Shown here: positions 1 through 56,737 of the stretch, one piece after another
How the letters are laid out: the number at the start of each line of letters is the position of its first letter
Numbering within the stretch: the stretch's first letter is position 1
Origin: an uncultured Bacteroidales bacterium
GTDB lineage: Bacteria; Bacteroidota; Bacteroidia; Bacteroidales; JAGOPY01
Direction of reading: 5' to 3'
Length of the DNA stretch: 56,737 bases
Assembly: GCA_964644135.1 (NCBI GenBank)
Contig: CAZXWD010000005.1
Location: 4,491 to 61,227, forward strand
Program-made: the position numbers and the translations under genes
Notes under the pieces: generated by a model
Seen by the model: the letters and a program-made list of their open reading frames with translations, nothing else
What the model was told of the DNA's origin: nothing
The model's database searches: none

Positions 1-83
1 TTTTGTAAGAGGCTGGAAAAATATTCATCGGATGACTAAAAAGTTGGCAAATACCTCCATAGCTAGTCATCCGTTGAATTGCG

Positions 84-695
84 TTATTTTTTGGCCTTGA
101 TCGAGCAGCCGATCGCCTTTGTTTCAGTTACTTCAGGCTTGTTGCCGTTAAGCAAGGCCATAACCGCATCCTCCACATACTTTTCGTCGGCATCAGAGGC
201 ATCTGCGTAGTTATTATCAATGGCTCCGATATACTCTACCATCCAGCCCTTTTGGCCGTTGCTGAGCACATAGATGTGAGGTGTGCGTGTAGCCCCGAAT
301 TCAGGATAAACAGTTTGTTCCTCGTCGAAAAGGTAAGGGAAGGTGTATCCTTTTTCTTTGGAACGTTTCTGCATGTTCTCAAAGCTGTCTTCTTCATATA
401 CGGCAGGATCGTTCGGGTTAATGGCAATTACAGGGAAGCCTTTATCTGCAAATTTCTCGTCAAGGTCCATGATCCGTTGCTCGTATGCTTTGGCATAAGG
501 ACAATGATTGCAGGTAAAGATCACAATGGCACCTTTGGAGTCGTCGTAATCACTGAGCGAAACCCAGGTATTGTCAACATTCTTCAGTTTGAAATCATCA
601 ACCTTGTCGCCTGTCTCATAACCTTTGCTGCCTGCCATAACATAGGTTCCGGCTAGAAAGAACAGCACCAGTAAAAAAGTTTTATTCATCTTCAT
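84..695 (-). CDS. Thioredoxin-fold/AhpC-TSA family protein, exported
   Basis: Signal peptide; FTCNHCPY CxxC motif; C-terminal GCSIK typical of this redoxin family. Confidence 0.85.
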   Translation of the reverse strand: MKMNKTFLLVLFFLAGTYVMAGSKGYETGDKVDDFKLKNVDNTWVSLSDYDDSKGAIVIFTCNHCPYAKAYEQRIMDLDEKFADKGFPVIAINPNDPAVYEEDSFENMQKRSKEKGYTFPYLFDEEQTVYPEFGATRTPHIYVLSNGQKGWMVEYIGAIDNNYADASDADEKYVEDAVMALLNGNKPEVTETKAIGCSIKAKK

Positions 696-705
696 AGTTA
701 TAATT

Positions 706-1251
706 TTATATTAATGATTTTACAATTGATTCAAGTTCCAGGTAAGTGAATTCCTTTTCGTAGAACATCCTCTCATCTCCTTTGTAAAAGAGGGTGGCAG
801 GGATGGAACCGGTCCATCCTTCATCAACCCTGTTTATCCAGGAATTGGCATCGGGGTCGTTCAGCATGACAACCTCCGACTTTAAGTTTTTCTGATTGAT
901 GAAAGGGATGAGCTTCTTCTCAAGCTGGTTCCTGAAATCAAGGCTGACCAGCAACACCTTTACTTTTTGAGAGGAGAATTCACTGTTAATTTTTTCAAAG
1001 TAGGGCATTTCTTTTATGCATGGCTTGCACCAGGAAGCCCAGAAATTTATGATGTACAGAGTATCATTGTCCTTGTATAGCAATGGCTCAAAAGCATCAA
1101 AATCATAGATCTTTATGTTTTGTCCTTTCAGGCTGACTGTTTCGATCGGCACAACCTTGTTACCTGTTGATTCTGTTTCGTTGTCGCCAACCGATTTACA
1201 GGCTGTCAGTATTACAGAGGAAAACAATAAGAATACCAAAAATCTTTTCAT
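706..1251 (-). CDS. TlpA-family disulfide reductase, lipoprotein
   Basis: NFWASWCKPC motif; lipobox LTAC; start moved from track TTG (1278) to ATG MKRF at 1251. Confidence 0.85.
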   Translation of the reverse strand: MKRFLVFLLFSSVILTACKSVGDNETESTGNKVVPIETVSLKGQNIKIYDFDAFEPLLYKDNDTLYIINFWASWCKPCIKEMPYFEKINSEFSSQKVKVLLVSLDFRNQLEKKLIPFINQKNLKSEVVMLNDPDANSWINRVDEGWTGSIPATLFYKGDERMFYEKEFTYLELESIVKSLI

Positions 1252-1341
1252 ACCCAATTCCGTTGAACACCTAAACAAGGGATGATCACTCTTTGTTCAA
1301 AACCGTTTAAAATGAATATGTTGTAAAGAATTCAGGATCAT

Positions 1342-2409
1342 TCAAAACCCCAGCAGGAAACCTGCGGCACCAACAAGGGCTCCAACTATGAGATTGACCC
1401 CTTTCATTGTAAAGAAGCTTTTTTTGGATTCTGCCAGAAGGGGTATTGACCCATGGCCGTCCTGTACAACTGAATTGGCCAGCAGGATTGAAAAGGGGAT
1501 ATGCCCGCCTGCAAACAGGGTTATAAAGATGATGTTGGGGCCGGATTGTGGTATGATCCCGATCATAAGTGCAGCTAAGAGTATAAGAAGGGTGTTTTGC
1601 TGCATCCAGTCTTCAATATGCAGGTATGTCATTAGCAATTGTATGGCGACAAGGGCCCCGAAGGTCCAAAGGAATATCCTGGGTATATGTTTTTTGATCG
1701 TATGTTTCCACAGGTGTGAATCTATAAAGTGATCGGGAACTGTAACAACAATGAACAATCCTATTACGGTGGCGATAACAAAGGTGGTCCTTTTCCAGTC
1801 CCAGGAATCAGGTCCCAGTATTCCGAGTATAAGAAGGATCAGAAAAAGTACAAGGCCGGTGATAAGCAGGGTCCGGACGAAGGTAATGTTTCTGAGTTGC
1901 GGCAATATCTCACCGGCTTCAAAGCAATGACAATCAGGGTGGTGATGTACTTTCAGGTGGTTTTCATCCAGTTTTACCAGGGTTTTGTTCCCGATTATGC
2001 CTTTCAGGACAAAACCAGTCAGGATGGCAAGGATAAAGAGGATACCATTGACCAGGAAAGCCTCTTTAGGGATCATTGAGAACATAATGAACGCTTCATC
2101 ACCCGATGTTGCGATCATCGTAGTGTTGAGCGACGCAAAGTTTATGACCTTGTGTATATAGAGTGATACTGAAGTGAAGGAACCGAGGCAGCCGGGAATT
2201 ATGCCGAGCAGGGCCGCCAGGATAATCTGAAAGCCGCGCTTCCTGTCCATCAGGCTGAGCCACCTGCCTTTACTGAGAACGGTTATGTACTCGATGAGCA
2301 ACAGCATCATCAGGACGAAATAGGTGATCATGAGCGTTTCCAGGAAGACGCCCAGGAGCAACTCGCCAAATCCGGCATCGTGCGAATGACTGTGAATATG
2401 AAGCAGCAT
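1342..2409 (-). CDS. Putative manganese/metal transporter (DUF2899-like)
   Basis: Multi-TM; family motifs PGCLG, ATSGDEAF, PQSGP, QDGHG; His-rich segments. Confidence 0.7.
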   Translation of the reverse strand: MLLHIHSHSHDAGFGELLLGVFLETLMITYFVLMMLLLIEYITVLSKGRWLSLMDRKRGFQIILAALLGIIPGCLGSFTSVSLYIHKVINFASLNTTMIATSGDEAFIMFSMIPKEAFLVNGILFILAILTGFVLKGIIGNKTLVKLDENHLKVHHHPDCHCFEAGEILPQLRNITFVRTLLITGLVLFLILLILGILGPDSWDWKRTTFVIATVIGLFIVVTVPDHFIDSHLWKHTIKKHIPRIFLWTFGALVAIQLLMTYLHIEDWMQQNTLLILLAALMIGIIPQSGPNIIFITLFAGGHIPFSILLANSVVQDGHGSIPLLAESKKSFFTMKGVNLIVGALVGAAGFLLGF

Positions 2410-2413
2410 GGTT

Positions 2414-2848
2414 TTAGTTGGCAGGGCCGTTATAGATCACAAAATTTCTTTCAGTTTCGTACAGTTCTATTGAGAGCTCAAGGGCGGGGTCGATCTTTTC
2501 TCTCATGATATACCATATCTTAATGGCAATATTCTCTGCCGATGGGTTCAGATCGGCAAAATCTTTCACGTCAAGGTAAAGGTTTTTATGGTCGTACCTT
2601 TCTTCAACGTGTTCTTTTATGATCTTGCTGAGTTCACCGAGATCTATTACGTATCCTGTTTCAGGATCCACAGGTCCGGTGAGCCTGACAATGAGGTTAT
2701 AGTTGTGCCCGTGATAGTTTTCGTTATTACATTTCCCGAAAACCCTTTCATTTTTATCGTTGTCCCAGTTTGGGTTATGTAACCTGTGGGTTGCGTTAAA
2801 GTGGGCCTTCCTGCAAACAGTTACAATTTCTTTATTATTGGATGTCAT
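2414..2848 (-). CDS. queD: 6-carboxytetrahydropterin/6-pyruvoyl-tetrahydropterin synthase
   Basis: FNATHRL, CxxxxxHGHNY, PSAENIA, ETERN motifs. Confidence 0.85.
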   Translation of the reverse strand: MTSNNKEIVTVCRKAHFNATHRLHNPNWDNDKNERVFGKCNNENYHGHNYNLIVRLTGPVDPETGYVIDLGELSKIIKEHVEERYDHKNLYLDVKDFADLNPSAENIAIKIWYIMREKIDPALELSIELYETERNFVIYNGPAN

Positions 2849-2868
2849 GATATTTCAAGTTTATGATG

Positions 2869-2876
2869 CAAAAATA
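2869..2876 (-). promoter_or_regulatory. Bacteroidota sigmaA -7 element (TATTTTTG) upstream of queD
   Basis: Exact TAnnTTTG about 20 nt before ATG. Confidence 0.6.
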
Positions 2877-2912
2877 AAATCTATACCGACATTGTGGATT
2901 TTCTTGTTGCCT

Positions 2913-3242
2913 TTATTCAATATATTCCTCTGGCTTGTCTTCCATAAGGTCTGAAGACGGAAACTTCACACCTTTTTCGTAACCATATTTCCTGAAGCTG
3001 ATTTTTTTGATCCTGACCCTTGGGACAGGATCATAACCACTTGTGCCCCAGGGGTTACACCTTACTATCCGGCTAATTGACATTATTCCGCCCCTAATCG
3101 GTCCATGATATTTAAGCGCTTCTAAGGAATACTGCGAACACGATGGATAATGCCTGCAGGTAGTTGGAAGCAGGGGTGATATCAACCATTTATAAAGGTA
3201 TATCAGGAGGACAAAGGGTGCTATTAGTATCTTTCTGATCAA
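2913..3242 (-). CDS. yidD: Membrane protein insertion efficiency factor YidD
   Basis: [10 protein letters not shown] and [14 protein letters not shown] motifs. Confidence 0.9.
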
Positions 3243-5257
3243 TTCTCATCCGTTGTTTTGCAAGGTTCTTCAGTTCCGGGGGTTCTGAAAAGATCGAGTG
3301 CATCAGCGAGGTTTTTTGATCGCCCAAGCACAAAGATCACATCGTTTACCCGGAAGGTGAATTTCTTGTCGGGCAGCCTGATCATTTGCTGATTCCTGCT
3401 CACCGCGAGGGGGGTGAGCTTGTGATCTTTTGAAAACTGATCGACATCAATGGGGTTGCCTAAAATGGGGGCTCCCTCGCAAACATGGATCGAATGTATC
3501 TCAACCTCCGGGATGTTTACCGTAAGATTTGAAAAAGTGGCATCTTCCAGTGAAAGGCTGCGGAACATCTGGTATCCGTCAGACCTCACTTCCGCCACAA
3601 GCTTTTCTATCACATCATGGGGGATGAGGTATTTTGCAAGTACACGTGTAAAAATTTCAATGCTGGTCTCAAATTCTTCAGGTATCACCTCATCGGCGCC
3701 AAGAGCGAACATCTCCTTCATGTCGGAAATAAACCTTGTCCTGATGATAATGTGTACATGAGGGTTCATCCTTCTGGCGTTCAATATGATCCTTCGGGCA
3801 TCGCCAGGACTTGGAATTGTGACCACCAAAATAAGGGCTTCCTGGATATTGGCATGTGAAAGAACTTCGTGCTGAGTGGCATCGCCGTAATAGATAATTT
3901 CCCCTTGTTCGCGCTCTCTTCTGACGGTATCCGGGTTAATTTCGATTATCACATGAGGGATTTTGGCAAATTTTGCCGCCCTGGCCACATTCCTGCCGTT
4001 AATACCGTAGCCAACGATCACAAGATGGTCGGATATTTTGGCAATGGTGCTCTCAGGCTTTGGGAACAAGCCATACCTGAGCTTATCGGGCAAAGGCCAT
4101 TTCATGATCATGTCAGAGGCTTTAGTAGCCAGCTTGATCACTATGGGTGTCGCAGCCATACTTAATACTGAAATAGCAAGGAAAAGCTGGTAATTCGACT
4201 CTGAGAGGATCCCTTCATCCATTCCGATCTCGGACAGGATAAAGCTGAACTCTCCCACCTGGCTCAGCGTGAAACCTGTGATTATAGCAATCCTCAATGG
4301 AAAGCCGAGAATAAACGCAGCTGCTCCCGCCAGGAATGTTTTTACCGAGAGCACGAGGGTGGCAAAGAGCAGGATGGAAATAATGTTATCGATGAAAAAT
4401 GTGACATTGAGCAGCATTCCTATTGAAATGAAGAAAAATGAGGTGAATACGTGTAAAAAAGGTATGACATTGCCCAGTGTCTGCTGGCTGTATTCTGACT
4501 CAGAGATCATCAGCCCTGCCAGGAATGCCCCCAGCGCCAGTGACAACCCTGCACTGTAGGTCATGAATGCGATGGCAAAAGCCAGCACCATAACACTGAT
4601 CAGGAAGAGTTCCCTGCTCTGTGTCCTGGCAACCTGGTACAGGATCCTGGGCAGGATGTATTTTGCCCCGAGGATTACTATTGCTGCAACAATGACGGCT
4701 TTAATGAGGATCTCGATCACTGATCCGCCCATAGCATCTGAATTACCGGCCAGGAAAGGAGTGATGAGCATCATCGGTACTATGATGATATCCTGGAATA
4801 TAAGGATCCCTAGTGAGATCCTTCCGTTTGGTGTATCAATATCACCTTTGTCCTGCAACAGTTTCAGAACTACAGCCGTACTGCTGAGGGCAATGAGAAA
4901 ACCTATGAAAACTGATTCGTTCATAGGGTTACCCATTCTCCTGGCAATCAGGAATATCACGGCAATCGTAAGAAGGACCTGAAAAGACCCGCCTATAAGT
5001 AAGATCTTCCTGATCTTGATGAGGCTTTTCAGTGAGAATTCAATGCCGATAGTAAAGAGCAGGAGTATGACACCGATCTCAGCCAGCACCTCCACATCGT
5101 GCACATCGGTGATGATCTGCAACCCGTGGGGGCCTGCCAGCACACCGGTAATGAGCAAGCCAATTACCTCCGGGATCTTGAGTTTATTAAACACCCAGAG
5201 CAATACAACGGCCAGTCCCAGGATCAGAACTATGTCTTTCAGGAATTCAAACTCCAT
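3239..5257 (-). CDS. CPA2 monovalent cation:proton antiporter with TrkA-N/TrkA-C domains (Kef-like)
   Basis: [28 protein letters not shown] motifs; VGYGINGR Rossmann; YGDAT. Confidence 0.9.
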
Positions 5258-5276
5258 GGGAATTGTTTTGCAAGGG

Positions 5277-5284
5277 CAAATATA
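5277..5284 (-). promoter_or_regulatory. sigmaA -7 element (TATATTTG) for the Kef-like gene
   Basis: Exact TAnnTTTG 20 nt before ATG. Confidence 0.6.
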
Positions 5285-5340
5285 GCTATTTTGTCACCTG
5301 CATTGGAAGGTAAGATAACAGCAGAAGGGCAAAATTCCGA

Positions 5341-5547
5341 TCAGTTAAGCGTGCTCTGTGTTTTCTTTCTGCTCTCTTCCTTTGCCGCACAGCATGCCCC
5401 CGACATTGTGCAAATCATGAACAATATGATGGCAGATGCGAAAAGTCCAAGTGTTACATAGCAAAACGAAAACTCGAAGAATGACATCACAAGGCTGATC
5501 AGTCCCAAACCTCCCAGGGTCAGTGCGATATATGGTATCCTTTTCAT
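5341..5547 (-). CDS. Small hypothetical 2-TM membrane protein
   Basis: 68-aa ATG ORF filling an intergenic gap; two hydrophobic stretches, Cys cluster, basic tail. Confidence 0.55.
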   Translation of the reverse strand: MKRIPYIALTLGGLGLISLVMSFFEFSFCYVTLGLFASAIILFMICTMSGACCAAKEESRKKTQSTLN

Positions 5548-5654
5548 AGGGTTGATACTTATTTCAAATATAGCCTTCTAAAACACGCATTCGAAATAAA
5601 TAAATGTGACATATATCAAATTTTTATATACCAAAGATCATATTCAGGTGCAAC

Positions 5655-5680
5655 AAAAAACCCGGCTTTCAGGCCGGGTC
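5655..5680 (-). terminator. Intrinsic terminator after rplS
   Basis: Minus strand GACCCGGC-CTGAAA-GCCGGGTT followed by a T run. Confidence 0.85.
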
Positions 5681-5701
5681 TGTTAGGTATTCTTGTTATT
5701 C

Positions 5702-6055
5702 CTAATATCTTGCTTCCTTGATCCTTGCTTTCTTTCCCCTGAGTCCTCGCAGGTAGAATATCCTTGCCCTGCGTACAACACCTCTCTTATTAATAGCGAT
5801 TTTTTCAATGAAAGGGGATGAGATCGGAAAGACCCTTTCCACACCCACGTTGTTGGAGATCTTCCTGACAGTGAAGGTTTCAGTGGGGCCGGAACCTCTG
5901 CGCTGTAAAACCACCCCCTGGAAATTCTGGAGCCTTTCCTTGTTCCCTTCCTTGATCTTGTAAGTAACTGTTATGGTATCTCCTGCTGAGAATTTGGGAA
6001 CCTCTTTCTGTTCAGTTAACCCCTCTACAAATTGCATTGTTTCGTTCTTGCCCAT
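5702..6055 (-). CDS. rplS: 50S ribosomal protein L19
   Basis: [41 protein letters not shown]. Confidence 0.98.
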
Positions 6056-6096
6056 GGTGATAATCTCCTTTTGATCAGTGATTTCAAAAATGAGTG

Positions 6097-6104
6097 CAAA
6101 TATA
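6097..6104 (-). promoter_or_regulatory. sigmaA -7 element (TATATTTG) for rplS
   Basis: Exact TAnnTTTG about 40 nt before ATG. Confidence 0.6.
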
Positions 6105-6172
6105 CAAGGATTTTTTTAATGCACAATCAAAATAGGCAAAAAACCTTTATCGATTCAGAAAAAATATGATGC

Positions 6173-6853
6173 TCAACCTTCCAGCAGATCAGGGCGTCTT
6201 TCCTTTGTGCGCTCCATTGCCTTCTTTGTCTTCCATTCCCTGATCTTTGCATCATGGCCCGAGAGAAGGACATCAGGCACCTTCCATCCCCTGAAATCGG
6301 CGGGGCGGGTATAAACCGGAGGTGACAGAAGACCGTCCTGGAAAGAATCTGACAGGGCAGAGGTTTCGTCACCCAGCACACCGGGGATCAATCTTAGCAG
6401 GCTATCGGTGAGGATGCCTGCCGCCCATTCACCGCCCGAAAGCACATAATCCCCAATCGAGATCTCTTTGGTGATATAGTTTTCCCTTATCCTTTCATCA
6501 ATTCCTTTATAATGGCCGCAAAGCAGTATGATGTTTGAAAGTGTCGACATCCGGTTGCATTCGGCCTGGCCGAGCAGCTCACCATCCGGCGTCAGGAAAA
6601 TGATCTCATCATAATGCCTCTCTTCCTTGAGCTTATCCAGGCAGGCTGCCAGGGGCCCAGGTATAAGCACCATTCCTGCCCCGCCTCCGTAAGGGTAATC
6701 GTCAACACTCCGGTATTTGTTGTCAGTAAATTCCCTCAGGTCGTGAATGACCACCCGGGCAAGACCTTTTTCAACAGCCCTTGCCGGAATGGAATAGGAA
6801 AACGGACTGGTGAAAAAATCAGGGAATATGGTAATGATGTCTATCCTTAGCAT
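6173..6853 (-). CDS. trmD: tRNA (guanine37-N1)-methyltransferase
   Basis: VDDYPYGGGAGM, CGHYKGIDER, IGDYVLSGGE motifs. Confidence 0.98.
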   Translation of the reverse strand: MLRIDIITIFPDFFTSPFSYSIPARAVEKGLARVVIHDLREFTDNKYRSVDDYPYGGGAGMVLIPGPLAACLDKLKEERHYDEIIFLTPDGELLGQAECNRMSTLSNIILLCGHYKGIDERIRENYITKEISIGDYVLSGGEWAAGILTDSLLRLIPGVLGDETSALSDSFQDGLLSPPVYTRPADFRGWKVPDVLLSGHDAKIREWKTKKAMERTKERRPDLLEG

Positions 6854-6950
6854 GCCCTAAAATTAAGAATATCCGCTCAAACAAATGCTTTAGCCTATTG
6901 TTTAAGTATAATGAGATATCTTTATTAATAACAATTGTTGATGAGTTTCG

Positions 6951-6958
6951 TAATTTTG
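6951..6958 (+). promoter_or_regulatory. sigmaA -7 element (TAATTTTG) for the S8 peptidase
   Basis: Exact TAnnTTTG about 25 nt before ATG. Confidence 0.6.
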
Positions 6959-6982
6959 TGCCTCTAAATCAAACAAAATACC

Positions 6983-8653
6983 ATGAAAAAACTTTTTCTG
7001 ATATTCTTTTCACTGGCATATACACTTGCCGTATCACAGGTGGGCCCCGACAAGTATTTTGTCAGGTTCACCGATAAGAACAACTCTCCCTATTCTATTT
7101 CAGACCCGCTGGAATACCTTTCACAGCGTGCTATCGACCGCAGGGCTGACCAGGGGATCCCAATTGTTGAAAATGATCTTCCGGTAAACCCGCAATACCT
7201 CCAGGGTGTTGAACAGGCCGGTGCAGAGATCCTGAATCCCTCAAAATGGCTTAACGGGGTTTCAGTATATACTGATGATCCGTCTGTAATTCAGGCAATA
7301 GAGGAATTGCCCTATGTTATATCAACTACCAGGATTTCCCAACTTAAGTCGGATGCCGCAAAAGGGGAGGAGAAGCCCTTCTTCAGAAATGAGGTCTATG
7401 ATCAGCCGGCTCCTGTCAATATTTTAAAATCAGGAAGAAGCACCATGTATGATTATGGCCTTGCTTTTAACCAGATAAATATGCTCAACGGCGACCAGAT
7501 GCATGAAATGGGCTATCGTGGCCAGGGCATGGTCATTGCAGTCCTCGATGCCGGTTTTATCGGTGCTGATACTCATCCCGCTTTCGACAGCATCTGGATG
7601 AACGGTCAGGTATTGGGCACCCGCGATTTTGTGGATGGGGGAGAGGTTACATTCACGACACATCCGCATGGAACTATGGTGCTGGGTACCATGGCAGCCA
7701 ACGAAGCGGGGGAAATGATCGGTACGGCACCCATGGCCTCCTACTGGCTCCTGAGGTCAGAAGACGGAGGATCTGAATATATTATAGAGGAATACAACTG
7801 GGTTTCGGCAGCAGAGTTTGCCGACAGCGCCGGAGCCGATATCATCAACTCCTCTTTGGGTTACACTACCTTTAACGATCCCTCCCAAAACCATTCTTAC
7901 GATGATATGGACGGGAACACGACCCCGATTACCATCGGAGCAGACTATGCCGCCAGCAAAGGGATGCTGGTTGTCAACAGCCTCGGGAACGAAGGGAACA
8001 GTTCATGGTACTATCTTGCTGCTCCCTCCGACGGCGACAGTGTAATGGGAGTGGGTGCCGTTGACGGAGACGGCAATTATGCTTCATTCAGTTCACACGG
8101 TCCTTCGGCCGACGGAAGGGTTAAACCGAATGTTGCAGCCCAGGGGTCAGGCGTTTACACAGTTGATCCCTGGAACACATATACCTTCTCCGGTGGAACA
8201 TCCTTTTCCTCCCCCATAATGGCGGGAATGTCAGCTTGTCTCTGGCAGGCCAATCCTGAAATGACCAATATGGAGATAATGAGTGCCTTACAACAAAGCG
8301 CATCACAATACACAAATCCAGATGAATTTCTGGGTTATGGCATTCCGGATATTATGATGGCCAATAACATCCTCACTGTAATTGATGGCCCTGAAGGGAC
8401 AAATATTCAGGTTGCCGCTTTTCCCAATCCCTTCGACGAATATATAAGGATTGAACTAAGGACGGAGGATGCCGGATTGGAGGAGAGTAGGGTAGAGGTG
8501 ATCGACCTGGCAGGAAAAGTTGTAATTTCTGAAGGTTTTGCTGCAGGAAAAGAGAAGGCCCTGGATACAGGCACTATGCCTTCGGGGATCTACTTTATGA
8601 AAATATCCGGGATCAACGGTGAAAGCAAAACACTAAAGATCATCAAAAGGTAA
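6983..8653 (+). CDS. S8 (subtilisin-like) serine peptidase with T9SS C-terminal sorting domain
   Basis: Catalytic triad motifs VLDAGF, HGT, GTSFSSP; C-terminal AFPNPF...GIYFMKI...KIIKR. Confidence 0.92.
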   Translation: MKKLFLIFFSLAYTLAVSQVGPDKYFVRFTDKNNSPYSISDPLEYLSQRAIDRRADQGIPIVENDLPVNPQYLQGVEQAGAEILNPSKWLNGVSVYTDDPSVIQAIEELPYVISTTRISQLKSDAAKGEEKPFFRNEVYDQPAPVNILKSGRSTMYDYGLAFNQINMLNGDQMHEMGYRGQGMVIAVLDAGFIGADTHPAFDSIWMNGQVLGTRDFVDGGEVTFTTHPHGTMVLGTMAANEAGEMIGTAPMASYWLLRSEDGGSEYIIEEYNWVSAAEFADSAGADIINSSLGYTTFNDPSQNHSYDDMDGNTTPITIGADYAASKGMLVVNSLGNEGNSSWYYLAAPSDGDSVMGVGAVDGDGNYASFSSHGPSADGRVKPNVAAQGSGVYTVDPWNTYTFSGGTSFSSPIMAGMSACLWQANPEMTNMEIMSALQQSASQYTNPDEFLGYGIPDIMMANNILTVIDGPEGTNIQVAAFPNPFDEYIRIELRTEDAGLEESRVEVIDLAGKVVISEGFAAGKEKALDTGTMPSGIYFMKISGINGESKTLKIIKR

Positions 8654-8680
8654 AAAGCACGTAGAAATTATTGGTTATTG

Positions 8681-8714
8681 AAAAAAAGCATGGCGATGAG
8701 CCATGCTTTTTTTT
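8681..8714. terminator. Intrinsic terminator (bidirectional-type) after the S8 peptidase
   Basis: A7-GCATGGC-GATGA-GCCATGC-T8. Confidence 0.9.
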
Positions 8715-8966
8715 GATCCTGCATGTGATAGCCACTTCCATCCTGTTTCTCTGTATTTATTTACAATACAGCCCTAATTTGTAACACGATTCAACTAATT
8801 TTATTAACATCGGTTAACGATATTTCAAGAGGCCTGACAAAAATTCATGATTGTCTGTTTTATAATTCATAAAAGACTAATTGCCAGATCATAAAACAGT
8901 TTCATTTAAAGCTTTTAATTAGGTATTTTTCGTTCCTTGGGATGCATTACAGAACAACTTGAGTTA

Positions 8967-9022
8967 ACATATGTAAACTATAAATACACATATGTAAACT
9001 ACAAATGGGTTACATTTGTAAC
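8967..9022 (+). promoter_or_regulatory. Putative operator array: ACATATGTAAACTA x2 (21-bp period) plus palindrome GTTACA-TT-TGTAAC containing a TACATTTG -7 element
   Basis: Repeats at 8967-8980 and 8988-9001; palindrome 9009-9022 abutting ATG 9023. Confidence 0.65.
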
Positions 9023-9397
9023 ATGCTTGAGAGGTTAAATAAATTACTTGAGCTTGAAGAATTAAGTTCTAGCCAGTTTGCCGACAGGCTGGGTGTGCAG
9101 CGGTCAGGTATTTCCCATATACTGAACGGCAGGAACAAGCCCAGCCTGGATCTTATAAGCAAGATACTGAGATCATTCCCGGATATCAATCCTGACTGGC
9201 TGATACTTGGTATAGGAGAACCCTACAGGAATAGAAAAGGAAATGAGGATCGACATCAATCAACCCTTTTTGATCAGAAAAAGAAAAGCGATCAGTCTCA
9301 TAAACGGGAAAAGGGACTGGTGCAGTCCCTTGAAAAAGAAGTTGTTAAAGTACTTGTATTATATTCTGATAATACCTTTGAGGTATATGAGCCCTGA
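9023..9397 (+). CDS. XRE-family helix-turn-helix transcriptional regulator
   Basis: SSSQFADRLGVQRSGISHILNGRNKPSLD HTH_3 motif; NPDWLILG; start likely 9023 (track 9005). Confidence 0.9.
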   Translation: MLERLNKLLELEELSSSQFADRLGVQRSGISHILNGRNKPSLDLISKILRSFPDINPDWLILGIGEPYRNRKGNEDRHQSTLFDQKKKSDQSHKREKGLVQSLEKEVVKVLVLYSDNTFEVYEP

Positions 9398-9404
9398 TTT
9401 AAGC

Positions 9405-9827
9405 TCAGTGCACTCGTTCAAGCTCTGAAAAGAAAAATCCCGCCTCTATTATGGCATTTTCATCGGAATCAGACCCGTGTACGGCATTTTCCTGGATATT
9501 TGTACCATACGCAGCCCTAACTGTTCCTTCTGCTGCATCTTCCGGGTTGGTTGATCCGATGAATTCCCGGTAAGCTTCAATAGCGTTCTCTTTTTCAAGG
9601 ATTGCAGCAACTATTGGTCCCGACGACATGAATTCGGTAAGATCGTTGTAAAACGGGCGCTCTCTGTGGACTTCGTAGAACTTCATGGCCTGTTCCTTCG
9701 ATAGCTTCAGATATTTCATGGCCACTATCTTAAAACCCCCTTTGATTATCATATCAAGAATGGCACCGGTATGGCCGTTACGGACCGCCTCGGGCTTGAT
9801 CATTGTAAGTGTGATTTTTCCTGCCAT
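9405..9827 (-). CDS. ndk: Nucleoside diphosphate kinase
   Basis: [23 protein letters not shown]. Confidence 0.97.
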
Positions 9828-9855
9828 ATATGTGAAATTTTTTAATTAGAAGCGG

Positions 9856-9863
9856 CAAAAATA
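9856..9863 (-). promoter_or_regulatory. sigmaA -7 element (TATTTTTG) for ndk
   Basis: Exact TAnnTTTG about 30 nt before ATG. Confidence 0.6.
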
Positions 9864-9930
9864 ATATAAATGAGGCCTTCGTGGAAGTATATTTTTTATT
9901 AATTACTTTTGTTCCTGAAATATCTCGAAA

Positions 9931-10953
9931 TTGCTTCATAATCAAATAGAAAAAATAGAAAAGTGGTTGCATCCGGAAGCCAGGATACTCATTACCAGTC
10001 ATCATAATCCCGATGGGGATGCGATAGGTTCCCTGCTTGCTATGTACCACTCAATAAAAAAGGAAGGGTACCTGGTGACTTGTGTTGTCCCAAACCGGAT
10101 GCCTGAATTCCTCAGGTGGATGCCCGGGGCAACCGATATACTGATCTTCAACGAAAACAGGGATGCCAGGCTTTTCACTGAAGCCGATATTATCTATTGT
10201 CTCGATTATAATTCACCCTCGCGAGTGGTTGCGATGGAAGGGGCCCTGAAGAGCTCTGAAGCTAAAAAGATACTTATCGACCACCATCCCGACCCGGAAA
10301 AGGAATTTTTCGATTCGGTATATTCCACCGTTGAGATAAGTTCCACTGCAGAACTGATTTACAACTATATAATTGCATGGAAAGGTGATAAGGAGATCAC
10401 TCAGGACATAGCTGCCTGCCTTTATGTCGGGATCATGACCGATACCGGGTCCTTTAGCTTTAACTGCAGTTATGCCTCCACATTCGCTGCTACCGCGAAG
10501 TTATTGGAAACAGGCATCGACGGCGAAGCAATTCACAATCTCGTGTACAATAATTATTCTGAGTCGAGGCTCAGGTTACTGGGATATTGCCTTTCGGAAA
10601 AAATGACGGTATTGGAAGAGTATTCACTGGCTTATATTTCTCTCACAAAGACGGAACTGGAGCGTTTCGGATATGTGCCGGGCGATACGGAGGGTATCGT
10701 AAACTATCCCCTTTCAATCAAAGATGTTAAGATTTCGGTATTGCTGACCGAGAGAAAAGACCGAATCAGGTTGTCGTTCAGGTCGAAAGGGAATTTCCCC
10801 GTTAACAGGATTGCCCGGGAAGATTTTGAGGGTGGGGGACATATGAATGCCGCCGGCGGAGATTCTTTTGTGAGCATGGATGAAACCATTCTCAAGCTGC
10901 TGGATATAATGCCTAAATATAAGGAATTGATACTCGCGGGGGACAATGAATAG
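9931..10953 (+). CDS. nrnA: DHH/DHHA1 phosphoesterase (NrnA-like oligoribonuclease/pAp phosphatase)
   Basis: HHNPDGDAIGS, IDHH, DTGSF, GGGHMNAAG. Confidence 0.9.
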   Translation: MLHNQIEKIEKWLHPEARILITSHHNPDGDAIGSLLAMYHSIKKEGYLVTCVVPNRMPEFLRWMPGATDILIFNENRDARLFTEADIIYCLDYNSPSRVVAMEGALKSSEAKKILIDHHPDPEKEFFDSVYSTVEISSTAELIYNYIIAWKGDKEITQDIAACLYVGIMTDTGSFSFNCSYASTFAATAKLLETGIDGEAIHNLVYNNYSESRLRLLGYCLSEKMTVLEEYSLAYISLTKTELERFGYVPGDTEGIVNYPLSIKDVKISVLLTERKDRIRLSFRSKGNFPVNRIAREDFEGGGHMNAAGGDSFVSMDETILKLLDIMPKYKELILAGDNE

Positions 10954-11521
10954 AAGGATACCTGATAGTAATTATAAGCATGTTGGATTAGCTGCACTGG
11001 CCGGGTTTCTGGTATGGATGTTTTTGTCCTCAGGGCTGGTTTCCTGTCGTAATGAGGCGGTTAGAAACAAAGAAAAGATCGATGGCAAGGAACTTGACCG
11101 GTCGTTGATTGAAGCCAATAAAAAGGCTGTTGAAACCGAGGATCAGCAAATAGAAGACCTTTTAAGCCGCTATAACTGGGATATGGAAACTACAGGGACT
11201 GGATTGCGGTATGTTATTGATGATCCGGGCGAAGGGCCTAAGATTAAAGATGGAGATAAAGTGACAATTAACTACGAGACCAGGCTCATTACGGGAGATG
11301 TAGTATATTCGTCGGATGAAGACGGACCCCTGACCTTCGTTGTGGGTAAAAGTGACGTGATTGCCGGCGTACAGGAAGGTGTAAGGATGTTGGGAAAAGG
11401 GGGCAAGGCAAGGCTCGTAATCCCATCCCACCTTGGATATGGTCTTATCGGTGATCAGGACAAGATAAGGCAAAAAGCCACATTGATATACGAAATTGAA
11501 GTTTTAAATTATACTAATTAA
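10946..11521 (+). CDS. FKBP-type PPIase lipoprotein, GldI-like
   Basis: Lipobox LVSC; TGTGLRY...IPSHLGYG..GD FKBP domain; lies between a DHH gene and a second PPIase. Confidence 0.75.
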   Translation: MNRRIPDSNYKHVGLAALAGFLVWMFLSSGLVSCRNEAVRNKEKIDGKELDRSLIEANKKAVETEDQQIEDLLSRYNWDMETTGTGLRYVIDDPGEGPKIKDGDKVTINYETRLITGDVVYSSDEDGPLTFVVGKSDVIAGVQEGVRMLGKGGKARLVIPSHLGYGLIGDQDKIRQKATLIYEIEVLNYTN

Positions 11522-11544
11522 TTGAAAATCTTATTTTTTTTATT

Positions 11545-12909
11545 ATGAAGAAATTCAAAAACCTATTTATTTATTCATTTCTTTCGGTAACCATATTCTT
11601 ATTTTTCGGTTGTGAACCGTCGAAACATCCGGGTTTCAAGAAAACCGGCACAGGGCTGTATTATAAGATACATACCCCTGAAAACAATGATACTAACAAT
11701 GTTGAAGTTGGAAAGGTCATCACTCTTGACATGAAGTACAAGATTGGGGATTCGTTGCTTTACAACAGCGATCAAATGCCTACTCCCGTTATGTTCCCTG
11801 TAATGGAACCTCAGTTTGAAGGCGACATATATGAAGGTTTTCTGATGCTCGTTAAAGGCGATAGCGCCACCCTCATAGTGGATGCGGAAGATTTCTTCGT
11901 GAAGACTGCAAATCAGCCGCAGGCACCCGAATTTATATCAGAGGGCGATGAGATGATCTTCGAGATCAAGATACGTGACGTACAGTCTGAAGAAGAAGTA
12001 CAGGCGGCAGAAAGGGAGCGCCTTATGAAACGCCAGCAGGAAGAAAGGGAATTGATAGTGAATTATGTACATGATAATGAAATAACCGTAACGCCCACGG
12101 AATCTGGCATCTACTATATTGAGATAAAACAGGGAAGAGGTAAAACGCCTGAAGAGGAGCAATGGGTTTCAGTTCATTATACAGTGCACACCCTGGAAGG
12201 GCAGAGGCTTTTCTCCACCCGCGACAAAGGTGAGCCGATAGATTTTCAGATCGGGAAAAGGTTTGAGAATGAAGGGTTCCAGGAAGTTGTCGGGTTGATG
12301 CGTGAAGGGGGCGTTTCAGAGGCGCTGGTCCCCAGCAGCATGGCTTTTGGTGCACAGGGTGCCGGTCAGGTAATCCAGCCATTCACGCCTTTGTACTATG
12401 AAATTGAGCTGGTTGATATCATGACCATAGATGAATGGGACAGAAAACAAGCCGATAAAAAAGCAAAACAATTTGCTGAAGAGCTTGAAAGGAAGGAAGA
12501 AGAAAAAGCTATAATCAGTGAGTACATTAAGGATAACAACATTGTACCAACTGCTCAGACAGAAGAAGGACTGATCTATGTTGAAGAAGTAAAAGGCGAC
12601 GGCCCCAAACCGGAAAGAGGCGACAAAGTAAAAGTCCACTATACAGGCATGACACTCGACGGGGAAGTGTTTGATTCATCAGTTGAGCGCGGAAAGCCTT
12701 TCGAATTCAATGTTGGCCGCAACATGGTCATTCAGGGATGGGACAAAGGTATTCCTTTGATGAATGTCGGAAGCAAGGGCAAGCTAATCATCCCGTTTGA
12801 TATGGCTTATGGTGTGCGTGGTGCACCGGGGAGCATTGAGCCCTATTCAACCCTTGTTTTTGAAGTGGAACTGCTTGAGATAGTGGAAGAAGCAGAAAAC
12901 CAGGAATAA
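11545..12909 (+). CDS. Multi-domain FKBP-type PPIase lipoprotein
   Basis: Lipobox FFGC; three FKBP-like repeats, the last canonical (VHYTG..FDSS..GWDKG..AYG). Confidence 0.88.
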   Translation: MKKFKNLFIYSFLSVTIFLFFGCEPSKHPGFKKTGTGLYYKIHTPENNDTNNVEVGKVITLDMKYKIGDSLLYNSDQMPTPVMFPVMEPQFEGDIYEGFLMLVKGDSATLIVDAEDFFVKTANQPQAPEFISEGDEMIFEIKIRDVQSEEEVQAAERERLMKRQQEERELIVNYVHDNEITVTPTESGIYYIEIKQGRGKTPEEEQWVSVHYTVHTLEGQRLFSTRDKGEPIDFQIGKRFENEGFQEVVGLMREGGVSEALVPSSMAFGAQGAGQVIQPFTPLYYEIELVDIMTIDEWDRKQADKKAKQFAEELERKEEEKAIISEYIKDNNIVPTAQTEEGLIYVEEVKGDGPKPERGDKVKVHYTGMTLDGEVFDSSVERGKPFEFNVGRNMVIQGWDKGIPLMNVGSKGKLIIPFDMAYGVRGAPGSIEPYSTLVFEVELLEIVEEAENQE

Positions 12910-13743
12910 TTACCTGGAAACTATAAACCAGGGATTCAAAAGATTTTCTTTATTGTACCTGAGAGGCCGGCCTGTGCCGGCCTCTTTTATCTCTGCACCT
13001 GAAAATTCAGCAACTGCATGGCCTGCTGCAGTGTCCCACTCCATCGTAGGGGCAAATCGTGGATAAATATCTGCTGATCCTTCCGCTACAATGCAAAGCT
13101 TGATAGAGCTTCCTTTGGAGGCAAATTCAAGGTCCGGGTGCTCTTTTTTTATTTCATCAACAAACTCTTGCGTTTCAGGCGACATATGCGAACGGCTGCA
13201 TACAACTGTGTAAGGCCTTTCACTTGTGGTACTTAGTGGCAAAGAACGGCCCTCCGGCAGGTCAGGCAGTAAAAAGCTGCCATCCTCATTTCTGACCACC
13301 TGTGTTTTCCTGGATCTCCAGCCCAATCCCCCGTAATACATATCGCCCGAAACCGGAATGAAAACAACTCCCAACACCGGATTTCCGTCTTTAATAAGAG
13401 CTATGTTGACTGTGAACTCACCGTTCTTTTTGATGAATTCCTTGGTCCCATCAAGGGGGTCCACAAGCCAGAACAAAGGCCATTTTGAACGGTCGGAGTA
13501 AGGGATTTCCTTACCTTCCTCACTTACGACAGGGATATCATAGGGATTGAGGATGGATACGATCATCCTGTGTGCATTCTTGTCAGCCAGTGTCAGAGGG
13601 GACTTGTCGTCTTTTAGCTCAACATCGATTGTTGTCTTGTAAACTTCAAGGATTTCTTCCCCTGCCTTTAGCGCAGCTTTTACCGCCAGTTTCAGCAATT
13701 GATCTATACTAGCTCGATTTTCAGTTGTAAAGGTGTTCGTCAT
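12910..13743 (-). CDS. cysQ: 3'(2'),5'-bisphosphate nucleotidase CysQ
   Basis: [39 protein letters not shown]. Confidence 0.95.
12962..12990 (+). terminator. Intrinsic terminator for the FKBP operon, embedded antisense within cysQ
   Basis: AGAGGCCGGC-CTGT-GCCGGCCTCT-TTTAT, a perfect 10-bp stem 52 nt after the FKBP stop. Confidence 0.7.
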
Positions 13744-15764
13744 TTTTTCTCTTTTAAAACATCTTCCAGGGCAAACATTTCGTCCCTCAACTTTGCCGCC
13801 CGGATGAAATCCAGCTCTTTCACGGCTGCTTCAATGTCCTTTCTTATCCTGTTAATGGCCTTTTTGACCTGATCACTGTCCATGTATGATATTACCGGAT
13901 CAGCAGCGGCGCTGGGCTCGTCCTTTTCAACATAAGCCTTTGGTTCTTTCCTTTTTGCATCGGCCACGGCAGTTTGTCCCAGAATGGCCTCCACCGATTT
14001 CCTGATCTGGGTAGGGGTGATGTTATGCTCTGCGTTATAGGCCAGTTGCTTTTCTCTTCGCCTGTTGGTTTCATCGATGGTGCGCCGCATCGATTTGGTG
14101 ATGGTATCGGCATACATGATTACCAGGCTGTTAAGGTTCCTGGCCGCCCTTCCAGCCGTCTGGGTGAGGGATCTTTCTGATCTCAAAAATCCTTCCTTAT
14201 CGGCATCCATGATCGCTACCAGTGATACTTCGGGTAGGTCGAGGCCTTCCCTGAGCAGGTTCACCCCCACAAGTACATCAAATTTACCGGTCCTCAGGTC
14301 CCTCATGATCTCGACCCTGTCGAGGGTATCCACTTCAGAATGGATATAACGGCATTTAATGTTCACCCGCTGGAGGTATTTGGTCAGCTCTTCTGCCATC
14401 CGCTTGGTAAGCGTGGTAACAAGCACGCGCTCTCCTTTGCCGGTGCGCTCGTCGATCTCCTCCAGGAGATCATCTATCTGGTTCTGGCTAGGCCTTACTT
14501 CTATAACCGGGTCAAGCAAGCCTGTAGGCCTGATAAGCTGTTCAACAACAATGCCTTCCGACTGTTCGAGTTCGTATTCGGCGGGTGTGGCACTCACGTA
14601 GATAACCTGGCTGGTAAGCGCCTCAAACTCATCAAATTTAAGAGGCCTGTTATCAAGGGCCGAAGGCAGCCTGAAACCGTATTCCACCAGGGTTTGTTTC
14701 CGTGACCTGTCACCTCCGTACATAGCCCTGATCTGGGGAACGGTTACGTGGCTCTCATCAATAATGGTTAAATAATCATCCGGGAAATAATCAAGAAGAC
14801 AGAAAGGCCTTGAGCCGGGCTTGCGGCCGTCAAAATAACGGGAATAGTTTTCTATCCCTGAACAGAAACCCAGCTCACGCATCATTTCAATATCATAGGT
14901 CACCCTGTCTTCAAGCCTCTTGGCTTCAAGATATTTACCAATTTCTTTGAAATAATCCGCCTGGCTGAATAAATCCTGCTGGATATCACCAATGGCCGAT
15001 TTCATTTTATCCCTCGAAGTGATGAAAATGTTGGCAGGGAATATATTGATACTGTTGAACGATTCAAGTGTTTTGCCGTTTATGGGGTTAAAAGTCTCTA
15101 TCTCCTCGATCTCATCTCCAAAAAAGGATATCCTGTAACAGAAATCGGCGTATGCCGGGAAAATATCGACCGTATCACCCCTAACACGGAACCTTCCATG
15201 TATGAACTCGGTTTCGGTCCTTGAATAGAGGCTCGACACAAGCTGGTGAAGGAACTGGTTACGGCTTATTATGTCACCGGTTTTGATCCGTATCACATTG
15301 TTGTTGAAGTCATCAGGGTTCCCTATGCCATAGATACAGGAAACTGATGAAACCACTATGACGTCCCTTCTTCCTGATAGCAGGGCTGAGCTGGCGCTGA
15401 GCCTCAGCTTTTCGATCTCTTCATTGATGGAGAGGTCTTTTTCAATATAGGTATTGGTTACCGGGATATAAGCTTCGGGCTGGTAATAATCATAGTAGGA
15501 AACAAAGTACTCAACCGCATTGTCAGGAAAAAACTGCCTGAACTCCCCGTAAAGCTGCGCTGCCAGGGTTTTGTTGTGGCTTAGGACCAGCGTCGGCCTG
15601 TTGAGCTCCTCAAGCACATTGGCTACAGTAAAGGTTTTTCCCGAACCGGTAACTCCGAGAAGTACCTGTGCCCGGTCGCCTCGGGTGAGGCCTTCAACCA
15701 GTTGCCTTATAGCTTCAGGCTGGTCACCGGTGGGTTTGTATTCTGAAGTAAGTTTGAAATCCAT
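13740..15764 (-). CDS. uvrB: Excinuclease ABC subunit B
   Basis: [45 protein letters not shown]-terminal UVR domain. Confidence 0.99.
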
Positions 15765-15783
15765 CAGTACCGTCCTTCAGTGG

Positions 15784-15791
15784 CAAAAATA
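15784..15791 (-). promoter_or_regulatory. sigmaA -7 element (TATTTTTG) for uvrB
   Basis: Exact TAnnTTTG 20 nt before ATG. Confidence 0.55.
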
Positions 15792-15805
15792 ATGAACTAA
15801 GTCGA

Positions 15806-16558
15806 TCAAACGACGAAAGGAATAATTGCTTTGCGTTCATCCGGGTAATCGTCGAACTTTTCCTGGTACCATTGATGGTGGTTTATAGCCCTTGGAATAA
15901 GGTTTGCCATAGTCCAGACCATGAAAGAAAAGGCCGGAAGCGACCATGCCATAATGGCAAAACCGGTCCACTCGATGATCTCGCCAAAGAAGTTAGGACA
16001 TGAGATATAGTTGAAAAGGCCCCCTTTGGGTATGTAGTAGCCCGTGTCTCCTTTCTTTCTCAGGTTGATAAGCTTATTGTCGGCATATTGATTTATAGTG
16101 AATCCGGTAATAAAAATGATGATGCCGGGGATGAAATGGAGCAGGGATATCTGTTCATAGGGTTCTGCAAACCATCCCAGCCAGTAACCATTTATAGACC
16201 CGTTAACAAGGTTGAAAAACACCGCCGATAAGGCAATTATCAGGGGCATTTTCTTGTTCTTTGTCCTGGTCCGGAAAGGAAATATGAATATCCTGTTCAC
16301 ATAGTGCAACGTGAACACCGAAAATATGATCCATTTATAAATGTCCTTTTCCAGGGGGCCCGTAAGGTAAAAATAGACGAAAAGAGCCAGGGTCGGGAAT
16401 TCCATGATGAACCAGCCAAGCTTGTTGTCTATCATGGGGCCCCAGCCTTTGGTGGTGTGTCTTCCGTAGGGTGTCCTGATCTTTAAAAGAAAAGGAAAGG
16501 TCACCAGCGCCACTCCAATCCAGATGAGAACCAGTATGGTAAAAAGGTTTTCCGACAT
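15806..16558 (-). CDS. 3-oxo-5-alpha-steroid 4-dehydrogenase (steroid 5-alpha-reductase, SRD5A family)
   Basis: PYGRH, GWFIMEFP, HYVNR, YYIPKGGLFNYISCPNFFGEIIEW, RAINHHQWY..KF..YP..RKAIIPF match SRD5A motifs. Confidence 0.85.
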   Translation of the reverse strand: MSENLFTILVLIWIGVALVTFPFLLKIRTPYGRHTTKGWGPMIDNKLGWFIMEFPTLALFVYFYLTGPLEKDIYKWIIFSVFTLHYVNRIFIFPFRTRTKNKKMPLIIALSAVFFNLVNGSINGYWLGWFAEPYEQISLLHFIPGIIIFITGFTINQYADNKLINLRKKGDTGYYIPKGGLFNYISCPNFFGEIIEWTGFAIMAWSLPAFSFMVWTMANLIPRAINHHQWYQEKFDDYPDERKAIIPFVV

Positions 16559-16561
16559 GCT

Positions 16562-17542
16562 TCAACGAATATAGTTTTCCTTTTTGAAAAATTCCATAGT
16601 GTCCTTAAGGGTGTCTTCTATGGGCCTTGAACTGTATCCAAGGTCTTTCATTGCCTTATCACCGATGATCTTTCTGCTCCCTGTCCTGATGATATCAAGG
16701 GAAGCGCTTGTGTATAGCGGGTGCTGATCAAGCATTGAATAGTAGGCCCCGATAAAGGGAACACCGATCCGTGCCAGCCAGAAAGGTATGGTAAGGGTAG
16801 GGGTGGGCCTTTGGACGATTTGAGAAAGTGTTGCTGAAAGTTCACTTAGGCTGAGCCAATGGCCCGGAAGAAGATAACCCTCACCGCTCTTCCCCTTTTC
16901 CATCGCATTTATGGCACCACGGCACACATCCCTGACATCTACCCAGTTATATCCTCCGGGCACAAGGGCAGGGATCTGCCTGTTGTAAAGCCTGATCAGC
17001 AACTGGCCAACGAGACTGGGCTTGTAATCATTAGGTCCGATAATTGATGTTGGGTTGATCACTACGGCATCTATCCGGTTTTTGGCTGCTTCCCTTATCA
17101 GCTTTTCGGCCGACGATTTGGTACGCTCATAGGGCAGGGGATTGGTAGTTGCCAGTGGCCGTGTTTCATCCATCGGTTCATCAACCGGGGAATTTACAAG
17201 CGCATGTATGGAACTGAAATGGACCAGTCTTTTTACAGAGCTGTCCTTCAACGATTTGATGATGTTCCGGGTACCTTCAACATTGACTTTCTCAAGGTGT
17301 TTGTTTGTGCTTCCTTTGATTGAAATTATGGCTGCAAGATGAAAGGCAATATCAGCACCTTCGAATAGCTCATCTAATGCAGGTCTGTCCAGTATATCCC
17401 CTCTGACCATTTCAAGATCAAGGTCCTTTATGCCTCTGTCATCTTTATATACAAGAGCTTTAACCCTGTGCCCTTCCCGGAGGAGCATTCTGCAAAGGTT
17501 GGAGCCCACGTGACCGTTTGCACCAGTTACTGCTATTACCAT
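16562..17542 (-). CDS. Extended SDR NAD-dependent epimerase/dehydratase (3-beta-HSD/HpnA/DFR-like)
   Basis: VTGANGHVG, HLAA, NVEGT, HFSS, YERTK, NPTSIIGP; start moved to ATG 17542 (track TTG 17563). Confidence 0.85.
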   Translation of the reverse strand: MVIAVTGANGHVGSNLCRMLLREGHRVKALVYKDDRGIKDLDLEMVRGDILDRPALDELFEGADIAFHLAAIISIKGSTNKHLEKVNVEGTRNIIKSLKDSSVKRLVHFSSIHALVNSPVDEPMDETRPLATTNPLPYERTKSSAEKLIREAAKNRIDAVVINPTSIIGPNDYKPSLVGQLLIRLYNRQIPALVPGGYNWVDVRDVCRGAINAMEKGKSGEGYLLPGHWLSLSELSATLSQIVQRPTPTLTIPFWLARIGVPFIGAYYSMLDQHPLYTSASLDIIRTGSRKIIGDKAMKDLGYSSRPIEDTLKDTMEFFKKENYIR

Positions 17543-18270
17543 TTTGTTCAAATAAGGGCGCAAAATACAAAAAGCGGCTCAATGACGGGCCCCTGATCTG
17601 GTTTGAATTTGAACAATTTAATTTCTGATGTGGGAAAGTCATTGCTTTTCGCCTAAAAAGAAAAACAGAAGGGGAGAAGACCCTGTCGACAAGGAAAAGA
17701 AAGATCCGTGAAACTATATCATAATATCTTATGATGAAATCGCCGTACAGGTTCATTGTATTTTTTCCCGAACTGAAATTTTCTCTGGCCGGCACGGGCT
17801 GTCTGCCCGCATAGGATGGATCGTCAAGGTCCTGGAAGAGGATATCATCCGATTCAAGCTGTATAATTAGCCATCTGTAAACTTTTTTAAGAATACCGGG
17901 AAGTTTCTGAACAGGATGATCTGCTGAAACCTTGCCCATTTCCCATTCAACAGTATCTGACACATAATAATGATCAGTACTGTTAACAGGAATAGCTTCT
18001 ACTGAAGGCCCATCGCCTGAAAAGAATACAAATAACCATTCATCAACCACTCCGGAAATATTCTGGAATAATGATAAAGCACGTCCCTTAAAAGAATGTA
18101 AGGCTGTCCTTAATTTATTTGATGAATATTGGATCACTTTATAACCAGCTTTGACTTATGGAAAATAGTTTATCAAGGACAAATGTATTGTTATATAGTG
18201 CTGATAAAAAGTGTTTTAAGTGATAAAATATAACCTTAAAGAATAAGTTAAGCTTGTTGAAATTTAAAAA

Positions 18271-18358
18271 CTTAATTTAACTTAAGCTACTTAATTAAAG
18301 CTTAATTATAGCTTAAATATTTTTGTATTAGCTTAATTATTATCTTATATTTGCTTAA
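18271..18358 (+). promoter_or_regulatory. Phased CTTAA repeat array overlapping a full sigmaA promoter (-33 TTTG 18322-18325; -7 TATATTTG 18346-18353)
   Basis: CTTAA starts at 18271, 18281, 18290, 18301, 18312, 18332, 18354; the promoter elements are 20 nt apart. Confidence 0.65.
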
Positions 18359-18362
18359 TATC

Positions 18363-19511
18363 ATGGTAAATCTCTCTTTCATAGAGCCTCTCAATGAATA
18401 CCTTACAAGGAATGCTGTATCTATGGTTCCCTCGGCCAGCAGGTTAGTCAGCGTTCTCAGGGAAGAAGGGGAGTACCTGTTTTTTGAGCTTATTCCCGGA
18501 GATGAAGGGACTGAGATGGAAATCGCGGAGAAGCCCTATATATATGACATGATGAACAAGCTCAGGGAAAAGAATATGCCTTATGAATGGATGAATCCTG
18601 AGGATATTCCGTTTGAACGTGAAAATAGCACTGACAAAGAGAGGGATTTGTTCAGTGAGAAGGAAAATACTGTGCTGCTGATCCGTCATCCTGTTCCGGG
18701 TGTCGACCAGGCAGGCCTGCTATTCATATATTTCAGGAAGAATCTCAGTAATTTCGGGATCAGCCTTGCCGACAAGCCGCTTTCCACTGAGCACAAAGCG
18801 GTTTCAGGATACCTGATATCCAATGCCATTCGCAATTCTGTTGCATCATACGGAAAAGATCTTTCTACCTACAGAGAGCTCAATGAGAATATTAAGATGC
18901 TTATCAGGACCAATGAAACAAATGTCAGGGAACTTGAAAAGATCAGGGAGAATTATGGCGAAAGTCTTTTATCCTTTTGCAAGGTCCATTTGCAGGAACT
19001 ATCAGAAAAGCACAGGAGAAATTTTGTTTTATCGGATGATGCCATCAGAAGGATAAGGTCTTTTTCAGGAAATCTCTCGTTGTTAAAGCTGGTTCTTGAT
19101 GATGCAGCTTCATTTGTCAGCCAGGTTTATTATGATGATCCGGAGATTGACCTGGCTATACATGAATGGGAGCTGAATTTCGATAAATTCATGACTGTGG
19201 AAGCAGCCACACCTGAAACTCACCGTATTGACAACAGGGAATCGCGGGCAATGCAATTATTAGACAAGCTTGACAAGGCTGCACAGGAAGTGATCAGGAA
19301 CCGCCTCCCATTAACAAGCACAAACGTAGGTCAGCACTGTCCATCCCCCATCACTGCCCCGGCAATTACAGATGCTTTGAAAAAAAACCGGAAGCGTATC
19401 CTTCAGTTATTAAAGAAATATCCCGAAAAATGGAAGACCATCAGGTTTCAGTTCAGGCCTCTTAAGAATATCCAGGAGAAAGAACAGGGAAGTGATAACC
19501 TTGCCATTTAG
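18363..19511 (+). CDS. Hypothetical protein, putative DNA-binding regulator
   Basis: Long clean ORF with its own promoter; ATG 18363 (track TTG 18351); basic helical C-terminus. Confidence 0.8.
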   Translation: MVNLSFIEPLNEYLTRNAVSMVPSASRLVSVLREEGEYLFFELIPGDEGTEMEIAEKPYIYDMMNKLREKNMPYEWMNPEDIPFERENSTDKERDLFSEKENTVLLIRHPVPGVDQAGLLFIYFRKNLSNFGISLADKPLSTEHKAVSGYLISNAIRNSVASYGKDLSTYRELNENIKMLIRTNETNVRELEKIRENYGESLLSFCKVHLQELSEKHRRNFVLSDDAIRRIRSFSGNLSLLKLVLDDAASFVSQVYYDDPEIDLAIHEWELNFDKFMTVEAATPETHRIDNRESRAMQLLDKLDKAAQEVIRNRLPLTSTNVGQHCPSPITAPAITDALKKNRKRILQLLKKYPEKWKTIRFQFRPLKNIQEKEQGSDNLAI

Positions 19512-19537
19512 AAGCTGCATTAGCAACCATACAATCA

Positions 19538-20575
19538 TTATTTCAATACTGTTTTACCAACTTTGCGGCAAATTTCTTCAACCCTTGTCAGATCTTTTAC
19601 GGGAAAATCAAGGTGGGTCACCATTCTTATTCTTCCAGGGCCAAAACCAATGGCCAGCAATCCTTCTTTTTTAAGTGCATCCAATATGCGGGAGTTAGTG
19701 AGCCCATTTATGAGGGTAAATATGATAATGTTGGTCTCCACCCTGTCAATCTCAGACACAAAAGACTGATTTTCAAGAATTTTCTCCAGCATACGGGCTT
19801 TTTGATGGTCCTGCTCAAGTCTTTCTATATTATTTTCGATCGCATATATACCGGCAGCGGCCAGGTAACCTGCCTGTCGCATTCCCCCGCCCATGACTTT
19901 TCTTTTCCTTCTGGATTCATTTATAAATTCTTTGTTTCCAATAAGTACTGACCCTACTGGGGCTCCCAGGCCTTTAGAGAGACATATGGAAACTGAATCA
20001 AACAAACTGCCTGTGTCTTCCGGGCTCGTACCCGATTCAGTGAGTGCATTGAAAATGCGGGCACCATCAAGGTGGAATTTCAATCCTTTTTCAATGCAAA
20101 GCCTGCTTATCTCCGCAAGGTCCTTATGATCATATACACTTCCTCCGCCACGGTTGGATGTGTTTTCTGCCACAACAAGGGTAGTCCTGGGATGGTGCAC
20201 ATCGTCGGGATTGATGTTTTCTTCAACCTGGGGGGCAGTGAATCTTCCCCTGTTTCCGTTTATTAAACGGACTGAACAGCCTGAATTATAGGCCAGTCCT
20301 CCACCCTCATAACGATAAACATGTGACCCCTGTTCGCAGATCACTTCGTCCCCCGGCCGGGTATGAACCTTCACAGCAATCTGGTTTGTCATTGTGCCGG
20401 AAGGGCAGAATAACGCCGACTCCTTACTAAACATTCGGGCAGTTATTTCTTCAAGCATGTTAACGGTTGGATCATCGCCAAACACATCATCACCTACGGG
20501 GGCGCTGAACATGGCTTCAAGCATAGCAGGGGAAGGGCGCGTAACAGTATCGCTCCTGAGATCTATATATTCCAT
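19538..20575 (-). CDS. ltaE: Low-specificity L-threonine aldolase
   Basis: IDLRSDTVTRP, GDDVFGDDP, PSGTMTNQ, HLDGARIFNA, CLSKGLGAPVG. Confidence 0.95.
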   Translation of the reverse strand: MEYIDLRSDTVTRPSPAMLEAMFSAPVGDDVFGDDPTVNMLEEITARMFSKESALFCPSGTMTNQIAVKVHTRPGDEVICEQGSHVYRYEGGGLAYNSGCSVRLINGNRGRFTAPQVEENINPDDVHHPRTTLVVAENTSNRGGGSVYDHKDLAEISRLCIEKGLKFHLDGARIFNALTESGTSPEDTGSLFDSVSICLSKGLGAPVGSVLIGNKEFINESRRKRKVMGGGMRQAGYLAAAGIYAIENNIERLEQDHQKARMLEKILENQSFVSEIDRVETNIIIFTLINGLTNSRILDALKKEGLLAIGFGPGRIRMVTHLDFPVKDLTRVEEICRKVGKTVLK

Positions 20576-20698
20576 TTACTTCAGTTTTTCCAAAATTAAA
20601 GGTTTCTACTATGGTTTGCGTACCAATGTTGAACAAAGATTCATTATCTTTACAATGGCCGGTTTATCCTCAGCATTATAAATCGAAAATCTTTTGCC

Positions 20699-21259
20699 AT
20701 GAGAATACTCGTGTTCCTTTTATGTATTGCATGCATGCTGGTTTTCAGTTCATGCTCCCACAAATGGAAAAATTACACCATCAAAGCAGGGTCCCACAGT
20801 AAAACAGAGATCAGTAAACCTCTGGTAGAGGTTGATGAGATCGAGTTCCTCTTCAGGACGAATGATTCCTGGTACTACTCTCCGCCTTCATCACCGGGAT
20901 GGAACAAGATCAGGGGATTTTCGCACGGTCATCACCATGATAACTCCTCGGCACGACTGGGTTACCAGTGCCTGAACGATACCCTGCTTGTAGTTGGTGG
21001 TTATTGCTATACCAACGGTGTAAGCCCGCAGGATAATCCTGCACAGAAGGGGATCATTGATACCATTGCCACAGATTCGGAGTATCATTGCCGGATCAAG
21101 TGGGAGAACGGAAAATACAAATTCTATTTCGAGGATAAATACTGGGAAGCCCCAGGCGGAACCTACAAGAGCTGGGGTTATAAGCTAAATCCCTATATCG
21201 GCGGCAGCTTTATTCTTGATCATGACTGGTATACACAGATCAAGGACCTGAAACCCTGA
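20699..21259 (+). CDS. Hypothetical lipoprotein, beta-rich
   Basis: Lipobox FSSC; 186-aa ORF; NKIRGFS..HH..SARLG and PYIGG motifs. Confidence 0.75.
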   Translation: MRILVFLLCIACMLVFSSCSHKWKNYTIKAGSHSKTEISKPLVEVDEIEFLFRTNDSWYYSPPSSPGWNKIRGFSHGHHHDNSSARLGYQCLNDTLLVVGGYCYTNGVSPQDNPAQKGIIDTIATDSEYHCRIKWENGKYKFYFEDKYWEAPGGTYKSWGYKLNPYIGGSFILDHDWYTQIKDLKP

Positions 21260-21288
21260 AAATCAATTAGATCAGTAAGAGTTCCTCA

Positions 21289-21609
21289 TCAGTCTTCATC
21301 AGGATTCTCCGAAGGTTCTACGAAATTGCCCTTGTCAACAGTTTCATCTTCACCGTCATCGCCTGAATGGACTTTTTCCATCTTCTGGTCTTCCTTTTCA
21401 AGATCGCTTTTAGAATCCACCTTAACAGGTATTTTCACCAAATACACGGCGTCTTCTGTTTCCAGTGTCACACCATGAAAAAATTCACCATTTGGCTTAT
21501 TGATTCGCCTCAGATGGTTCGACCACCCATCGGGGTAAAGCTCATGAAGCTTCCTCCGCATCTCGGGTGCCAGTTTTTCAATACTGGTAATAGCTCTTCT
21601 TTTGGTCAT
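21289..21609 (-). CDS. Small hypothetical protein with acidic C-terminal tail
   Basis: Start MTKRR at 21609; YPDG...LETEDAVYLVKI resembles a conserved Bacteroidota hypothetical; D/E-rich tail. Confidence 0.7.
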   Translation of the reverse strand: MTKRRAITSIEKLAPEMRRKLHELYPDGWSNHLRRINKPNGEFFHGVTLETEDAVYLVKIPVKVDSKSDLEKEDQKMEKVHSGDDGEDETVDKGNFVEPSENPDED

Positions 21610-21771
21610 TTTGATTGTGAATAAATACTTTCGAAATTTAGAATGAAAATCGATTGAAATCAAGTATTATTTTTGGTTATGGTCATTTTTTTTAGAAAAT
21701 CTTTCATACTGAGCCTCAAATTGTTCCATAGCCAGGAAGAAACAAAAAAAGTACGTCTTTGTTTAATGCTT

Positions 21772-22203
21772 ATGAAAGTTTTCAATCTGTCGTACAATGA
21801 TAAGGAATGCCTTGCCGAGGTCTATGCCATTACCGGTAAGCCTTATGGATTGATCCGGAGCCTCAGGAGAGGCGGTTCAGGCTCAGTAAGAGGCATATTG
21901 CTGGAAGCTCCGCTGGATATCATGAAATTGTTCGAAGGCTTTTCTTATCAAAAGTATTGCAACATACAGGAGATGACGAATGGGATCATCATTGGCTTCA
22001 GGTCAAGATTGGAATCTTATGGAATACCCATTGGTTTTAATGAGATAGCCCGGATGGATATTTTGAATTTAAAGGATCGAGAAGGCAAAGTGGTTCTTGA
22101 AATTGAAAATAAGCAGAATGAATCAATAAAGATTGAGTATTCAAGGTTTGAATCCAGCGCCATCCGTAAGTTCATAACCGGTCTTAAAAATAACATTGTC
22201 TGA
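21772..22203 (+). CDS. Conserved hypothetical protein
   Basis: Start MKVFNLSYND at 21772; GKPY..GGSGS..NI..NGIIIGFRSRLESY recalls a Bacteroidota hypothetical family. Confidence 0.7.
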   Translation: MKVFNLSYNDKECLAEVYAITGKPYGLIRSLRRGGSGSVRGILLEAPLDIMKLFEGFSYQKYCNIQEMTNGIIIGFRSRLESYGIPIGFNEIARMDILNLKDREGKVVLEIENKQNESIKIEYSRFESSAIRKFITGLKNNIV

Positions 22204-22251
22204 TTAATCTTCTTAAACAATCCTTTGAGCAGTAATCAGTGACTTCCATAA

Positions 22252-22279
22252 TTGTCCTATAATTAATATTATGTTAAAT
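22252..22279 (+). other. dif: XerC/XerD dif recombination site (chromosome dimer resolution)
   Basis: TTGTCCTATAA-TTAATA-TTATGTTAAAT: 11-6-11 layout; XerD arm identical to E. coli dif; C arm ends in ATAA; intergenic between convergent genes. Confidence 0.85.
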
Positions 22280-22297
22280 TGCTTACTGAGTAACTAT

Positions 22298-22325
22298 AGT
22301 CACTGAGTGAAATATTATGTTAAAT
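22298..22325 (+). other. Second, degenerate dif-like site (perfect XerD arm, divergent C arm)
   Basis: AGTCACTGAGT-GAAATA-TTATGTTAAAT. Confidence 0.5.
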
Positions 22326-22339
22326 AGTGTCTTTATTAT

Positions 22340-22371
22340 AAAGGGAGGACTCCTTCTGGCATCCTCCCTTT
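22340..22371. terminator. Hairpin, probable terminator between convergent genes
   Basis: AAAGGGAGGA-N12-TCCTCCCTTT. Confidence 0.55.
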
Positions 22372-22403
22372 CGTCTATATCTTAATTCCTTATTTCAGAT
22401 CAA

Positions 22404-23543
22404 TCATTTCTCAAGCTTAGCATTTACAGCTTTAAGTTTTTCTTGCATGCCAAGACGGGTGTATATCTCTTTCAATGATACAAGAGTATTCACATCGTTA
22501 GGCTGCAGTTCAATGGCCTTTTCAAGGTATGGTAAAGACTTCTTCAGCAAATCATCAGCTTTTGCTTTTTCTGCATCGTATTCATCTACGGCATCCAATG
22601 GAAGGTCATTGGCTTTTTCAAGAATTTTGGCTGCCTTGTTAACATACAAAGCCCCAATGTTATAATTAGCCTCAAAATAATCCGGATCCAGGTTGATAGC
22701 GTTTTTATAAGCATCTTCTGCCTTCTCAAACATTCCAAGCTGATCGTAGTTTGTTCCCACCGCAAAGAAGATGGTCGGGTTTGTTTTATCTTTCTCTATA
22801 GCTTTTTCGAGATTTTCCAGCGCCTTCTTGGTGTCATTTCTGGCAAGGTAAATATTGGTTTCAGAAATGAGAAGGTCAAAATTCTCCGGGTAGATCTCCC
22901 TGGCGGTCTTCAAGACTTCCAGGGCTTCTGTGGTATCCCCCATTGCCTTATTGATTTCAGACATTGATATATAAATCTCAGGATTGCTGTAATCAAGCTC
23001 CAGGACTTTATCGTAATAGTCGAGGGCCTTCTCGTTCTCTCCTGCCAGCCCGGCAGATACAGCGGCATTGAACATCGAAATGGTATCGGTCCTTCCTATT
23101 TCACTGTAAACATCAAAAGTATTCTTGAACTGATCGGAGGCCTCTGAAAAATTATTGTCATTGTAGGCCATAACACCTTTATTATAATATCCTTGTGCCA
23201 GGCCGGCCATGTTCAATTTGATCTGTTCAACATACTTCTCCTTTTCGTCATATTGTACCGACTTTTGATATGACTCATAAGCAATATCAATTGCATTAGG
23301 CACCTTTTTATACAAAGATGAATCTACACCGGCAGCAATGTCCTGGTAAATGGCACCTCTGTAAAACCATGCCTTGGGATCGGCCATTGTTTTTTCGTGT
23401 TCAACGGCTTCATCTATGGCTTCCTTTGCCTTTTCGAGCTTTCCGTTTCTCTGGTAGTTGTAGGCAGTAACAACTTTACTTCTCTGAGCAAACCCCGCTG
23501 ATACCAATAAGATCAGGGTTAATATCAAAGCAATCTTTTTCAT
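22404..23543 (-). CDS. Exported tetratricopeptide-repeat protein
   Basis: Signal peptide; multiple TPR helices; directly downstream of gyrA. Confidence 0.88.
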   Translation of the reverse strand: MKKIALILTLILLVSAGFAQRSKVVTAYNYQRNGKLEKAKEAIDEAVEHEKTMADPKAWFYRGAIYQDIAAGVDSSLYKKVPNAIDIAYESYQKSVQYDEKEKYVEQIKLNMAGLAQGYYNKGVMAYNDNNFSEASDQFKNTFDVYSEIGRTDTISMFNAAVSAGLAGENEKALDYYDKVLELDYSNPEIYISMSEINKAMGDTTEALEVLKTAREIYPENFDLLISETNIYLARNDTKKALENLEKAIEKDKTNPTIFFAVGTNYDQLGMFEKAEDAYKNAINLDPDYFEANYNIGALYVNKAAKILEKANDLPLDAVDEYDAEKAKADDLLKKSLPYLEKAIELQPNDVNTLVSLKEIYTRLGMQEKLKAVNAKLEK

Positions 23544-23569
23544 ATCAGGTTTTTTTGTGAATTAAGTAA

Positions 23570-23577
23570 CAAATGTA
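23570..23577 (-). promoter_or_regulatory. sigmaA -7 element (TACATTTG) for the TPR gene
   Basis: Exact TAnnTTTG about 27 nt before ATG. Confidence 0.5.
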
Positions 23578-23639
23578 TAAATTCTCATGAGATATGTCCA
23601 AACACTTTGCCAAAAATACTTTTTTGGTTTAAAACCTTG

Positions 23640-26126
23640 TTATTCAGCGCTTTCTATTTCATCCTCATCTTCCTCAACCGGATCAACGGCCTCAACTCTT
23701 GCCACTGAAGCAATGATATCGTCATCCCTGAGGTTTATGAGCTTCACACCCTGGGTAGCCCTACCCATAACCCTGAGGTCAGATATACCCATTCTTATAA
23801 TGATTCCCGACCTATTTATGATCATCAGATCGTCCTCGTCGCTCACTTCCTTGATTGTAATAAGCTGGCCGGTTTTTTCGGTCACGTTTAGTGTCTTGAC
23901 CCCTTTGCCTCCCCTGTTGGTAACCCTGTAATCTTCAAGCCGGGAACGCTTTCCGTATCCATTTTCTGAAACCACCAGTATGTCGTAGTTGCCATTTTCC
24001 ACACAAACCATTCCCACTACTTCATCTTTGGGGCCTGCAAGGGTTATCCCCCTCACTCCTGCAGCATTCCTGCCCATTGCCCGTACCTTGGATTCGTGGA
24101 ACCTGATTGCCCTGCCTGATTTAACAGCCATCAATATTTCGTTCTCTCCATTTGTCAGTTTGGCCCTCAGCAGTTCGTCCCCCTCATTGATGGTAATGGC
24201 ATTGATACCGTTTTGCCTTGGCCTCGAATACGCCTCGAGCGGAGTCTTTTTAATGACCCCTTTCCTGGTGCACATTACTATGTACTTGCTTTTAATATAC
24301 TCCAGGTCTTTGAGGTCTTTTGTGTTTATGTAGGCACGCACCCTGTCATCAACGGGGATACTGATGAGATTCTGTATGGCCCGTCCTTTGGATGTTTTTG
24401 TGCCTTCCGGTATCTCAAATACCCTGAGCCAGTAGCATCTTCCCATTTCGGTGAAAAACAACAGGTAATCGTGGTTGTATGCCACAAAAAGGTGCTCTAC
24501 AAAATCTTCATCTCTTGTCACGCTGCCCCTGGAACCTCTTCCTCCCCTGCCCTGCTTACGATATTCATTGAGGGATGTACGCTTGATGTAACCCAGGTGC
24601 GATATTGTGATCACAACTTCCTCGTTGGGAACGGTATCCTCAATCCTGAAGTCCTCAGCCGAGAATTCGATCTTCGTCCGGGGTTCGTCATTAAATTTTT
24701 CTTTCAGTTCGAGCATTTCCTCCTTAATGATCTCCATCCTCATTGGTTCATCGGAAAGGATCTTTTTGTAATGCTCTATCTTATTCATCAACTCATCATA
24801 CTCTTCCTTAATTTTCCCCCTCTCGAGCCCCGTGAGCCTTTGAAGCCGCATATCGAGGATTGCTTTGGCCTGAATTTCTGTCAGACCGAATTGTGAAATA
24901 AGCCCTTCCTTTGCTTCGTCAGGTGTCTGGGACCCCCTTATCAGTGCGATCACCTCGTCGAGATTATCAAGGGCTATCAGCAAGCCTTCCAGTACGTGGG
25001 CCCTGTTCTCAGCCTGTTTCAGCTCATATTCAGTGCGCCTGACCACCACGTCATGCCTGTGGTCGACAAAATGGCGGATAAGGTCCTTAAGGTTTAGCGT
25101 ACGGGGCCTGCCGTTCACCAGCGCTACATTGTTCACATTGAATGAGGTCTGAAGCGGTGTCATCTGGTAAAGCTTGTTCTTTACCACATTGGCAACTGCT
25201 TCTCTTTTAAGCTCATAGACTATCCGAAGCCCTTTTCTGTCCGATTCGTCTCTTATGTCGGATATTCCTTCGATCTTCTTATCTATTACAAGGTCGGCGG
25301 TTTTCCTGATCATTTCGGCTTTGTTGACCATATAAGGGATTGAAGTGGCAATCAGCCTTATCCTTCCGTTCGGCATCTCCTCTTCCTCCATTTCGCCCCG
25401 TATCAGGATCCGTCCTTTTCCTGTTTCAAACGCTTCCCTGACTCCGTCGTACCCATAAATGATCCCGCCTGTCGGAAAGTCAGGCGCCTTTATGTGTTCC
25501 ATTAACTCAGGGATCGTAATTTCCTTATTCTCAATATATGCAACAATTCCATCAACTACCTGCCCCAGGTTATGCGGAGCCATGTTGGTAGCCATGCCCA
25601 CAGCAATACCCGAAGCGCCGTTTACTAGCAGGCAGGGAAGTTTTGATGGCAGCACGGAAGGTTCTTTCAGGGTATCGTCGAAATTCAATTGGAAATCTAC
25701 AGTATCCTTATCAATATCGGTGAGCATCTCCTCGGCTACTTTTTTAAGCCTTGCTTCTGTGTAACGCATTGCAGCCGGGCTGTCACCATCTATAGACCCG
25801 AAGTTGCCCTGTCCGTCAACAACCGGGTAACGCAACGACCAGGGCTGTGCCATTCTGACCATTGCATCGTATACCGAAGAATCGCCGTGCGGATGATACT
25901 TACCAAGCACCTCCCCTACTATCCTTGCCGATTTCTTGTAAGACCTGTTTGAATAAACACCCAGGTCCATCATACCGTACAATACCCTTCTGTGCACCGG
26001 CTTTAAGCCATCTCTTACATCCGGCAGGGCACGTGACACAATGACCGACATCGAATAGTCGATATAGGCCGCCTTCATTTGAGACTCAAGGTTTACCCTT
26101 AGTATCTTTTCTTCAGAAGATTCCAT
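23640..26126 (-). CDS. gyrA: DNA gyrase subunit A
   Basis: [15 protein letters not shown] catalytic Tyr, QGRGGRG GyrA-box, C-terminal pinwheel repeats. Confidence 0.99.
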
Positions 26127-26394
26127 TGTTAGTTCTTAAATATCTAAAAATCAATATTTTGAGTTGTTAAATCAGAAGATACGAAGATAATTATTTTTAT
26201 CTGAACCAGAACGGTTATTAATTTGTTTAATATCAACATTTTCCTGTTCAAATGTTTATATTTTTTTTTGAATTATTTGGACAGATGAACTATAGATTTG
26301 GAAGTGAATCGCAGCATAATGAAACTTGCTCCTGCTATACCCCGGACCAGACTAAAAACAGGCAGTTCAATTTGGTTTTACAGCTTGTCGGTTT

Positions 26395-26409
26395 TGGCAT
26401 GGAATGTGC
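26395..26409 (+). promoter_or_regulatory. sigma54-like -24/-12 motif upstream of clpC
   Basis: TGGCATGGAATGTGC = GG-N10-GC. Confidence 0.5.
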
Positions 26410-26421
26410 GATTCATTTTTA

Positions 26422-26429
26422 TAACTTTG
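26422..26429 (+). promoter_or_regulatory. sigmaA -7 element (TAACTTTG) for clpC
   Basis: Exact TAnnTTTG 24 nt before ATG. Confidence 0.55.
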
Positions 26430-26452
26430 TAAATATCAGAATGAGGTTTTAA

Positions 26453-28993
26453 ATGGAAGCTAAATTTTCACAAAGAGTAAAAGATGTCCTGAGTTACAGC
26501 AGAGAAGAAGCACTTCGCCTGGGAAATGATTATATCGGCCTGGAGCATATGCTTCTTGGAATATTGCGCGAAGGTGAAGGGCTTGCCGTACAGCTTATAC
26601 TTGACTTCGGAATTGATTTGAACGATCTGCGGCAGTCGATAGAAAAGGCTGTTGCCAACAATAACGAGATAAAATCGATGCCTGAAAACCTGCCACTGAT
26701 AAGGCAGGCCGAAAGGGCACTCAAGATCACATACCTGGAAGCCAAGCTTTTCAACAGCGAACTTATAGGCACTGAACACCTGCTTTTATCCATCCTCAAG
26801 GATGAAGATAATATAGTGACAAAGACATTTGAAAAATACGGTGTGGATTACGACCTTGTAAAAGATGAGTTGAAATCCATTATCAAGGAAAACAATCCGA
26901 AAACATTCGATAACCCCAGGAACGATATAACAGGAGATCCTGATGATGAATCGGATGAGGCAACCCGGAGCTACGGCGGCGGGGTTAGGAAGTCCACAGA
27001 AGCCAAATCCAAGACACCCGTACTTGATAATTTTGGCCGCGACCTTACAAAATCAGCCGAAGATGGAAGGCTTGACCCGATAGTCGGCCGGGAAAAGGAA
27101 CTGGAGCGTATAGCACAGATCCTCAGCAGGAGAAAAAAGAACAATCCTATATTAATAGGTGAACCCGGGGTGGGAAAGTCGGCCATAGCCGAAGGGCTGG
27201 CTGAAAGGATAGTCAACAGGCAGGTTTCCAGAGCATTGTTCGATAAGAGAATTGTTACGCTGGACCTTGCTTCTCTCGTTGCCGGTACGAAATACCGCGG
27301 ACAATTTGAAGAGAGGATGAAAGCCGTGCTTAATGAGCTGGAAAAGAACCCTGATATCATTCTCTTCATTGATGAGATCCACACGATCGTTGGTGCCGGA
27401 AATGCATCGGGTTCGCTCGATGCATCCAATATGTTCAAGCCTGCACTCGCAAGAGGTGAAATACAGTGCATCGGTGCCACTACCCTGGATGAATACCGCC
27501 AGTATATTGAGAAGGACGGCGCGCTGGAAAGAAGGTTCCAGAAGGTACTTGTCGATCCCACCAATTCTGACGAGACCATAGAGATCCTAAACAACATCAA
27601 GGAAAAATACGAGGACCACCACCTGGTGAAATTCACCCCTGCAGCAATCAAAGCTTGCGTATCGCTCACAAACAGGTACGTAACTGACCGTTACCTGCCC
27701 GATAAGGCCATAGATGCCCTTGATGAAGCAGGAGCAAGGGTGCATATCACCAATATTCACGTTCCGGCACAGATCATCGACATCGAAAACCGGATAGAAG
27801 AGGTCAAGAAAAAGAAAACAGAGGCCATCAACAGCCAGAAATTCGAAGAAGCTGCCGAATTCCGTGATATGGAAAGAAAGCTCCAGGATTCCCTGTCTGT
27901 TGAGAAGAAAAGGTGGGAAGAGGAATCGAAGATCAACCGCGAAACAGTAAATGAAGAAAATGTTGCAGAGGTCATTGCCATGATGACGGGAATACCCGTT
28001 CAGCGTATCGCGCAGAATGAAGGTGAAAGGCTTGTCAACATGGAAACCGACCTGGCTGATTCCGTGATCGGACAGAATGAGGCGATCAAAAAGGTTGTCA
28101 AGGCGATCAGAAGGAACAGGGCCGGCCTGAAAGACCCGAAAAAACCCATTGGCTCTTTCATTTTCCTCGGGCCTACAGGTGTGGGTAAAACACACCTTGC
28201 AAAGATACTGGCCAGATACCTTTTCGATTCCGAAGACGCCCTTGTAAGGGTGGATATGAGCGAGTATATGGAGAAATTCGCAGTCTCCAGGCTTGTTGGG
28301 GCACCCCCGGGATATGTCGGGTATGAAGAGGGCGGACAGCTCACCGAAAAGGTAAGGCGGAAACCTTACTCCATTGTGCTTCTCGATGAAATTGAAAAAG
28401 CACATCCTGATGTGTTCCACTTGCTGCTACAGGTGCTCGATGACGGTGTTCTTACCGACAGCCTTGGACGCAGAGTTGATTTCAAGAATACGATCATTAT
28501 AATGACTTCAAACATTGGCTCACGCCAGTTGAAGGACTTTGGTGAGGGGGTTGGTTTTACAACCTCTGCAAAAAAAGCTTCCCGGTCTACCCATGCCCGT
28601 GGTGTAATAGAGAATGCCCTCAAAAAGACTTTTGCACCTGAATTCCTGAACAGAGTGGACGATGTTGTCATATTTGATTCGCTTGAAATCGAAGCAATCC
28701 ATAAGATCATCGACATTGAACTCAAAGACCTCTATGCAAGGATTGAGGACCTCGGATATAAACTGAAGCTTACCAAGAAAGCGAAAGACTTCATTGTGGA
28801 AAAAGGCTGGGATGCCCAGTTCGGCGCAAGGCCACTGAAACGTGCCCTGCAAAAGTATGTTGAGGATCCGCTTGCCGAAGAGATCATCAAGAAAAAGGTC
28901 AGTGAAGGCGATGTGCTCGTAATCGACTACGACACAAAGAAAGAAGACGTTATGGTGAAAATCGGGAAGACCGAAATGATCGATTCGAAATAG
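26453..28993 (+). CDS. clpC: ATP-dependent Clp protease ATP-binding subunit (ClpC-like)
   Basis: Clp N repeats; two AAA+ modules (GEPGVGKS, GPTGVGKT); UVR coil FEEAAEFRD. Confidence 0.95.
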   Translation: MEAKFSQRVKDVLSYSREEALRLGNDYIGLEHMLLGILREGEGLAVQLILDFGIDLNDLRQSIEKAVANNNEIKSMPENLPLIRQAERALKITYLEAKLFNSELIGTEHLLLSILKDEDNIVTKTFEKYGVDYDLVKDELKSIIKENNPKTFDNPRNDITGDPDDESDEATRSYGGGVRKSTEAKSKTPVLDNFGRDLTKSAEDGRLDPIVGREKELERIAQILSRRKKNNPILIGEPGVGKSAIAEGLAERIVNRQVSRALFDKRIVTLDLASLVAGTKYRGQFEERMKAVLNELEKNPDIILFIDEIHTIVGAGNASGSLDASNMFKPALARGEIQCIGATTLDEYRQYIEKDGALERRFQKVLVDPTNSDETIEILNNIKEKYEDHHLVKFTPAAIKACVSLTNRYVTDRYLPDKAIDALDEAGARVHITNIHVPAQIIDIENRIEEVKKKKTEAINSQKFEEAAEFRDMERKLQDSLSVEKKRWEEESKINRETVNEENVAEVIAMMTGIPVQRIAQNEGERLVNMETDLADSVIGQNEAIKKVVKAIRRNRAGLKDPKKPIGSFIFLGPTGVGKTHLAKILARYLFDSEDALVRVDMSEYMEKFAVSRLVGAPPGYVGYEEGGQLTEKVRRKPYSIVLLDEIEKAHPDVFHLLLQVLDDGVLTDSLGRRVDFKNTIIIMTSNIGSRQLKDFGEGVGFTTSAKKASRSTHARGVIENALKKTFAPEFLNRVDDVVIFDSLEIEAIHKIIDIELKDLYARIEDLGYKLKLTKKAKDFIVEKGWDAQFGARPLKRALQKYVEDPLAEEIIKKKVSEGDVLVIDYDTKKEDVMVKIGKTEMIDSK

Positions 28994-29054
28994 CCTGTAA
29001 TTACCATTTTCCGTATTCTGCTTCTGTCCGTCAGTTTGCAAGAGATCATTTTTA

Positions 29055-29062
29055 TATCTTTG
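29055..29062 (+). promoter_or_regulatory. sigmaA -7 element (TATCTTTG) for the acyl-CoA dehydrogenase
   Basis: Exact TAnnTTTG 19 nt before ATG 29081. Confidence 0.6.
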
Positions 29063-29080
29063 CCCCGATTTTCAAAACTG

Positions 29081-30868
29081 ATGAATATGAAGAATGCTAA
29101 GAATCATACCGGAGGCGATTTCCTGGTTGCGGATGTTGTTTCTGACGATATTTTTATTCCAGAAGAATTCGACGAAGAACAACACATGATCGTCCAGACC
29201 TGCGAAGACTTCCTTGAGGCGGAAGTTTACCCGATGCTCGACAGGATCGATAACCAGGAACTGGGCCTTATGCGTAAGTTGCTTTCCAAAGCAGGCGAAC
29301 TGGGCCTGCTGGGTATATCCATCCCTGAAGAGTACGAAGGCTTCGGGCAATCATTCATAACAGCGATGAGGGCCAACGAGGCGCTGGGTGCCGGTTATTC
29401 CTTTTCAGTAGCCTATTCAGCGCATGTAGGTATCGGAAGTATGCCCATTGTTTATTACGGCACTGAGGAACAAAAACAGAAATACCTGCCAAAACTGGCA
29501 ACAGGCGATTGGACGGCAGCATATTGCCTCACAGAGCCCAATGCCGGTTCGGATGCTAACTCAGGAAAAACCAAGGCCGTTCTTTCCGACGACGGTAAGA
29601 ACTATATCCTTAACGGGCAGAAAATGTGGATCACAAACGGTGGCTTCGCTGATGTCCTGACTGTGTTTGCAAAGATCGATAACGACCGTGTGCTCAGTGC
29701 GTTTATAGTCGACGGGAACGCTCCCGGAATTACCCTGAACCCTGAAGAAAAGAAAATGGGTATCAAGGGCAGCTCCACAAGGCAGATATTCTTCAATGAT
29801 GTGAAAGTACCCGCCGAAAACCTTATTGGACGCAGAGGGGAAGGGTTCAGGATTGCCCTGAACATCCTACACATGGGAAGGATCAAGCTCGGCGGTATAG
29901 TCCTGGGTGCAGCCAAAAGGGCCATAAACCAGTCGGTCAACTACGCCAATGAAAGGAAACAATTCGGATCGCTGATATCAAACTTTGGTGCTATCAAACA
30001 AAAGCTGGCCGAGCAGGTGATCAGGACCTTTACAAATGAATCTGCAGTTTACAGGGCCAGCAGCGACATAGAAGAAGCTGTAAAGAAGAACCTGGCTGAC
30101 GACATGGAAAAAGGAAGGGCAGAAATTGAAGCAATAGCGAAGTTCTCGGTTGAATGTGCTCTCCTGAAAGTTTACGGCTCCGAAGCGCTTGATTACGTTG
30201 TGGATGAAGCGGTACAGATATTCGGCGGGATGGGGTATTCTTCAGAAGCACCTATCGACCGTGCATACAGGGATTCAAGGATCAACAGGATCTTCGAGGG
30301 GACCAACGAGATCAACAGGTTGCTGACAGCCGATACTGCCATCAAGAAAGCCCAGAAAGGTGAATTCGACCTTTTCGGCCCTGCCAAAAAAATATTGAAA
30401 GGGGTATCAAAGCTTGAAGAGAAAGAGATCCCCGAAGAATATTACGAAGAGAAAAAGCTGTATATCAGGAATTTTAAGGATGCCATTTTGATGGTGATAC
30501 AGGCAATGTCTGACAAGTTCAAGAAAAACCTTATCAACGAGCAGGAGATCATGATGAACATTGCCGATATGATGCTTCAGGTTTACGCTGCAGAATCCAC
30601 CCTGCTCAGGATCGAGAAGCTGGAAAAGATGAAAGGTGAAAAATTCATCCAGGTCTACAAAAGTATCCTTGATGTGTTTATTTACGATGCCTCCAACATC
30701 ATCCTGAAATCAGGCCTCGATGCCATTTCTTCCTTTATCGACGGCAAAGAGCTGGAAACTTTGCACAAGGGACTGATTCACTATACCAGGGTAAGGCCTG
30801 TAAATGTGAAAGATGCCCGTCGCGAAATCGCTGACAGGCTGATCTACGACAACAGGTATACTTTTTAG
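29081..30868 (+). CDS. Long acyl-CoA dehydrogenase (ACAD9/VLCAD-like)
   Basis: YCLTEPNAGSD, LNGQKMWITNG, KMGIKGSST, QIFGGMGY, RIFEGTNEI; start moved to 29081. Confidence 0.93.
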   Translation: MNMKNAKNHTGGDFLVADVVSDDIFIPEEFDEEQHMIVQTCEDFLEAEVYPMLDRIDNQELGLMRKLLSKAGELGLLGISIPEEYEGFGQSFITAMRANEALGAGYSFSVAYSAHVGIGSMPIVYYGTEEQKQKYLPKLATGDWTAAYCLTEPNAGSDANSGKTKAVLSDDGKNYILNGQKMWITNGGFADVLTVFAKIDNDRVLSAFIVDGNAPGITLNPEEKKMGIKGSSTRQIFFNDVKVPAENLIGRRGEGFRIALNILHMGRIKLGGIVLGAAKRAINQSVNYANERKQFGSLISNFGAIKQKLAEQVIRTFTNESAVYRASSDIEEAVKKNLADDMEKGRAEIEAIAKFSVECALLKVYGSEALDYVVDEAVQIFGGMGYSSEAPIDRAYRDSRINRIFEGTNEINRLLTADTAIKKAQKGEFDLFGPAKKILKGVSKLEEKEIPEEYYEEKKLYIRNFKDAILMVIQAMSDKFKKNLINEQEIMMNIADMMLQVYAAESTLLRIEKLEKMKGEKFIQVYKSILDVFIYDASNIILKSGLDAISSFIDGKELETLHKGLIHYTRVRPVNVKDARREIADRLIYDNRYTF

Positions 30869-31063
30869 GGCTGAGGGCTGTTAGCTGATGGCTGATGGCC
30901 GGAAAATCCAACTCACCCCTAAATCCCCCTCTCTATCTCGCTGACGCTCGATAAAGAGGGGGACTTTTACATAAACCGACAATCAAAAACCGACAATCCA
31001 ACTCCCCTCTCTCCTCCTCCTTCGTCGGAGCAAAGAGGGGGAACAAATTGAAAATCGACAATC
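30869..31063. repeat. Composite intergenic repeat: heptamer array plus two REP-like hairpins plus CGACAATC repeats
   Basis: GGCTGAG/GGCTGTT/AGCTGAT/GGCTGAT at 30869-30896; two AATCCAACTC..CCCCTCTCT..AAAGAGGGGGA units (30906-30963, 30995-31044); CGACAATC three times. Confidence 0.75.
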
Positions 31064-31071
31064 TATTGCCC

Positions 31072-32217
31072 CTACTCTTTCAGGATATGCTTTGAAACAA
31101 CAAGGCGGTTCACCTGGTTGGTGCCTTCGTATATCTGCGAGAGCTTGGCATCCCGCATCATCTTTTCAACCGGGTGTTCTTTTGAATAGCCTTCACCTCC
31201 CATGACCTGTACGGCGTCGGTTGTTACTTTCATGGCTATATCGGTGGCATAATACTTCGACATGGCCGACAGTTTCGAGAAATCTTTTTGCTTGTTGTCA
31301 TAGGCCCATGCGGCACGCCATACAAGCATCCTGGCAGCCTCAATTTCAGTGGCCATATCGGAAAGCATGAACGAGACCCCCTGGAGATTGGTAATGGGAT
31401 GACCGAACTGTATGCGGTTCTTCGCCCACTTCATGGAATACTCGTATGCTGCCCTGGCATTTCCGACAGCCGCTGCAGCGACACCGGTACGGGTCCTGTC
31501 AAAGGTCCTCATGGCAATGATAAACCCATGCCCTTCGCCGCCTAACAGGTTTTCGGCAGGGATCTCAACATCTTCGAACTTGATCTCGTTCTGTACCGAT
31601 GCCCGTTGTCCCATCTTATCCAGCTTGGATAACATAGTTATGCCCGGGGTATCCTTATGCACTATGAATGCAGAAAGGCTCCTTGATCCCCTTTCAGGAT
31701 CCGCGAGGGCAAAAACGGTAAGGTACTCGGCCACTTCACCGTTGGTTATATATCTCTTGTGACCGTTCAGAATGTACTTATCACCTTTTTTTATGGCATT
31801 CGACTTGATACCCTGGACATCTGATCCTGCATTAGGTTCAGTGAGTGCATAAGCGGCCACTGCCTTTTTCTCGGTTATTTCACCAAAGAACCTCTTCTTT
31901 TGTTCATCGTTGCCGGCGAGGAACATTGGAGTTAATGCCAGCGTACTTGCATCAATGCAGATACCTATTCCTGTACACCCGTAACCGAGCTCTTCAGAGG
32001 CAAGCGCCCCTTCAAAGATATTGAACCCGTTGCCCCCGAATTCCTCAGGCATTGCACCGTTGATGATCTTTTCATCATATGCGGCCCTTACAATGTCCCA
32101 TGGGAATTCTGTGGATTCATCATATTTCATCCGGTTAGGCACTATCCAGCGATTGGAGAAATCCCTGTATTTTTCAACTATCTCCTGCTGGCGGGCATCA
32201 AGCTTAAAAGTTACCAT
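31072..32217 (-). CDS. Short-chain acyl-CoA dehydrogenase (Bcd-like)
   Basis: YALTEPNAGSD, KMGQRAS, DAVQVMGGEGY, QIYEGTNQV. Confidence 0.93.
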   Translation of the reverse strand: MVTFKLDARQQEIVEKYRDFSNRWIVPNRMKYDESTEFPWDIVRAAYDEKIINGAMPEEFGGNGFNIFEGALASEELGYGCTGIGICIDASTLALTPMFLAGNDEQKKRFFGEITEKKAVAAYALTEPNAGSDVQGIKSNAIKKGDKYILNGHKRYITNGEVAEYLTVFALADPERGSRSLSAFIVHKDTPGITMLSKLDKMGQRASVQNEIKFEDVEIPAENLLGGEGHGFIIAMRTFDRTRTGVAAAAVGNARAAYEYSMKWAKNRIQFGHPITNLQGVSFMLSDMATEIEAARMLVWRAAWAYDNKQKDFSKLSAMSKYYATDIAMKVTTDAVQVMGGEGYSKEHPVEKMMRDAKLSQIYEGTNQVNRLVVSKHILKE

Positions 32218-32252
32218 AGATATTTGATTTAATTAGTTAATGATCGGGATAA

Positions 32253-32260
32253 CAAAAGTA
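32253..32260 (-). promoter_or_regulatory. sigmaA -7 element (TACTTTTG) for the Bcd-like gene
   Basis: Exact TAnnTTTG about 35 nt before ATG. Confidence 0.5.
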
Positions 32261-32277
32261 AGATAAAAAGTAATTGT

Positions 32278-33117
32278 CTAATCATCACATTCGTCACAGT
32301 CAAAACTCTTATTGTACATTGTCATTGCCCTCAGGCTCATTCCCATATTTGAAAACCCCCCGTCGTGAAAAAGGTTTTGCATGGTTACTTTCCTGGTGAG
32401 GTCGGAAAAAAGGGTAATGCAATAATCCGCACAGTCCTCTGCAGAAGCATTGCCCAGTGGCGACATCCTGTCGGTAAAGTCCATCAATCCGCCCATTACC
32501 CTTACGCCGCTTCCCGCCGTGGTAAGTGTTGGCGACTGGCTGATGGTGTTGACCCTCACTTTTTTCTCCCTTCCGTAAATATATCCGAAGCTCCTGGCAA
32601 TCGATTCAATCAACGCCTTTGCGTCGGCCATATCGTTATAGGCATACAGGGTACGTTGGGCAGCAATATATGACAATGCCACCACCGATCCCCACTCCTT
32701 GATTGCATCAAGCTTATAGGCTATCTGTAACATCTTATGGAATGAAATGGCAGAAATGTCCAGTGTCTTGTCGAAGTAATTATAGTCAAGGTCGTTATAT
32801 ACCCGCTTTTTCCTGACATTAAGCGACATACCGATAGAGTGCAATACAAAATCCACCTTGCCCCCAAGCACTTCCATCGAAGTGTTAAAAACATGCTTCA
32901 GGTCTTCTGTACTGGTCGCATCTGCCGGGATTACCTCGGCATCGCATTTTTCCGCAAGTTCATTGATTTGACCGAACCTTAAGGCCGAAGGAGTGTTCGA
33001 GAGTGTGAAGCTGGCCCCTTCTTCTTTTGCCCTCATCGCTACTTTCCACGCAATTGACTTTTCGTCCAGCGCTCCGAAAATAATTCCGGTTTTTCCCTTC
33101 AGTAAATTATAGGTCAT
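32278..33117 (-). CDS. fabI: Enoyl-ACP reductase (Bacteroidota FabI type)
   Basis: GIIFGALDEKSIAW, HSIGMS, YNDMADAKA, TMQNLFHDGGFS. Confidence 0.93.
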   Translation of the reverse strand: MTYNLLKGKTGIIFGALDEKSIAWKVAMRAKEEGASFTLSNTPSALRFGQINELAEKCDAEVIPADATSTEDLKHVFNTSMEVLGGKVDFVLHSIGMSLNVRKKRVYNDLDYNYFDKTLDISAISFHKMLQIAYKLDAIKEWGSVVALSYIAAQRTLYAYNDMADAKALIESIARSFGYIYGREKKVRVNTISQSPTLTTAGSGVRVMGGLMDFTDRMSPLGNASAEDCADYCITLFSDLTRKVTMQNLFHDGGFSNMGMSLRAMTMYNKSFDCDECDD

Positions 33118-33120
33118 TGC

Positions 33121-34794
33121 TTATGTTTGTTTATGATTTCCTGATTTTAGAAATTCACGGGCAGTTTCCCGGGTTGTGCCGGTCTGTTCCTCACCACTGA
33201 GCATCGTGGCTATTTCCAACACTCTTTCCTCACCTTCTATTTTCCTGAGTTTTGTGACGGCTGTTTTGCCCCCGGTTTCTTTATATACCGTGTAATGATG
33301 TCTACCTTTTCCGGCTATCTGTGGCAGGTGTGTAATAGCTATCACCTGCATATTTTGTGAAGCATCAAGCATCACCTCCCCTACCCTTCCGGCTATGTCG
33401 CCTGAAATGCCGTTATCGATCTCGTCGAATATGATGGTCGGCAACAGTTTCTTTTCAGATATCAGTGATTTGAGGCTCAGCATAAGCCGCGACAGCTCAC
33501 CCCCTGAAGCGATCTTCGATACGTTATCGGGATCAATACCTTTGTTGGCGCTAAAAAGGAACATAATTGAATCGATCCCGTCCCTTCCTGGCACATCCAG
33601 CACCCTGTGTCTTATTTTCACCCTGCCGTCAGGCATGCCCATCCTGGTGAGGTATACAGAGGTCTTTTTTTCAAGCTCAGGAAAAACTTTTCTTCTCATT
33701 GAAGATATCTCTTCTGCCTCTTTCCTGAGCCTGGCTGACCTCTTGTCGACTTCCTTTTTCAGCTCTTCTATTTCACCAGATAAGCTGCTGATATTCTGAA
33801 GTTTACTGTCAAGACCATCTTTGATTACGAGAAGTTCCTCAATTGAGCCTGCATTGTGTTTATGCTGCAGCTTATAGATCATATCGAGCTTTTCAGTCAC
33901 CTCTTGAAGCAACCCGGGATTGAACTCGATTTCTTCTTCTATCGATCCATATTCCCTCGCTATGTCTTCCATCTCAATGATTGCAGAGCTTAACCTCTCA
34001 TTGAGTTCCTCGATGCCCTTATGGTATTGCGAAAACTTTTCAACTCCTTTCTCAATTTCCCTGATTTTTGAAAGAAGATTCTCATCTCCCTGCAAAATAG
34101 TTTCAACAGCAATGTATAATTTTTCCTTGATCTCTTCAGCGTGCGAAAGGACCTTTTGCTGTTCTTCAAGCTCCCCGGGCTTGATCTTATCCAGTTGTGC
34201 CTTTTCGAGTTCTTCAAAAAGAAACCGGAAATAATCCTCCTCTTTGCGGGCCTCTGCTTCATCCTGCTCCATCCGGTCCAGCTTTGCTCTCAGGGAAGTG
34301 TACTGGTCGTAGTCTGTTCTGAATGCCTCCGTTACGGAGTTGATCCCGGCGAAGCTGTCGACAACGGAAAGCTGGAACGACGCATCATTGAGCAGAAGCG
34401 AGGAGTGTTGGGAGTGAATGTCAACAAGATATTCTCCAAGCTGCTTTAACAGACCGAGATTTACAGGGGTATCGTTAATAAAAGCACGTGATTTTCCGGA
34501 AGTGGTTATTTCCCTTCTTACGATTGTGAGCTTATCATAGTCAATGTTATTCTCATCAAAAAGAGGTTTCATTGAATAGGGTTCAATATCAAACTCAGCC
34601 TCAACAACACATTTGCTGCCGGGATCCTTCATTATTCCGGTATCTGCCCTTTTTCCCAGCACAAGCCCCAGCGCCCCAAGCAGTATGGATTTGCCCGCAC
34701 CGGTTTCTCCGGTTATTACCGTAAATCCAGGATCAAGCCTCATTTCGAGGTGCTCGATCAGGGCATAGTTCGATATTTTAAGATTTCTCAGCAT
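33121..34794 (-). CDS. recN: DNA repair protein RecN
   Basis: TGETGAGKS, IHSQH, ASGGELSR, IFDEID, ITHLPQIA. Confidence 0.97.
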   Translation of the reverse strand: MLRNLKISNYALIEHLEMRLDPGFTVITGETGAGKSILLGALGLVLGKRADTGIMKDPGSKCVVEAEFDIEPYSMKPLFDENNIDYDKLTIVRREITTSGKSRAFINDTPVNLGLLKQLGEYLVDIHSQHSSLLLNDASFQLSVVDSFAGINSVTEAFRTDYDQYTSLRAKLDRMEQDEAEARKEEDYFRFLFEELEKAQLDKIKPGELEEQQKVLSHAEEIKEKLYIAVETILQGDENLLSKIREIEKGVEKFSQYHKGIEELNERLSSAIIEMEDIAREYGSIEEEIEFNPGLLQEVTEKLDMIYKLQHKHNAGSIEELLVIKDGLDSKLQNISSLSGEIEELKKEVDKRSARLRKEAEEISSMRRKVFPELEKKTSVYLTRMGMPDGRVKIRHRVLDVPGRDGIDSIMFLFSANKGIDPDNVSKIASGGELSRLMLSLKSLISEKKLLPTIIFDEIDNGISGDIAGRVGEVMLDASQNMQVIAITHLPQIAGKGRHHYTVYKETGGKTAVTKLRKIEGEERVLEIATMLSGEEQTGTTRETAREFLKSGNHKQT

Positions 34795-34823
34795 TGCTTA
34801 AGACGCATGGCGCTAATGATCCT

Positions 34824-34831
34824 CAAAAATA
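34824..34831 (-). promoter_or_regulatory. sigmaA -7 element (TATTTTTG) for recN
   Basis: Exact TAnnTTTG 30 nt before ATG. Confidence 0.55.
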
Positions 34832-34911
34832 TAAAAGTATCCATTAAAGACCGGAAAGGCAGGAAAAGGTATTTCAGGAATTATTCAACAGGCAATGTCG
34901 AAACCAATTGA

Positions 34912-35811
34912 TCAGTTAGTTATTTGCTGGTACTTAGAGGTATTTGCAGGGTCCAGTTTCTTCATAATCTCAACAGCCTTGTTCTTTTCCGATGACGATC
35001 CCTCAGAATATATATTTATGATCTCTTCTCTTTTCGCATCGAGGATGATCTGAAGAAGGAACAGCCCGGGCCTCGTTTTCTTCACTTCCTGAAGATGCTC
35101 CAGCGATTTTCCGATGACCTGCCTTCCTTTATCAGGATCATCATACATTACATCAAGTCCGCGCCTGTGGTACTCGTAGAAATATTTCCTGATCGGTTTG
35201 TAGGAAGGGTTCATCAGGTTTTCAACAAGCCAGAACCTGTTACGTTGGTTCTCAAACGATTTCCAGCCTTGAGCAGTGGCATTCTGCGCTGAGTTCACAA
35301 TATTCTGTGCGATCTCGAAGTAAGGTGTCCCCCCTTCCATGATGAAAGTGTCGAAATCGAGCCCTATGAATATGTAAATGTAATAAGCGAGAACTGATGT
35401 CAGGTTGGAAAAATAGGTGTTGGGGTCAAAATCAAGGGGCTGGAACTCAACATAGGTGAACCTGAAATCACGGTCAACATAGTTGAAAAGGGGACTGTTA
35501 TAGCTTGAATTGAAAACCGGCCTTCTGAGAGTGAGGTTCAGGCTCCCCTCGAACTCATCGGAAGAGAGCCTTTTCTCAATGGTCAGTAGTATTGAACACT
35601 CGATTTTTTCATTTATTTCAAATTCATAGCCTGTCCACTTCCGGTTGTTTATGAATTCGTAAATGGCGCTTTTCAGCGATTCGAACACTTTTTTTTCAGT
35701 GCCCTCTACCTGCCTTGTGTCAATCTCAACGTTGCAGATTATTTCCTGTGCACTTGCAGTACGGGCAATGAAAAGAATGAAGATGGCTATGAGGATATGC
35801 CTGATTTTCAT
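34912..35811 (-). CDS. DUF4835 family protein (T9SS-associated PorD-like)
   Basis: Signal peptide; FINNRKWT..ECS..RPVFNSSY..YYIYIFIGLDFD..GGTPYF..GW; usual position between coaBC and recN. Confidence 0.82.
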   Translation of the reverse strand: MKIRHILIAIFILFIARTASAQEIICNVEIDTRQVEGTEKKVFESLKSAIYEFINNRKWTGYEFEINEKIECSILLTIEKRLSSDEFEGSLNLTLRRPVFNSSYNSPLFNYVDRDFRFTYVEFQPLDFDPNTYFSNLTSVLAYYIYIFIGLDFDTFIMEGGTPYFEIAQNIVNSAQNATAQGWKSFENQRNRFWLVENLMNPSYKPIRKYFYEYHRRGLDVMYDDPDKGRQVIGKSLEHLQEVKKTRPGLFLLQIILDAKREEIINIYSEGSSSEKNKAVEIMKKLDPANTSKYQQITN

Positions 35812-37026
35812 TTATTTTCCTTCCTTGATATCCTGTAATATAGTATTAACGATATCCCCGGCAACTTTAGTTTTTGAATCCAGGCCGAAAGGCAAAACTT
35901 TTCCTGAGCGGGTGTATATGGTTACTTTATTGGTGTCGGTGCCGAAGCCTGATCCTTCATCCCTGAGCGAATTAAGTACGATCATGTCAAGATTTTTCTC
36001 TTTCAGCTTCTTTCTGGCATTTTCCTCTTCGTTTTCAGTTTCAAGAGCAAACCCCACAAGATATTGTTCCGGTTTTTTCCTCTTACCCAAATCACTGAGT
36101 ATATCTGCCGTAGGAACCAGTTTCAGGGAAAATGCATTGCCGGTCTTTTTCATTTTTGTATCAGAAGTTGCTTCCGGCCTGTAGTCGGCAACCGCTGCTG
36201 TCATTATCGATATTACAGCTTTTTCAAACTCCGTGACAACGGCCTCGTGCATTTCTCCGGCCGTCACAACCTCAACTTTTTTAATATCCGGGTGCAACTC
36301 CAGTTCCCGGACCGGCCCTGAAACAAGGGTTACTTTTGCGCCCCTTCTTCTTAAGCTCTCGGCAATGGCATAACCCATCTTCCCGGTAGAGTGGTTGCCG
36401 ATGAACCTAACAGGATCGACTGGTTCGTAGGTAGGGCCTGCTGTTACCAGTACCCGCTTATTCTCAAGAATACCACTCTCTATGAAAAACTCAGTGATCT
36501 TGTTGTAGATCAGCTCTGGTTCTTCCATTCTCCCCTCTCCGTATAGACCACTGGCCAGCTCTCCTGTGGCAGGGGCTATCAGGATATTCCCATAGGCCTG
36601 CAGGATCCCGATATTTTTTTGCGTAGAAGGATGGTTATACATATCGAGATCCATTGCCGGGGCAAACATCACAGGACACTTGGCCGAGAGATAGGCAGCC
36701 GTAAAGAAATTGTCGGTTATGCCTGTAGCCATTTTAGCCATTGTATTGGCCGAAACCGGTGCCAGGACGAAGAGGTCGGCCCATTGGCCCAGTTCCACAT
36801 GGCTGTTCCATGACCCGTCTTCCGGATCGAAGGGTTTCAACAGTACAGGGTTCTCAGAAAGCGTGGAAAGAGTGAGCGGGGTAACAAAATCCACGGCAGC
36901 TTCCGTCATTATAATTTTCACTTCCGCACCTGCCTTTTTAAGCAGCCTGACAAGAAGAGGCGTTTTGTAGGCGGCAATACTGCCTGTCACCCCAATTACT
37001 ATTTTCTTTCCTTTCAGCATTACCAT
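35812..37026 (-). CDS. coaBC: Phosphopantothenoylcysteine decarboxylase/ligase
   Basis: GSIAAYK, APAMDLDM, ITAGPTYEPVDPVRFIGNHSTGKMG, VGFALET. Confidence 0.97.
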   Translation of the reverse strand: MVMLKGKKIVIGVTGSIAAYKTPLLVRLLKKAGAEVKIIMTEAAVDFVTPLTLSTLSENPVLLKPFDPEDGSWNSHVELGQWADLFVLAPVSANTMAKMATGITDNFFTAAYLSAKCPVMFAPAMDLDMYNHPSTQKNIGILQAYGNILIAPATGELASGLYGEGRMEEPELIYNKITEFFIESGILENKRVLVTAGPTYEPVDPVRFIGNHSTGKMGYAIAESLRRRGAKVTLVSGPVRELELHPDIKKVEVVTAGEMHEAVVTEFEKAVISIMTAAVADYRPEATSDTKMKKTGNAFSLKLVPTADILSDLGKRKKPEQYLVGFALETENEEENARKKLKEKNLDMIVLNSLRDEGSGFGTDTNKVTIYTRSGKVLPFGLDSKTKVAGDIVNTILQDIKEGK

Positions 37027-37031
37027 GAAAA

Positions 37032-37367
37032 TTACTTCTTCTCTTCCACTTCCTTATGCGGGTTCCTGTAATAGATCTGGTTGTTCAGGTATTCATGAAC
37101 GGCGAGGAGTGTTGGCTTGGGCAGCCTTTCATAGAATTTGGCAATCTCGATCTGTTCCCTGTTCTCAAATATCTCTTCAAGGTTATCCTGCGTTGTGGCA
37201 AATTCCTCAATTTTCCTGTTGAGTTCATCTTTCAGCTCCAGGCCTATCTGGTTGCCCCTTTTTGAAAGAATGACCACTGTTTCGTAAATATTACCGGTTT
37301 CCGTTGAAAAATCAAGGGTATTCCTGGTTACTGCATAATTCTTTGTTTTGACCTTTTTGTAATCCAT
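37032..37367 (-). CDS. rpoZ: RNA polymerase omega subunit (Bacteroidota type)
   Basis: TGNIYETV..KRGNQI..EIFENREQIEIAKFYERLPKPT; bamD-rpoZ-coaBC order. Confidence 0.9.
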   Translation of the reverse strand: MDYKKVKTKNYAVTRNTLDFSTETGNIYETVVILSKRGNQIGLELKDELNRKIEEFATTQDNLEEIFENREQIEIAKFYERLPKPTLLAVHEYLNNQIYYRNPHKEVEEKK

Positions 37368-37398
37368 TCTATTTATTGTGTTATAAATTAATTTCTAT

Positions 37399-38199
37399 TT
37401 AGTTCTTTCTTAATCTTTTTGAAAGATTCTCTCTCATATTCTCAATTTCCTTGAGATATTCGGTTTCAGGATACTGGAATACCAGTTCGTTGTACGAATC
37501 GAGAGCGGCCTGGTAGCGCTCTTCCTGCTTCATCCTGATGCTGTTGAGAGTGTAGCTGTAATAAGCTTTGAATATATGAAAGAGTATGTCTTCTTTGTAC
37601 TCGGTATCAGGATAGTCTTTGAGCAGATTGTTAAAACTGGTGATGGCAGCTTCATACCTGTCCATTTTATAATACAGTTTGGCGATATCATACCGTTTTT
37701 TCTGAAGCTTTTCCCTGAGCTCATCAATGAGCTGACTGGCCTCATCCACCCTTTCGCTATCAGGGTACATATCGATAAAAAGCTGTAATTCATTAATTGC
37801 CTGCAGTGTATTGGTTTGGTCGAGGCTCGACCTGGGAGAATCAAGGTAATAGCAGTAGGCGCTCAAAAAAGTGGCTTCTTCGGCAAATTCACTCCGCGGA
37901 TAATTCTGCGCGAATCTCTTGAAATAATAGCTGGCGAGAATATAATCTTCCTGCTCATAATGACAGTAAGCATAATAATACTGTAACTTTTCTGCTTTTT
38001 CTGTTCCCTTGTAAAAATTGATCAGTTGCTGAAAAAGCTGCAGGGCGCGGTAATAATCGTTCTCTTCAAAGTAATCCATCGCAGCGGCATACTTGGCTTC
38101 ATTGTCTGGCGACTTAAGAAGCTGCTGATGTTTGCTGCAGGATACAAAGACAATTACTGATGCGAAAAGTATGTATTTTGTTAAAGTCCTCAATTTCAC
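37399..38199 (-). CDS. bamD: Outer membrane protein assembly factor BamD
   Basis: Lipobox FVSC; TPRs; LDQTNTLQAINELQLFI; YYKMDRYEAA. Confidence 0.92.
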   Translation of the reverse strand: MKLRTLTKYILFASVIVFVSCSKHQQLLKSPDNEAKYAAAMDYFEENDYYRALQLFQQLINFYKGTEKAEKLQYYYAYCHYEQEDYILASYYFKRFAQNYPRSEFAEEATFLSAYCYYLDSPRSSLDQTNTLQAINELQLFIDMYPDSERVDEASQLIDELREKLQKKRYDIAKLYYKMDRYEAAITSFNNLLKDYPDTEYKEDILFHIFKAYYSYTLNSIRMKQEERYQAALDSYNELVFQYPETEYLKEIENMRENLSKRLRKN

Positions 38200-38203
38200 G
38201 GCG

Positions 38204-38211
38204 CAAAATTA
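38204..38211 (-). promoter_or_regulatory. sigmaA -7 element (TAATTTTG) immediately before the bamD GTG
   Basis: Exact TAnnTTTG 4 nt from the annotated start. Confidence 0.55.
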
Positions 38212-38362
38212 CGATTTTTACAAACAATGAAAACGTTTTTGATATATGTTTAGTGTTCTGTTCATAATTCACTCTGAAAGCCTTCCAGATAAATACGCCA
38301 GATCGCCATATATTATTATTTTTGTGCTCTGAATCAAGTATAAAAATTTAAACGGTACAGCA

Positions 38363-39604
38363 GTGGATATATTCAACAAAATGTCAGCGATGGGGCCGCT
38401 CGGTAAATATATGGAGCACGGCGACGGGTATTATTTCTTTCCTAAACTTGAAGGGCCTATTTCGAACAAGATGATGTTCAACGGCAAGGAGAGGCTGGTA
38501 TGGAGCCTCAATAATTATTTAGGGTTTGCTAATCATCCCGAAGTTCGCAAGACGGATGCCGAAGCAACTGCCGAATTTGGGCTTGCCTACCAGATGGGCG
38601 CAAGGATGATGTCAGGGCAAACTACTTACCATGAGCAATTTGAGAAAGAGATCGCTGAGTTTATAGGAAAAGAATCAGCCTACCTGCTGAATTTCGGCTA
38701 CCAGGGAATGGTATCCATTGTTGAATCGCTCGTCGACAGGAAAGACGTCATTATATACGATTCTGAGGCACACGCATGCATTATCGATGGCATGAGGCTT
38801 CATTTCGGGAAAAGGTTTGTCTACCCTCACAACGACATGGAAAATCTCAAAAAAGAGCTTGAGAGGGCAACCAAGATCGTTGAACGCACGGGGGGCGGTA
38901 TCCTGGTGATCACTGAAGGTGTTTACGGTATGGCAGGTGACCTCGGGAACTTAAAAGCCATTGTTGAACTGAAAAAGAAATACAATTTCAGGCTGCTTGT
39001 TGATGATGCACACGGATTCGGAACCATGGGAAAGACAGGTGCAGGAACCGGCGAGCATCTCGGCGTCCAGGACGAGATCGATGTCTATTTTTCAACCTTT
39101 GCCAAATCGTTTGCAGGGATCGGTGCTTTTGTGGCAAGCCGTGATGATGTGATCAAATACCTGCGGTTCAATCTCAGGTCACAGGTATACGCAAAATCGC
39201 TTCCTGTTGCCATGACTATAGGCGCCCTGAAAAGGCTTGAGATCCTAAAAAAGGAACCACAGCATAAGGAAAAGCTTTGGGAAGTAGTGAACGCACTGCA
39301 GGATGGGCTTAAATCCAAAGGTTTTAACCTTGGAAAAACTGAATCACCTGTTACACCGGTATTTCTTGAAGGCGGTGTTCCCGAAGCAACCCAGGTTACA
39401 TATGACCTGCGTGAAAACCACAACATTTTCTGCTCAATAGTTGTTTACCCGGTTGTCCCCAAGGGAGTGATCATGCTGAGGCTTATACCTACAGCTGTCC
39501 ATACCATTGAAGATGTGGAATACACCATAGATGCTTTTTCACAGGTGCAGGAGAAGATCACTAAAGGGGTATACTCCGCTGATATAAAATCGATGTCAGT
39601 TTAG
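38363..39604 (+). CDS. Alpha-oxoamine synthase (PLP), probably cysteate acyl-ACP transferase (SulA/CapB-like)
   Basis: WSLNNYLG, MGARMMSG, DDAHG, TFAKS, YAKSLP; pattern fits my recollection of SulA/CapB better than SPT, which has GSRFLNGT. Confidence 0.7.
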   Translation: MDIFNKMSAMGPLGKYMEHGDGYYFFPKLEGPISNKMMFNGKERLVWSLNNYLGFANHPEVRKTDAEATAEFGLAYQMGARMMSGQTTYHEQFEKEIAEFIGKESAYLLNFGYQGMVSIVESLVDRKDVIIYDSEAHACIIDGMRLHFGKRFVYPHNDMENLKKELERATKIVERTGGGILVITEGVYGMAGDLGNLKAIVELKKKYNFRLLVDDAHGFGTMGKTGAGTGEHLGVQDEIDVYFSTFAKSFAGIGAFVASRDDVIKYLRFNLRSQVYAKSLPVAMTIGALKRLEILKKEPQHKEKLWEVVNALQDGLKSKGFNLGKTESPVTPVFLEGGVPEATQVTYDLRENHNIFCSIVVYPVVPKGVIMLRLIPTAVHTIEDVEYTIDAFSQVQEKITKGVYSADIKSMSV

Positions 39605-39644
39605 TCGCTTAGCCGGATTTTCCACACTTTTAGCCAGATCGCAA

Positions 39645-40925
39645 ATGTCCGGTAATCACAGAAAAAGGAAAAAACACTCCTACTTATACATGATATACCG
39701 GCGTGTCCGCTATGTCAGATTCCTGAGAAAGAAACGTAAAAATATCCTGAGAGACCTCAAAAAAAGGGAAAAAGAGGAAAAAAGGGAGGTCAGGAGAAAA
39801 GAAAGGGAAAAACGTAAGCGCGACAGGATCTATGAGATCCGGAAAAAGGAAGCAGACAAAAAGAAGATCAAAGCTGATGTTGAAGAGCTCAGGCAGCAAC
39901 ATGAAATGGAATCTGAAGCATACAGGGCTGAAAGGAAGAAGAAAGAGGAACAATTAAGGCTTAAGATAGAAAAGGACAGAAATTTTATGCGGAGAAGACG
40001 AAAAAGGCTTCTTCGCTATTATCTGAAGCTTCAGAGAAGGAACCTCATCAGGGGGATCCGTTCCCTCAACCTCAATACCCTTCGAAAGAAGATCAGCAGT
40101 TTCAGGGAGCAAAGAGAAAAAAGAAAAACATCCTTTCTCATCTTTGCCAATTCATTCACCTTATTTCTGCTTTCTTATATAGTCCTTTATCTTGTTTCGC
40201 AGTTCGCCACGATCATTGCGGCATTGTTCTATGACTTTCCAACAATACTGTATTACTGGGAGATCTATTTCAATATTTCAACTGCCGACTGGACCCCGGA
40301 AGCCATTAAAACTGTTTTTACCACAGGGCCAGTGGTATCATTCATTATAGGAATTATTTCCATGATCATCTATTCCAACCTCAAGGAATATACAAGCAGG
40401 TTCAAGCTCTTTTTCCTATGGTTGTTCATTCATTCCGTCACTTTCTTTTTCGGGGGCATACTGGTTGGAACTCTTTTCGAAAAAGGTATTGGACATACGA
40501 TAGGATGGCTTTACATTATGGATACCGGAAAAGTCTTTTACTCCATTATTTCCATTTTCATTATACTGATCACAGGTTTTATTATAACCCGCCCTGTATT
40601 ATTTTCAGCCAACAGTTACTTTACCAATCTGACCAGGAGGAACCGCAGGCTTTTTATCCACTCGCAGATAACCATTCCTTACCTTACCGGTATAGCTGTT
40701 TTGATATTACTTAGGGAACCAAGATTTATGTTCTACGAAACATTTATCACTTTTACGGCAGCTCTTATTCTTCTACCGGTGCTCGGCACCTATAACACTT
40801 ACCAGGACTATTATTTTGAATTTGAAGAGAAGAAGCCCGCATTTCCCTGGATTACAGTGATCATAACATTGCTTATACTCCTTGCCTACCGGTTTGGACT
40901 GGCAGAAGGGATCAATATAGGATAG
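39645..40925 (+). CDS. Hypothetical membrane protein with a very basic N-terminal domain
   Basis: About 160-aa K/R-rich region followed by about 7 hydrophobic segments; 40 nt downstream of the AOS gene. Confidence 0.75.
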   Translation: MSGNHRKRKKHSYLYMIYRRVRYVRFLRKKRKNILRDLKKREKEEKREVRRKEREKRKRDRIYEIRKKEADKKKIKADVEELRQQHEMESEAYRAERKKKEEQLRLKIEKDRNFMRRRRKRLLRYYLKLQRRNLIRGIRSLNLNTLRKKISSFREQREKRKTSFLIFANSFTLFLLSYIVLYLVSQFATIIAALFYDFPTILYYWEIYFNISTADWTPEAIKTVFTTGPVVSFIIGIISMIIYSNLKEYTSRFKLFFLWLFIHSVTFFFGGILVGTLFEKGIGHTIGWLYIMDTGKVFYSIISIFIILITGFIITRPVLFSANSYFTNLTRRNRRLFIHSQITIPYLTGIAVLILLREPRFMFYETFITFTAALILLPVLGTYNTYQDYYFEFEEKKPAFPWITVIITLLILLAYRFGLAEGINIG

Positions 40926-40929
40926 TTTC

Positions 40930-42630
40930 TTATTTTATTATCAGGTTCTTTACCCCCCTGCCCTTTTTAGTGACAATTTCAACCACATAATTGCCCGGTC
41001 TCAGGTGCCCTGTTTCCAGCGGAGCATTATAGTCGTATACTGACTGACGTAATACCTGCATTCCTTGCATGTTATAGACCCTGAGGTGTTCTACCGGGGT
41101 TTCAGACCTCACCATAACGGTATTGCCTGCGGCAGGATTCGGGTAAAGCTTAAACCCGGCCGAAATCTCATTCTGTGAAATACTGCCTACCCCTTCGGGT
41201 GAAAGCCAAATGTTCAACTGAGTCTTTTGCCTGTTGGTCACCTGGATATTCGGGATAAGCCGGGTATCATACCCTGAAGCAGATACACGCAGGTGGTAAT
41301 TGCCCTCATAGATAAATCTTTTATAGTTTCCCAGCGGCAGGTGGGAATATACCCAGGAACTGTCTTCCTCGTGGCCGATTACATAAATTTCTGCATGGAC
41401 AGGGAATCCACTGACTGTATCCTTTACCCTTCCGGTAATCCCGAAAGTTGCCTGTTCCATATAATTTAATAAGGAGCGGTAGTTGTAGTTCCACCAGTTT
41501 GTGAGTTGTGTTTCAGGGAGAAGCTTGGTGTTGGATATTTCAAGTGTGAATTCCCTGCCCTGGTGGAAATAGGTCATATAGTCCTGCCTGCCACCTGATA
41601 TTGTATACCAGGCATACCCGTTTGTAATGCCATTGTTGAAACTGGTGAGATACCCAGGTGGGCTGTAAAACTGCGCAGTATCGGCATATTCCCTGCAAAC
41701 ATACACCCACCAGTCGTTATCGGCCGTAAGGTGGCTCCAGGTATCCCAGGGGTAGTTACAGACCTCTTCACCACCGTGAATGTTACACGAAAGCACAAAA
41801 TGGTTGTCCTCTGCCACCTCCATAAATGCAACTGTTTCGGGTTGCCATTCGTTGCCGTCGGGGTGCGGGCCATCCTCAGGATCCGGGAAATTCCGGTTAA
41901 TGTCCACGATATTAGCGTTGTAACGGGTGGCGCCGTTTACTGTGTGATTCCCGGCTGCGTATGTCCCATCAGGGTTTGCGAGTGGATTTATCCATATTTC
42001 AAGGTTATCGACCATGTTTGTTATCCGGTCGTTGTTCCCGTATTCTGAAAGAAGGTGATCAATAAGATGCAGCATCAGGACATATCCTGCCGTTTCATCG
42101 CCATGCATGGTAGAAGTGTACATAAACTGGGGTTCGCCTTCATTGGAACCCACATTGTCGGTGATACGGGCAAAAAGAAGTTCTCTTCCTTGCTCACTTT
42201 GTCCAATGCTGAATACCTCACAGATATCCGGGTAATTTGCGGCGAATTGTTCCATTATGCTCACATAGCCCTCATAAGTGGGATAAAAATTCCAGTCGGT
42301 AATGTCCCTGATGTTGATCTCGTCCACCATAAATGGTTCACGATCAAGGTCACCCGGATGGGGCAGCAATTCATAATCTATTCCGAACCTCAGGAACCTG
42401 TCAAATTCTTTTCGCGAGGCATAGGCATAGACCTCTTCTTCTTTCTTATTATCGAGTGAAATAATTTTTGTTAACTGATCGATCACATCCCTTCCAGGGT
42501 CGCTGAATTTGAAGTAGGCTTCGCCTTTTCTGTTGAAATAGTCTTCCGGAGTTAAATGATCCTGGCCGTTCAGGGTAATGACAGCAATAAGGGACAGGAC
42601 AGCAACAAACAGGATTTTCTTAGCAAACAT
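40930..42630 (-). CDS. M14 zinc carboxypeptidase with T9SS C-terminal domain
   Basis: STMHGDE, NPDG, DINRNFP, NIHGG, TLEIS; C-terminal LYPNPA...GNYVV..KNLIIK. Confidence 0.92.
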   Translation of the reverse strand: MFAKKILFVAVLSLIAVITLNGQDHLTPEDYFNRKGEAYFKFSDPGRDVIDQLTKIISLDNKKEEEVYAYASRKEFDRFLRFGIDYELLPHPGDLDREPFMVDEINIRDITDWNFYPTYEGYVSIMEQFAANYPDICEVFSIGQSEQGRELLFARITDNVGSNEGEPQFMYTSTMHGDETAGYVLMLHLIDHLLSEYGNNDRITNMVDNLEIWINPLANPDGTYAAGNHTVNGATRYNANIVDINRNFPDPEDGPHPDGNEWQPETVAFMEVAEDNHFVLSCNIHGGEEVCNYPWDTWSHLTADNDWWVYVCREYADTAQFYSPPGYLTSFNNGITNGYAWYTISGGRQDYMTYFHQGREFTLEISNTKLLPETQLTNWWNYNYRSLLNYMEQATFGITGRVKDTVSGFPVHAEIYVIGHEEDSSWVYSHLPLGNYKRFIYEGNYHLRVSASGYDTRLIPNIQVTNRQKTQLNIWLSPEGVGSISQNEISAGFKLYPNPAAGNTVMVRSETPVEHLRVYNMQGMQVLRQSVYDYNAPLETGHLRPGNYVVEIVTKKGRGVKNLIIK

Positions 42631-42659
42631 TATCGTAATAGTTTAAATAGTACTGGTTG

Positions 42660-43559
42660 TTATTTTCTCTCGATCTCAAAGTTATAGTTTTTCACCAGAT
42701 CTTTCAGTTTATCATAAGTTGAAGGTCCCACAGGAGCCAGTGGCAGCCTAAGTGCATTACTGCAGAAACCCATGATCTCCATAACAGCCTTTATTCCTCC
42801 AGGACTGCCGTCTTCAAAAAGGGCATTTATTATATCAATGAGGCTGTAGTGGATGTTCCTGGCTTTCTTTATTTTACCTTTCCGCAGAAGCCTCACCATT
42901 TCAGAAAACTGTGCGGGATAAGCATTCGCCACTACTGAGATCACTCCCTGCGCACCCATTGTCATAAGGGGAAAAGTAAGCGCATCATCCCCTGAAATAA
43001 CCACAAAGTCCTTTGGCTTTCGCTTGATTATTTCCATTATCTGCACAAAATTTCCTGATGCTTCCTTTATACCCACAATGTTGCTGAAGTCCCTGGCAAG
43101 ATTCAGGGTAGTGTCTGCTGAAATATTGCAACTGGTCCGGCCGGGCACATTGTACAGCACTACCGGAACCGGGCAGGCTCCTGCCACCGCCTTGTAATGA
43201 TTGTAGATACCCTGCTGGCCAGGTTTGTTATAGTATGGGCAGACTGACAGCACGGCATCCACTTCATCGAATGACACCGATTTTATGGTATTTATGATCT
43301 CCTGTGTGTTATTCCCTCCCAGCCCGAACATTACCGGGACACGTTTATTCACGGTTTCCACAACAAAATCAACTAAAGCTATTTTTTCATCCCTGGAAAT
43401 GGTAGGCGATTCCCCGGTAGTTCCTAGGGTCACTATGTAGTCTACATCATTGCTGATGACATACTCTATTATCCGCTCGAATGATGAAAAATCGATGGTT
43501 CCATAGTCATGAAAAGGTGTGATTATGGCAACACCTGTTCCTTTGAAATCAAAACTCAT
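42660..43559 (-). CDS. dapA: 4-hydroxy-tetrahydrodipicolinate synthase
   Basis: GTTGES, PYYNKP, YNVPGRT, GIKEASG, SGDD. Confidence 0.97.
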   Translation of the reverse strand: MSFDFKGTGVAIITPFHDYGTIDFSSFERIIEYVISNDVDYIVTLGTTGESPTISRDEKIALVDFVVETVNKRVPVMFGLGGNNTQEIINTIKSVSFDEVDAVLSVCPYYNKPGQQGIYNHYKAVAGACPVPVVLYNVPGRTSCNISADTTLNLARDFSNIVGIKEASGNFVQIMEIIKRKPKDFVVISGDDALTFPLMTMGAQGVISVVANAYPAQFSEMVRLLRKGKIKKARNIHYSLIDIINALFEDGSPGGIKAVMEIMGFCSNALRLPLAPVGPSTYDKLKDLVKNYNFEIERK

Positions 43560-44110
43560 TTTGAAAGGGGTTTAATAATATTTATATAATGATCGAAATT
43601 TTCAATCATTTTATGAAGTGGCTCATTGTCTTTGACCTCAATCATCATATCAAAAACAGGCTTGTTGGTTTCACTGAACCTTCCTATCTTGAAACCTGCA
43701 CCTGACTCGGCAGCCGCGAAAAGCAATGGGGTCCGGTTTTCAACGCTGATATCTATAAGGATATCAAAGTTCTGTTCGCAGAAATCCTTGTATTTCACGG
43801 TTTTAGGCTTACCGTACCATTTCAGGTCAGAAGGGTAAATATAGTCAAAAGAGAGCATTGGCATCAGGTGCTTAGCCATCAACGGATCAGTTATGAACCC
43901 AAGTGCCCTGACCTCTTTGTTGCGTGCCTGTAATTTATTTACATATCCGTGCACTTCTTCGAAATCTTTCTCCTCTGTACTGTCGAAAAGTATCCCAATG
44001 CTTTTTGAATTCTCAAAGTTGGCGATCCTTTTCTTCCTGCCGGTCGTTCTCAATATCTTTTTCAAGAAATACGCACCGGCATTATCCTTTATTTTGGCTG
44101 GCAGAATCAA
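43556..44110 (-). CDS. Conserved hypothetical protein (DUF6913-like)
   Basis: SIGILFD...FDILID...FKIG..FDMMI pattern; overlaps the dapA start (ATGA). Confidence 0.7.
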   Translation of the reverse strand: MILPAKIKDNAGAYFLKKILRTTGRKKRIANFENSKSIGILFDSTEEKDFEEVHGYVNKLQARNKEVRALGFITDPLMAKHLMPMLSFDYIYPSDLKWYGKPKTVKYKDFCEQNFDILIDISVENRTPLLFAAAESGAGFKIGRFSETNKPVFDMMIEVKDNEPLHKMIENFDHYINIIKPLSK

Positions 44111-44160
44111 TTTTTAAAAATCTATAAATATATAATACAATCGGGGCAACGTAATAGTAT

Positions 44161-45813
44161 TTAGGGGATATTTTTATCAAGTCCGGGTCTTTTTCTCACT
44201 TTTCTCAAATCCAGGAGATTCATCGGGTTGTTTTTCATTCCCTCAATTTTGGTGCTTACAAACCTTGTCACCTCGTCATAATACAGCACCACAACGGGAC
44301 ATTCTTCCATTATCAGTTCATTCATGCTCCTGTAAAGTGAAACCCTGTCGTCGTAAGAAACTGTCTTTTGTGAAAGAAGGTAAAGGCTGTCGTAACGAGG
44401 GTTGCTGAAATAAGTGTAATTAGGTCCGTCTGGCGTGAAATTACCACTGTAGAACAACGAGAGATAATTTTCCTCATCGGGATAATCCGCAATCCATGAT
44501 GCCCTGAAAAAACTTAGTTTCCCCTGTGCCTTTAATTCCTTAAGCGTGGCAGCGGGATGTACCTCAATTTCGATCTCCAATCCTATCATTGAAAGCTGCG
44601 ACTGGATATACTTACAAATATCAATGTAATCGGCCGTGGTATGGAGAGTTATGGTCTTTACCTGGGTTTTGTCATTTAATCCCGGGCTATTGAGCAGCTT
44701 TCTTGCCGAATCCGGATCATAGGAGTAGTATTTGCGTGAGGGATCAAAAGCCGGCATTCCTGCAGGAAGAAACCCGTAATTTCCCGGAATTCCGATCCCG
44801 TTCCTAAGGTATCTTATCATTTTTTCACGGTCAAATCCCATATTGACAGCCTGGCGGACTTTTTTCAAAAGCAAAGGGTTGGATTGTCCATGCTCTTCCG
44901 TTCCCATCATAAAGCCCAGGTATTCCGTATTCAGGTATGGACCCTTCATGAGCCTGACCGTACCCGTATATTTTGGGTTTAGTTTACCTGTCCTGGTGAG
45001 CAGTTCATCTTTAAAAGACGGATCGATACCTGAGAGGAAATCGAGGTTGCCTTTCATGAATTCAAGGAAGGCCGATTGCTGATCTGAAAGAAAAGTAATT
45101 GAAACGGCATCCAGGTAAGGTAACCTGCTTATCCCTTCATATTCAAAATACCGGTCATTTTTCACGAGCACCATTTTCACGCCTTCTTTCCAGGTGCTGA
45201 GCCTGAATGGTCCTGTCCCCACCGGTTGCCTGCTGAACCTGGCATCTTTATTCTCAACTGCCTCAATTGGAACTACTGAACAATATTGCATTCCCAGAAT
45301 GCTCAAAAAAGGAGGGAACGGCTCCTTAAGCCGAATGATCAGCACCGAATCGTTGAGTGCAATGAAACCGGGCATATTGTCCGTCATCTCCACCTTAGAA
45401 AAGATCCATGAACCGGGAGATGCTACTTCAGGGTCAAGTATCCTTGAAAAACTGTAGACAAAGTCTTCTGCAACTACTTTCCTTGAATTGGATTTATCTG
45501 TTTGATGGAAATACACATCATTTCTGAGAAGAAATGAATATTCCCTGCCATCCCGGGATATCTCCCATTTCCTGGCGATACAGGGTATTGGTTTCAGGCT
45601 GGTGTCGAGCCTTATCAGTCCGTTAAAAAGCTGGTTGCACGCCCAGATATTTGCCTGGTCCTTGGCATAGGCCGGATCGAGGGAAGTTATGTTCGAGGGT
45701 TCATTATAACGAAAAACGGTTTTTCCGTTGTCATCATAACCTCTTCTGGTGCAGGCAAGTATTCCCGCTAAAAGAGCCAGTAATATAATTGTCTTCACTA
45801 AAGGACTTTGCAT
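44161..45813 (-). CDS. ABC transporter substrate-binding protein (family 5), lipoprotein
   Basis: TSLDPA, LFNGL, VYFH, DFVYSF, PVGTGPF, ASWIADYPD; lipobox ILAC; start moved to 45813. Confidence 0.88.
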   Translation of the reverse strand: MQSPLVKTIILLALLAGILACTRRGYDDNGKTVFRYNEPSNITSLDPAYAKDQANIWACNQLFNGLIRLDTSLKPIPCIARKWEISRDGREYSFLLRNDVYFHQTDKSNSRKVVAEDFVYSFSRILDPEVASPGSWIFSKVEMTDNMPGFIALNDSVLIIRLKEPFPPFLSILGMQYCSVVPIEAVENKDARFSRQPVGTGPFRLSTWKEGVKMVLVKNDRYFEYEGISRLPYLDAVSITFLSDQQSAFLEFMKGNLDFLSGIDPSFKDELLTRTGKLNPKYTGTVRLMKGPYLNTEYLGFMMGTEEHGQSNPLLLKKVRQAVNMGFDREKMIRYLRNGIGIPGNYGFLPAGMPAFDPSRKYYSYDPDSARKLLNSPGLNDKTQVKTITLHTTADYIDICKYIQSQLSMIGLEIEIEVHPAATLKELKAQGKLSFFRASWIADYPDEENYLSLFYSGNFTPDGPNYTYFSNPRYDSLYLLSQKTVSYDDRVSLYRSMNELIMEECPVVVLYYDEVTRFVSTKIEGMKNNPMNLLDLRKVRKRPGLDKNIP

Positions 45814-45856
45814 AAAGGATCCGGGCTGTCCCTGCAAAGATAATCAGTTGAAGCAA

Positions 45857-48328
45857 TTAATGTTTAGTTGTCTGGACAAGGTCAAGGGGCTTTTTTACTT
45901 TTTCCTTCAGAAGGGCATGATCTATTACCTCTATCATCTGATCTATATAAATAAAATTCAATCCTTTGACGTAATCGTCCTTGATCTCACGGATGTCTTT
46001 TTTATTTTCTTTTGAAAGGATCACATCTTTCACCCTGGCCCTTTTGGCTGCAAGGATCTTTTCCTTGATACCGCCAACGGGAAGCACCTTACCCCTGAGT
46101 GTGATCTCTCCGGTCATTGCTATCCTGGCCCTTACTTTCCGCTGGGTGAATGCAGAAGCCAGTGCCGTGAACATTGTGATTCCCGCCGACGGCCCGTCTT
46201 TGGGAACAGCGCCTTCGGGGAAGTGGATATGCACGTTCCAGCTTTTGAATATCTCCGGATCAATGTTCAGGTCCTCCGCATGCGCCCTCAGGTACTCAAT
46301 GGCCAGTGCTGCAGATTCTTTCATTACATCACCCAGGTTACCGGTAAGTGTAAGCTGGCCTTTTCCCTTCGAAAGGCTTACTTCAACAAACAATATCTCC
46401 CCTCCTGCCGATGTCCAGGCCAGCCCGGTGACCACTCCCGCAACCTCATTATTTATTTCACGGTCGCGCTGGTACCTGGGTGCACCCATGATCTCTTCCA
46501 GTTCTGATTGCTGAAGCTGCCGGGTATACTCCTCGTTCATGGCAATCTTTTTGGCCCTGTTCCGGAGTATCTTTGCTATCACCTTTTCCAGGCCCCTGAC
46601 CCCTGATTCCCTGGTATAATTATCGATAATACTTTCAAGGGTCTTTTTGGGGAAGGTTACCTGTCCCTTTTTTATTCCGTTTTCGGCAAGTTGTTTGGGA
46701 ATAAGGTGCCTTTTCGCTATCTCTACCTTTTCTTCCAGCAGGTATCCACTCAGGTCTATTATCTCCATCCTGTCGCGGAGTGCAGGGTGAATGGTCATTG
46801 TAGTGTTAGCAGTGGCAATGAACATTATCTTCGACAGGTCGAAATTTGTTTCAAGATAATTGTCGTAGAATTCCACGTTTTGTTCAGGATCAAGGATCTC
46901 GAGCAAAGCGGCCTGCGGGTCTCCCTGGATATTGTTCCCGCTCACCTTGTCAACTTCATCCAGGACAAAGACCGGATTTGCGGCTTTAGTCTTCTTAAGG
47001 CTCTGGATTATGCGTCCGGGCATAGCACCGACATAGGTTTTGCGGTGGCCGCGAAGCTCCGCTTCATCCCTTACGCCTCCAAGCGACATTCTGACATATT
47101 TCCTGTCGAGGGCCTTGGCGATCGATTTCCCGAGTGATGTCTTACCAACCCCCGGAGGGCCCACAAAGCAAAGTATCGGGGATTTAAGGTCCTTTTTCAG
47201 CTTAAGCACTGCCAGGTGCTCTATGATCCTGTCCTTTATCTTTTCAAGTCCGTAGTGATCTTCATCAAGTATTTTCTGCGCCCTTCCGAGATCAAAGTTG
47301 TCTTTTGTGTATTCACTCCAGGGCAGCTCCACCAGGGTATCAAGGTAATTAAGCTGGATCGAGTACTCAGCAGCCTGCGGATTCATTCGCTGGAGCTTCT
47401 TGAGCTCCTTTTCAAACGTCTCTGCTATATTGGGTGGCCATTTCTTTCCCTTTGCCTTTGATTTCAGCTCACTGATCTCCTGTTCATTGGGCGATCCCCC
47501 GAGTTCTTCCTGAATGGTCTTTAACTGTTGTGCAAGAAGGTAGTCCCTCTGCTGTTTATCAAGGTCGGTCTTTACCTTGTCCTGGATCTGGTTCTTGAGC
47601 TCCTGTATCTGCATTTCGCGCGACAGGGCTTCCAGCACTTTGTTTGCCCTTTCATTGAGGTCGCTTATTTCAAGCAGCTCCTGTTTTTCCTTGATCTCAA
47701 CGTTCAGGTTGGAAGAGACAAAATTGACCAGGAAAAAGGGACTTTCGATGTTTTTTATTGCAAAGGCTGCTTCGGAAGGCATATTTGGCGACATCTTAAT
47801 GATCTTTATCGCCAGATCCTTGAGAGAGTCGATGAGCGCAAGGAAGCGCTCGTCATTTTTATATTCAGCCTTAAGGGTTTCAAACGGGTTTACCCTTGCC
47901 TTGAAGTAGGGCTCTTCCTGGGTGATCTTTTCAATGACAAACCTTTTTTTACCCTGGATTATGGCTGTGGTGCTGCCGTCGGGCATTTGAAGCAACTTCA
48001 TTATGTGTGCCACAGTCCCTGTCTTGTAGATGTCAACTACCTTAGGATCTTCCACATTGGCGTCTTTCTGGGTAACTACGCCTATTATCTTGTCTTTCCT
48101 GTAATAATCCTTTATAAGTTGTATAGATTTGTCCCTGCCGACTGTGATGGGAATTACCACTCCCGGAAAAAGCACCGTGTTCCTCAGGGGCAGGATAGGA
48201 AGTTCCTGCGGTACCTTTTCGTTTTCCATTCGCTCCTCATCCTCCTGCGAAAGCAGAGGAATGAATTCAGTGTCGGCATCAATTATATCTGATAAAAATA
48301 AATTCTTCTTCGAAAGTGATTCATCCAT
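45857..48328 (-). CDS. lon: Lon protease
   Basis: [27 protein letters not shown] catalytic Ser, GGIKEK. Confidence 0.99.
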
Positions 48329-48451
48329 AATATATATTCGGTCAATTTGTCAGTTCGACAATAAATTTACTCAAATTTAACGGGCTAAAAGCTAAAAACA
48401 CCTGTAAGGCAGGGGAATAATCAGACAATTAGTTCCGTGTGGTAAGAAAGA

Positions 48452-48467
48452 TCAAGATTGGTGCCAA
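48452..48467 (-). promoter_or_regulatory. sigma54-like -24/-12 motif upstream of lon
   Basis: Minus strand TTGGCACCAATCTTGA (GG-N10-GA; -12 C replaced by A). Confidence 0.45.
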
Positions 48468-48489
48468 TAATGAACGGGACGGGTTTATA

Positions 48490-49686
48490 TCAGAAGAACA
48501 TTCTTGAATTTGTTTTGTCGAGGGTCATATTATAGACGCTCTTCAAAATATCCCTGTCGATAGAATTAAACTCGAGGCCTCTGCGGGCATACATTTTACG
48601 GGCAACATCCAGGGCTTTCTGAAAGTCGAATCCCCTGAAACCGGAAGTGCCTCCCCAGAGGAAGCTCGGGACAAAATTCCGCTGGTAGCCCCCGCCGTAG
48701 ACATTTGTATTGATCCCAATGACGGTGCCTGTATTGAACATTGTGTTTATGCCGCATTTAGAATGATCGCCCATAATAAGGCCACAGAACTGAAGGCCGG
48801 TTTCCACAAAGGTCTGGTCACCATAGTTCCACACCTTCACATTATCGTAAGTGTTTTTAAGGTTGCTTGTGTTGGAATCGGCGCCTATGTTGCACCACTC
48901 CCCTATTACGGAGTTGCCCATAAAGCCATCGTGGGCCTTGTTTGAATAGCCGAAGATCACCGAGTTGTTAATCTCGCCGCCAACTTTTGAGAAAGGCCCT
49001 ACAGTTGTTGGTCCGTATATTTTGGCACCCATTTTGACAACGGCATTTTCACCAAGTGAAAAGGGCCCTCTTATCAGGCTGCCTTCCATTATCTCGGCAT
49101 TTTTTCCAATGTAGATAGGCCCGCTTTCCGAGTTCAGGACCGCTCCCCTGACAACAGCACCCTCTTCGACAAAAATATCTTTTCCGAATACAGTGTTGGA
49201 CTTGTCGAGTGCAGCAGATTTTTTGCCTTGAGTAAGCAGTTTGTAATCATCCCTGATGGCCCTGTCGTTGAAATTGAAAATATCCCAGGTATAATCTATT
49301 TTCAGAAAATCTGAAGAGGACTCCACTACATTGACACCTTCAACATTGTCCTCGTCCATATTTTCAAGGTCGGTTGATTCCACCCTCATGGCGGCGATCA
49401 CTTCTCCTTTCACAAGCACATCATTGTTATTGAGCTTGCTTATTTCTTTTACCAGTTCAGGCGTCGGACAGATCGATCCGTTGATCATGATATTGTCCTT
49501 TTCCTCTTTGATCGGGTATTTTTCACTGAGAAAATCCTCTGTAAGGGTTGAGGTTGTTACACCAAGGTACTTTTCCCATTTTTCCCTGATGGTTGTGATG
49601 CCAATCCTGATATCTGCAACCGGACGTAAATAGGTAAGAGGAAGGAGGTTGCTTCTTCTGAAATTGTCGAACAGGACGTAATTCAT
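48490..49686 (-). CDS. GlmU-like putative sugar nucleotidyltransferase (Bacteroidota alternative GlmU family)
   Basis: LLPLTYLRPVADIRIGITTIREKW; hexapeptide region; HDGFMGNS; FCGLIMGDHSK. Confidence 0.88.
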   Translation of the reverse strand: MNYVLFDNFRRSNLLPLTYLRPVADIRIGITTIREKWEKYLGVTTSTLTEDFLSEKYPIKEEKDNIMINGSICPTPELVKEISKLNNNDVLVKGEVIAAMRVESTDLENMDEDNVEGVNVVESSSDFLKIDYTWDIFNFNDRAIRDDYKLLTQGKKSAALDKSNTVFGKDIFVEEGAVVRGAVLNSESGPIYIGKNAEIMEGSLIRGPFSLGENAVVKMGAKIYGPTTVGPFSKVGGEINNSVIFGYSNKAHDGFMGNSVIGEWCNIGADSNTSNLKNTYDNVKVWNYGDQTFVETGLQFCGLIMGDHSKCGINTMFNTGTVIGINTNVYGGGYQRNFVPSFLWGGTSGFRGFDFQKALDVARKMYARRGLEFNSIDRDILKSVYNMTLDKTNSRMFF

Positions 49687-49708
49687 TGATTCTGAAAATA
49701 ATTAAATG

Positions 49709-49716
49709 CAAAATTA
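49709..49716 (-). promoter_or_regulatory. sigmaA -7 element (TAATTTTG) for the GlmU-like gene
   Basis: Exact TAnnTTTG 23 nt before ATG. Confidence 0.55.
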
Positions 49717-49867
49717 ACTGGAATAACAAAAATAATCAGAGTTCCTTTAAATTATATTGATCAAAAGCCTGCTTTATTATATATTTATTAACAAACAACC
49801 CACATTTTTGCTCATAATAACGCAATATTCTGCAACGAAGTATGCAATTTAAAGGCCTGGCCGGAAC

Positions 49868-49894
49868 AAAAAAAGCCATCCTTTCGGGATGGCT
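49868..49894 (-). terminator. Intrinsic terminator after rpmE2
   Basis: Minus strand AGCCATCC-CGAAA-GGATGGCT followed by a T run. Confidence 0.88.
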
Positions 49895-49914
49895 CTTGAA
49901 TATTGTTTGATTTC

Positions 49915-50175
49915 TTATTTCTTTTCAAGATGTTTCTTGTAGCGGCTCTTGAACTTATCCACGCGCCCTGCGGTATCCACGAGCTTCATCTTACCTGTGT
50001 AGAACGGATGGCTCGTATTGGATATCTCTAGTTTAACAAGAGGATATTCCTTACCGTCTTCCCACTTGACTGTTTCTTTTGAAGGGGTTGTTGAACGGGT
50101 AAGGAATGAATATCCGTTCGACATGTCCTTGAAAACTACAAGCCTGTATTCCTTTGGATGTATATCTTTCTTCAT
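49915..50175 (-). CDS. rpmE2: 50S ribosomal protein L31 type B (no Zn ribbon)
   Basis: [33 protein letters not shown]; start moved to 50175. Confidence 0.96.
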
Positions 50176-50202
50176 TTTTAAGCCTCTTTTGATTTCGGCC
50201 TG

Positions 50203-50210
50203 CAAAAATA
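50203..50210 (-). promoter_or_regulatory. sigmaA -7 element (TATTTTTG) for rpmE2
   Basis: Exact TAnnTTTG 28 nt before ATG 50175. Confidence 0.6.
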
Positions 50211-50323
50211 GGAAATTATTTGTTTATGGCAAAACCTGCTTATAGATTTTTCTTTTGATAAATCTAATGCAAATTCAGAATATTAACCCATATTAAAACA
50301 ATTCCTGTCCCTTGAAACATATG

Positions 50324-50352
50324 AAAAAGGCTGGATTCTTTAAACCCAGCCC
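50324..50352 (-). terminator. Intrinsic terminator after the 50377-51141 gene
   Basis: Minus strand GGCTGG...CCAGCC followed by TTTTT. Confidence 0.7.
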
Positions 50353-50376
50353 TTCACGCATATTCTGATGATCTTT

Positions 50377-51141
50377 TTATCTGTGTATTCTCCAGGATCT
50401 CAGAAGAGTAAATAGAATGATCAGTCCCAGGCCGACAAAAAGGGCCCAATTGGAAACTGGCACATCTTCCGGCTGCGTACCTGGTGTTTCACTTCCAAAA
50501 GTTATGTCATCAAAACCACACTGGTTAGCAACACCTATAAAAAGTACCGAATGGGCCACACCATCAAAAGTAACTCCTACTGGATCCCAGTTACAGAATG
50601 CGCCAGTCGGATCTCCCGTGCAGCCGCCATCTTCCCAATTTATAGGCAAAGGCAATGAGGCCAGGAGGTTTCCGGTTCCATCTAGACCATCATAAACTTC
50701 CACCGAACCTGCAGAAGTATTCAAAGTATAGTAAAAGGAAAAACCATCCACAAACCCATCCGGAATATTCATCCCTGCTGCGGCGCCGGTAAGAAAGAAC
50801 ATAACAGTGCTTGGTGAGGGCTCATTAGCAAAATTACCCGTTCCGCCGTCGTCGGAATCAATAACCGATAAGGTATTACCGAGGAATTCCACACCGTAGT
50901 CTGTACCTGAAAATCCTAAAGCGCTTGTTCCCCCGTTATAGAAATCAAGTATTTCATCTGTATCACCAAGGCCTTCAAAATCAAGTACGACTACATCCCT
51001 GTTCTGTGATTGCTGGCTTTGTCCGTTCTCAATAATTTCCTGTTTGGTGATAGTGGGTTTTACATCGGGGTTGTGTATACCCTGTGAAAAGAGTGTACCA
51101 AAAGTAAATATTGCAATAACAGTAAAAATGATCCTTTTCAT
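50377..51141 (-). CDS. Exported protein with a PEP-CTERM-type domain and an IPTL-CTERM-like C-terminal anchor
   Basis: Signal peptide; LDFEGL..FYNGG..GNFANEPSPSTV..FDDITFG domain; tail DVPVSNWALFVGLGLIILFTLLRSWRIHR. Confidence 0.8.
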   Translation of the reverse strand: MKRIIFTVIAIFTFGTLFSQGIHNPDVKPTITKQEIIENGQSQQSQNRDVVVLDFEGLGDTDEILDFYNGGTSALGFSGTDYGVEFLGNTLSVIDSDDGGTGNFANEPSPSTVMFFLTGAAAGMNIPDGFVDGFSFYYTLNTSAGSVEVYDGLDGTGNLLASLPLPINWEDGGCTGDPTGAFCNWDPVGVTFDGVAHSVLFIGVANQCGFDDITFGSETPGTQPEDVPVSNWALFVGLGLIILFTLLRSWRIHR

Positions 51142-51179
51142 AATCTGGTTTTTTGGTTAATTAATTTGATTTTCTGCCA

Positions 51180-51187
51180 CAAATATA
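51180..51187 (-). promoter_or_regulatory. sigmaA -7 element (TATATTTG)
   Basis: Exact TAnnTTTG about 40 nt before ATG 51141. Confidence 0.6.
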
Positions 51188-51225
51188 TCACCCGATTGTA
51201 ATGTAATGCAAGAAATTGTTGTATG

Positions 51226-51258
51226 CCTAAGCGCAGTATTTGTACACCTAAGCGCAGT
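51226..51258 (-). promoter_or_regulatory. Direct repeat CCTAAGCGCAGT x2 at 21-bp period (LytTR-type operator geometry)
   Basis: Exact 12-mers at 51226-51237 and 51247-51258, upstream of the -7 element. Confidence 0.6.
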
Positions 51259-51357
51259 TTACCCTGGTAGTACTATATCAATATATGATTATAGTTCAGA
51301 TATAAAACGCTTACAATGAGAAGCTTAAAGCTTAAAAGGATCTAAGTTGTTTTAATA

Positions 51358-52425
51358 TCAGACCTCACCTGTCAAAAACAACACTACATCCATATTATCT
51401 GCATAATCCCAAAGTTCAGGCTTTTGGGTCTTTCCGAAAGGAATGGCACCTTTAACCATCGTTACATCAGAAACCACACATTGGATATTGTCACTCAGAC
51501 TTTGCAAGATGTCTGATACCTCATCTATTGAAGTATAATATTCAAAATAAGCCACTGAAACAGGTGAGCTCAGCGATTTGTTTTCCGTCAGCAACAGGTT
51601 TCCGCTATCAAGGTGTTTTATATTATTTATCAGGAAAATGGATCTCTGATAATCATAATTATTTCTGTATTTGCTATGCTCGGGAAGGTCCGGGTAATTC
51701 TCAGTTATCCTGAGCAAAGGACTGAAGTCATACCCTTCAGGCACAAATAGTTTTGACACATTACGGCAGCCAAGCCCGAAATACCTGAGCATGTCGCCGG
51801 CAAGACCCCGGAGGTCTTCGCCGCTTTCTGCACCTGTAAGAACTGCTACGCCATTCCTGTTCTTCCTTATGATATTCGGGTACTTTCCAAAGTAATATTC
51901 GAAGTACCTTGCCGTATTATCACTGCCTGTGGCAATAACGGCATCAAACCCTTCCAGGCGGCCCTCGGTAAATTCAACAAGTCCTTTTATTTCAGGGTAC
52001 TCTTGCTCCATTAGCCCGAAAATTCCGGGCAGGAGGATCTTATCATTTGAGGAAAGCCTTACAACTGACCTGGTACCGGTAAGAAGGATACAAAGAAGGT
52101 CATGCATCCCTACCATCGGGATGTTTCCTGCTGTCACCAGGCCCAATTTGCTGAACTTCCTGTTGAACCCACCGGAAATTTTATACATATCAGCCCACTT
52201 AGTGATCTTTTCAGGTGTCAGGGCTTCACCCCATGCCTCATAGGCATGTTTGATGTTTTCTGTCGTGAACCAGGGATTTTCGGCAGATGCCTTATCAGCC
52301 AGTTGGCAAAGCTTATCATTGACCGTACCCTCAATGGGATTGCTTGTTCTGCCATTCCCGGCAAAGCTCCTGAACCACTCCCCGGCAGTTTTTAACAGTC
52401 CTGTTCTTTCCTTAAGTCCCGGCAT
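51358..52425 (-). CDS. Acyl-CoA reductase (LuxC-like)
   Basis: ENPWFT, AGNIPMVG, KLSSND-like, VIATGSDNT, YFGLGCRNVSK. Confidence 0.88.
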   Translation of the reverse strand: MPGLKERTGLLKTAGEWFRSFAGNGRTSNPIEGTVNDKLCQLADKASAENPWFTTENIKHAYEAWGEALTPEKITKWADMYKISGGFNRKFSKLGLVTAGNIPMVGMHDLLCILLTGTRSVVRLSSNDKILLPGIFGLMEQEYPEIKGLVEFTEGRLEGFDAVIATGSDNTARYFEYYFGKYPNIIRKNRNGVAVLTGAESGEDLRGLAGDMLRYFGLGCRNVSKLFVPEGYDFSPLLRITENYPDLPEHSKYRNNYDYQRSIFLINNIKHLDSGNLLLTENKSLSSPVSVAYFEYYTSIDEVSDILQSLSDNIQCVVSDVTMVKGAIPFGKTQKPELWDYADNMDVVLFLTGEV

Positions 52426-52450
52426 CTTTTAAAAAAGTACAATTACAGTT

Positions 52451-52458
52451 CAAAATTA
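52451..52458 (-). promoter_or_regulatory. sigmaA -7 element (TAATTTTG) for the acyl-CoA reductase
   Basis: Exact TAnnTTTG 26 nt before ATG. Confidence 0.55.
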
Positions 52459-52504
52459 ACATTAATTAATTGTTTACTTATTAACAATGAACAGGGCTAA
52501 TTCT

Positions 52505-52512
52505 TATCTTTG
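52505..52512 (+). promoter_or_regulatory. sigmaA -7 element (TATCTTTG) for the serC operon
   Basis: Exact TAnnTTTG 50 nt before ATG. Confidence 0.6.
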
Positions 52513-52562
52513 CCGCAAACGTTAAAAACCAATTAACCGGAACCTTATACAAAACAGTAAGT

Positions 52563-53636
52563 ATGAAAAAGCATAATTTTTACGCAGGACCTTCCATTCT
52601 TCCACAGTACACACTCGAAAACACAGCGAAGGCAGTACTCGATCTCGACGGCATTGGGTTGTCAATCATGGAGATCTCACACAGAAGCAAAGAATTCCAG
52701 GCTGTTATGGATGAAGCCCAGGCGCTCTTCAGGGAATTATTGAACATACCCGATGGGTATTCCGTTGTTTTCCTTGGCGGAGGCGCCAGCCTGCAATTCT
52801 GCATGGTGCCTTACAACCTGATGAAAAGCAAGGCTGCCTACCTGAACACCGGGTCATGGTCGAAAAAAGCCATAAAAGAGGCTAAAATATTTGGCGAAGT
52901 GGATGTAGTCGGCTCTTCAGAAGACAAGAATTTCAGTTATATTCCAAAGGGGTATGAAATACCATCGGATGCCGATTATTTCCACATTACAACCAACAAT
53001 ACAATTTACGGAACAGAGATCAAGGAGGATTATGACGTAGATATGCCTTTAGTGGCGGATATGTCGTCGGATATCTTCAGCCGCCCCCTGGATGTTTCCA
53101 AATATGCGATCATTTATGGCGGTGCCCAGAAAAACCTTGCCCCGGCAGGTGTAACTTTCGTGATCATAAAAGATGACATCCTTGGAAAAGTTGACCGGGC
53201 CATACCTACTATGTTGAATTACCAGACACACATAGACAAAGGATCGATGTTCAACACCCCCCCTGTTACGGCAATCTATTCGGCCCTCCAGACCCTTAAG
53301 TGGCTCAAGGAAAAAGGCGGTATTGCACAAATGCACATGATAAACAAGGAGAAAGCAGGGATGCTCTACAAGGAGATCGAAAGGAACAGCCTGTTTGTAC
53401 CCACTGTTAAAGATCCAGAGGATCAATCCCTAATGAACGTTTGTTTTGTGATGGCCGAAGGAAAGGAAGACCTCGAAAAGCCGTTCCTTGAGTATGCCAC
53501 CGAAAGGGGAATGATAGGCATAAAAGGCCACCGCTCGGTAGGAGGCTTCAGGGCTTCACTCTATAATGCATTACCAAAGGAAAGTGTGGAAGCACTTATA
53601 GGCGTGATGCAGGAATTTGAGCAAAACCAGGGTTGA
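52563..53636 (+). CDS. serC: Phosphoserine aminotransferase
   Basis: [46 protein letters not shown]. Confidence 0.98.
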
Positions 53637-53724
53637 ATTTAAACTGAATTCTATAAGGAATACCGCAAAATATTGTGTTTTGCGGCTACAATTTATATCT
53701 TTATAACTTTCATATACACAAATT

Positions 53725-54645
53725 ATGAAAAAAGTACTAGTTGCAACAGTTAAACCATTTGCAAAAGCAGCAGTTGAAGGAATTGGAGAAATCCTCGACA
53801 ATGCAGGCTATGAACTCGTTTTGCTTGAGAAGTATGCCGACCAGCAGGAACTGATCAATGCCGTTGATGGAATGGATGCTCTTATTGTAAGAAGCGACAT
53901 AGTCGACAAGGATGTCGTTGCTGCAGGAAAGGACCTGAAAATTATCGTGCGTGCCGGTGCCGGATATGACAACATCGACCTTGATGCCGCTACGGCAAAG
54001 GATATTGTTGTCATGAACACCCCCGGCCAAAACTCAAATGCCGTCGCAGAGCTTGCCCTTGGTATGATGGTGTACCAGGCCAGGAACCAGTTCAACGGGA
54101 AACCCGGAACAGAACTTCTCGGTAAAAAGCTCGGGATCCATGCCTTTGGAAATGTCGGCAGGCATGTTGCAAGAATAGCTAAGGGATTTGGAATGATAGT
54201 GACTGCTTACGATCCTTTCATAACCGATGAAGAAATTAAAAACGAAGGTGTGGAAGTGGTCAAAACAGCAGAAGATCTGTATTCCAACTGCCAGTATATA
54301 TCGTTGCACATCCCTTCGAATGAAAAGACCCGGAAATCGATAAATAATGATCTGCTGAAATTAATGCCAAAAGGGGCAACGCTTGTCAATACAGCCAGGA
54401 AAGAGGTTATAGATGAAGACTCAATGATGAAAACATTTACGGAGAGGGAAGACTTCAGCTATGTATCCGATATTGCCCCCGACAATGCAGAAGTGCTTAA
54501 GGAAAAGTTTGGTGCACGTTGTTTCTTCACGCCAAAGAAGATGGGCGCCCAGACTGCCGAAGCAAACATCAACGCAGGTCTGGCAGCAGCAAATCAGATC
54601 ATTGACTTTATAGAGAAAGGAGACACTACTTTCAAGGTGAACTGA
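53725..54645 (+). CDS. serA: D-3-phosphoglycerate dehydrogenase (short SerA type)
   Basis: VRAGAGYDNID, NTPGQNSNAVAEL, VNTARKE; between serC and DUF1015. Confidence 0.85.
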   Translation: MKKVLVATVKPFAKAAVEGIGEILDNAGYELVLLEKYADQQELINAVDGMDALIVRSDIVDKDVVAAGKDLKIIVRAGAGYDNIDLDAATAKDIVVMNTPGQNSNAVAELALGMMVYQARNQFNGKPGTELLGKKLGIHAFGNVGRHVARIAKGFGMIVTAYDPFITDEEIKNEGVEVVKTAEDLYSNCQYISLHIPSNEKTRKSINNDLLKLMPKGATLVNTARKEVIDEDSMMKTFTEREDFSYVSDIAPDNAEVLKEKFGARCFFTPKKMGAQTAEANINAGLAAANQIIDFIEKGDTTFKVN

Positions 54646-54718
54646 CCGGTCCGGGGTGGTTTAATGCAATTAGCGACTGAAACCAGAACCATAATATTAA
54701 CCAATTAAATCAACCTCT

Positions 54719-55225
54719 ATGGAAGCTACACAATCTGATCGCGGAAATACTTTCTTTCGCTTCGAAGACCTCAGGATCTATCACAAGTCGCTGGAGTACA
54801 TTAAATGGGTGCATCAAAATACTGCCATGTATAGTGAAACCCAGAACCGTAACCTGACCGAAAAGTTCAACGAGGCTGCGCACTCCATCGCAGTGAATAT
54901 TGCCGAAGGATCTGCCAGGAACAAAAGCCAGTTCATTTATTACCTGAAAATGGCCAAAAGTTCGGTAAGGGAATGCCTTGTCTTTACATCGTTATTGAAG
55001 AGCCTTGAGCTCCTTGACGAAGAGCAGGAAGATATTTCGAGGAATTATCTGATGGAAATGACCAAGATGATAGGAGCCCTCATTTCTTCCCTTCAAAGAG
55101 GCCAGGGAGGCAGCAGGGACAAAGACTATGACGATGATAGCGATGACAAACACAGTGAAAGGGGCAGACATCATCATGACCATGATATGCCTGTTGACAA
55201 TCAAATTGGACACAATAACTACTAA
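54719..55225 (+). CDS. Four-helix-bundle protein (23S rRNA IVP/Avd-like) with a D/H-rich tail
   Basis: FRFEDLRIY..SIAVNIAEGS..F..YLKMAKSSVREC..MIGALISSL. Confidence 0.85.
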   Translation: MEATQSDRGNTFFRFEDLRIYHKSLEYIKWVHQNTAMYSETQNRNLTEKFNEAAHSIAVNIAEGSARNKSQFIYYLKMAKSSVRECLVFTSLLKSLELLDEEQEDISRNYLMEMTKMIGALISSLQRGQGGSRDKDYDDDSDDKHSERGRHHHDHDMPVDNQIGHNNY

Positions 55226-55245
55226 CTAATTCTGAACAGATAATT

Positions 55246-56493
55246 ATGGCGGTTATCAAAGCTTTTAAAGGACTCAGGCCTCCTGATGAAATAGCAAAGG
55301 ACCTGGCGTCGAGACCTTACGACGTACTAAACTCACAGGAAGCAAGAAAAGAAGCAGAAGGCAACGAATATTCCCTGCTTCACATCATCAAGCCCGAAAT
55401 AGACCTCCCCCAAGGTACCGACCTTTATTCACAGGTGGTTTATGATACGGCAAAACTGAACTTCCGGAAATTCAGGGATAACAAATGGCTTGTGCAGGAT
55501 GAAAAAGAAAACCTTTACATCTACGCACAGACAATGAACGGAAAGACCCAGTACGGACTGGTAGCCTGCGCTTCTGTTGATGATTACATGAACGATGTGA
55601 TCAAAAAACATGAGCTTACCCGCCCCGACAAAGAAGAAGACAGGAAGAACCACGTAAGGGTTACCAATGCCAACATGGAACCGGTGTTTTTCTCTTATCC
55701 GGCAATAAAGGAAATCGATGATATCATCAGCGATTTTACGGGTAAGAATGAGCCGGTCTATGATTTTGTTGCTGAAGATGGCATAGGTCATCATTTCTGG
55801 GTCATAGATGATAAGGCAATCATTGAGAAACTGATCAGCCTTTTTAATGAAATACCCAATACCTACGTTGCTGACGGGCATCATAGAACGGCTGCAGCAG
55901 CCCTTGTCGGAGATGAAAAACGCAAAGCCAACCCGAATCATACAGGGGACGAAGAGTACAATTATTTCCTCGCTGTGCATTTTCCGGACGACCAGCTAAC
56001 GATAATAGACTATAATCGCGTAGTGAAAGACCTTAATGGTTTAACTGCGGACGATTTTATCGATAAGCTCAAGGAATCGTTCGATGTGGAAAAAACAGGC
56101 ACAGAGGAATACAAGCCTTCCCGTCTTCATGAATTCAGCATGTACCTCGAAGGTAACTGGTATGTAATGAAAGCGAAAGAAGGCACTTACGATGACAATG
56201 ACCCCATAGGTGTGCTGGATGTGACCATATTGTCAAATCATGTCCTCGACAAGATCCTTGACATCAAAGACCTGAGAAGGGACAAGAGGATTGACTTTGT
56301 CGGAGGCATAAGGGGGCTTGGTGAGCTAAAAAAGAGGGTCGACAGCGGGGAGATGAAAGTAGCCTTTGCACTCTACCCGGTAAGCATGCAGCAATTGATC
56401 GACATTGCTGATTCAGGAAATATCATGCCACCGAAAACCACATGGTTTGAACCCAAGCTGCGCAGCGGACTGGTGGTGCACCTGCTTGACTGA
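55246..56493 (+). CDS. DUF1015 family protein
   Basis: FKGLRP, SRPYDV, KKHELTRPDKE, YVADGHHRTAAA, MPPKTTWFEPKLRSGL. Confidence 0.93.
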   Translation: MAVIKAFKGLRPPDEIAKDLASRPYDVLNSQEARKEAEGNEYSLLHIIKPEIDLPQGTDLYSQVVYDTAKLNFRKFRDNKWLVQDEKENLYIYAQTMNGKTQYGLVACASVDDYMNDVIKKHELTRPDKEEDRKNHVRVTNANMEPVFFSYPAIKEIDDIISDFTGKNEPVYDFVAEDGIGHHFWVIDDKAIIEKLISLFNEIPNTYVADGHHRTAAAALVGDEKRKANPNHTGDEEYNYFLAVHFPDDQLTIIDYNRVVKDLNGLTADDFIDKLKESFDVEKTGTEEYKPSRLHEFSMYLEGNWYVMKAKEGTYDDNDPIGVLDVTILSNHVLDKILDIKDLRRDKRIDFVGGIRGLGELKKRVDSGEMKVAFALYPVSMQQLIDIADSGNIMPPKTTWFEPKLRSGLVVHLLD

Positions 56494-56518
56494 TCGCCTG
56501 AAGAACCTTAATTAGTTT

Positions 56519-56737
56519 CTACAGATCGATAAACTCCTGGAAGAGTACCTGGAGATAGGCTTTGCCTTCATCAACCAGTTGCTCTTTCTCTAATTGTGAA
56601 GCAGCCGTATCAATGTTGAACTGGTAATAATAGTCCCAGTCCCAGCTATACACGAATTCACCTGCAGGCCGTTTCCATCCGAACGCATAATGAAGCTCGA
56701 AATAGGCATATTCAGGTGAATACGGATTGAAAAGGTC
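56519..56737 (-). CDS. 3' end of a CDS truncated by the window edge
   Basis: Open frame from 56737 to TAG: DLFNPYSPEYAYFELHYAFGWKRPAGEFVYSWDWDYYYQFNIDTAASQLEKEQLVDEGKAYLQVLFQEFIDL*. Confidence 0.65.
   Translation of the reverse strand, partial: DLFNPYSPEYAYFELHYAFGWKRPAGEFVYSWDWDYYYQFNIDTAASQLEKEQLVDEGKAYLQVLFQEFIDL

What the first reader, a model, noticed from the sequence alone, without database searches (positions are those of the whole stretch)
18235..18358. Helically phased CTTAA array covering the promoter of an uncharacterised gene
Seen: CTTAA (often GCTTAA) starts at 18271, 18281, 18290, 18301, 18312, 18332 and 18354; intervals are 10, 9, 11, 11, 20 and 22, and 83 bp equals 8 x 10.4. 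Further partial copies lie at 18235, 18248 and 18344. The array brackets a canonical Bacteroidota promoter (TTTG 18322, 20 nt, TATATTTG 18346), and the ATG follows 9 nt later. Inference: the sites lie on one face of the helix, suiting cooperative binding or polymerisation of a protein, most simply the adjacent gene product. This would be an autoregulated module or a centromere-like/nucleoid-organising site about 4 kb from dif. It is my best candidate for an undescribed system.
Basis: partly seen in the sequence, partly recalled or inferred. Interest (0 to 1): 0.65.

Follow-up and report, generated by a model that had tools for sequence, protein, structure and literature searches.

The report
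Phased CTTAA operator array, terminus-linked regulator
A ladder of CTTAA boxes spaced one DNA turn apart is woven through two back-to-back promoters and is conserved across an entire bacterial order, always next to an uncharacterised regulator that descends from sigma-54 activators but has lost its ATPase, and always close to the chromosome terminus.

Summary
Eight CTTAA boxes lie in 124 nt, against 1.1 expected (0/20000 shuffles). It is the only such array in the 3.56-Mb genome.

The decisive evidence is comparative. About 50 homologous loci from many Bacteroidales families (protein identity down to about 25%) carry the same boxes (RCTTAA). The boxes sit at fixed places relative to the Bacteroidota -33/-7 promoter elements, with a 10.8-bp period. 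A sister genome has 0/51 substitutions inside boxes and 47/174 outside.

A second, divergent promoter has one box at exactly -41/-40 in 28/38 loci. It drives a fast-evolving gene of about 230 aa ("X").

The adjacent 382-aa protein has four parts: a GAF-like domain, a long helix, an NtrC-type AAA+ lid and an invariant basic helical C-terminus. It has no Walker A and no GAFTGA, and the promoters are not sigma-54 type.

Best reading (about 0.6): this is a self-contained divergent module in which this protein binds the ladder cooperatively. It would repress its own promoter (boxes at -20 and +1) and control X (box at -41). Binding itself is inferred, not shown.

Unexpectedly, the module lies 3-62 kb from dif in 10 of 11 well-assembled genomes from eight families. 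Neither the family nor the motif matches any curated family or any paper found.

The parts
18138..18362 (.). 225-nt divergent control region between gene X (minus strand) and the regulator gene (plus strand). It holds both promoters and all the boxes.
   Evidence: Compared with the congeneric genome G001, substitutions are 0/51 inside boxes and 47/174 outside (Fisher p = 2e-6).
18271..18316 (+). Upstream ladder of five RCTTAA boxes (starts 18271, 18281, 18290, 18301, 18312; spacing 10, 9, 11, 11). The last box is the -41 box of the regulator promoter and abuts the -33 element.
   Evidence: In the family-wide histogram anchored on the -7 box, box starts pile up at -38..-41, -51..-53, -60..-64, -72 and -82.
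18322..18325 (+). -33 element (TTTG) of the regulator promoter.
   Evidence: A TTG in the same place is seen in most loci.
18332..18336 (+). Box between the -33 and -7 elements (position -21 from the G of the -7 box).
   Evidence: 26 box starts at -18..-21 among 44 anchored loci.
18346..18353 (+). -7 element TATATTTG (Bacteroidota sigma-A type, TAnnTTTG) of the regulator promoter.
   Evidence: 44 loci have TAnnTTTG, mostly 10-30 nt before the ATG.
18354..18358 (+). Box directly after the -7 element (position +1 from its G), over the expected transcription start.
   Evidence: TTTG|CTTAA in 10 loci from several taxonomic families.
18235..18239 (+). Distal plus-strand box. With TTAAG at 18216-18220 it forms an inverted pair, TTAAG-N14-CTTAA.
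   Evidence: The same TTAAG-N13/14-CTTAA pair is present in L003, L004, L007 and L008.
18216..18220 (-). Box at -40 of the divergent promoter P_X (CTTAA on the minus strand).
   Evidence: a minus-strand CTTAA starts at -41/-40 from the G of the minus-strand -7 box in 28 of 38 loci.
18248..18252 (-). Second minus-strand box, at -72 of P_X.
   Evidence: a secondary peak at -70..-72 (13 loci).
18180..18187 (-). -7 element of P_X (TACATTTG on the minus strand).
   Evidence: CAAAnnTA is conserved at this place in the family.
18363..19511 (+). Regulator gene (P0001, 382 aa). Domains: GAF/PAS-like (1-125), long helix (142-217), NtrC-type AAA+ lid (about 200-265), and an invariant basic helical C-terminal domain (292-381, 'LTxxNVG...PIxAPAITDALKK...YPEKWxxIRxxFRP').
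   Evidence: The start codon is fixed by the conserved N-terminus xFSFI.
17460..18137 (-). Gene X (225 aa from GTG 18137). It is a fast-evolving protein of unknown function (motifs WELNQ and IRGPD) and is the divergent partner of the regulator.
   Evidence: homologous in 20 of 50 loci from at least 5 taxonomic families. No Pfam, NCBIfam, PDB, PADLOC or PHROG hit.
22259..22279 (+). Core of the chromosomal dif site (ATAATTAATATTATGTTAAAT), 3.9 kb from the array. It is context, not part of the module.
   Evidence: The GC-skew switch lies at about 20-22 kb.

Best explanation
The CTTAA ladder is the operator array of a self-contained, divergently transcribed two-gene module. The module consists of the regulator gene at 18363-19511 and gene X at 17460-18137.

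The regulator descends from bacterial enhancer-binding proteins (bEBPs). It keeps a sensor domain (GAF-like), the AAA+ lid and the C-terminal DNA-binding region. It has lost the ATPase core and the sigma-54 contact loop.

Inferred mechanism:
- Subunits are held together by the long helix. Each subunit places one C-terminal domain on one RCTTAA box.
- The boxes are direct repeats about one helical turn apart (two turns apart within the core promoter), so bound subunits line up on one face of the DNA and bind cooperatively.
- At its own sigma-A promoter the boxes interdigitate with the RNA-polymerase elements: box at -41, then TTG, then box at -20, then TAnnTTTG, then box at +1. Full occupancy should therefore shut the promoter, which is negative autoregulation.
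- At the divergent promoter there is only the -41 box, abutting the -33 element, plus boxes at -61 and -72. This is the classic position for an activator that touches RNA polymerase.
- The ligand of the N-terminal domain would set the degree of oligomerisation.

Shown here: the array, its conservation, its register with the promoters, its uniqueness in the genome, and the descent and domain make-up of the protein.

Inferred only: that this protein is the binder, and the sign of regulation at each promoter.
For: 1. Conservation. 3-8 CTTAA boxes lie in the 170 nt upstream of almost every family member, across about 50 loci from many taxonomic families and at protein identities down to about 25%.
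2. Fixed register. Relative to the -7 box, box starts pile up at +1, -20, -40, -52, -62, -72 and -82, with a 10.8-bp period.
3. Second promoter. P_X has a box at exactly -41/-40 in 28/38 loci.
4. Footprint between congeners. 0/51 substitutions inside boxes against 47/174 outside, p = 2e-6.
5. Specificity to this locus. There is no second array in the 3.56-Mb genome. CTTAA at -41/-40 is not enriched among the 2306 other TAnnTTTG boxes (7 observed, about 5 expected, and two of the 7 are this locus).
6. Array hits at the family gene elsewhere. In other family-bearing genomes, non-satellite array hits lie directly upstream of the family gene (G222, G329, G064, G307, G194, G100, G129, G283).
7. Descent of the protein.
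   - Pfam AAA_lid_14 matches a homologue at E = 6e-7.
   - The family profile matches the NtrC1 lid, PDB 4bs1, at E = 0.0026.
   - hhalign against a canonical Bacteroidales bEBP gives 81% probability, E = 1.2e-5, running from the sensor-I strand through the lid into the start of the HTH domain.
8. C-terminal domain. The last 90 residues are the most conserved part. They are basic (20 K+R against 10 D+E) and all-helical.
9. Exceptions fit the pattern. The two members with the most altered 'APAITDA' helix (L017, L057) are also the ones with no clear array.
10. Copy number. There is one copy per genome.
Against:
- The C-terminal domain has no significant match to any HTH family or solved fold. 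Pfam HTH_8 is not hit. The best PDB fold hits are a KAT6A winged helix at probability 0.41 and the Mu I-beta domain. The profile search against PDB sequences finds nothing below E = 0.1.
- Box and putative recognition helix are both nearly invariant, so there is no real co-variation test. L067 keeps the helix, but its array lies farther upstream.
- Gene X, or an unlinked factor, could be the binder.
- The direction of regulation is read only from box positions.
Confidence: 0.6

Rival explanations
1. The array is a chromosome-terminus element in which the promoter overlap is secondary, as with tus-TerB in E. coli or rtp-IRI in B. subtilis. The protein-array complex would act on DNA itself. It could be a replication-fork barrier, a terminus organiser, or a device that senses when the terminus has been copied. 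It would autoregulate only because its site sits on its own promoter.
For: The module is linked to dif.
- All 11 family-bearing assemblies with 50 or fewer contigs and a recognisable dif have the gene on the dif contig. The distance is 3-62 kb in ten and 240 kb in one, across eight taxonomic families.
- In fragmented assemblies outside the window's own family, the gene is on the dif contig in 9/26. The control gene uvrB is there in 2/26.
- In the three complete genomes, uvrB lies 420-895 kb from dif. The control ltaE lies 2.0 Mb away in G317.
- The immediate neighbours of the module differ between families.
- A long one-faced protein ladder is a plausible physical barrier.
- tus and rtp also lie beside, and are autoregulated by, their own sites (textbook knowledge, not tested here).
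Against: - Orientation of the module relative to dif is not constant. It points toward dif in families f1 and f126 and away in nine others. This argues against a polar fork trap.
- There is only one array per genome and no oppositely oriented partner on the other side of dif.
- There is no similarity to Tus, RTP, MatP or ParB.
- Genes tend to keep their distance from the terminus by symmetric inversions, so linkage may be inherited rather than selected. uvrB also stays in the terminus-proximal part of the chromosome.
- The exact register of boxes with the -33/-7 elements at two promoters is what a transcription function predicts.
Confidence: 0.1
2. The boxes are bound by another protein: gene X's product or an unlinked regulator. 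The adjacent bEBP-like protein would then be merely a regulated target.
For: - DNA binding by the adjacent protein is not demonstrated, and its C-terminal fold has no confident DNA-binding relative.
- X is encoded at the same control region in 20/50 loci.
Against: - X is not detectable in 30/50 loci that nevertheless keep the boxes and the -41 architecture.
- X has no recognisable DNA-binding features.
- An unlinked global regulator should have other sites, and none is visible in this genome.
- The array travels with the family gene across an order in which the gene is present in only 76/401 genomes.
Confidence: 0.15
3. There is no dedicated protein. Phased A/T-rich units give intrinsically curved DNA that acts as an UP-element-like promoter enhancer.
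For: The region is 18% G+C. The units repeat with the helical period, which is the condition for static curvature.
Against: - Curvature needs phased A-tracts, not an invariant C-T-T-A-A with a purine before it.
- The only G/C positions in the region are the ones conserved (0/51 substitutions).
- Boxes occur in both orientations, correlated with the direction of the two promoters.
- Nothing similar is found at the other 2300 promoter-like boxes of the genome.
Confidence: 0.04

Closest known systems
Bacterial enhancer-binding proteins with a GAF sensor (NifA, NorR, FhlA; PexR of Myxococcus, PMC12754779) and those acting at sigma-70 promoters (TyrR, VpsR)
   Same: - The domain order is the same: sensor, then AAA+ lid, then a C-terminal DNA-binding region.
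- The lid and the preceding sensor-I strand are homologous.
- These proteins bind several upstream sites as oligomers.
- PexR and TyrR also repress sigma-A/sigma-70 promoters. For PexR this is from the abstract; for TyrR it is from my own knowledge.
   Different: - The whole nucleotide-binding core is missing: no Walker A and no GAFTGA in 69 members.
- Both target promoters are Bacteroidota sigma-A type, not -24/-12.
- The sites are 6-bp direct repeats in helical phase rather than dyads.
- The C-terminal domain is not recognised as HTH_8.
parC/ParR of plasmid R1, and iteron-type autoregulated arrays (from my own knowledge)
   Same: - There are about ten direct repeats of about 11 bp flanking and overlapping the promoter of the adjacent gene.
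- The repeats are bound cooperatively on one face, giving autorepression.
   Different: - No partition NTPase gene is present.
- The module is chromosomal, single copy and inherited across an order.
- The protein is not a ribbon-helix-helix protein.
- A second, divergent promoter is wired into the same array.
tus-TerB (E. coli) and rtp-IRI (B. subtilis) (from my own knowledge)
   Same: The gene of a DNA-binding protein lies near the terminus, and the protein's own site lies on its promoter.
   Different: - There is one array only.
- Its orientation relative to dif is variable.
- There is no sequence or fold similarity.
- No evidence of fork arrest exists.
PhoB/OmpR-type direct-repeat boxes and LysR-type divergent regulator-target pairs (from my own knowledge)
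   Same: - Direct repeats have 10-11-bp spacing, with a box replacing or abutting the -35 region.
- The layout is divergent: the regulator represses itself and controls its neighbour.
   Different: The protein folds are unrelated. The ladder is much longer (8-11 boxes) and extends over the transcription start.

Membership tests
Bacterial enhancer-binding proteins (NtrC family, sigma-54 activators) | AAA+ alpha/beta core with Walker A and Walker B motifs | tested here: not met
   - There is no Sigma54_activat or AAA hit in Pfam or NCBIfam.
- G....GK[ST] occurs in 1 of 69 members, and that occurrence looks spurious.
- The AF2 model shows an antiparallel GAF/PAS-like sheet followed by one long helix.
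Bacterial enhancer-binding proteins (NtrC family, sigma-54 activators) | GAFTGA loop that contacts sigma-54 | tested here: not met
   0 of 69 members.
Bacterial enhancer-binding proteins (NtrC family, sigma-54 activators) | AAA+ lid (sensor II) subdomain | tested here: met
   - Pfam AAA_lid_14 matches homologue P0012 at E = 6e-7.
- The family profile matches the NtrC1 lid, PDB 4bs1, at E = 0.0026.
- hhalign against a canonical bEBP gives 81% probability, E = 1.2e-5.
- The sensor-II arginine is replaced (GNLSLL in place of GNVREL).
Bacterial enhancer-binding proteins (NtrC family, sigma-54 activators) | C-terminal Fis-type helix-turn-helix (HTH_8) | tested here: inconclusive
   - The position and helix pattern correspond. 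The hhalign match runs into the first helix of the bEBP HTH domain.
- There is no Pfam HTH_8 hit.
- There is no significant fold match.
Bacterial enhancer-binding proteins (NtrC family, sigma-54 activators) | Target promoter of the -24/-12 type (TGGCAC-N5-TTGC) | tested here: not met
   - The control region has no match with up to 3 mismatches.
- Both promoters are of the TTG / TAnnTTTG type.
Plasmid-type centromere (parC/ParR, parS/ParB) | Adjacent partition NTPase (ParA, ParM or TubZ) and a small adaptor protein | tested here: not met
   The neighbours are gene X, an SDR, a steroid-reductase-like protein, threonine aldolase and UvrB. Neighbours vary between families.
Plasmid-type centromere (parC/ParR, parS/ParB) | Array of phased direct repeats bracketing the promoter of the adjacent gene | tested here: met
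Replication terminator systems (Tus-Ter, RTP-Ter) | Gene near the terminus with its own site on its promoter | tested here: met
   The gene is 3-62 kb from dif in 10 of 11 well-assembled genomes.
Replication terminator systems (Tus-Ter, RTP-Ter) | Several sites on both sides of the terminus, oriented toward it | tested here: not met
   There is a single array in this genome. The module's orientation relative to dif differs between families.
Replication terminator systems (Tus-Ter, RTP-Ter) | Polar arrest of replication forks | not testable with these tools
   This needs 2-D gels or marker-frequency sequencing.
Bacteroidota sigma-A promoter | TTG near -33 and TAnnTTTG near -7, with a short leader | tested here: met
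   - In the window: TTTG at 18322, TATATTTG at 18346, ATG at 18363.
- The same elements are present in 44 loci on the regulator side and 38 on the X side.
- Transcription starts were not mapped.

The most novel reading that the evidence does not exclude
The module is a previously unrecognised terminus-associated DNA-protein device of Bacteroidales. An ATPase-less bEBP descendant would polymerise on a one-faced CTTAA ladder kept within tens of kilobases of dif. That complex would act on the chromosome itself, either by pausing forks or by reporting when the terminus has been duplicated, for example through titration of the protein when the array doubles, which would fire gene X. It would then be a functional analogue of tus-TerB or rtp-IRI in a phylum where no termination or terminus-organising factor is known.
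Probability: 0.1. Interest if true: 0.85.

Novelty: new variant of a known kind. Interest (0 to 1): 0.62.

Why it matters
- **A rare clean case of cis-regulatory logic in Bacteroidota.** It shows two sigma-A promoters whose -33 and -7 elements are interleaved at base-pair precision with a helically phased operator ladder. The arrangement is conserved over an entire order, and the only plausible binder is encoded next door.
- **An evolutionary end point not described for enhancer-binding proteins.** The ATPase motor has been deleted, while the sensor, the lid and the DNA-binding end survive and are re-used at ordinary promoters.
- **A sizeable unannotated family.** It has about 440 clusters at 50% identity in public data. 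No Pfam, NCBIfam, PADLOC or PHROG model matches the window protein, and one homologue matches Pfam AAA_lid_14 only.
- **An open question about the terminus.** The tight, family-independent linkage to dif is unexplained. It makes a question about terminus biology in Bacteroidota directly testable.

Tried and rejected
- **Chance or low complexity.** Rejected by shuffles, genome-wide uniqueness and conservation.
- **A wider regulon.** None is visible in this genome: there is no second array, and CTTAA at -41 is not enriched at other TAnnTTTG boxes.
- **The order-wide three-box pattern search.** It was too noisy to use for presence/absence correlation, because micro- and minisatellites and coding repeats dominate and the reversed control pattern is equally frequent.
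- **The second-best cluster in the genome (C25:5645-5876).** It is a coding 12-nt tandem repeat beside an assembly gap.
- **A sigma-54 promoter.** Absent.
- **An RNA element or DNA hairpin.** There is no Rfam hit, and the fold z-score is -0.9.
- **A defence system or phage origin.** There are no PADLOC or PHROG hits.
- **An Xer-integrated mobile element (IMEX).** No second dif-like site flanks the module, and housekeeping genes lie between the module and dif.
- **Identity of the C-terminal domain.** The separate AF2 model is good (pLDDT 82), but it has no significant PDB fold or sequence relative. A Myb-like resemblance at 'KYPEKWxxIR' has E of about 0.9 and was not used.
- **Gene X.** The profile search against PDB and Pfam finds nothing.
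- **Family-less relatives G008 and G011.** They also lack the neighbouring SDR, so they say nothing about module boundaries.
- **Literature.** No paper was found on a CTTAA operator or an ATPase-less bEBP in Bacteroidota.
Full report
**1. The observation**

CTTAA starts at 18271, 18281, 18290, 18301, 18312, 18332 and 18354. 18235 is a further full copy. 18248-18252 and 18216-18220 are copies in the opposite orientation (TTAAG). 18344 is only CTTAT. TTTG is at 18322, TATATTTG at 18346-18353 and ATG at 18363, as stated.

The 124-nt core is 18% G+C and holds eight CTTAA.
- Dinucleotide shuffles give a mean of 1.1 and a maximum of 6 (0/20000).
- Some 5-mer or other reaches eight copies in 2% of shuffles, so the window alone is suggestive rather than conclusive.
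- In the whole assembly (3.56 Mb, 298 contigs; the window is C5:4491-61227) this is the top CTTAA cluster.
- The only rival is a coding 12-nt tandem repeat beside an assembly gap.
- Only one other place has three same-strand RCTTAA within 65 nt.

**2. Conservation**

The gene behind the array (P0001, 382 aa) has no Pfam or NCBIfam hit. It does have homologues:
- in 17 of 41 close relatives;
- in 76 of 401 genomes sampled across the order, covering 45 of 237 genera, with one copy each;
- in none of 400 genomes sampled across the rest of the phylum.

One homologue is labelled 'Bacteroidales bacterium' by NCBI. In a library of 1.84 billion representative proteins the family has 440 clusters at E <= 1e-10. 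Nearly all of the 150 best listed are 365-400 aa and match over their full length; about ten are shorter fragments.

I oriented about 50 loci and fixed each start codon by the conserved N-terminus xFSFI. Almost every one has 3-8 CTTAA in the 170 nt upstream, and CTTAA is usually the most frequent 5-mer there. This holds even for members scoring only 78-130 bits against the family profile.
- Three apparent exceptions (L067, L069, L057) have boxes farther upstream. In L067 and L069 these form an array; in L057 the four boxes are scattered.
- L017 has a single box.
- The extended motif is ttRCTTAAwt, with A or G (45% each) before the C.
- Between the window and the congeneric genome G001 (protein 92% identical), the 225-nt control region has 47 substitutions in 174 non-box positions and none in 51 box positions (Fisher p = 2e-6).

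**3. Register with the promoters**

I anchored each locus on the G of the -7 element (TAnnTTTG) nearest the ATG. Box starts then pile up at +1 (TTTG|CTTAA), -18..-21, -38..-41, -51..-53, -60..-64, -72, -82, -95, -105 and -116. A genus-specific extra box sits at -27.

The core promoter therefore reads: box, 4-6 nt, TTG, about 6 nt, box, about 9 nt, TAnnTTTG, box. The RNA-polymerase elements are sandwiched between boxes two turns apart, and a one-turn ladder runs upstream.

Periodicity is significant.
- Pooled over 35 loci and 180 sites, the best period is 10.8 bp with R = 0.53. The null 99th percentile is 0.215 (0/2000).
- Independently of the anchor, the per-locus mean R^2 is 0.53 against 0.27 (0/500).
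- Individual spacings range from 8 to 13 and from 20 to 23. The ladder is therefore phased, not metronomic.
- The loci are related, so these are not independent trials. However, outside the boxes the spacers have diverged freely.

**4. A second promoter**

On the minus strand there is a conserved TAnnTTTG, 136-300 nt from the family ATG. In the window it is TACATTTG at 18180-18187. In 28 of 38 loci a minus-strand CTTAA starts exactly 41 or 40 nt before its G, directly abutting a TTG. Further boxes lie at -60..-62 and -70..-72, and none at -20 or +1. In the window these are TTAAG at 18216-18220 (-40) and at 18248-18252 (-72).

This promoter drives a divergent ORF of about 200-250 aa, 'X' (17460-18137 in the window).
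- X evolves fast (14-22% identity to the window copy in alignment A3).
- Iterated profile search finds it homologous in 20 of 50 loci from at least five taxonomic families. Its motifs are WELNQ and IRGPD.
- X has no hit in Pfam, NCBIfam, PDB sequences, PADLOC or PHROGs.
- Beyond X, synteny (SDR upstream, threonine aldolase downstream) holds only within the window's own taxonomic family.

**5. The protein**

AlphaFold2 on a 16-sequence alignment gives mean pLDDT 80.
- Residues 1-125 form an antiparallel alpha/beta domain. Its best fold matches are GAF domains (probability 0.97-0.99, but E only 0.02-0.03).
- Residues 142-217 form a single long helix.
- A small helical domain follows, then a six-helix C-terminal domain.

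The middle part is an NtrC-type AAA+ lid.
- Pfam AAA_lid_14 matches one homologue at E = 6e-7.
- The family profile matches the isolated lid of Aquifex NtrC1 (4bs1) at E = 0.0026, and also matches VpsR.
- The genome search with the profile also picked up proteins of about 460 aa through positions 202-306 only. Two of these were fetched. They are canonical REC-AAA+-HTH activators with GETGTGK, GAFTGA and GNIREL.
- hhalign of the family against one of them gives 81% probability, E = 1.2e-5. Family positions 166-307 pair with activator residues 265-427. That stretch runs from the sensor-I strand ('LIRTNE' against 'LITATNRD') through the lid to the first helix of the HTH domain.

The protein is therefore a bEBP descendant in which the nucleotide-binding core has been removed. 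Walker A is present in 1/69 members (spurious) and GAFTGA in 0/69. Neither strand of the control region has a -24/-12 promoter within three mismatches.

The last 90 residues are the most conserved part ('LTxxNVGxxxPxPIxAPAITDALKKxxxxIxxLxxKYPEKWxxIRxxFRP') and are basic. They occupy the position of the Fis-type HTH. However, they are not recognised as HTH_8. A separate, confident model of this domain (pLDDT 82) has no significant fold relative, and the profile search against PDB sequences is empty. DNA binding is therefore inferred from descent, position, charge and conservation. It is not shown.

**6. Who binds, and what it does**

The array travels with the family gene across an order in which only one genome in five has the gene. 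It is unique in this genome, and CTTAA at -41/-40 is not enriched among the other 2306 TAnnTTTG boxes (7 against about 5 expected, and two of the 7 are this locus). Among the rows that the three-box pattern search listed, the hits that are not simple repeats in family-bearing genomes fall directly upstream of the family gene in eight genomes.

A dedicated, locally encoded binder is the economical reading. The bEBP descendant is the only conserved candidate, because X is undetectable in 30 of 50 loci that keep the boxes. The two members with the most altered 'APAITDA' helix (L017, L057) are also the ones without a clear array. That is a hint, not a co-variation test.

From box positions I infer two things.
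- **Own promoter:** occupancy of -20 and +1 excludes RNA polymerase, giving negative autoregulation.
- **P_X:** the -41 box abutting the -33 element acts as a class-II-like contact point, more likely activating.

The long helix and the one-faced ladder suggest cooperative, ligand-tuned oligomerisation. These steps are inference.

**7. Terminus linkage**

The site ATAATTAATATTATGTTAAAT is at 22259, and the cumulative GC skew turns over at about 20-22 kb.

I searched the relaxed core ATAA-N6-TTATGTTAAAT in family-bearing genomes and compared the places with those of the gene.
- All 11 assemblies with 50 or fewer contigs and a dif match have the gene on the dif contig. The distances are 3.3, 6.2, 8.8, 9.3, 12.8, 14.5, 15.3, 29.5, 33, 62 and 240 kb, across eight taxonomic families.
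- In the window the distance is 2.8 kb. In G249 dif lies 74 nt behind the stop of X.
- In fragmented assemblies outside the window's family, the gene is on the dif contig in 9 of 26.

Two control genes lie even nearer to dif in the window.
- **uvrB:** on the dif contig in 2 of those 26, and 420, 523 and 895 kb away in the three complete genomes.
- **Threonine aldolase:** unlinked outside the window's family, and 2.0 Mb away in G317.

The linkage is therefore real and tighter than that of its neighbours. I could not build a proper null for positional inheritance by symmetric inversions, and uvrB shows that some terminus-proximal drift-resistance exists anyway.

Three points count against a polar fork trap.
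- The module points toward dif in two families and away in nine.
- There is one array per genome.
- Nothing resembles Tus, RTP, MatP or ParB.

No second dif-like site flanks the module, so it is not an Xer-integrated element. I leave this as an unexplained, well-documented association and as the basis of the novel case.

**8. Comparison and verdict**

The array works like the long autoregulatory direct-repeat arrays of parC/ParR, or like PhoB-type boxes. The layout is that of a LysR-type divergent pair. The protein descends from bEBPs but fails three of the five defining bEBP features tested here, so it should not be filed as one.

No curated family covers the protein, and no paper was found on the motif or on ATPase-less bEBPs. 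A noncanonical GAF-bEBP that also represses a sigma-A promoter (PexR, PMC12754779) is the nearest published behaviour, but it keeps its ATPase and sigma-54 function.

I rate this a new variant of a known kind: an operator array with a dedicated regulator. It has an unusual regulator lineage, unusually precise promoter interleaving, and an unexplained terminus linkage.

An earlier first-reader note on the same gene (e1-5251743) proposed the degenerate-bEBP reading. My searches test and support it.

Noticed in passing
window 18138-19511 relative to dif at 22259; loci in G002, G004, G005, G006, G012, G013, G038, G083, G138, G176, G249, G271, G283, G307, G317, G323, G329, G361: The module stays within 1-67 kb of the dif site in 18 of the 19 genomes where both could be placed (240 kb in the other), across about ten taxonomic families, although its immediate neighbours differ. 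Controls uvrB and threonine aldolase are much less linked. Orientation relative to dif is not constant.
   Followed up: partly
window 17460-18137 (minus strand): Gene X is a very fast-evolving ORF of about 200-250 aa (motifs WELNQ, IRGPD). It is paired divergently with the regulator in at least five taxonomic families and has no relative in any library searched. Its 3' end overlaps the annotated TTG start of the SDR gene (17563) by about 100 nt, so one of the two boundaries is probably wrong.
   Followed up: partly
own genome C25:5645-5876 (outside the window): A coding 12-nt tandem repeat (CCTAATCTTAAT, an Asn/Leu/Pro-rich stretch after a signal-like N-terminus) is interrupted by a run of N. 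It is an assembly gap inside a repeat.
   Followed up: no
G012:C2:2743596-2745618: uvrB of this relative is split, with three in-frame TGA in the first 215 codons. It is either a pseudogene or a sequencing or frame problem.
   Followed up: no
G214:C91, G285:C19, G024:C50, G060:C35: A few family members carry one internal stop codon in the six-frame match. This suggests occasional decay of the regulator gene, or assembly errors.
   Followed up: no
window 15806-17563 (minus strand): A steroid 5-alpha-reductase-like gene (PF02544) and an HpnA/3-beta-HSD-like SDR gene form an operon next to X. This neighbourhood is conserved only within the window's own taxonomic family, so it is probably not part of the module.
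   Followed up: partly
L071 (G283:C44) 4858-6873 and L075 (G138:C33) 11048-13063: In two unrelated families an ORF of exactly 671 aa lies between dif and the module. I did not identify it or check whether the two are homologous.
   Followed up: no

Follow-up and report, generated by a model that had tools for sequence, protein, structure and literature searches.

A chromosomal dif site in an uncultured Bacteroidales bacterium adjoined by one unit of a REP family whose linker very probably copies the XerD half-site

The window analysed here, a 56.7-kb stretch of DNA from an uncultured Bacteroidales bacterium, contains a dif site that is followed within a few tens of bases by a second, perfect XerD arm. 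The two are very probably to be understood together as a normal dif joined to one 46-bp unit of a genus-specific REP/RAYT system, the linker of which copies the XerD half of dif. The finding brings together a textbook dif and a REP/RAYT system, both of known kinds, with a dif-derived REP linker that is apparently undescribed. A sequence-only reading of the locus had proposed a terminus dif accompanied by either an IMEX remnant or a compound site; the dif and the insert derived from a mobile element have both stood up to comparison with related genomes, and the IMEX has not.

Genomes and comparison set

The genome to which the window belongs (G000) is a MAG of 3.55 Mb in 298 contigs with a G+C content of 45.8%, and the sister species (G001) is represented by a MAG titled 'uncultured Bacteroidales bacterium'. 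Both MAGs are fragmented, with contig breaks that fall at REP repeats, and in G000 the palindromes often stand at contig ends. Comparisons were made across a set of 41 genomes from 28 families of one order, while a wider pattern search covered 185,579 species representatives. Support for the join at the locus was drawn from the Logan contigs of three public runs.

Layout of the locus

The strings quoted in the sequence-only reading are all present in the window, each in its place. Beyond the XerD arm of dif come 18 bp (22280-97), then AGTCACTGAGT (22298-308), GAAATA (22309-14), and a second TTATGTTAAAT (22315-25). Both copies of the XerD arm are held within a perfect direct repeat of 15 nt, AATATTATGTTAAAT, whose copies at 22265-79 and 22311-25 lie 46 bp apart, and these are the only two exact copies of TTATGTTAAAT in the window. 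The whole arrangement lies in a 200-bp gap with convergent genes on either side (Table 1).

Table 1. Features of the dif locus and of the transposase gene associated with the repeat family. Positions are those of the window unless a contig is named.
Feature	Position	Strand	Remarks
Upstream convergent gene, 176 aa	21673..22203	+	No Pfam match; 3' end aligns with G001
TCAGTGACT, 9-nt match to palindrome left arm and centre	22236..22244	+	Inverted repeat I4 with 22298-22306
GACTTCCATAA, supposed extra XerC-like arm	22241..22251	+	Chance resemblance most likely; unconserved
Chromosomal dif (predicted)	22252..22279	+	XerC arm TTGTCCTATAA 22252-62, central TTAATA 22263-68, XerD arm TTATGTTAAAT 22269-79
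46-bp insertion, one REP-array unit	22280..22325	+	Junction TGC, palindrome P2 and linker copy
Imperfect 28-bp palindrome P2 (REP)	22283..22310	.	TTACTGAGTAAC-TATA-GTCACTGAGTGA; inverted repeat I2
Linker L, AATATTATGTTAAAT(AG)	22311..22327	+	Second copy of the 4 nt that close the central region of dif, of its XerD arm and of the 2 nt found after dif in relatives
G+C-rich hairpin AAAGGGAGGA-N12-TCCTCCCTTT	22340..22371	.	Inverted repeat I3; 10-nt arms, 100% complementary
Downstream convergent gene, 379-aa TPR protein	22404..23543	-	3' end aligns with G001
gyrA	23640-26126		Beyond the TPR gene
RAYT-like HUH/Tyr (Y1) transposase gene, 190 aa	G000 C19:41485-42057		

To the right of the second arm is a G+C-rich hairpin, which is probably the terminator of both convergent genes; comparable hairpins are found 3' of dif in G001, G006, G010, G012, and G023. 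Neither Tandem Repeats Finder nor a simple terminator scan made any call between 22100 and 22500, the latter having missed the hairpin because its loop is longer than 8 nt. A scan of 21500-23000 against Rfam returned no known RNA family, and its sole match was to a sub-threshold snoRNA.

To the left of dif, the sequence-only reading had placed a tandem extra XerC-like arm. This claim is not borne out, as the 11 bases before dif differ in 11 of 11 relatives, G001 included. Overlapping this stretch is the short match to the palindrome described below, TCAGTGACT, which may be an old REP remnant or chance. It is marginal: when the 52 nt upstream of dif were shuffled 2000 times, 55 of the shuffles scored equally well (p ~0.03). 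In G001, a search of the corresponding left side of dif yielded no REP remnant.

The chromosomal dif site

Judged by its sequence, 22252-22279 is a genuine dif, predicted to act as an ordinary chromosome-dimer resolution site. The identification of this site as the chromosomal dif in the sequence-only reading is upheld by its single copy, its conservation in relatives, and the presence of xer genes in the genome. The pattern ATAA-N6-TTATGTTAAAT occurs once in G000 and is present in 26 of the 41 related genomes, nearly always once in each, compared with 7 matches in total over the 41 genomes for a reversed control pattern. The 28-mer can be recovered with 0 to 5 changes from the sister species and 10 other relatives, and the twelve retrieved loci read (A/T)TGTCCTATAA-TTAATA-TTATGTTAAAT with few changes, usually with AG as the next two bases. 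In G001, dif is found in the same gap and between the same two flanking genes. The predicted dif of Robiginitalea biformata, TTGTCCTATAATTTATATTATGTTAAAT, listed in the supplement of Kono 2011 (PMC3025954), is identical to 22252-79 at 27 of 28 positions, and closely alike predicted sites are given there for Dyadobacter, Gramella, and Pedobacter.

The genes for the recombinases are also present. A XerD equivalog (TIGR02225) is matched at 346 bits, above the cut-off of 329.6, on contig C235 of G000, where the gene occupies 1792-2661, and a second Xer-type gene at 269 bits on contig C278, at 509-1381; both have counterparts in G001. By homology, XerC would bind 22252-62 and XerD would bind 22269-79, leading to the resolution of chromosome dimers. 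All 28 bp of dif are intact despite the adjoining REP unit.

Compared with known bacterial dif sites, the site has the same 11-6-11 layout with a XerC arm ending in ATAA, and it is likewise single copy and intergenic, between convergent genes, with xerC/xerD-type genes in the genome. The dif of E. coli, GGTGCGCATAA-TGTATA-TTATGTTAAAT, has an identical XerD arm. The 28-bp core shows no difference from known sites, and its sole peculiarity is the REP unit that abuts the XerD arm. The dif itself is ordinary, and the phylum-wide type TTGTCCTATAA-TT(A/T)ATA-TTATGTTAAAT is now extended to an uncultured family of Bacteroidales.

The skew of G and C is of little help in placing this site at the terminus. 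Cumulative GC skew within the window turns near 16-20 kb and has the right sign, but equal or larger turns are seen on many contigs of at least 30 kb. In G012, 20 samples along a 2.9-Mb contig gave a weak skew with a weakly consistent sign that was not significant, and in G013 a contiguous 400 kb around dif gave a weak skew with p = 0.11 for left versus right. In this family, GC skew has too little signal and too much noise to decide whether the predicted dif lies at the terminus.

A dispersed repeat carrying the XerD arm

Exact copies of TTATGTTAAAT number 22 in G000, where about 3.5 would be expected by chance according to our own calculation. They comprise dif, the copy beside dif, 16 copies that follow the same palindrome elsewhere, 1 that follows a variant palindrome, and 3 that are unrelated. 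The sequence-only reading had named a high frequency of this motif across the genome as evidence against itself, and for the second arm the motif is indeed frequent, with 18 of the 22 exact copies next to palindromes.

The repeat unit is made up of an imperfect palindrome of 28-30 bp followed by a linker, AATATTATGTTAAATAG; in full it reads TTCACYSAGTGAC-TATA-GTCACTSRGTGAA and then ATATTATGTTAAATAGCT, and it is frequently arranged head to tail with a period of 46. There are approximately 37 palindromes in G000, in 28 arrays on 18 contigs, none of them within an ORF of at least 90 aa, and the arrays occupy convergent, divergent, and co-directional gaps alike. Palindrome-linker units are present at no fewer than 13 intergenic loci other than dif, all of them without a XerC arm.

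The G000-type palindrome is restricted to G000 and G001 among the 41 genomes, and the search of 185,579 species representatives recovered the palindrome-plus-linker pattern from G001 only. The pattern is also present, at about 82% identity, in two sediment contigs from a third lineage, which were the only yield of a metagenome scan for other dif-REP junctions; neither of them covers dif. Most arrays are at orthologous positions in G000 and G001, as expected of vertically inherited REP populations. The number of units differs between G000 and G001 upstream of the RAYT gene (1 versus 2), at C163 (3 versus 2), and at dif (1 versus 0). Of 17 orthologous loci compared, made up of dif and 16 arrays, 3 thus differ by a step of 46 bp. 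One further array has the linker in G000 and an unrelated 29-nt spacer in G001. From these differences in unit number and in linker or spacer, it follows that arrays gain, lose, and convert units.

As single-stranded DNA, a single palindrome folds at -1.5 kcal/mol, no better than shuffled sequence, whereas a P1-L-P2 doublet folds into a single long hairpin that has the linker at the tip (-14.8 kcal/mol, z = -4.0). In a REPIN, two REPs in inverted orientation make up such a hairpin; the palindromes here, judged by their asymmetric positions, are direct and not inverted. Separately, REP arrays mark indels of 2-2.5 kb between G000 and G001.

A RAYT-like transposase gene flanked by the repeat

In both G000 and G001, palindromes of the family stand on both sides of a gene for a RAYT-like transposase, and in G000 the stop codon of this gene lies inside the downstream copy. 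A search with Pfam Y1_Tnp gave a weak match at G000 C19:41506-41676 and on G001 C32, and the RAYT-like protein reaches 21 bits against a cut-off of 23. The 190-aa ORF contains a HUH motif, PNHFHFM, and a tyrosine motif, YIHGNPVKAGLV. The model for REP-associated tyrosine transposases, NF047646, is matched with E = 1.3e-14 at 54 bits, which is below its equivalog cut-off of 80. The best match in the PDB is E. coli TnpA-REP (4er8), with an alignment that spans both motifs. The ortholog in G001 is 98% identical and has the same flanking arrangement.

More distant orthologs, with 49-50% identity, are present in G002, G004, G005, and G012, each between its own palindromes of 30-38 bp. The arms of these palindromes from other genera differ (CTCGGGCTACC..., GCTGTAGTACG..., ACGTACTACC...), while the centre ACTATAGT is constant. 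They are dispersed in 10-26 copies in exactly these four genomes and are absent from the rest of the set, such that orthologs with at least 49% identity and ACTATAGT-centred families occur in the same six of the 41 genomes only. This complete co-occurrence of gene clade and repeat, with arms that change and yet remain complementary, gives the pattern of a REPtron. Since each ortholog is accompanied by its own ACTATAGT-centred palindromes, the repeat belongs to a REP/RAYT system and is not the scar of an IMEX. We classify it, from sequence, as a REP family with a putative cognate RAYT. The REPs of G012 stand singly between unique flanks and have no linker; all are at least 1.2 Mb away from dif, and of 20 copies 11 cluster in the 160 kb around the RAYT gene.

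Quentin 2018 (PMC6006769) described a Bacteroidetes subclass of TnpA-REP of about 179 aa, with the motifs NH[LIV]H and YIH[QN]NP, whose REPs are atypical in that they lack GT[AG]G. The NHFH and YIHGNP of the present protein are close to these motifs. As in REPtron subclasses 2.6, which is dominated by Bacteroidetes, and 2.4 (PMC6006769), the palindromes are imperfect, strictly extragenic, and present in tens of copies, and a single cognate HUH/Y1 gene lies between its palindromes. The GT[AG]G foot is absent here, as it is from the 'atypical' REPs of subclass 2.6 (PMC6006769); the foot of the present palindrome is TTCAC...GTGAA, with neither GTAG nor GT[AG]G. Lineage-specific arms, largely vertical inheritance, and retention of orthologous positions are further points of likeness. 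Unlike those REPtrons, the family described here forms direct tandem arrays with a fixed period of 46 and a constant linker, and this linker is a copy of the XerD half-site of the host dif. The 11-nt arms are small palindromes in their own right (TCACTSAGTGA), and it is the centre ACTATAGT of the whole palindrome, not a 5' foot, that is conserved.

One array unit beside dif

The orthologous locus in G001 lacks the unit: there, TTATGTTAAAT runs directly into AGGGTTTTTATTATAAAAGGGAGG, and the G000 locus is longer by exactly 46 bp. The additional 46 bp form a unit that is one base off the internal array units at G000 C163:2634 and C34:24292. What had been taken for the left arm of a second dif-like site, AGTCACTGAGT, is the right arm of the palindrome and has no more than 2 of its 11 positions in common with the XerC arm. 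These results support the conclusion that the second XerD arm is inserted DNA derived from a mobile element. The comparison of two species cannot distinguish a gain of the 46 bp in G000 from a loss in G001.

An artificial origin was also considered, in which the second arm is coincidental or the MAG was misjoined through a repeated k-mer. G000 is in 298 contigs whose ends frequently lie in REP repeats, and the 16 k-mers within the unit are shared with other arrays, which would provide an opportunity for such a mistake. However, Logan contigs from three runs contain both the path from the unique left flank through dif into the palindrome (22103-22311) and the path from the palindrome through the linker into the unique right flank (22298-22700). 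As both junctions are present in three runs, the join is not an assembly artefact; furthermore, the two flanks adjoin each other in G001, and a perfect 15-nt repeat at a spacing of 46 bp is not chance. An artefact or coincidence is hardly credible as an explanation. The Logan contigs also contain a joint that goes back 46 bp, so that 46-bp units here could number more than one. Plain-dif alleles were sought in the Logan contigs of the source metagenomes and none was found, which is weak evidence because such contigs drop rare variants. The layout is far beyond chance, but its cause is the repeat family and not the one proposed in the sequence-only reading.

The linker as a copy of dif

The linker and dif have 15-17 nt in common, namely AATATTATGTTAAAT and the AG that follows dif in relatives. 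For sequence of this composition, we estimate that a 15-mer match between a 46-bp unit and dif would arise by chance with a probability of about 4e-6. The pattern CTATAG-N8-24-TTATGTTAAAT has 17 occurrences in G000 and 14 in G001, and is absent from the other 39 genomes. Because this type of dif is phylum-wide and the linker is confined to one genus, the linker would be the derived copy and dif the original. Through it, about 17 orphan XerD arms have been added to G000. Within the literature searched on REP together with XerD or dif, we found no REP family with a linker copied from a recombinase half-site.

Because the final 15-17 nt of dif are also those of an array unit, dif presents an identical substrate. 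To a process that lengthens arrays by one palindrome-linker unit per step, its XerD half would look like an array end. Three routes by which the unit could have come to lie beside dif may be envisaged. We rank first a single-strand cut-and-paste, catalysed by the RAYT, into or next to the linker. Alternatively, repair by template switching or gene conversion from a linker-palindrome-linker donor may have used the 15-17 nt of identity. It is also possible that the palindrome-linker unit arose at dif itself, in which case G001 would later have lost the unit by deletion between the 15-nt repeats. The present comparison cannot tell these routes apart, and Xer recombination is unnecessary to explain the layout. 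The left edge of the captured piece is 1-4 nt from the XerD cleavage position, which raises the thought that an intermediate cut or bound by Xer may have been joined to the REP. A capture of the XerD half of dif by the REP/RAYT system in which the family was born at dif or homes to it, or in which the orphan arms bind XerD, must be considered unlikely.

An IMEX scar at dif

The arrangement could also be read as the scar of an IMEX, a circular element with a dif-like attP that integrated through XerCD and was then almost wholly deleted, leaving a hybrid site and a second XerD arm. The shape is that of a Xer integration, with an insert between direct repeats that extend over the XerD arm and into the central region by 4 nt, and genes for XerC and XerD are present in the genome. 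The sequence-only reading knew of no description of such a layout in Bacteroidota; Xer-dependent proviruses of microviruses at dif-like sites have already been described in Bacteroidales (PMC3091885). In IMEXs such as CTXphi, VGJphi, TLCphi, the gonococcal island, and the Bacteroidales microvirus proviruses BMV1-7 (PMC3091885), a duplicated portion of dif with its XerD arm bounds the insert, as it does here.

The likeness goes no further than this. Unlike the known IMEXs, the locus has no cargo and no full second dif-like site, and the unit is present at many loci other than dif and has a dedicated Y1 transposase gene. One REP unit accounts for all 46 bases, leaving nothing that is specific to an integrated element, and the supposed left arm of the second site has almost none of the XerC arm in it. 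A duplex circle of 46 bp would be too small to serve as a recombination substrate. Since at least 13 further loci without a XerC arm contain the unit, its spread cannot be put down to Xer integration at dif. An IMEX scar is thus very improbable, and we have rejected this reading on the grounds of an incomplete second dif-like site, the lack of cargo, and the genome-wide presence of the unit. A REP unit joined to a normal dif accounts for the locus without it.

Possible functions of the orphan arms

The second arm, together with the approximately 17 orphan arms elsewhere, may instead have been kept because it binds XerD, making the locus a functional compound site. By analogy, such arms might possibly load additional XerD close to dif or act as XerD-only sites for the unloading of SMC, as in Bacillus subtilis. 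The SMC-unloading XerD sites of B. subtilis have no XerC arm. Linkers of E. coli BIMEs carry IHF sites, and these provide a parallel for a host protein site within a repeat. In keeping with a function, nearly all palindrome-linked copies have the 11-nt arm unchanged, 18 of 19 of them in G000 and 14 of 15 in G001. A function of XerD on its own also has a precedent in B. subtilis, where XerD unloads SMC at the terminus (Karaboja 2021, as cited in PMC12322038).

Against this, no extra selective constraint on the linker could be detected in orthologous arrays of G000 and G001, where palindromes and flanks are conserved to about, or very nearly, the same degree. Decay is seen in at least one copy, that at C74, which reads TTTTGTTAAAT in G000 and TTATGTTAAAT in G001, and the array with the 29-nt spacer in G001 has no linker there at all. 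The arrays show no clustering around dif as far as the dif contigs of the two species reach (61 kb and 76 kb), these containing no other array, and a plain dif suffices in the sister species. We regard a functional compound site as improbable, though less so than an IMEX scar.

Short conserved linkers join the REPs both in E. coli BIMEs and in the present arrays, and in each case they match the site of a host DNA-binding protein. The REPs of BIMEs alternate in orientation. Unlike in BIMEs, the units here are direct, and the host motif is a recombinase half-site copied from dif, which makes it a putative binding site. As with the XerD-only sites of B. subtilis, there are several XerD arms per chromosome without a XerC partner; unlike those sites, the putative XerD-binding arms here are on a mobile repeat and show no visible clustering at dif.

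Implications

The normal dif with one REP/RAYT unit beside it bears first on how Xer sites are recognised. A repeat associated with a transposase carries 17 XerD arms in this genome, and a perfect XerD arm is consequently insufficient evidence for a Xer site. The comparison also defines a clade of Bacteroidales RAYTs whose REPs have ACTATAGT as a common centre and arms that co-vary from genus to genus. These co-varying REPs provide a concrete substrate for asking how the 'atypical' RAYTs of Bacteroidetes recognise DNA.

The spread of recombinase half-sites by a mobile repeat raises a question that can be tested. If XerD does bind the copies, a mobile repeat would be redistributing the binding sites of a chromosome-maintenance protein, and this would be a parallel to the IHF sites of E. 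coli BIMEs and to the XerD-only sites of B. subtilis. Orphan arms that bind XerD might in turn affect the unloading of SMC, FtsK/Xer traffic, or the rearrangement of the chromosome.

Surroundings of dif and related sites

Immediately left of dif in the window, TCAGTGACT (22236-22244) has the same bases as the left arm and central junction of the palindrome in the repetitive extragenic palindrome (REP) unit directly after dif, and is perfectly complementary to 22298-22306. An earlier REP, across dif from the present unit, may have left TCAGTGACT behind, or the match may be due to chance (p ~0.03). A G+C-rich hairpin (AAAGGGAGGA...TCCTCCCTTT) lies at 22340-22371, and such a hairpin stands about 15-60 bp after dif in several genera of the family (counterpart positions in loci L004, L008, L010, L011, and L012). 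Since this hairpin probably serves as terminator for the convergent downstream TPR gene, it makes up a conserved intergenic module together with dif.

In some relatives, dif-like ATAA-N6-TTATGTTAAAT sites number 2-4 and diverge in their central regions; these sites are candidates for genuine integrated elements that exploit Xer, akin to the microvirus proviruses described in Bacteroidales.

RAYT-like genes and their repeats

The genome of the window (G000) holds further genes resembling REP-associated tyrosine transposases (RAYTs). That on contig C18 is bordered by a different repeat, made up of tandem 11-bp units of GATGTCTTCCA and palindromic variants (C18:2550-3650), 16-mers of which occur approximately 30-35 times in the genome. 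By sequence, this gene and its repeat look like a second REPtron with a repeat family of its own. The cognate REPs of genus g2 (G012) are solitary A5-stem-T5 palindromes, and they cluster strongly near the transposase gene: on the 2.9-Mb contig C2, 11 of the 20 copies fall inside 160 kb (C2:156000-316000, loci L121-L130) around the RAYT gene (220137-220664).

RAYT-like genes, REP-bounded segments of G000 (with the orthologous locus in the sister species, G001), and dif-like sites in relatives
Feature	Genome	Position	Strand	Remarks
Second RAYT-like gene	G000	C18:2808-3398	minus	MPNHYHF and YIHHNPQKH motifs; NF047646 E = 1.9e-14; outside window
RAYT-like paralog	G000	C23:14266-14559
RAYT-like paralog	G000	C34:8620-8901
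REP-bounded segment	G000	C47:13830-16315		G001 L066
REP-bounded segment	G000	C33:6308-8430		G001 L072
REP-bounded segment	G000	C25:5689-8096		G001 L069
dif-like sites	G013	C14:903827, C15:332309
dif-like sites	G034	C13, C61, C65, C68
dif-like site	G005	C10:186794
dif-like site	G028	C665:22926

REP arrays and genome structure

The REP family is one cause of the fragmentation of the G000 assembly. Several contigs terminate within REP arrays (C19:42048-42093, C37:26576-26603, and the end of C34), and G001 reveals C37 and C34 to be neighbours linked via a REP. In an orthologous array (G000 C34:17233-17320, G001 L057:1532-1615), the first spacer between palindromes differs between the species: G000 has the dif-like linker there and G001 an unrelated sequence of 29 nt, GTGCTGAAAAAACTGTTCCGGGAATTTTT, which counts as evidence for linker conversion or replacement. 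G000 has gene-bearing segments of 2-2.5 kb, with REP arrays at their borders, that G001 lacks at the orthologous position; REP arrays are thus found at breakpoints of indels or rearrangements that distinguish the two species.
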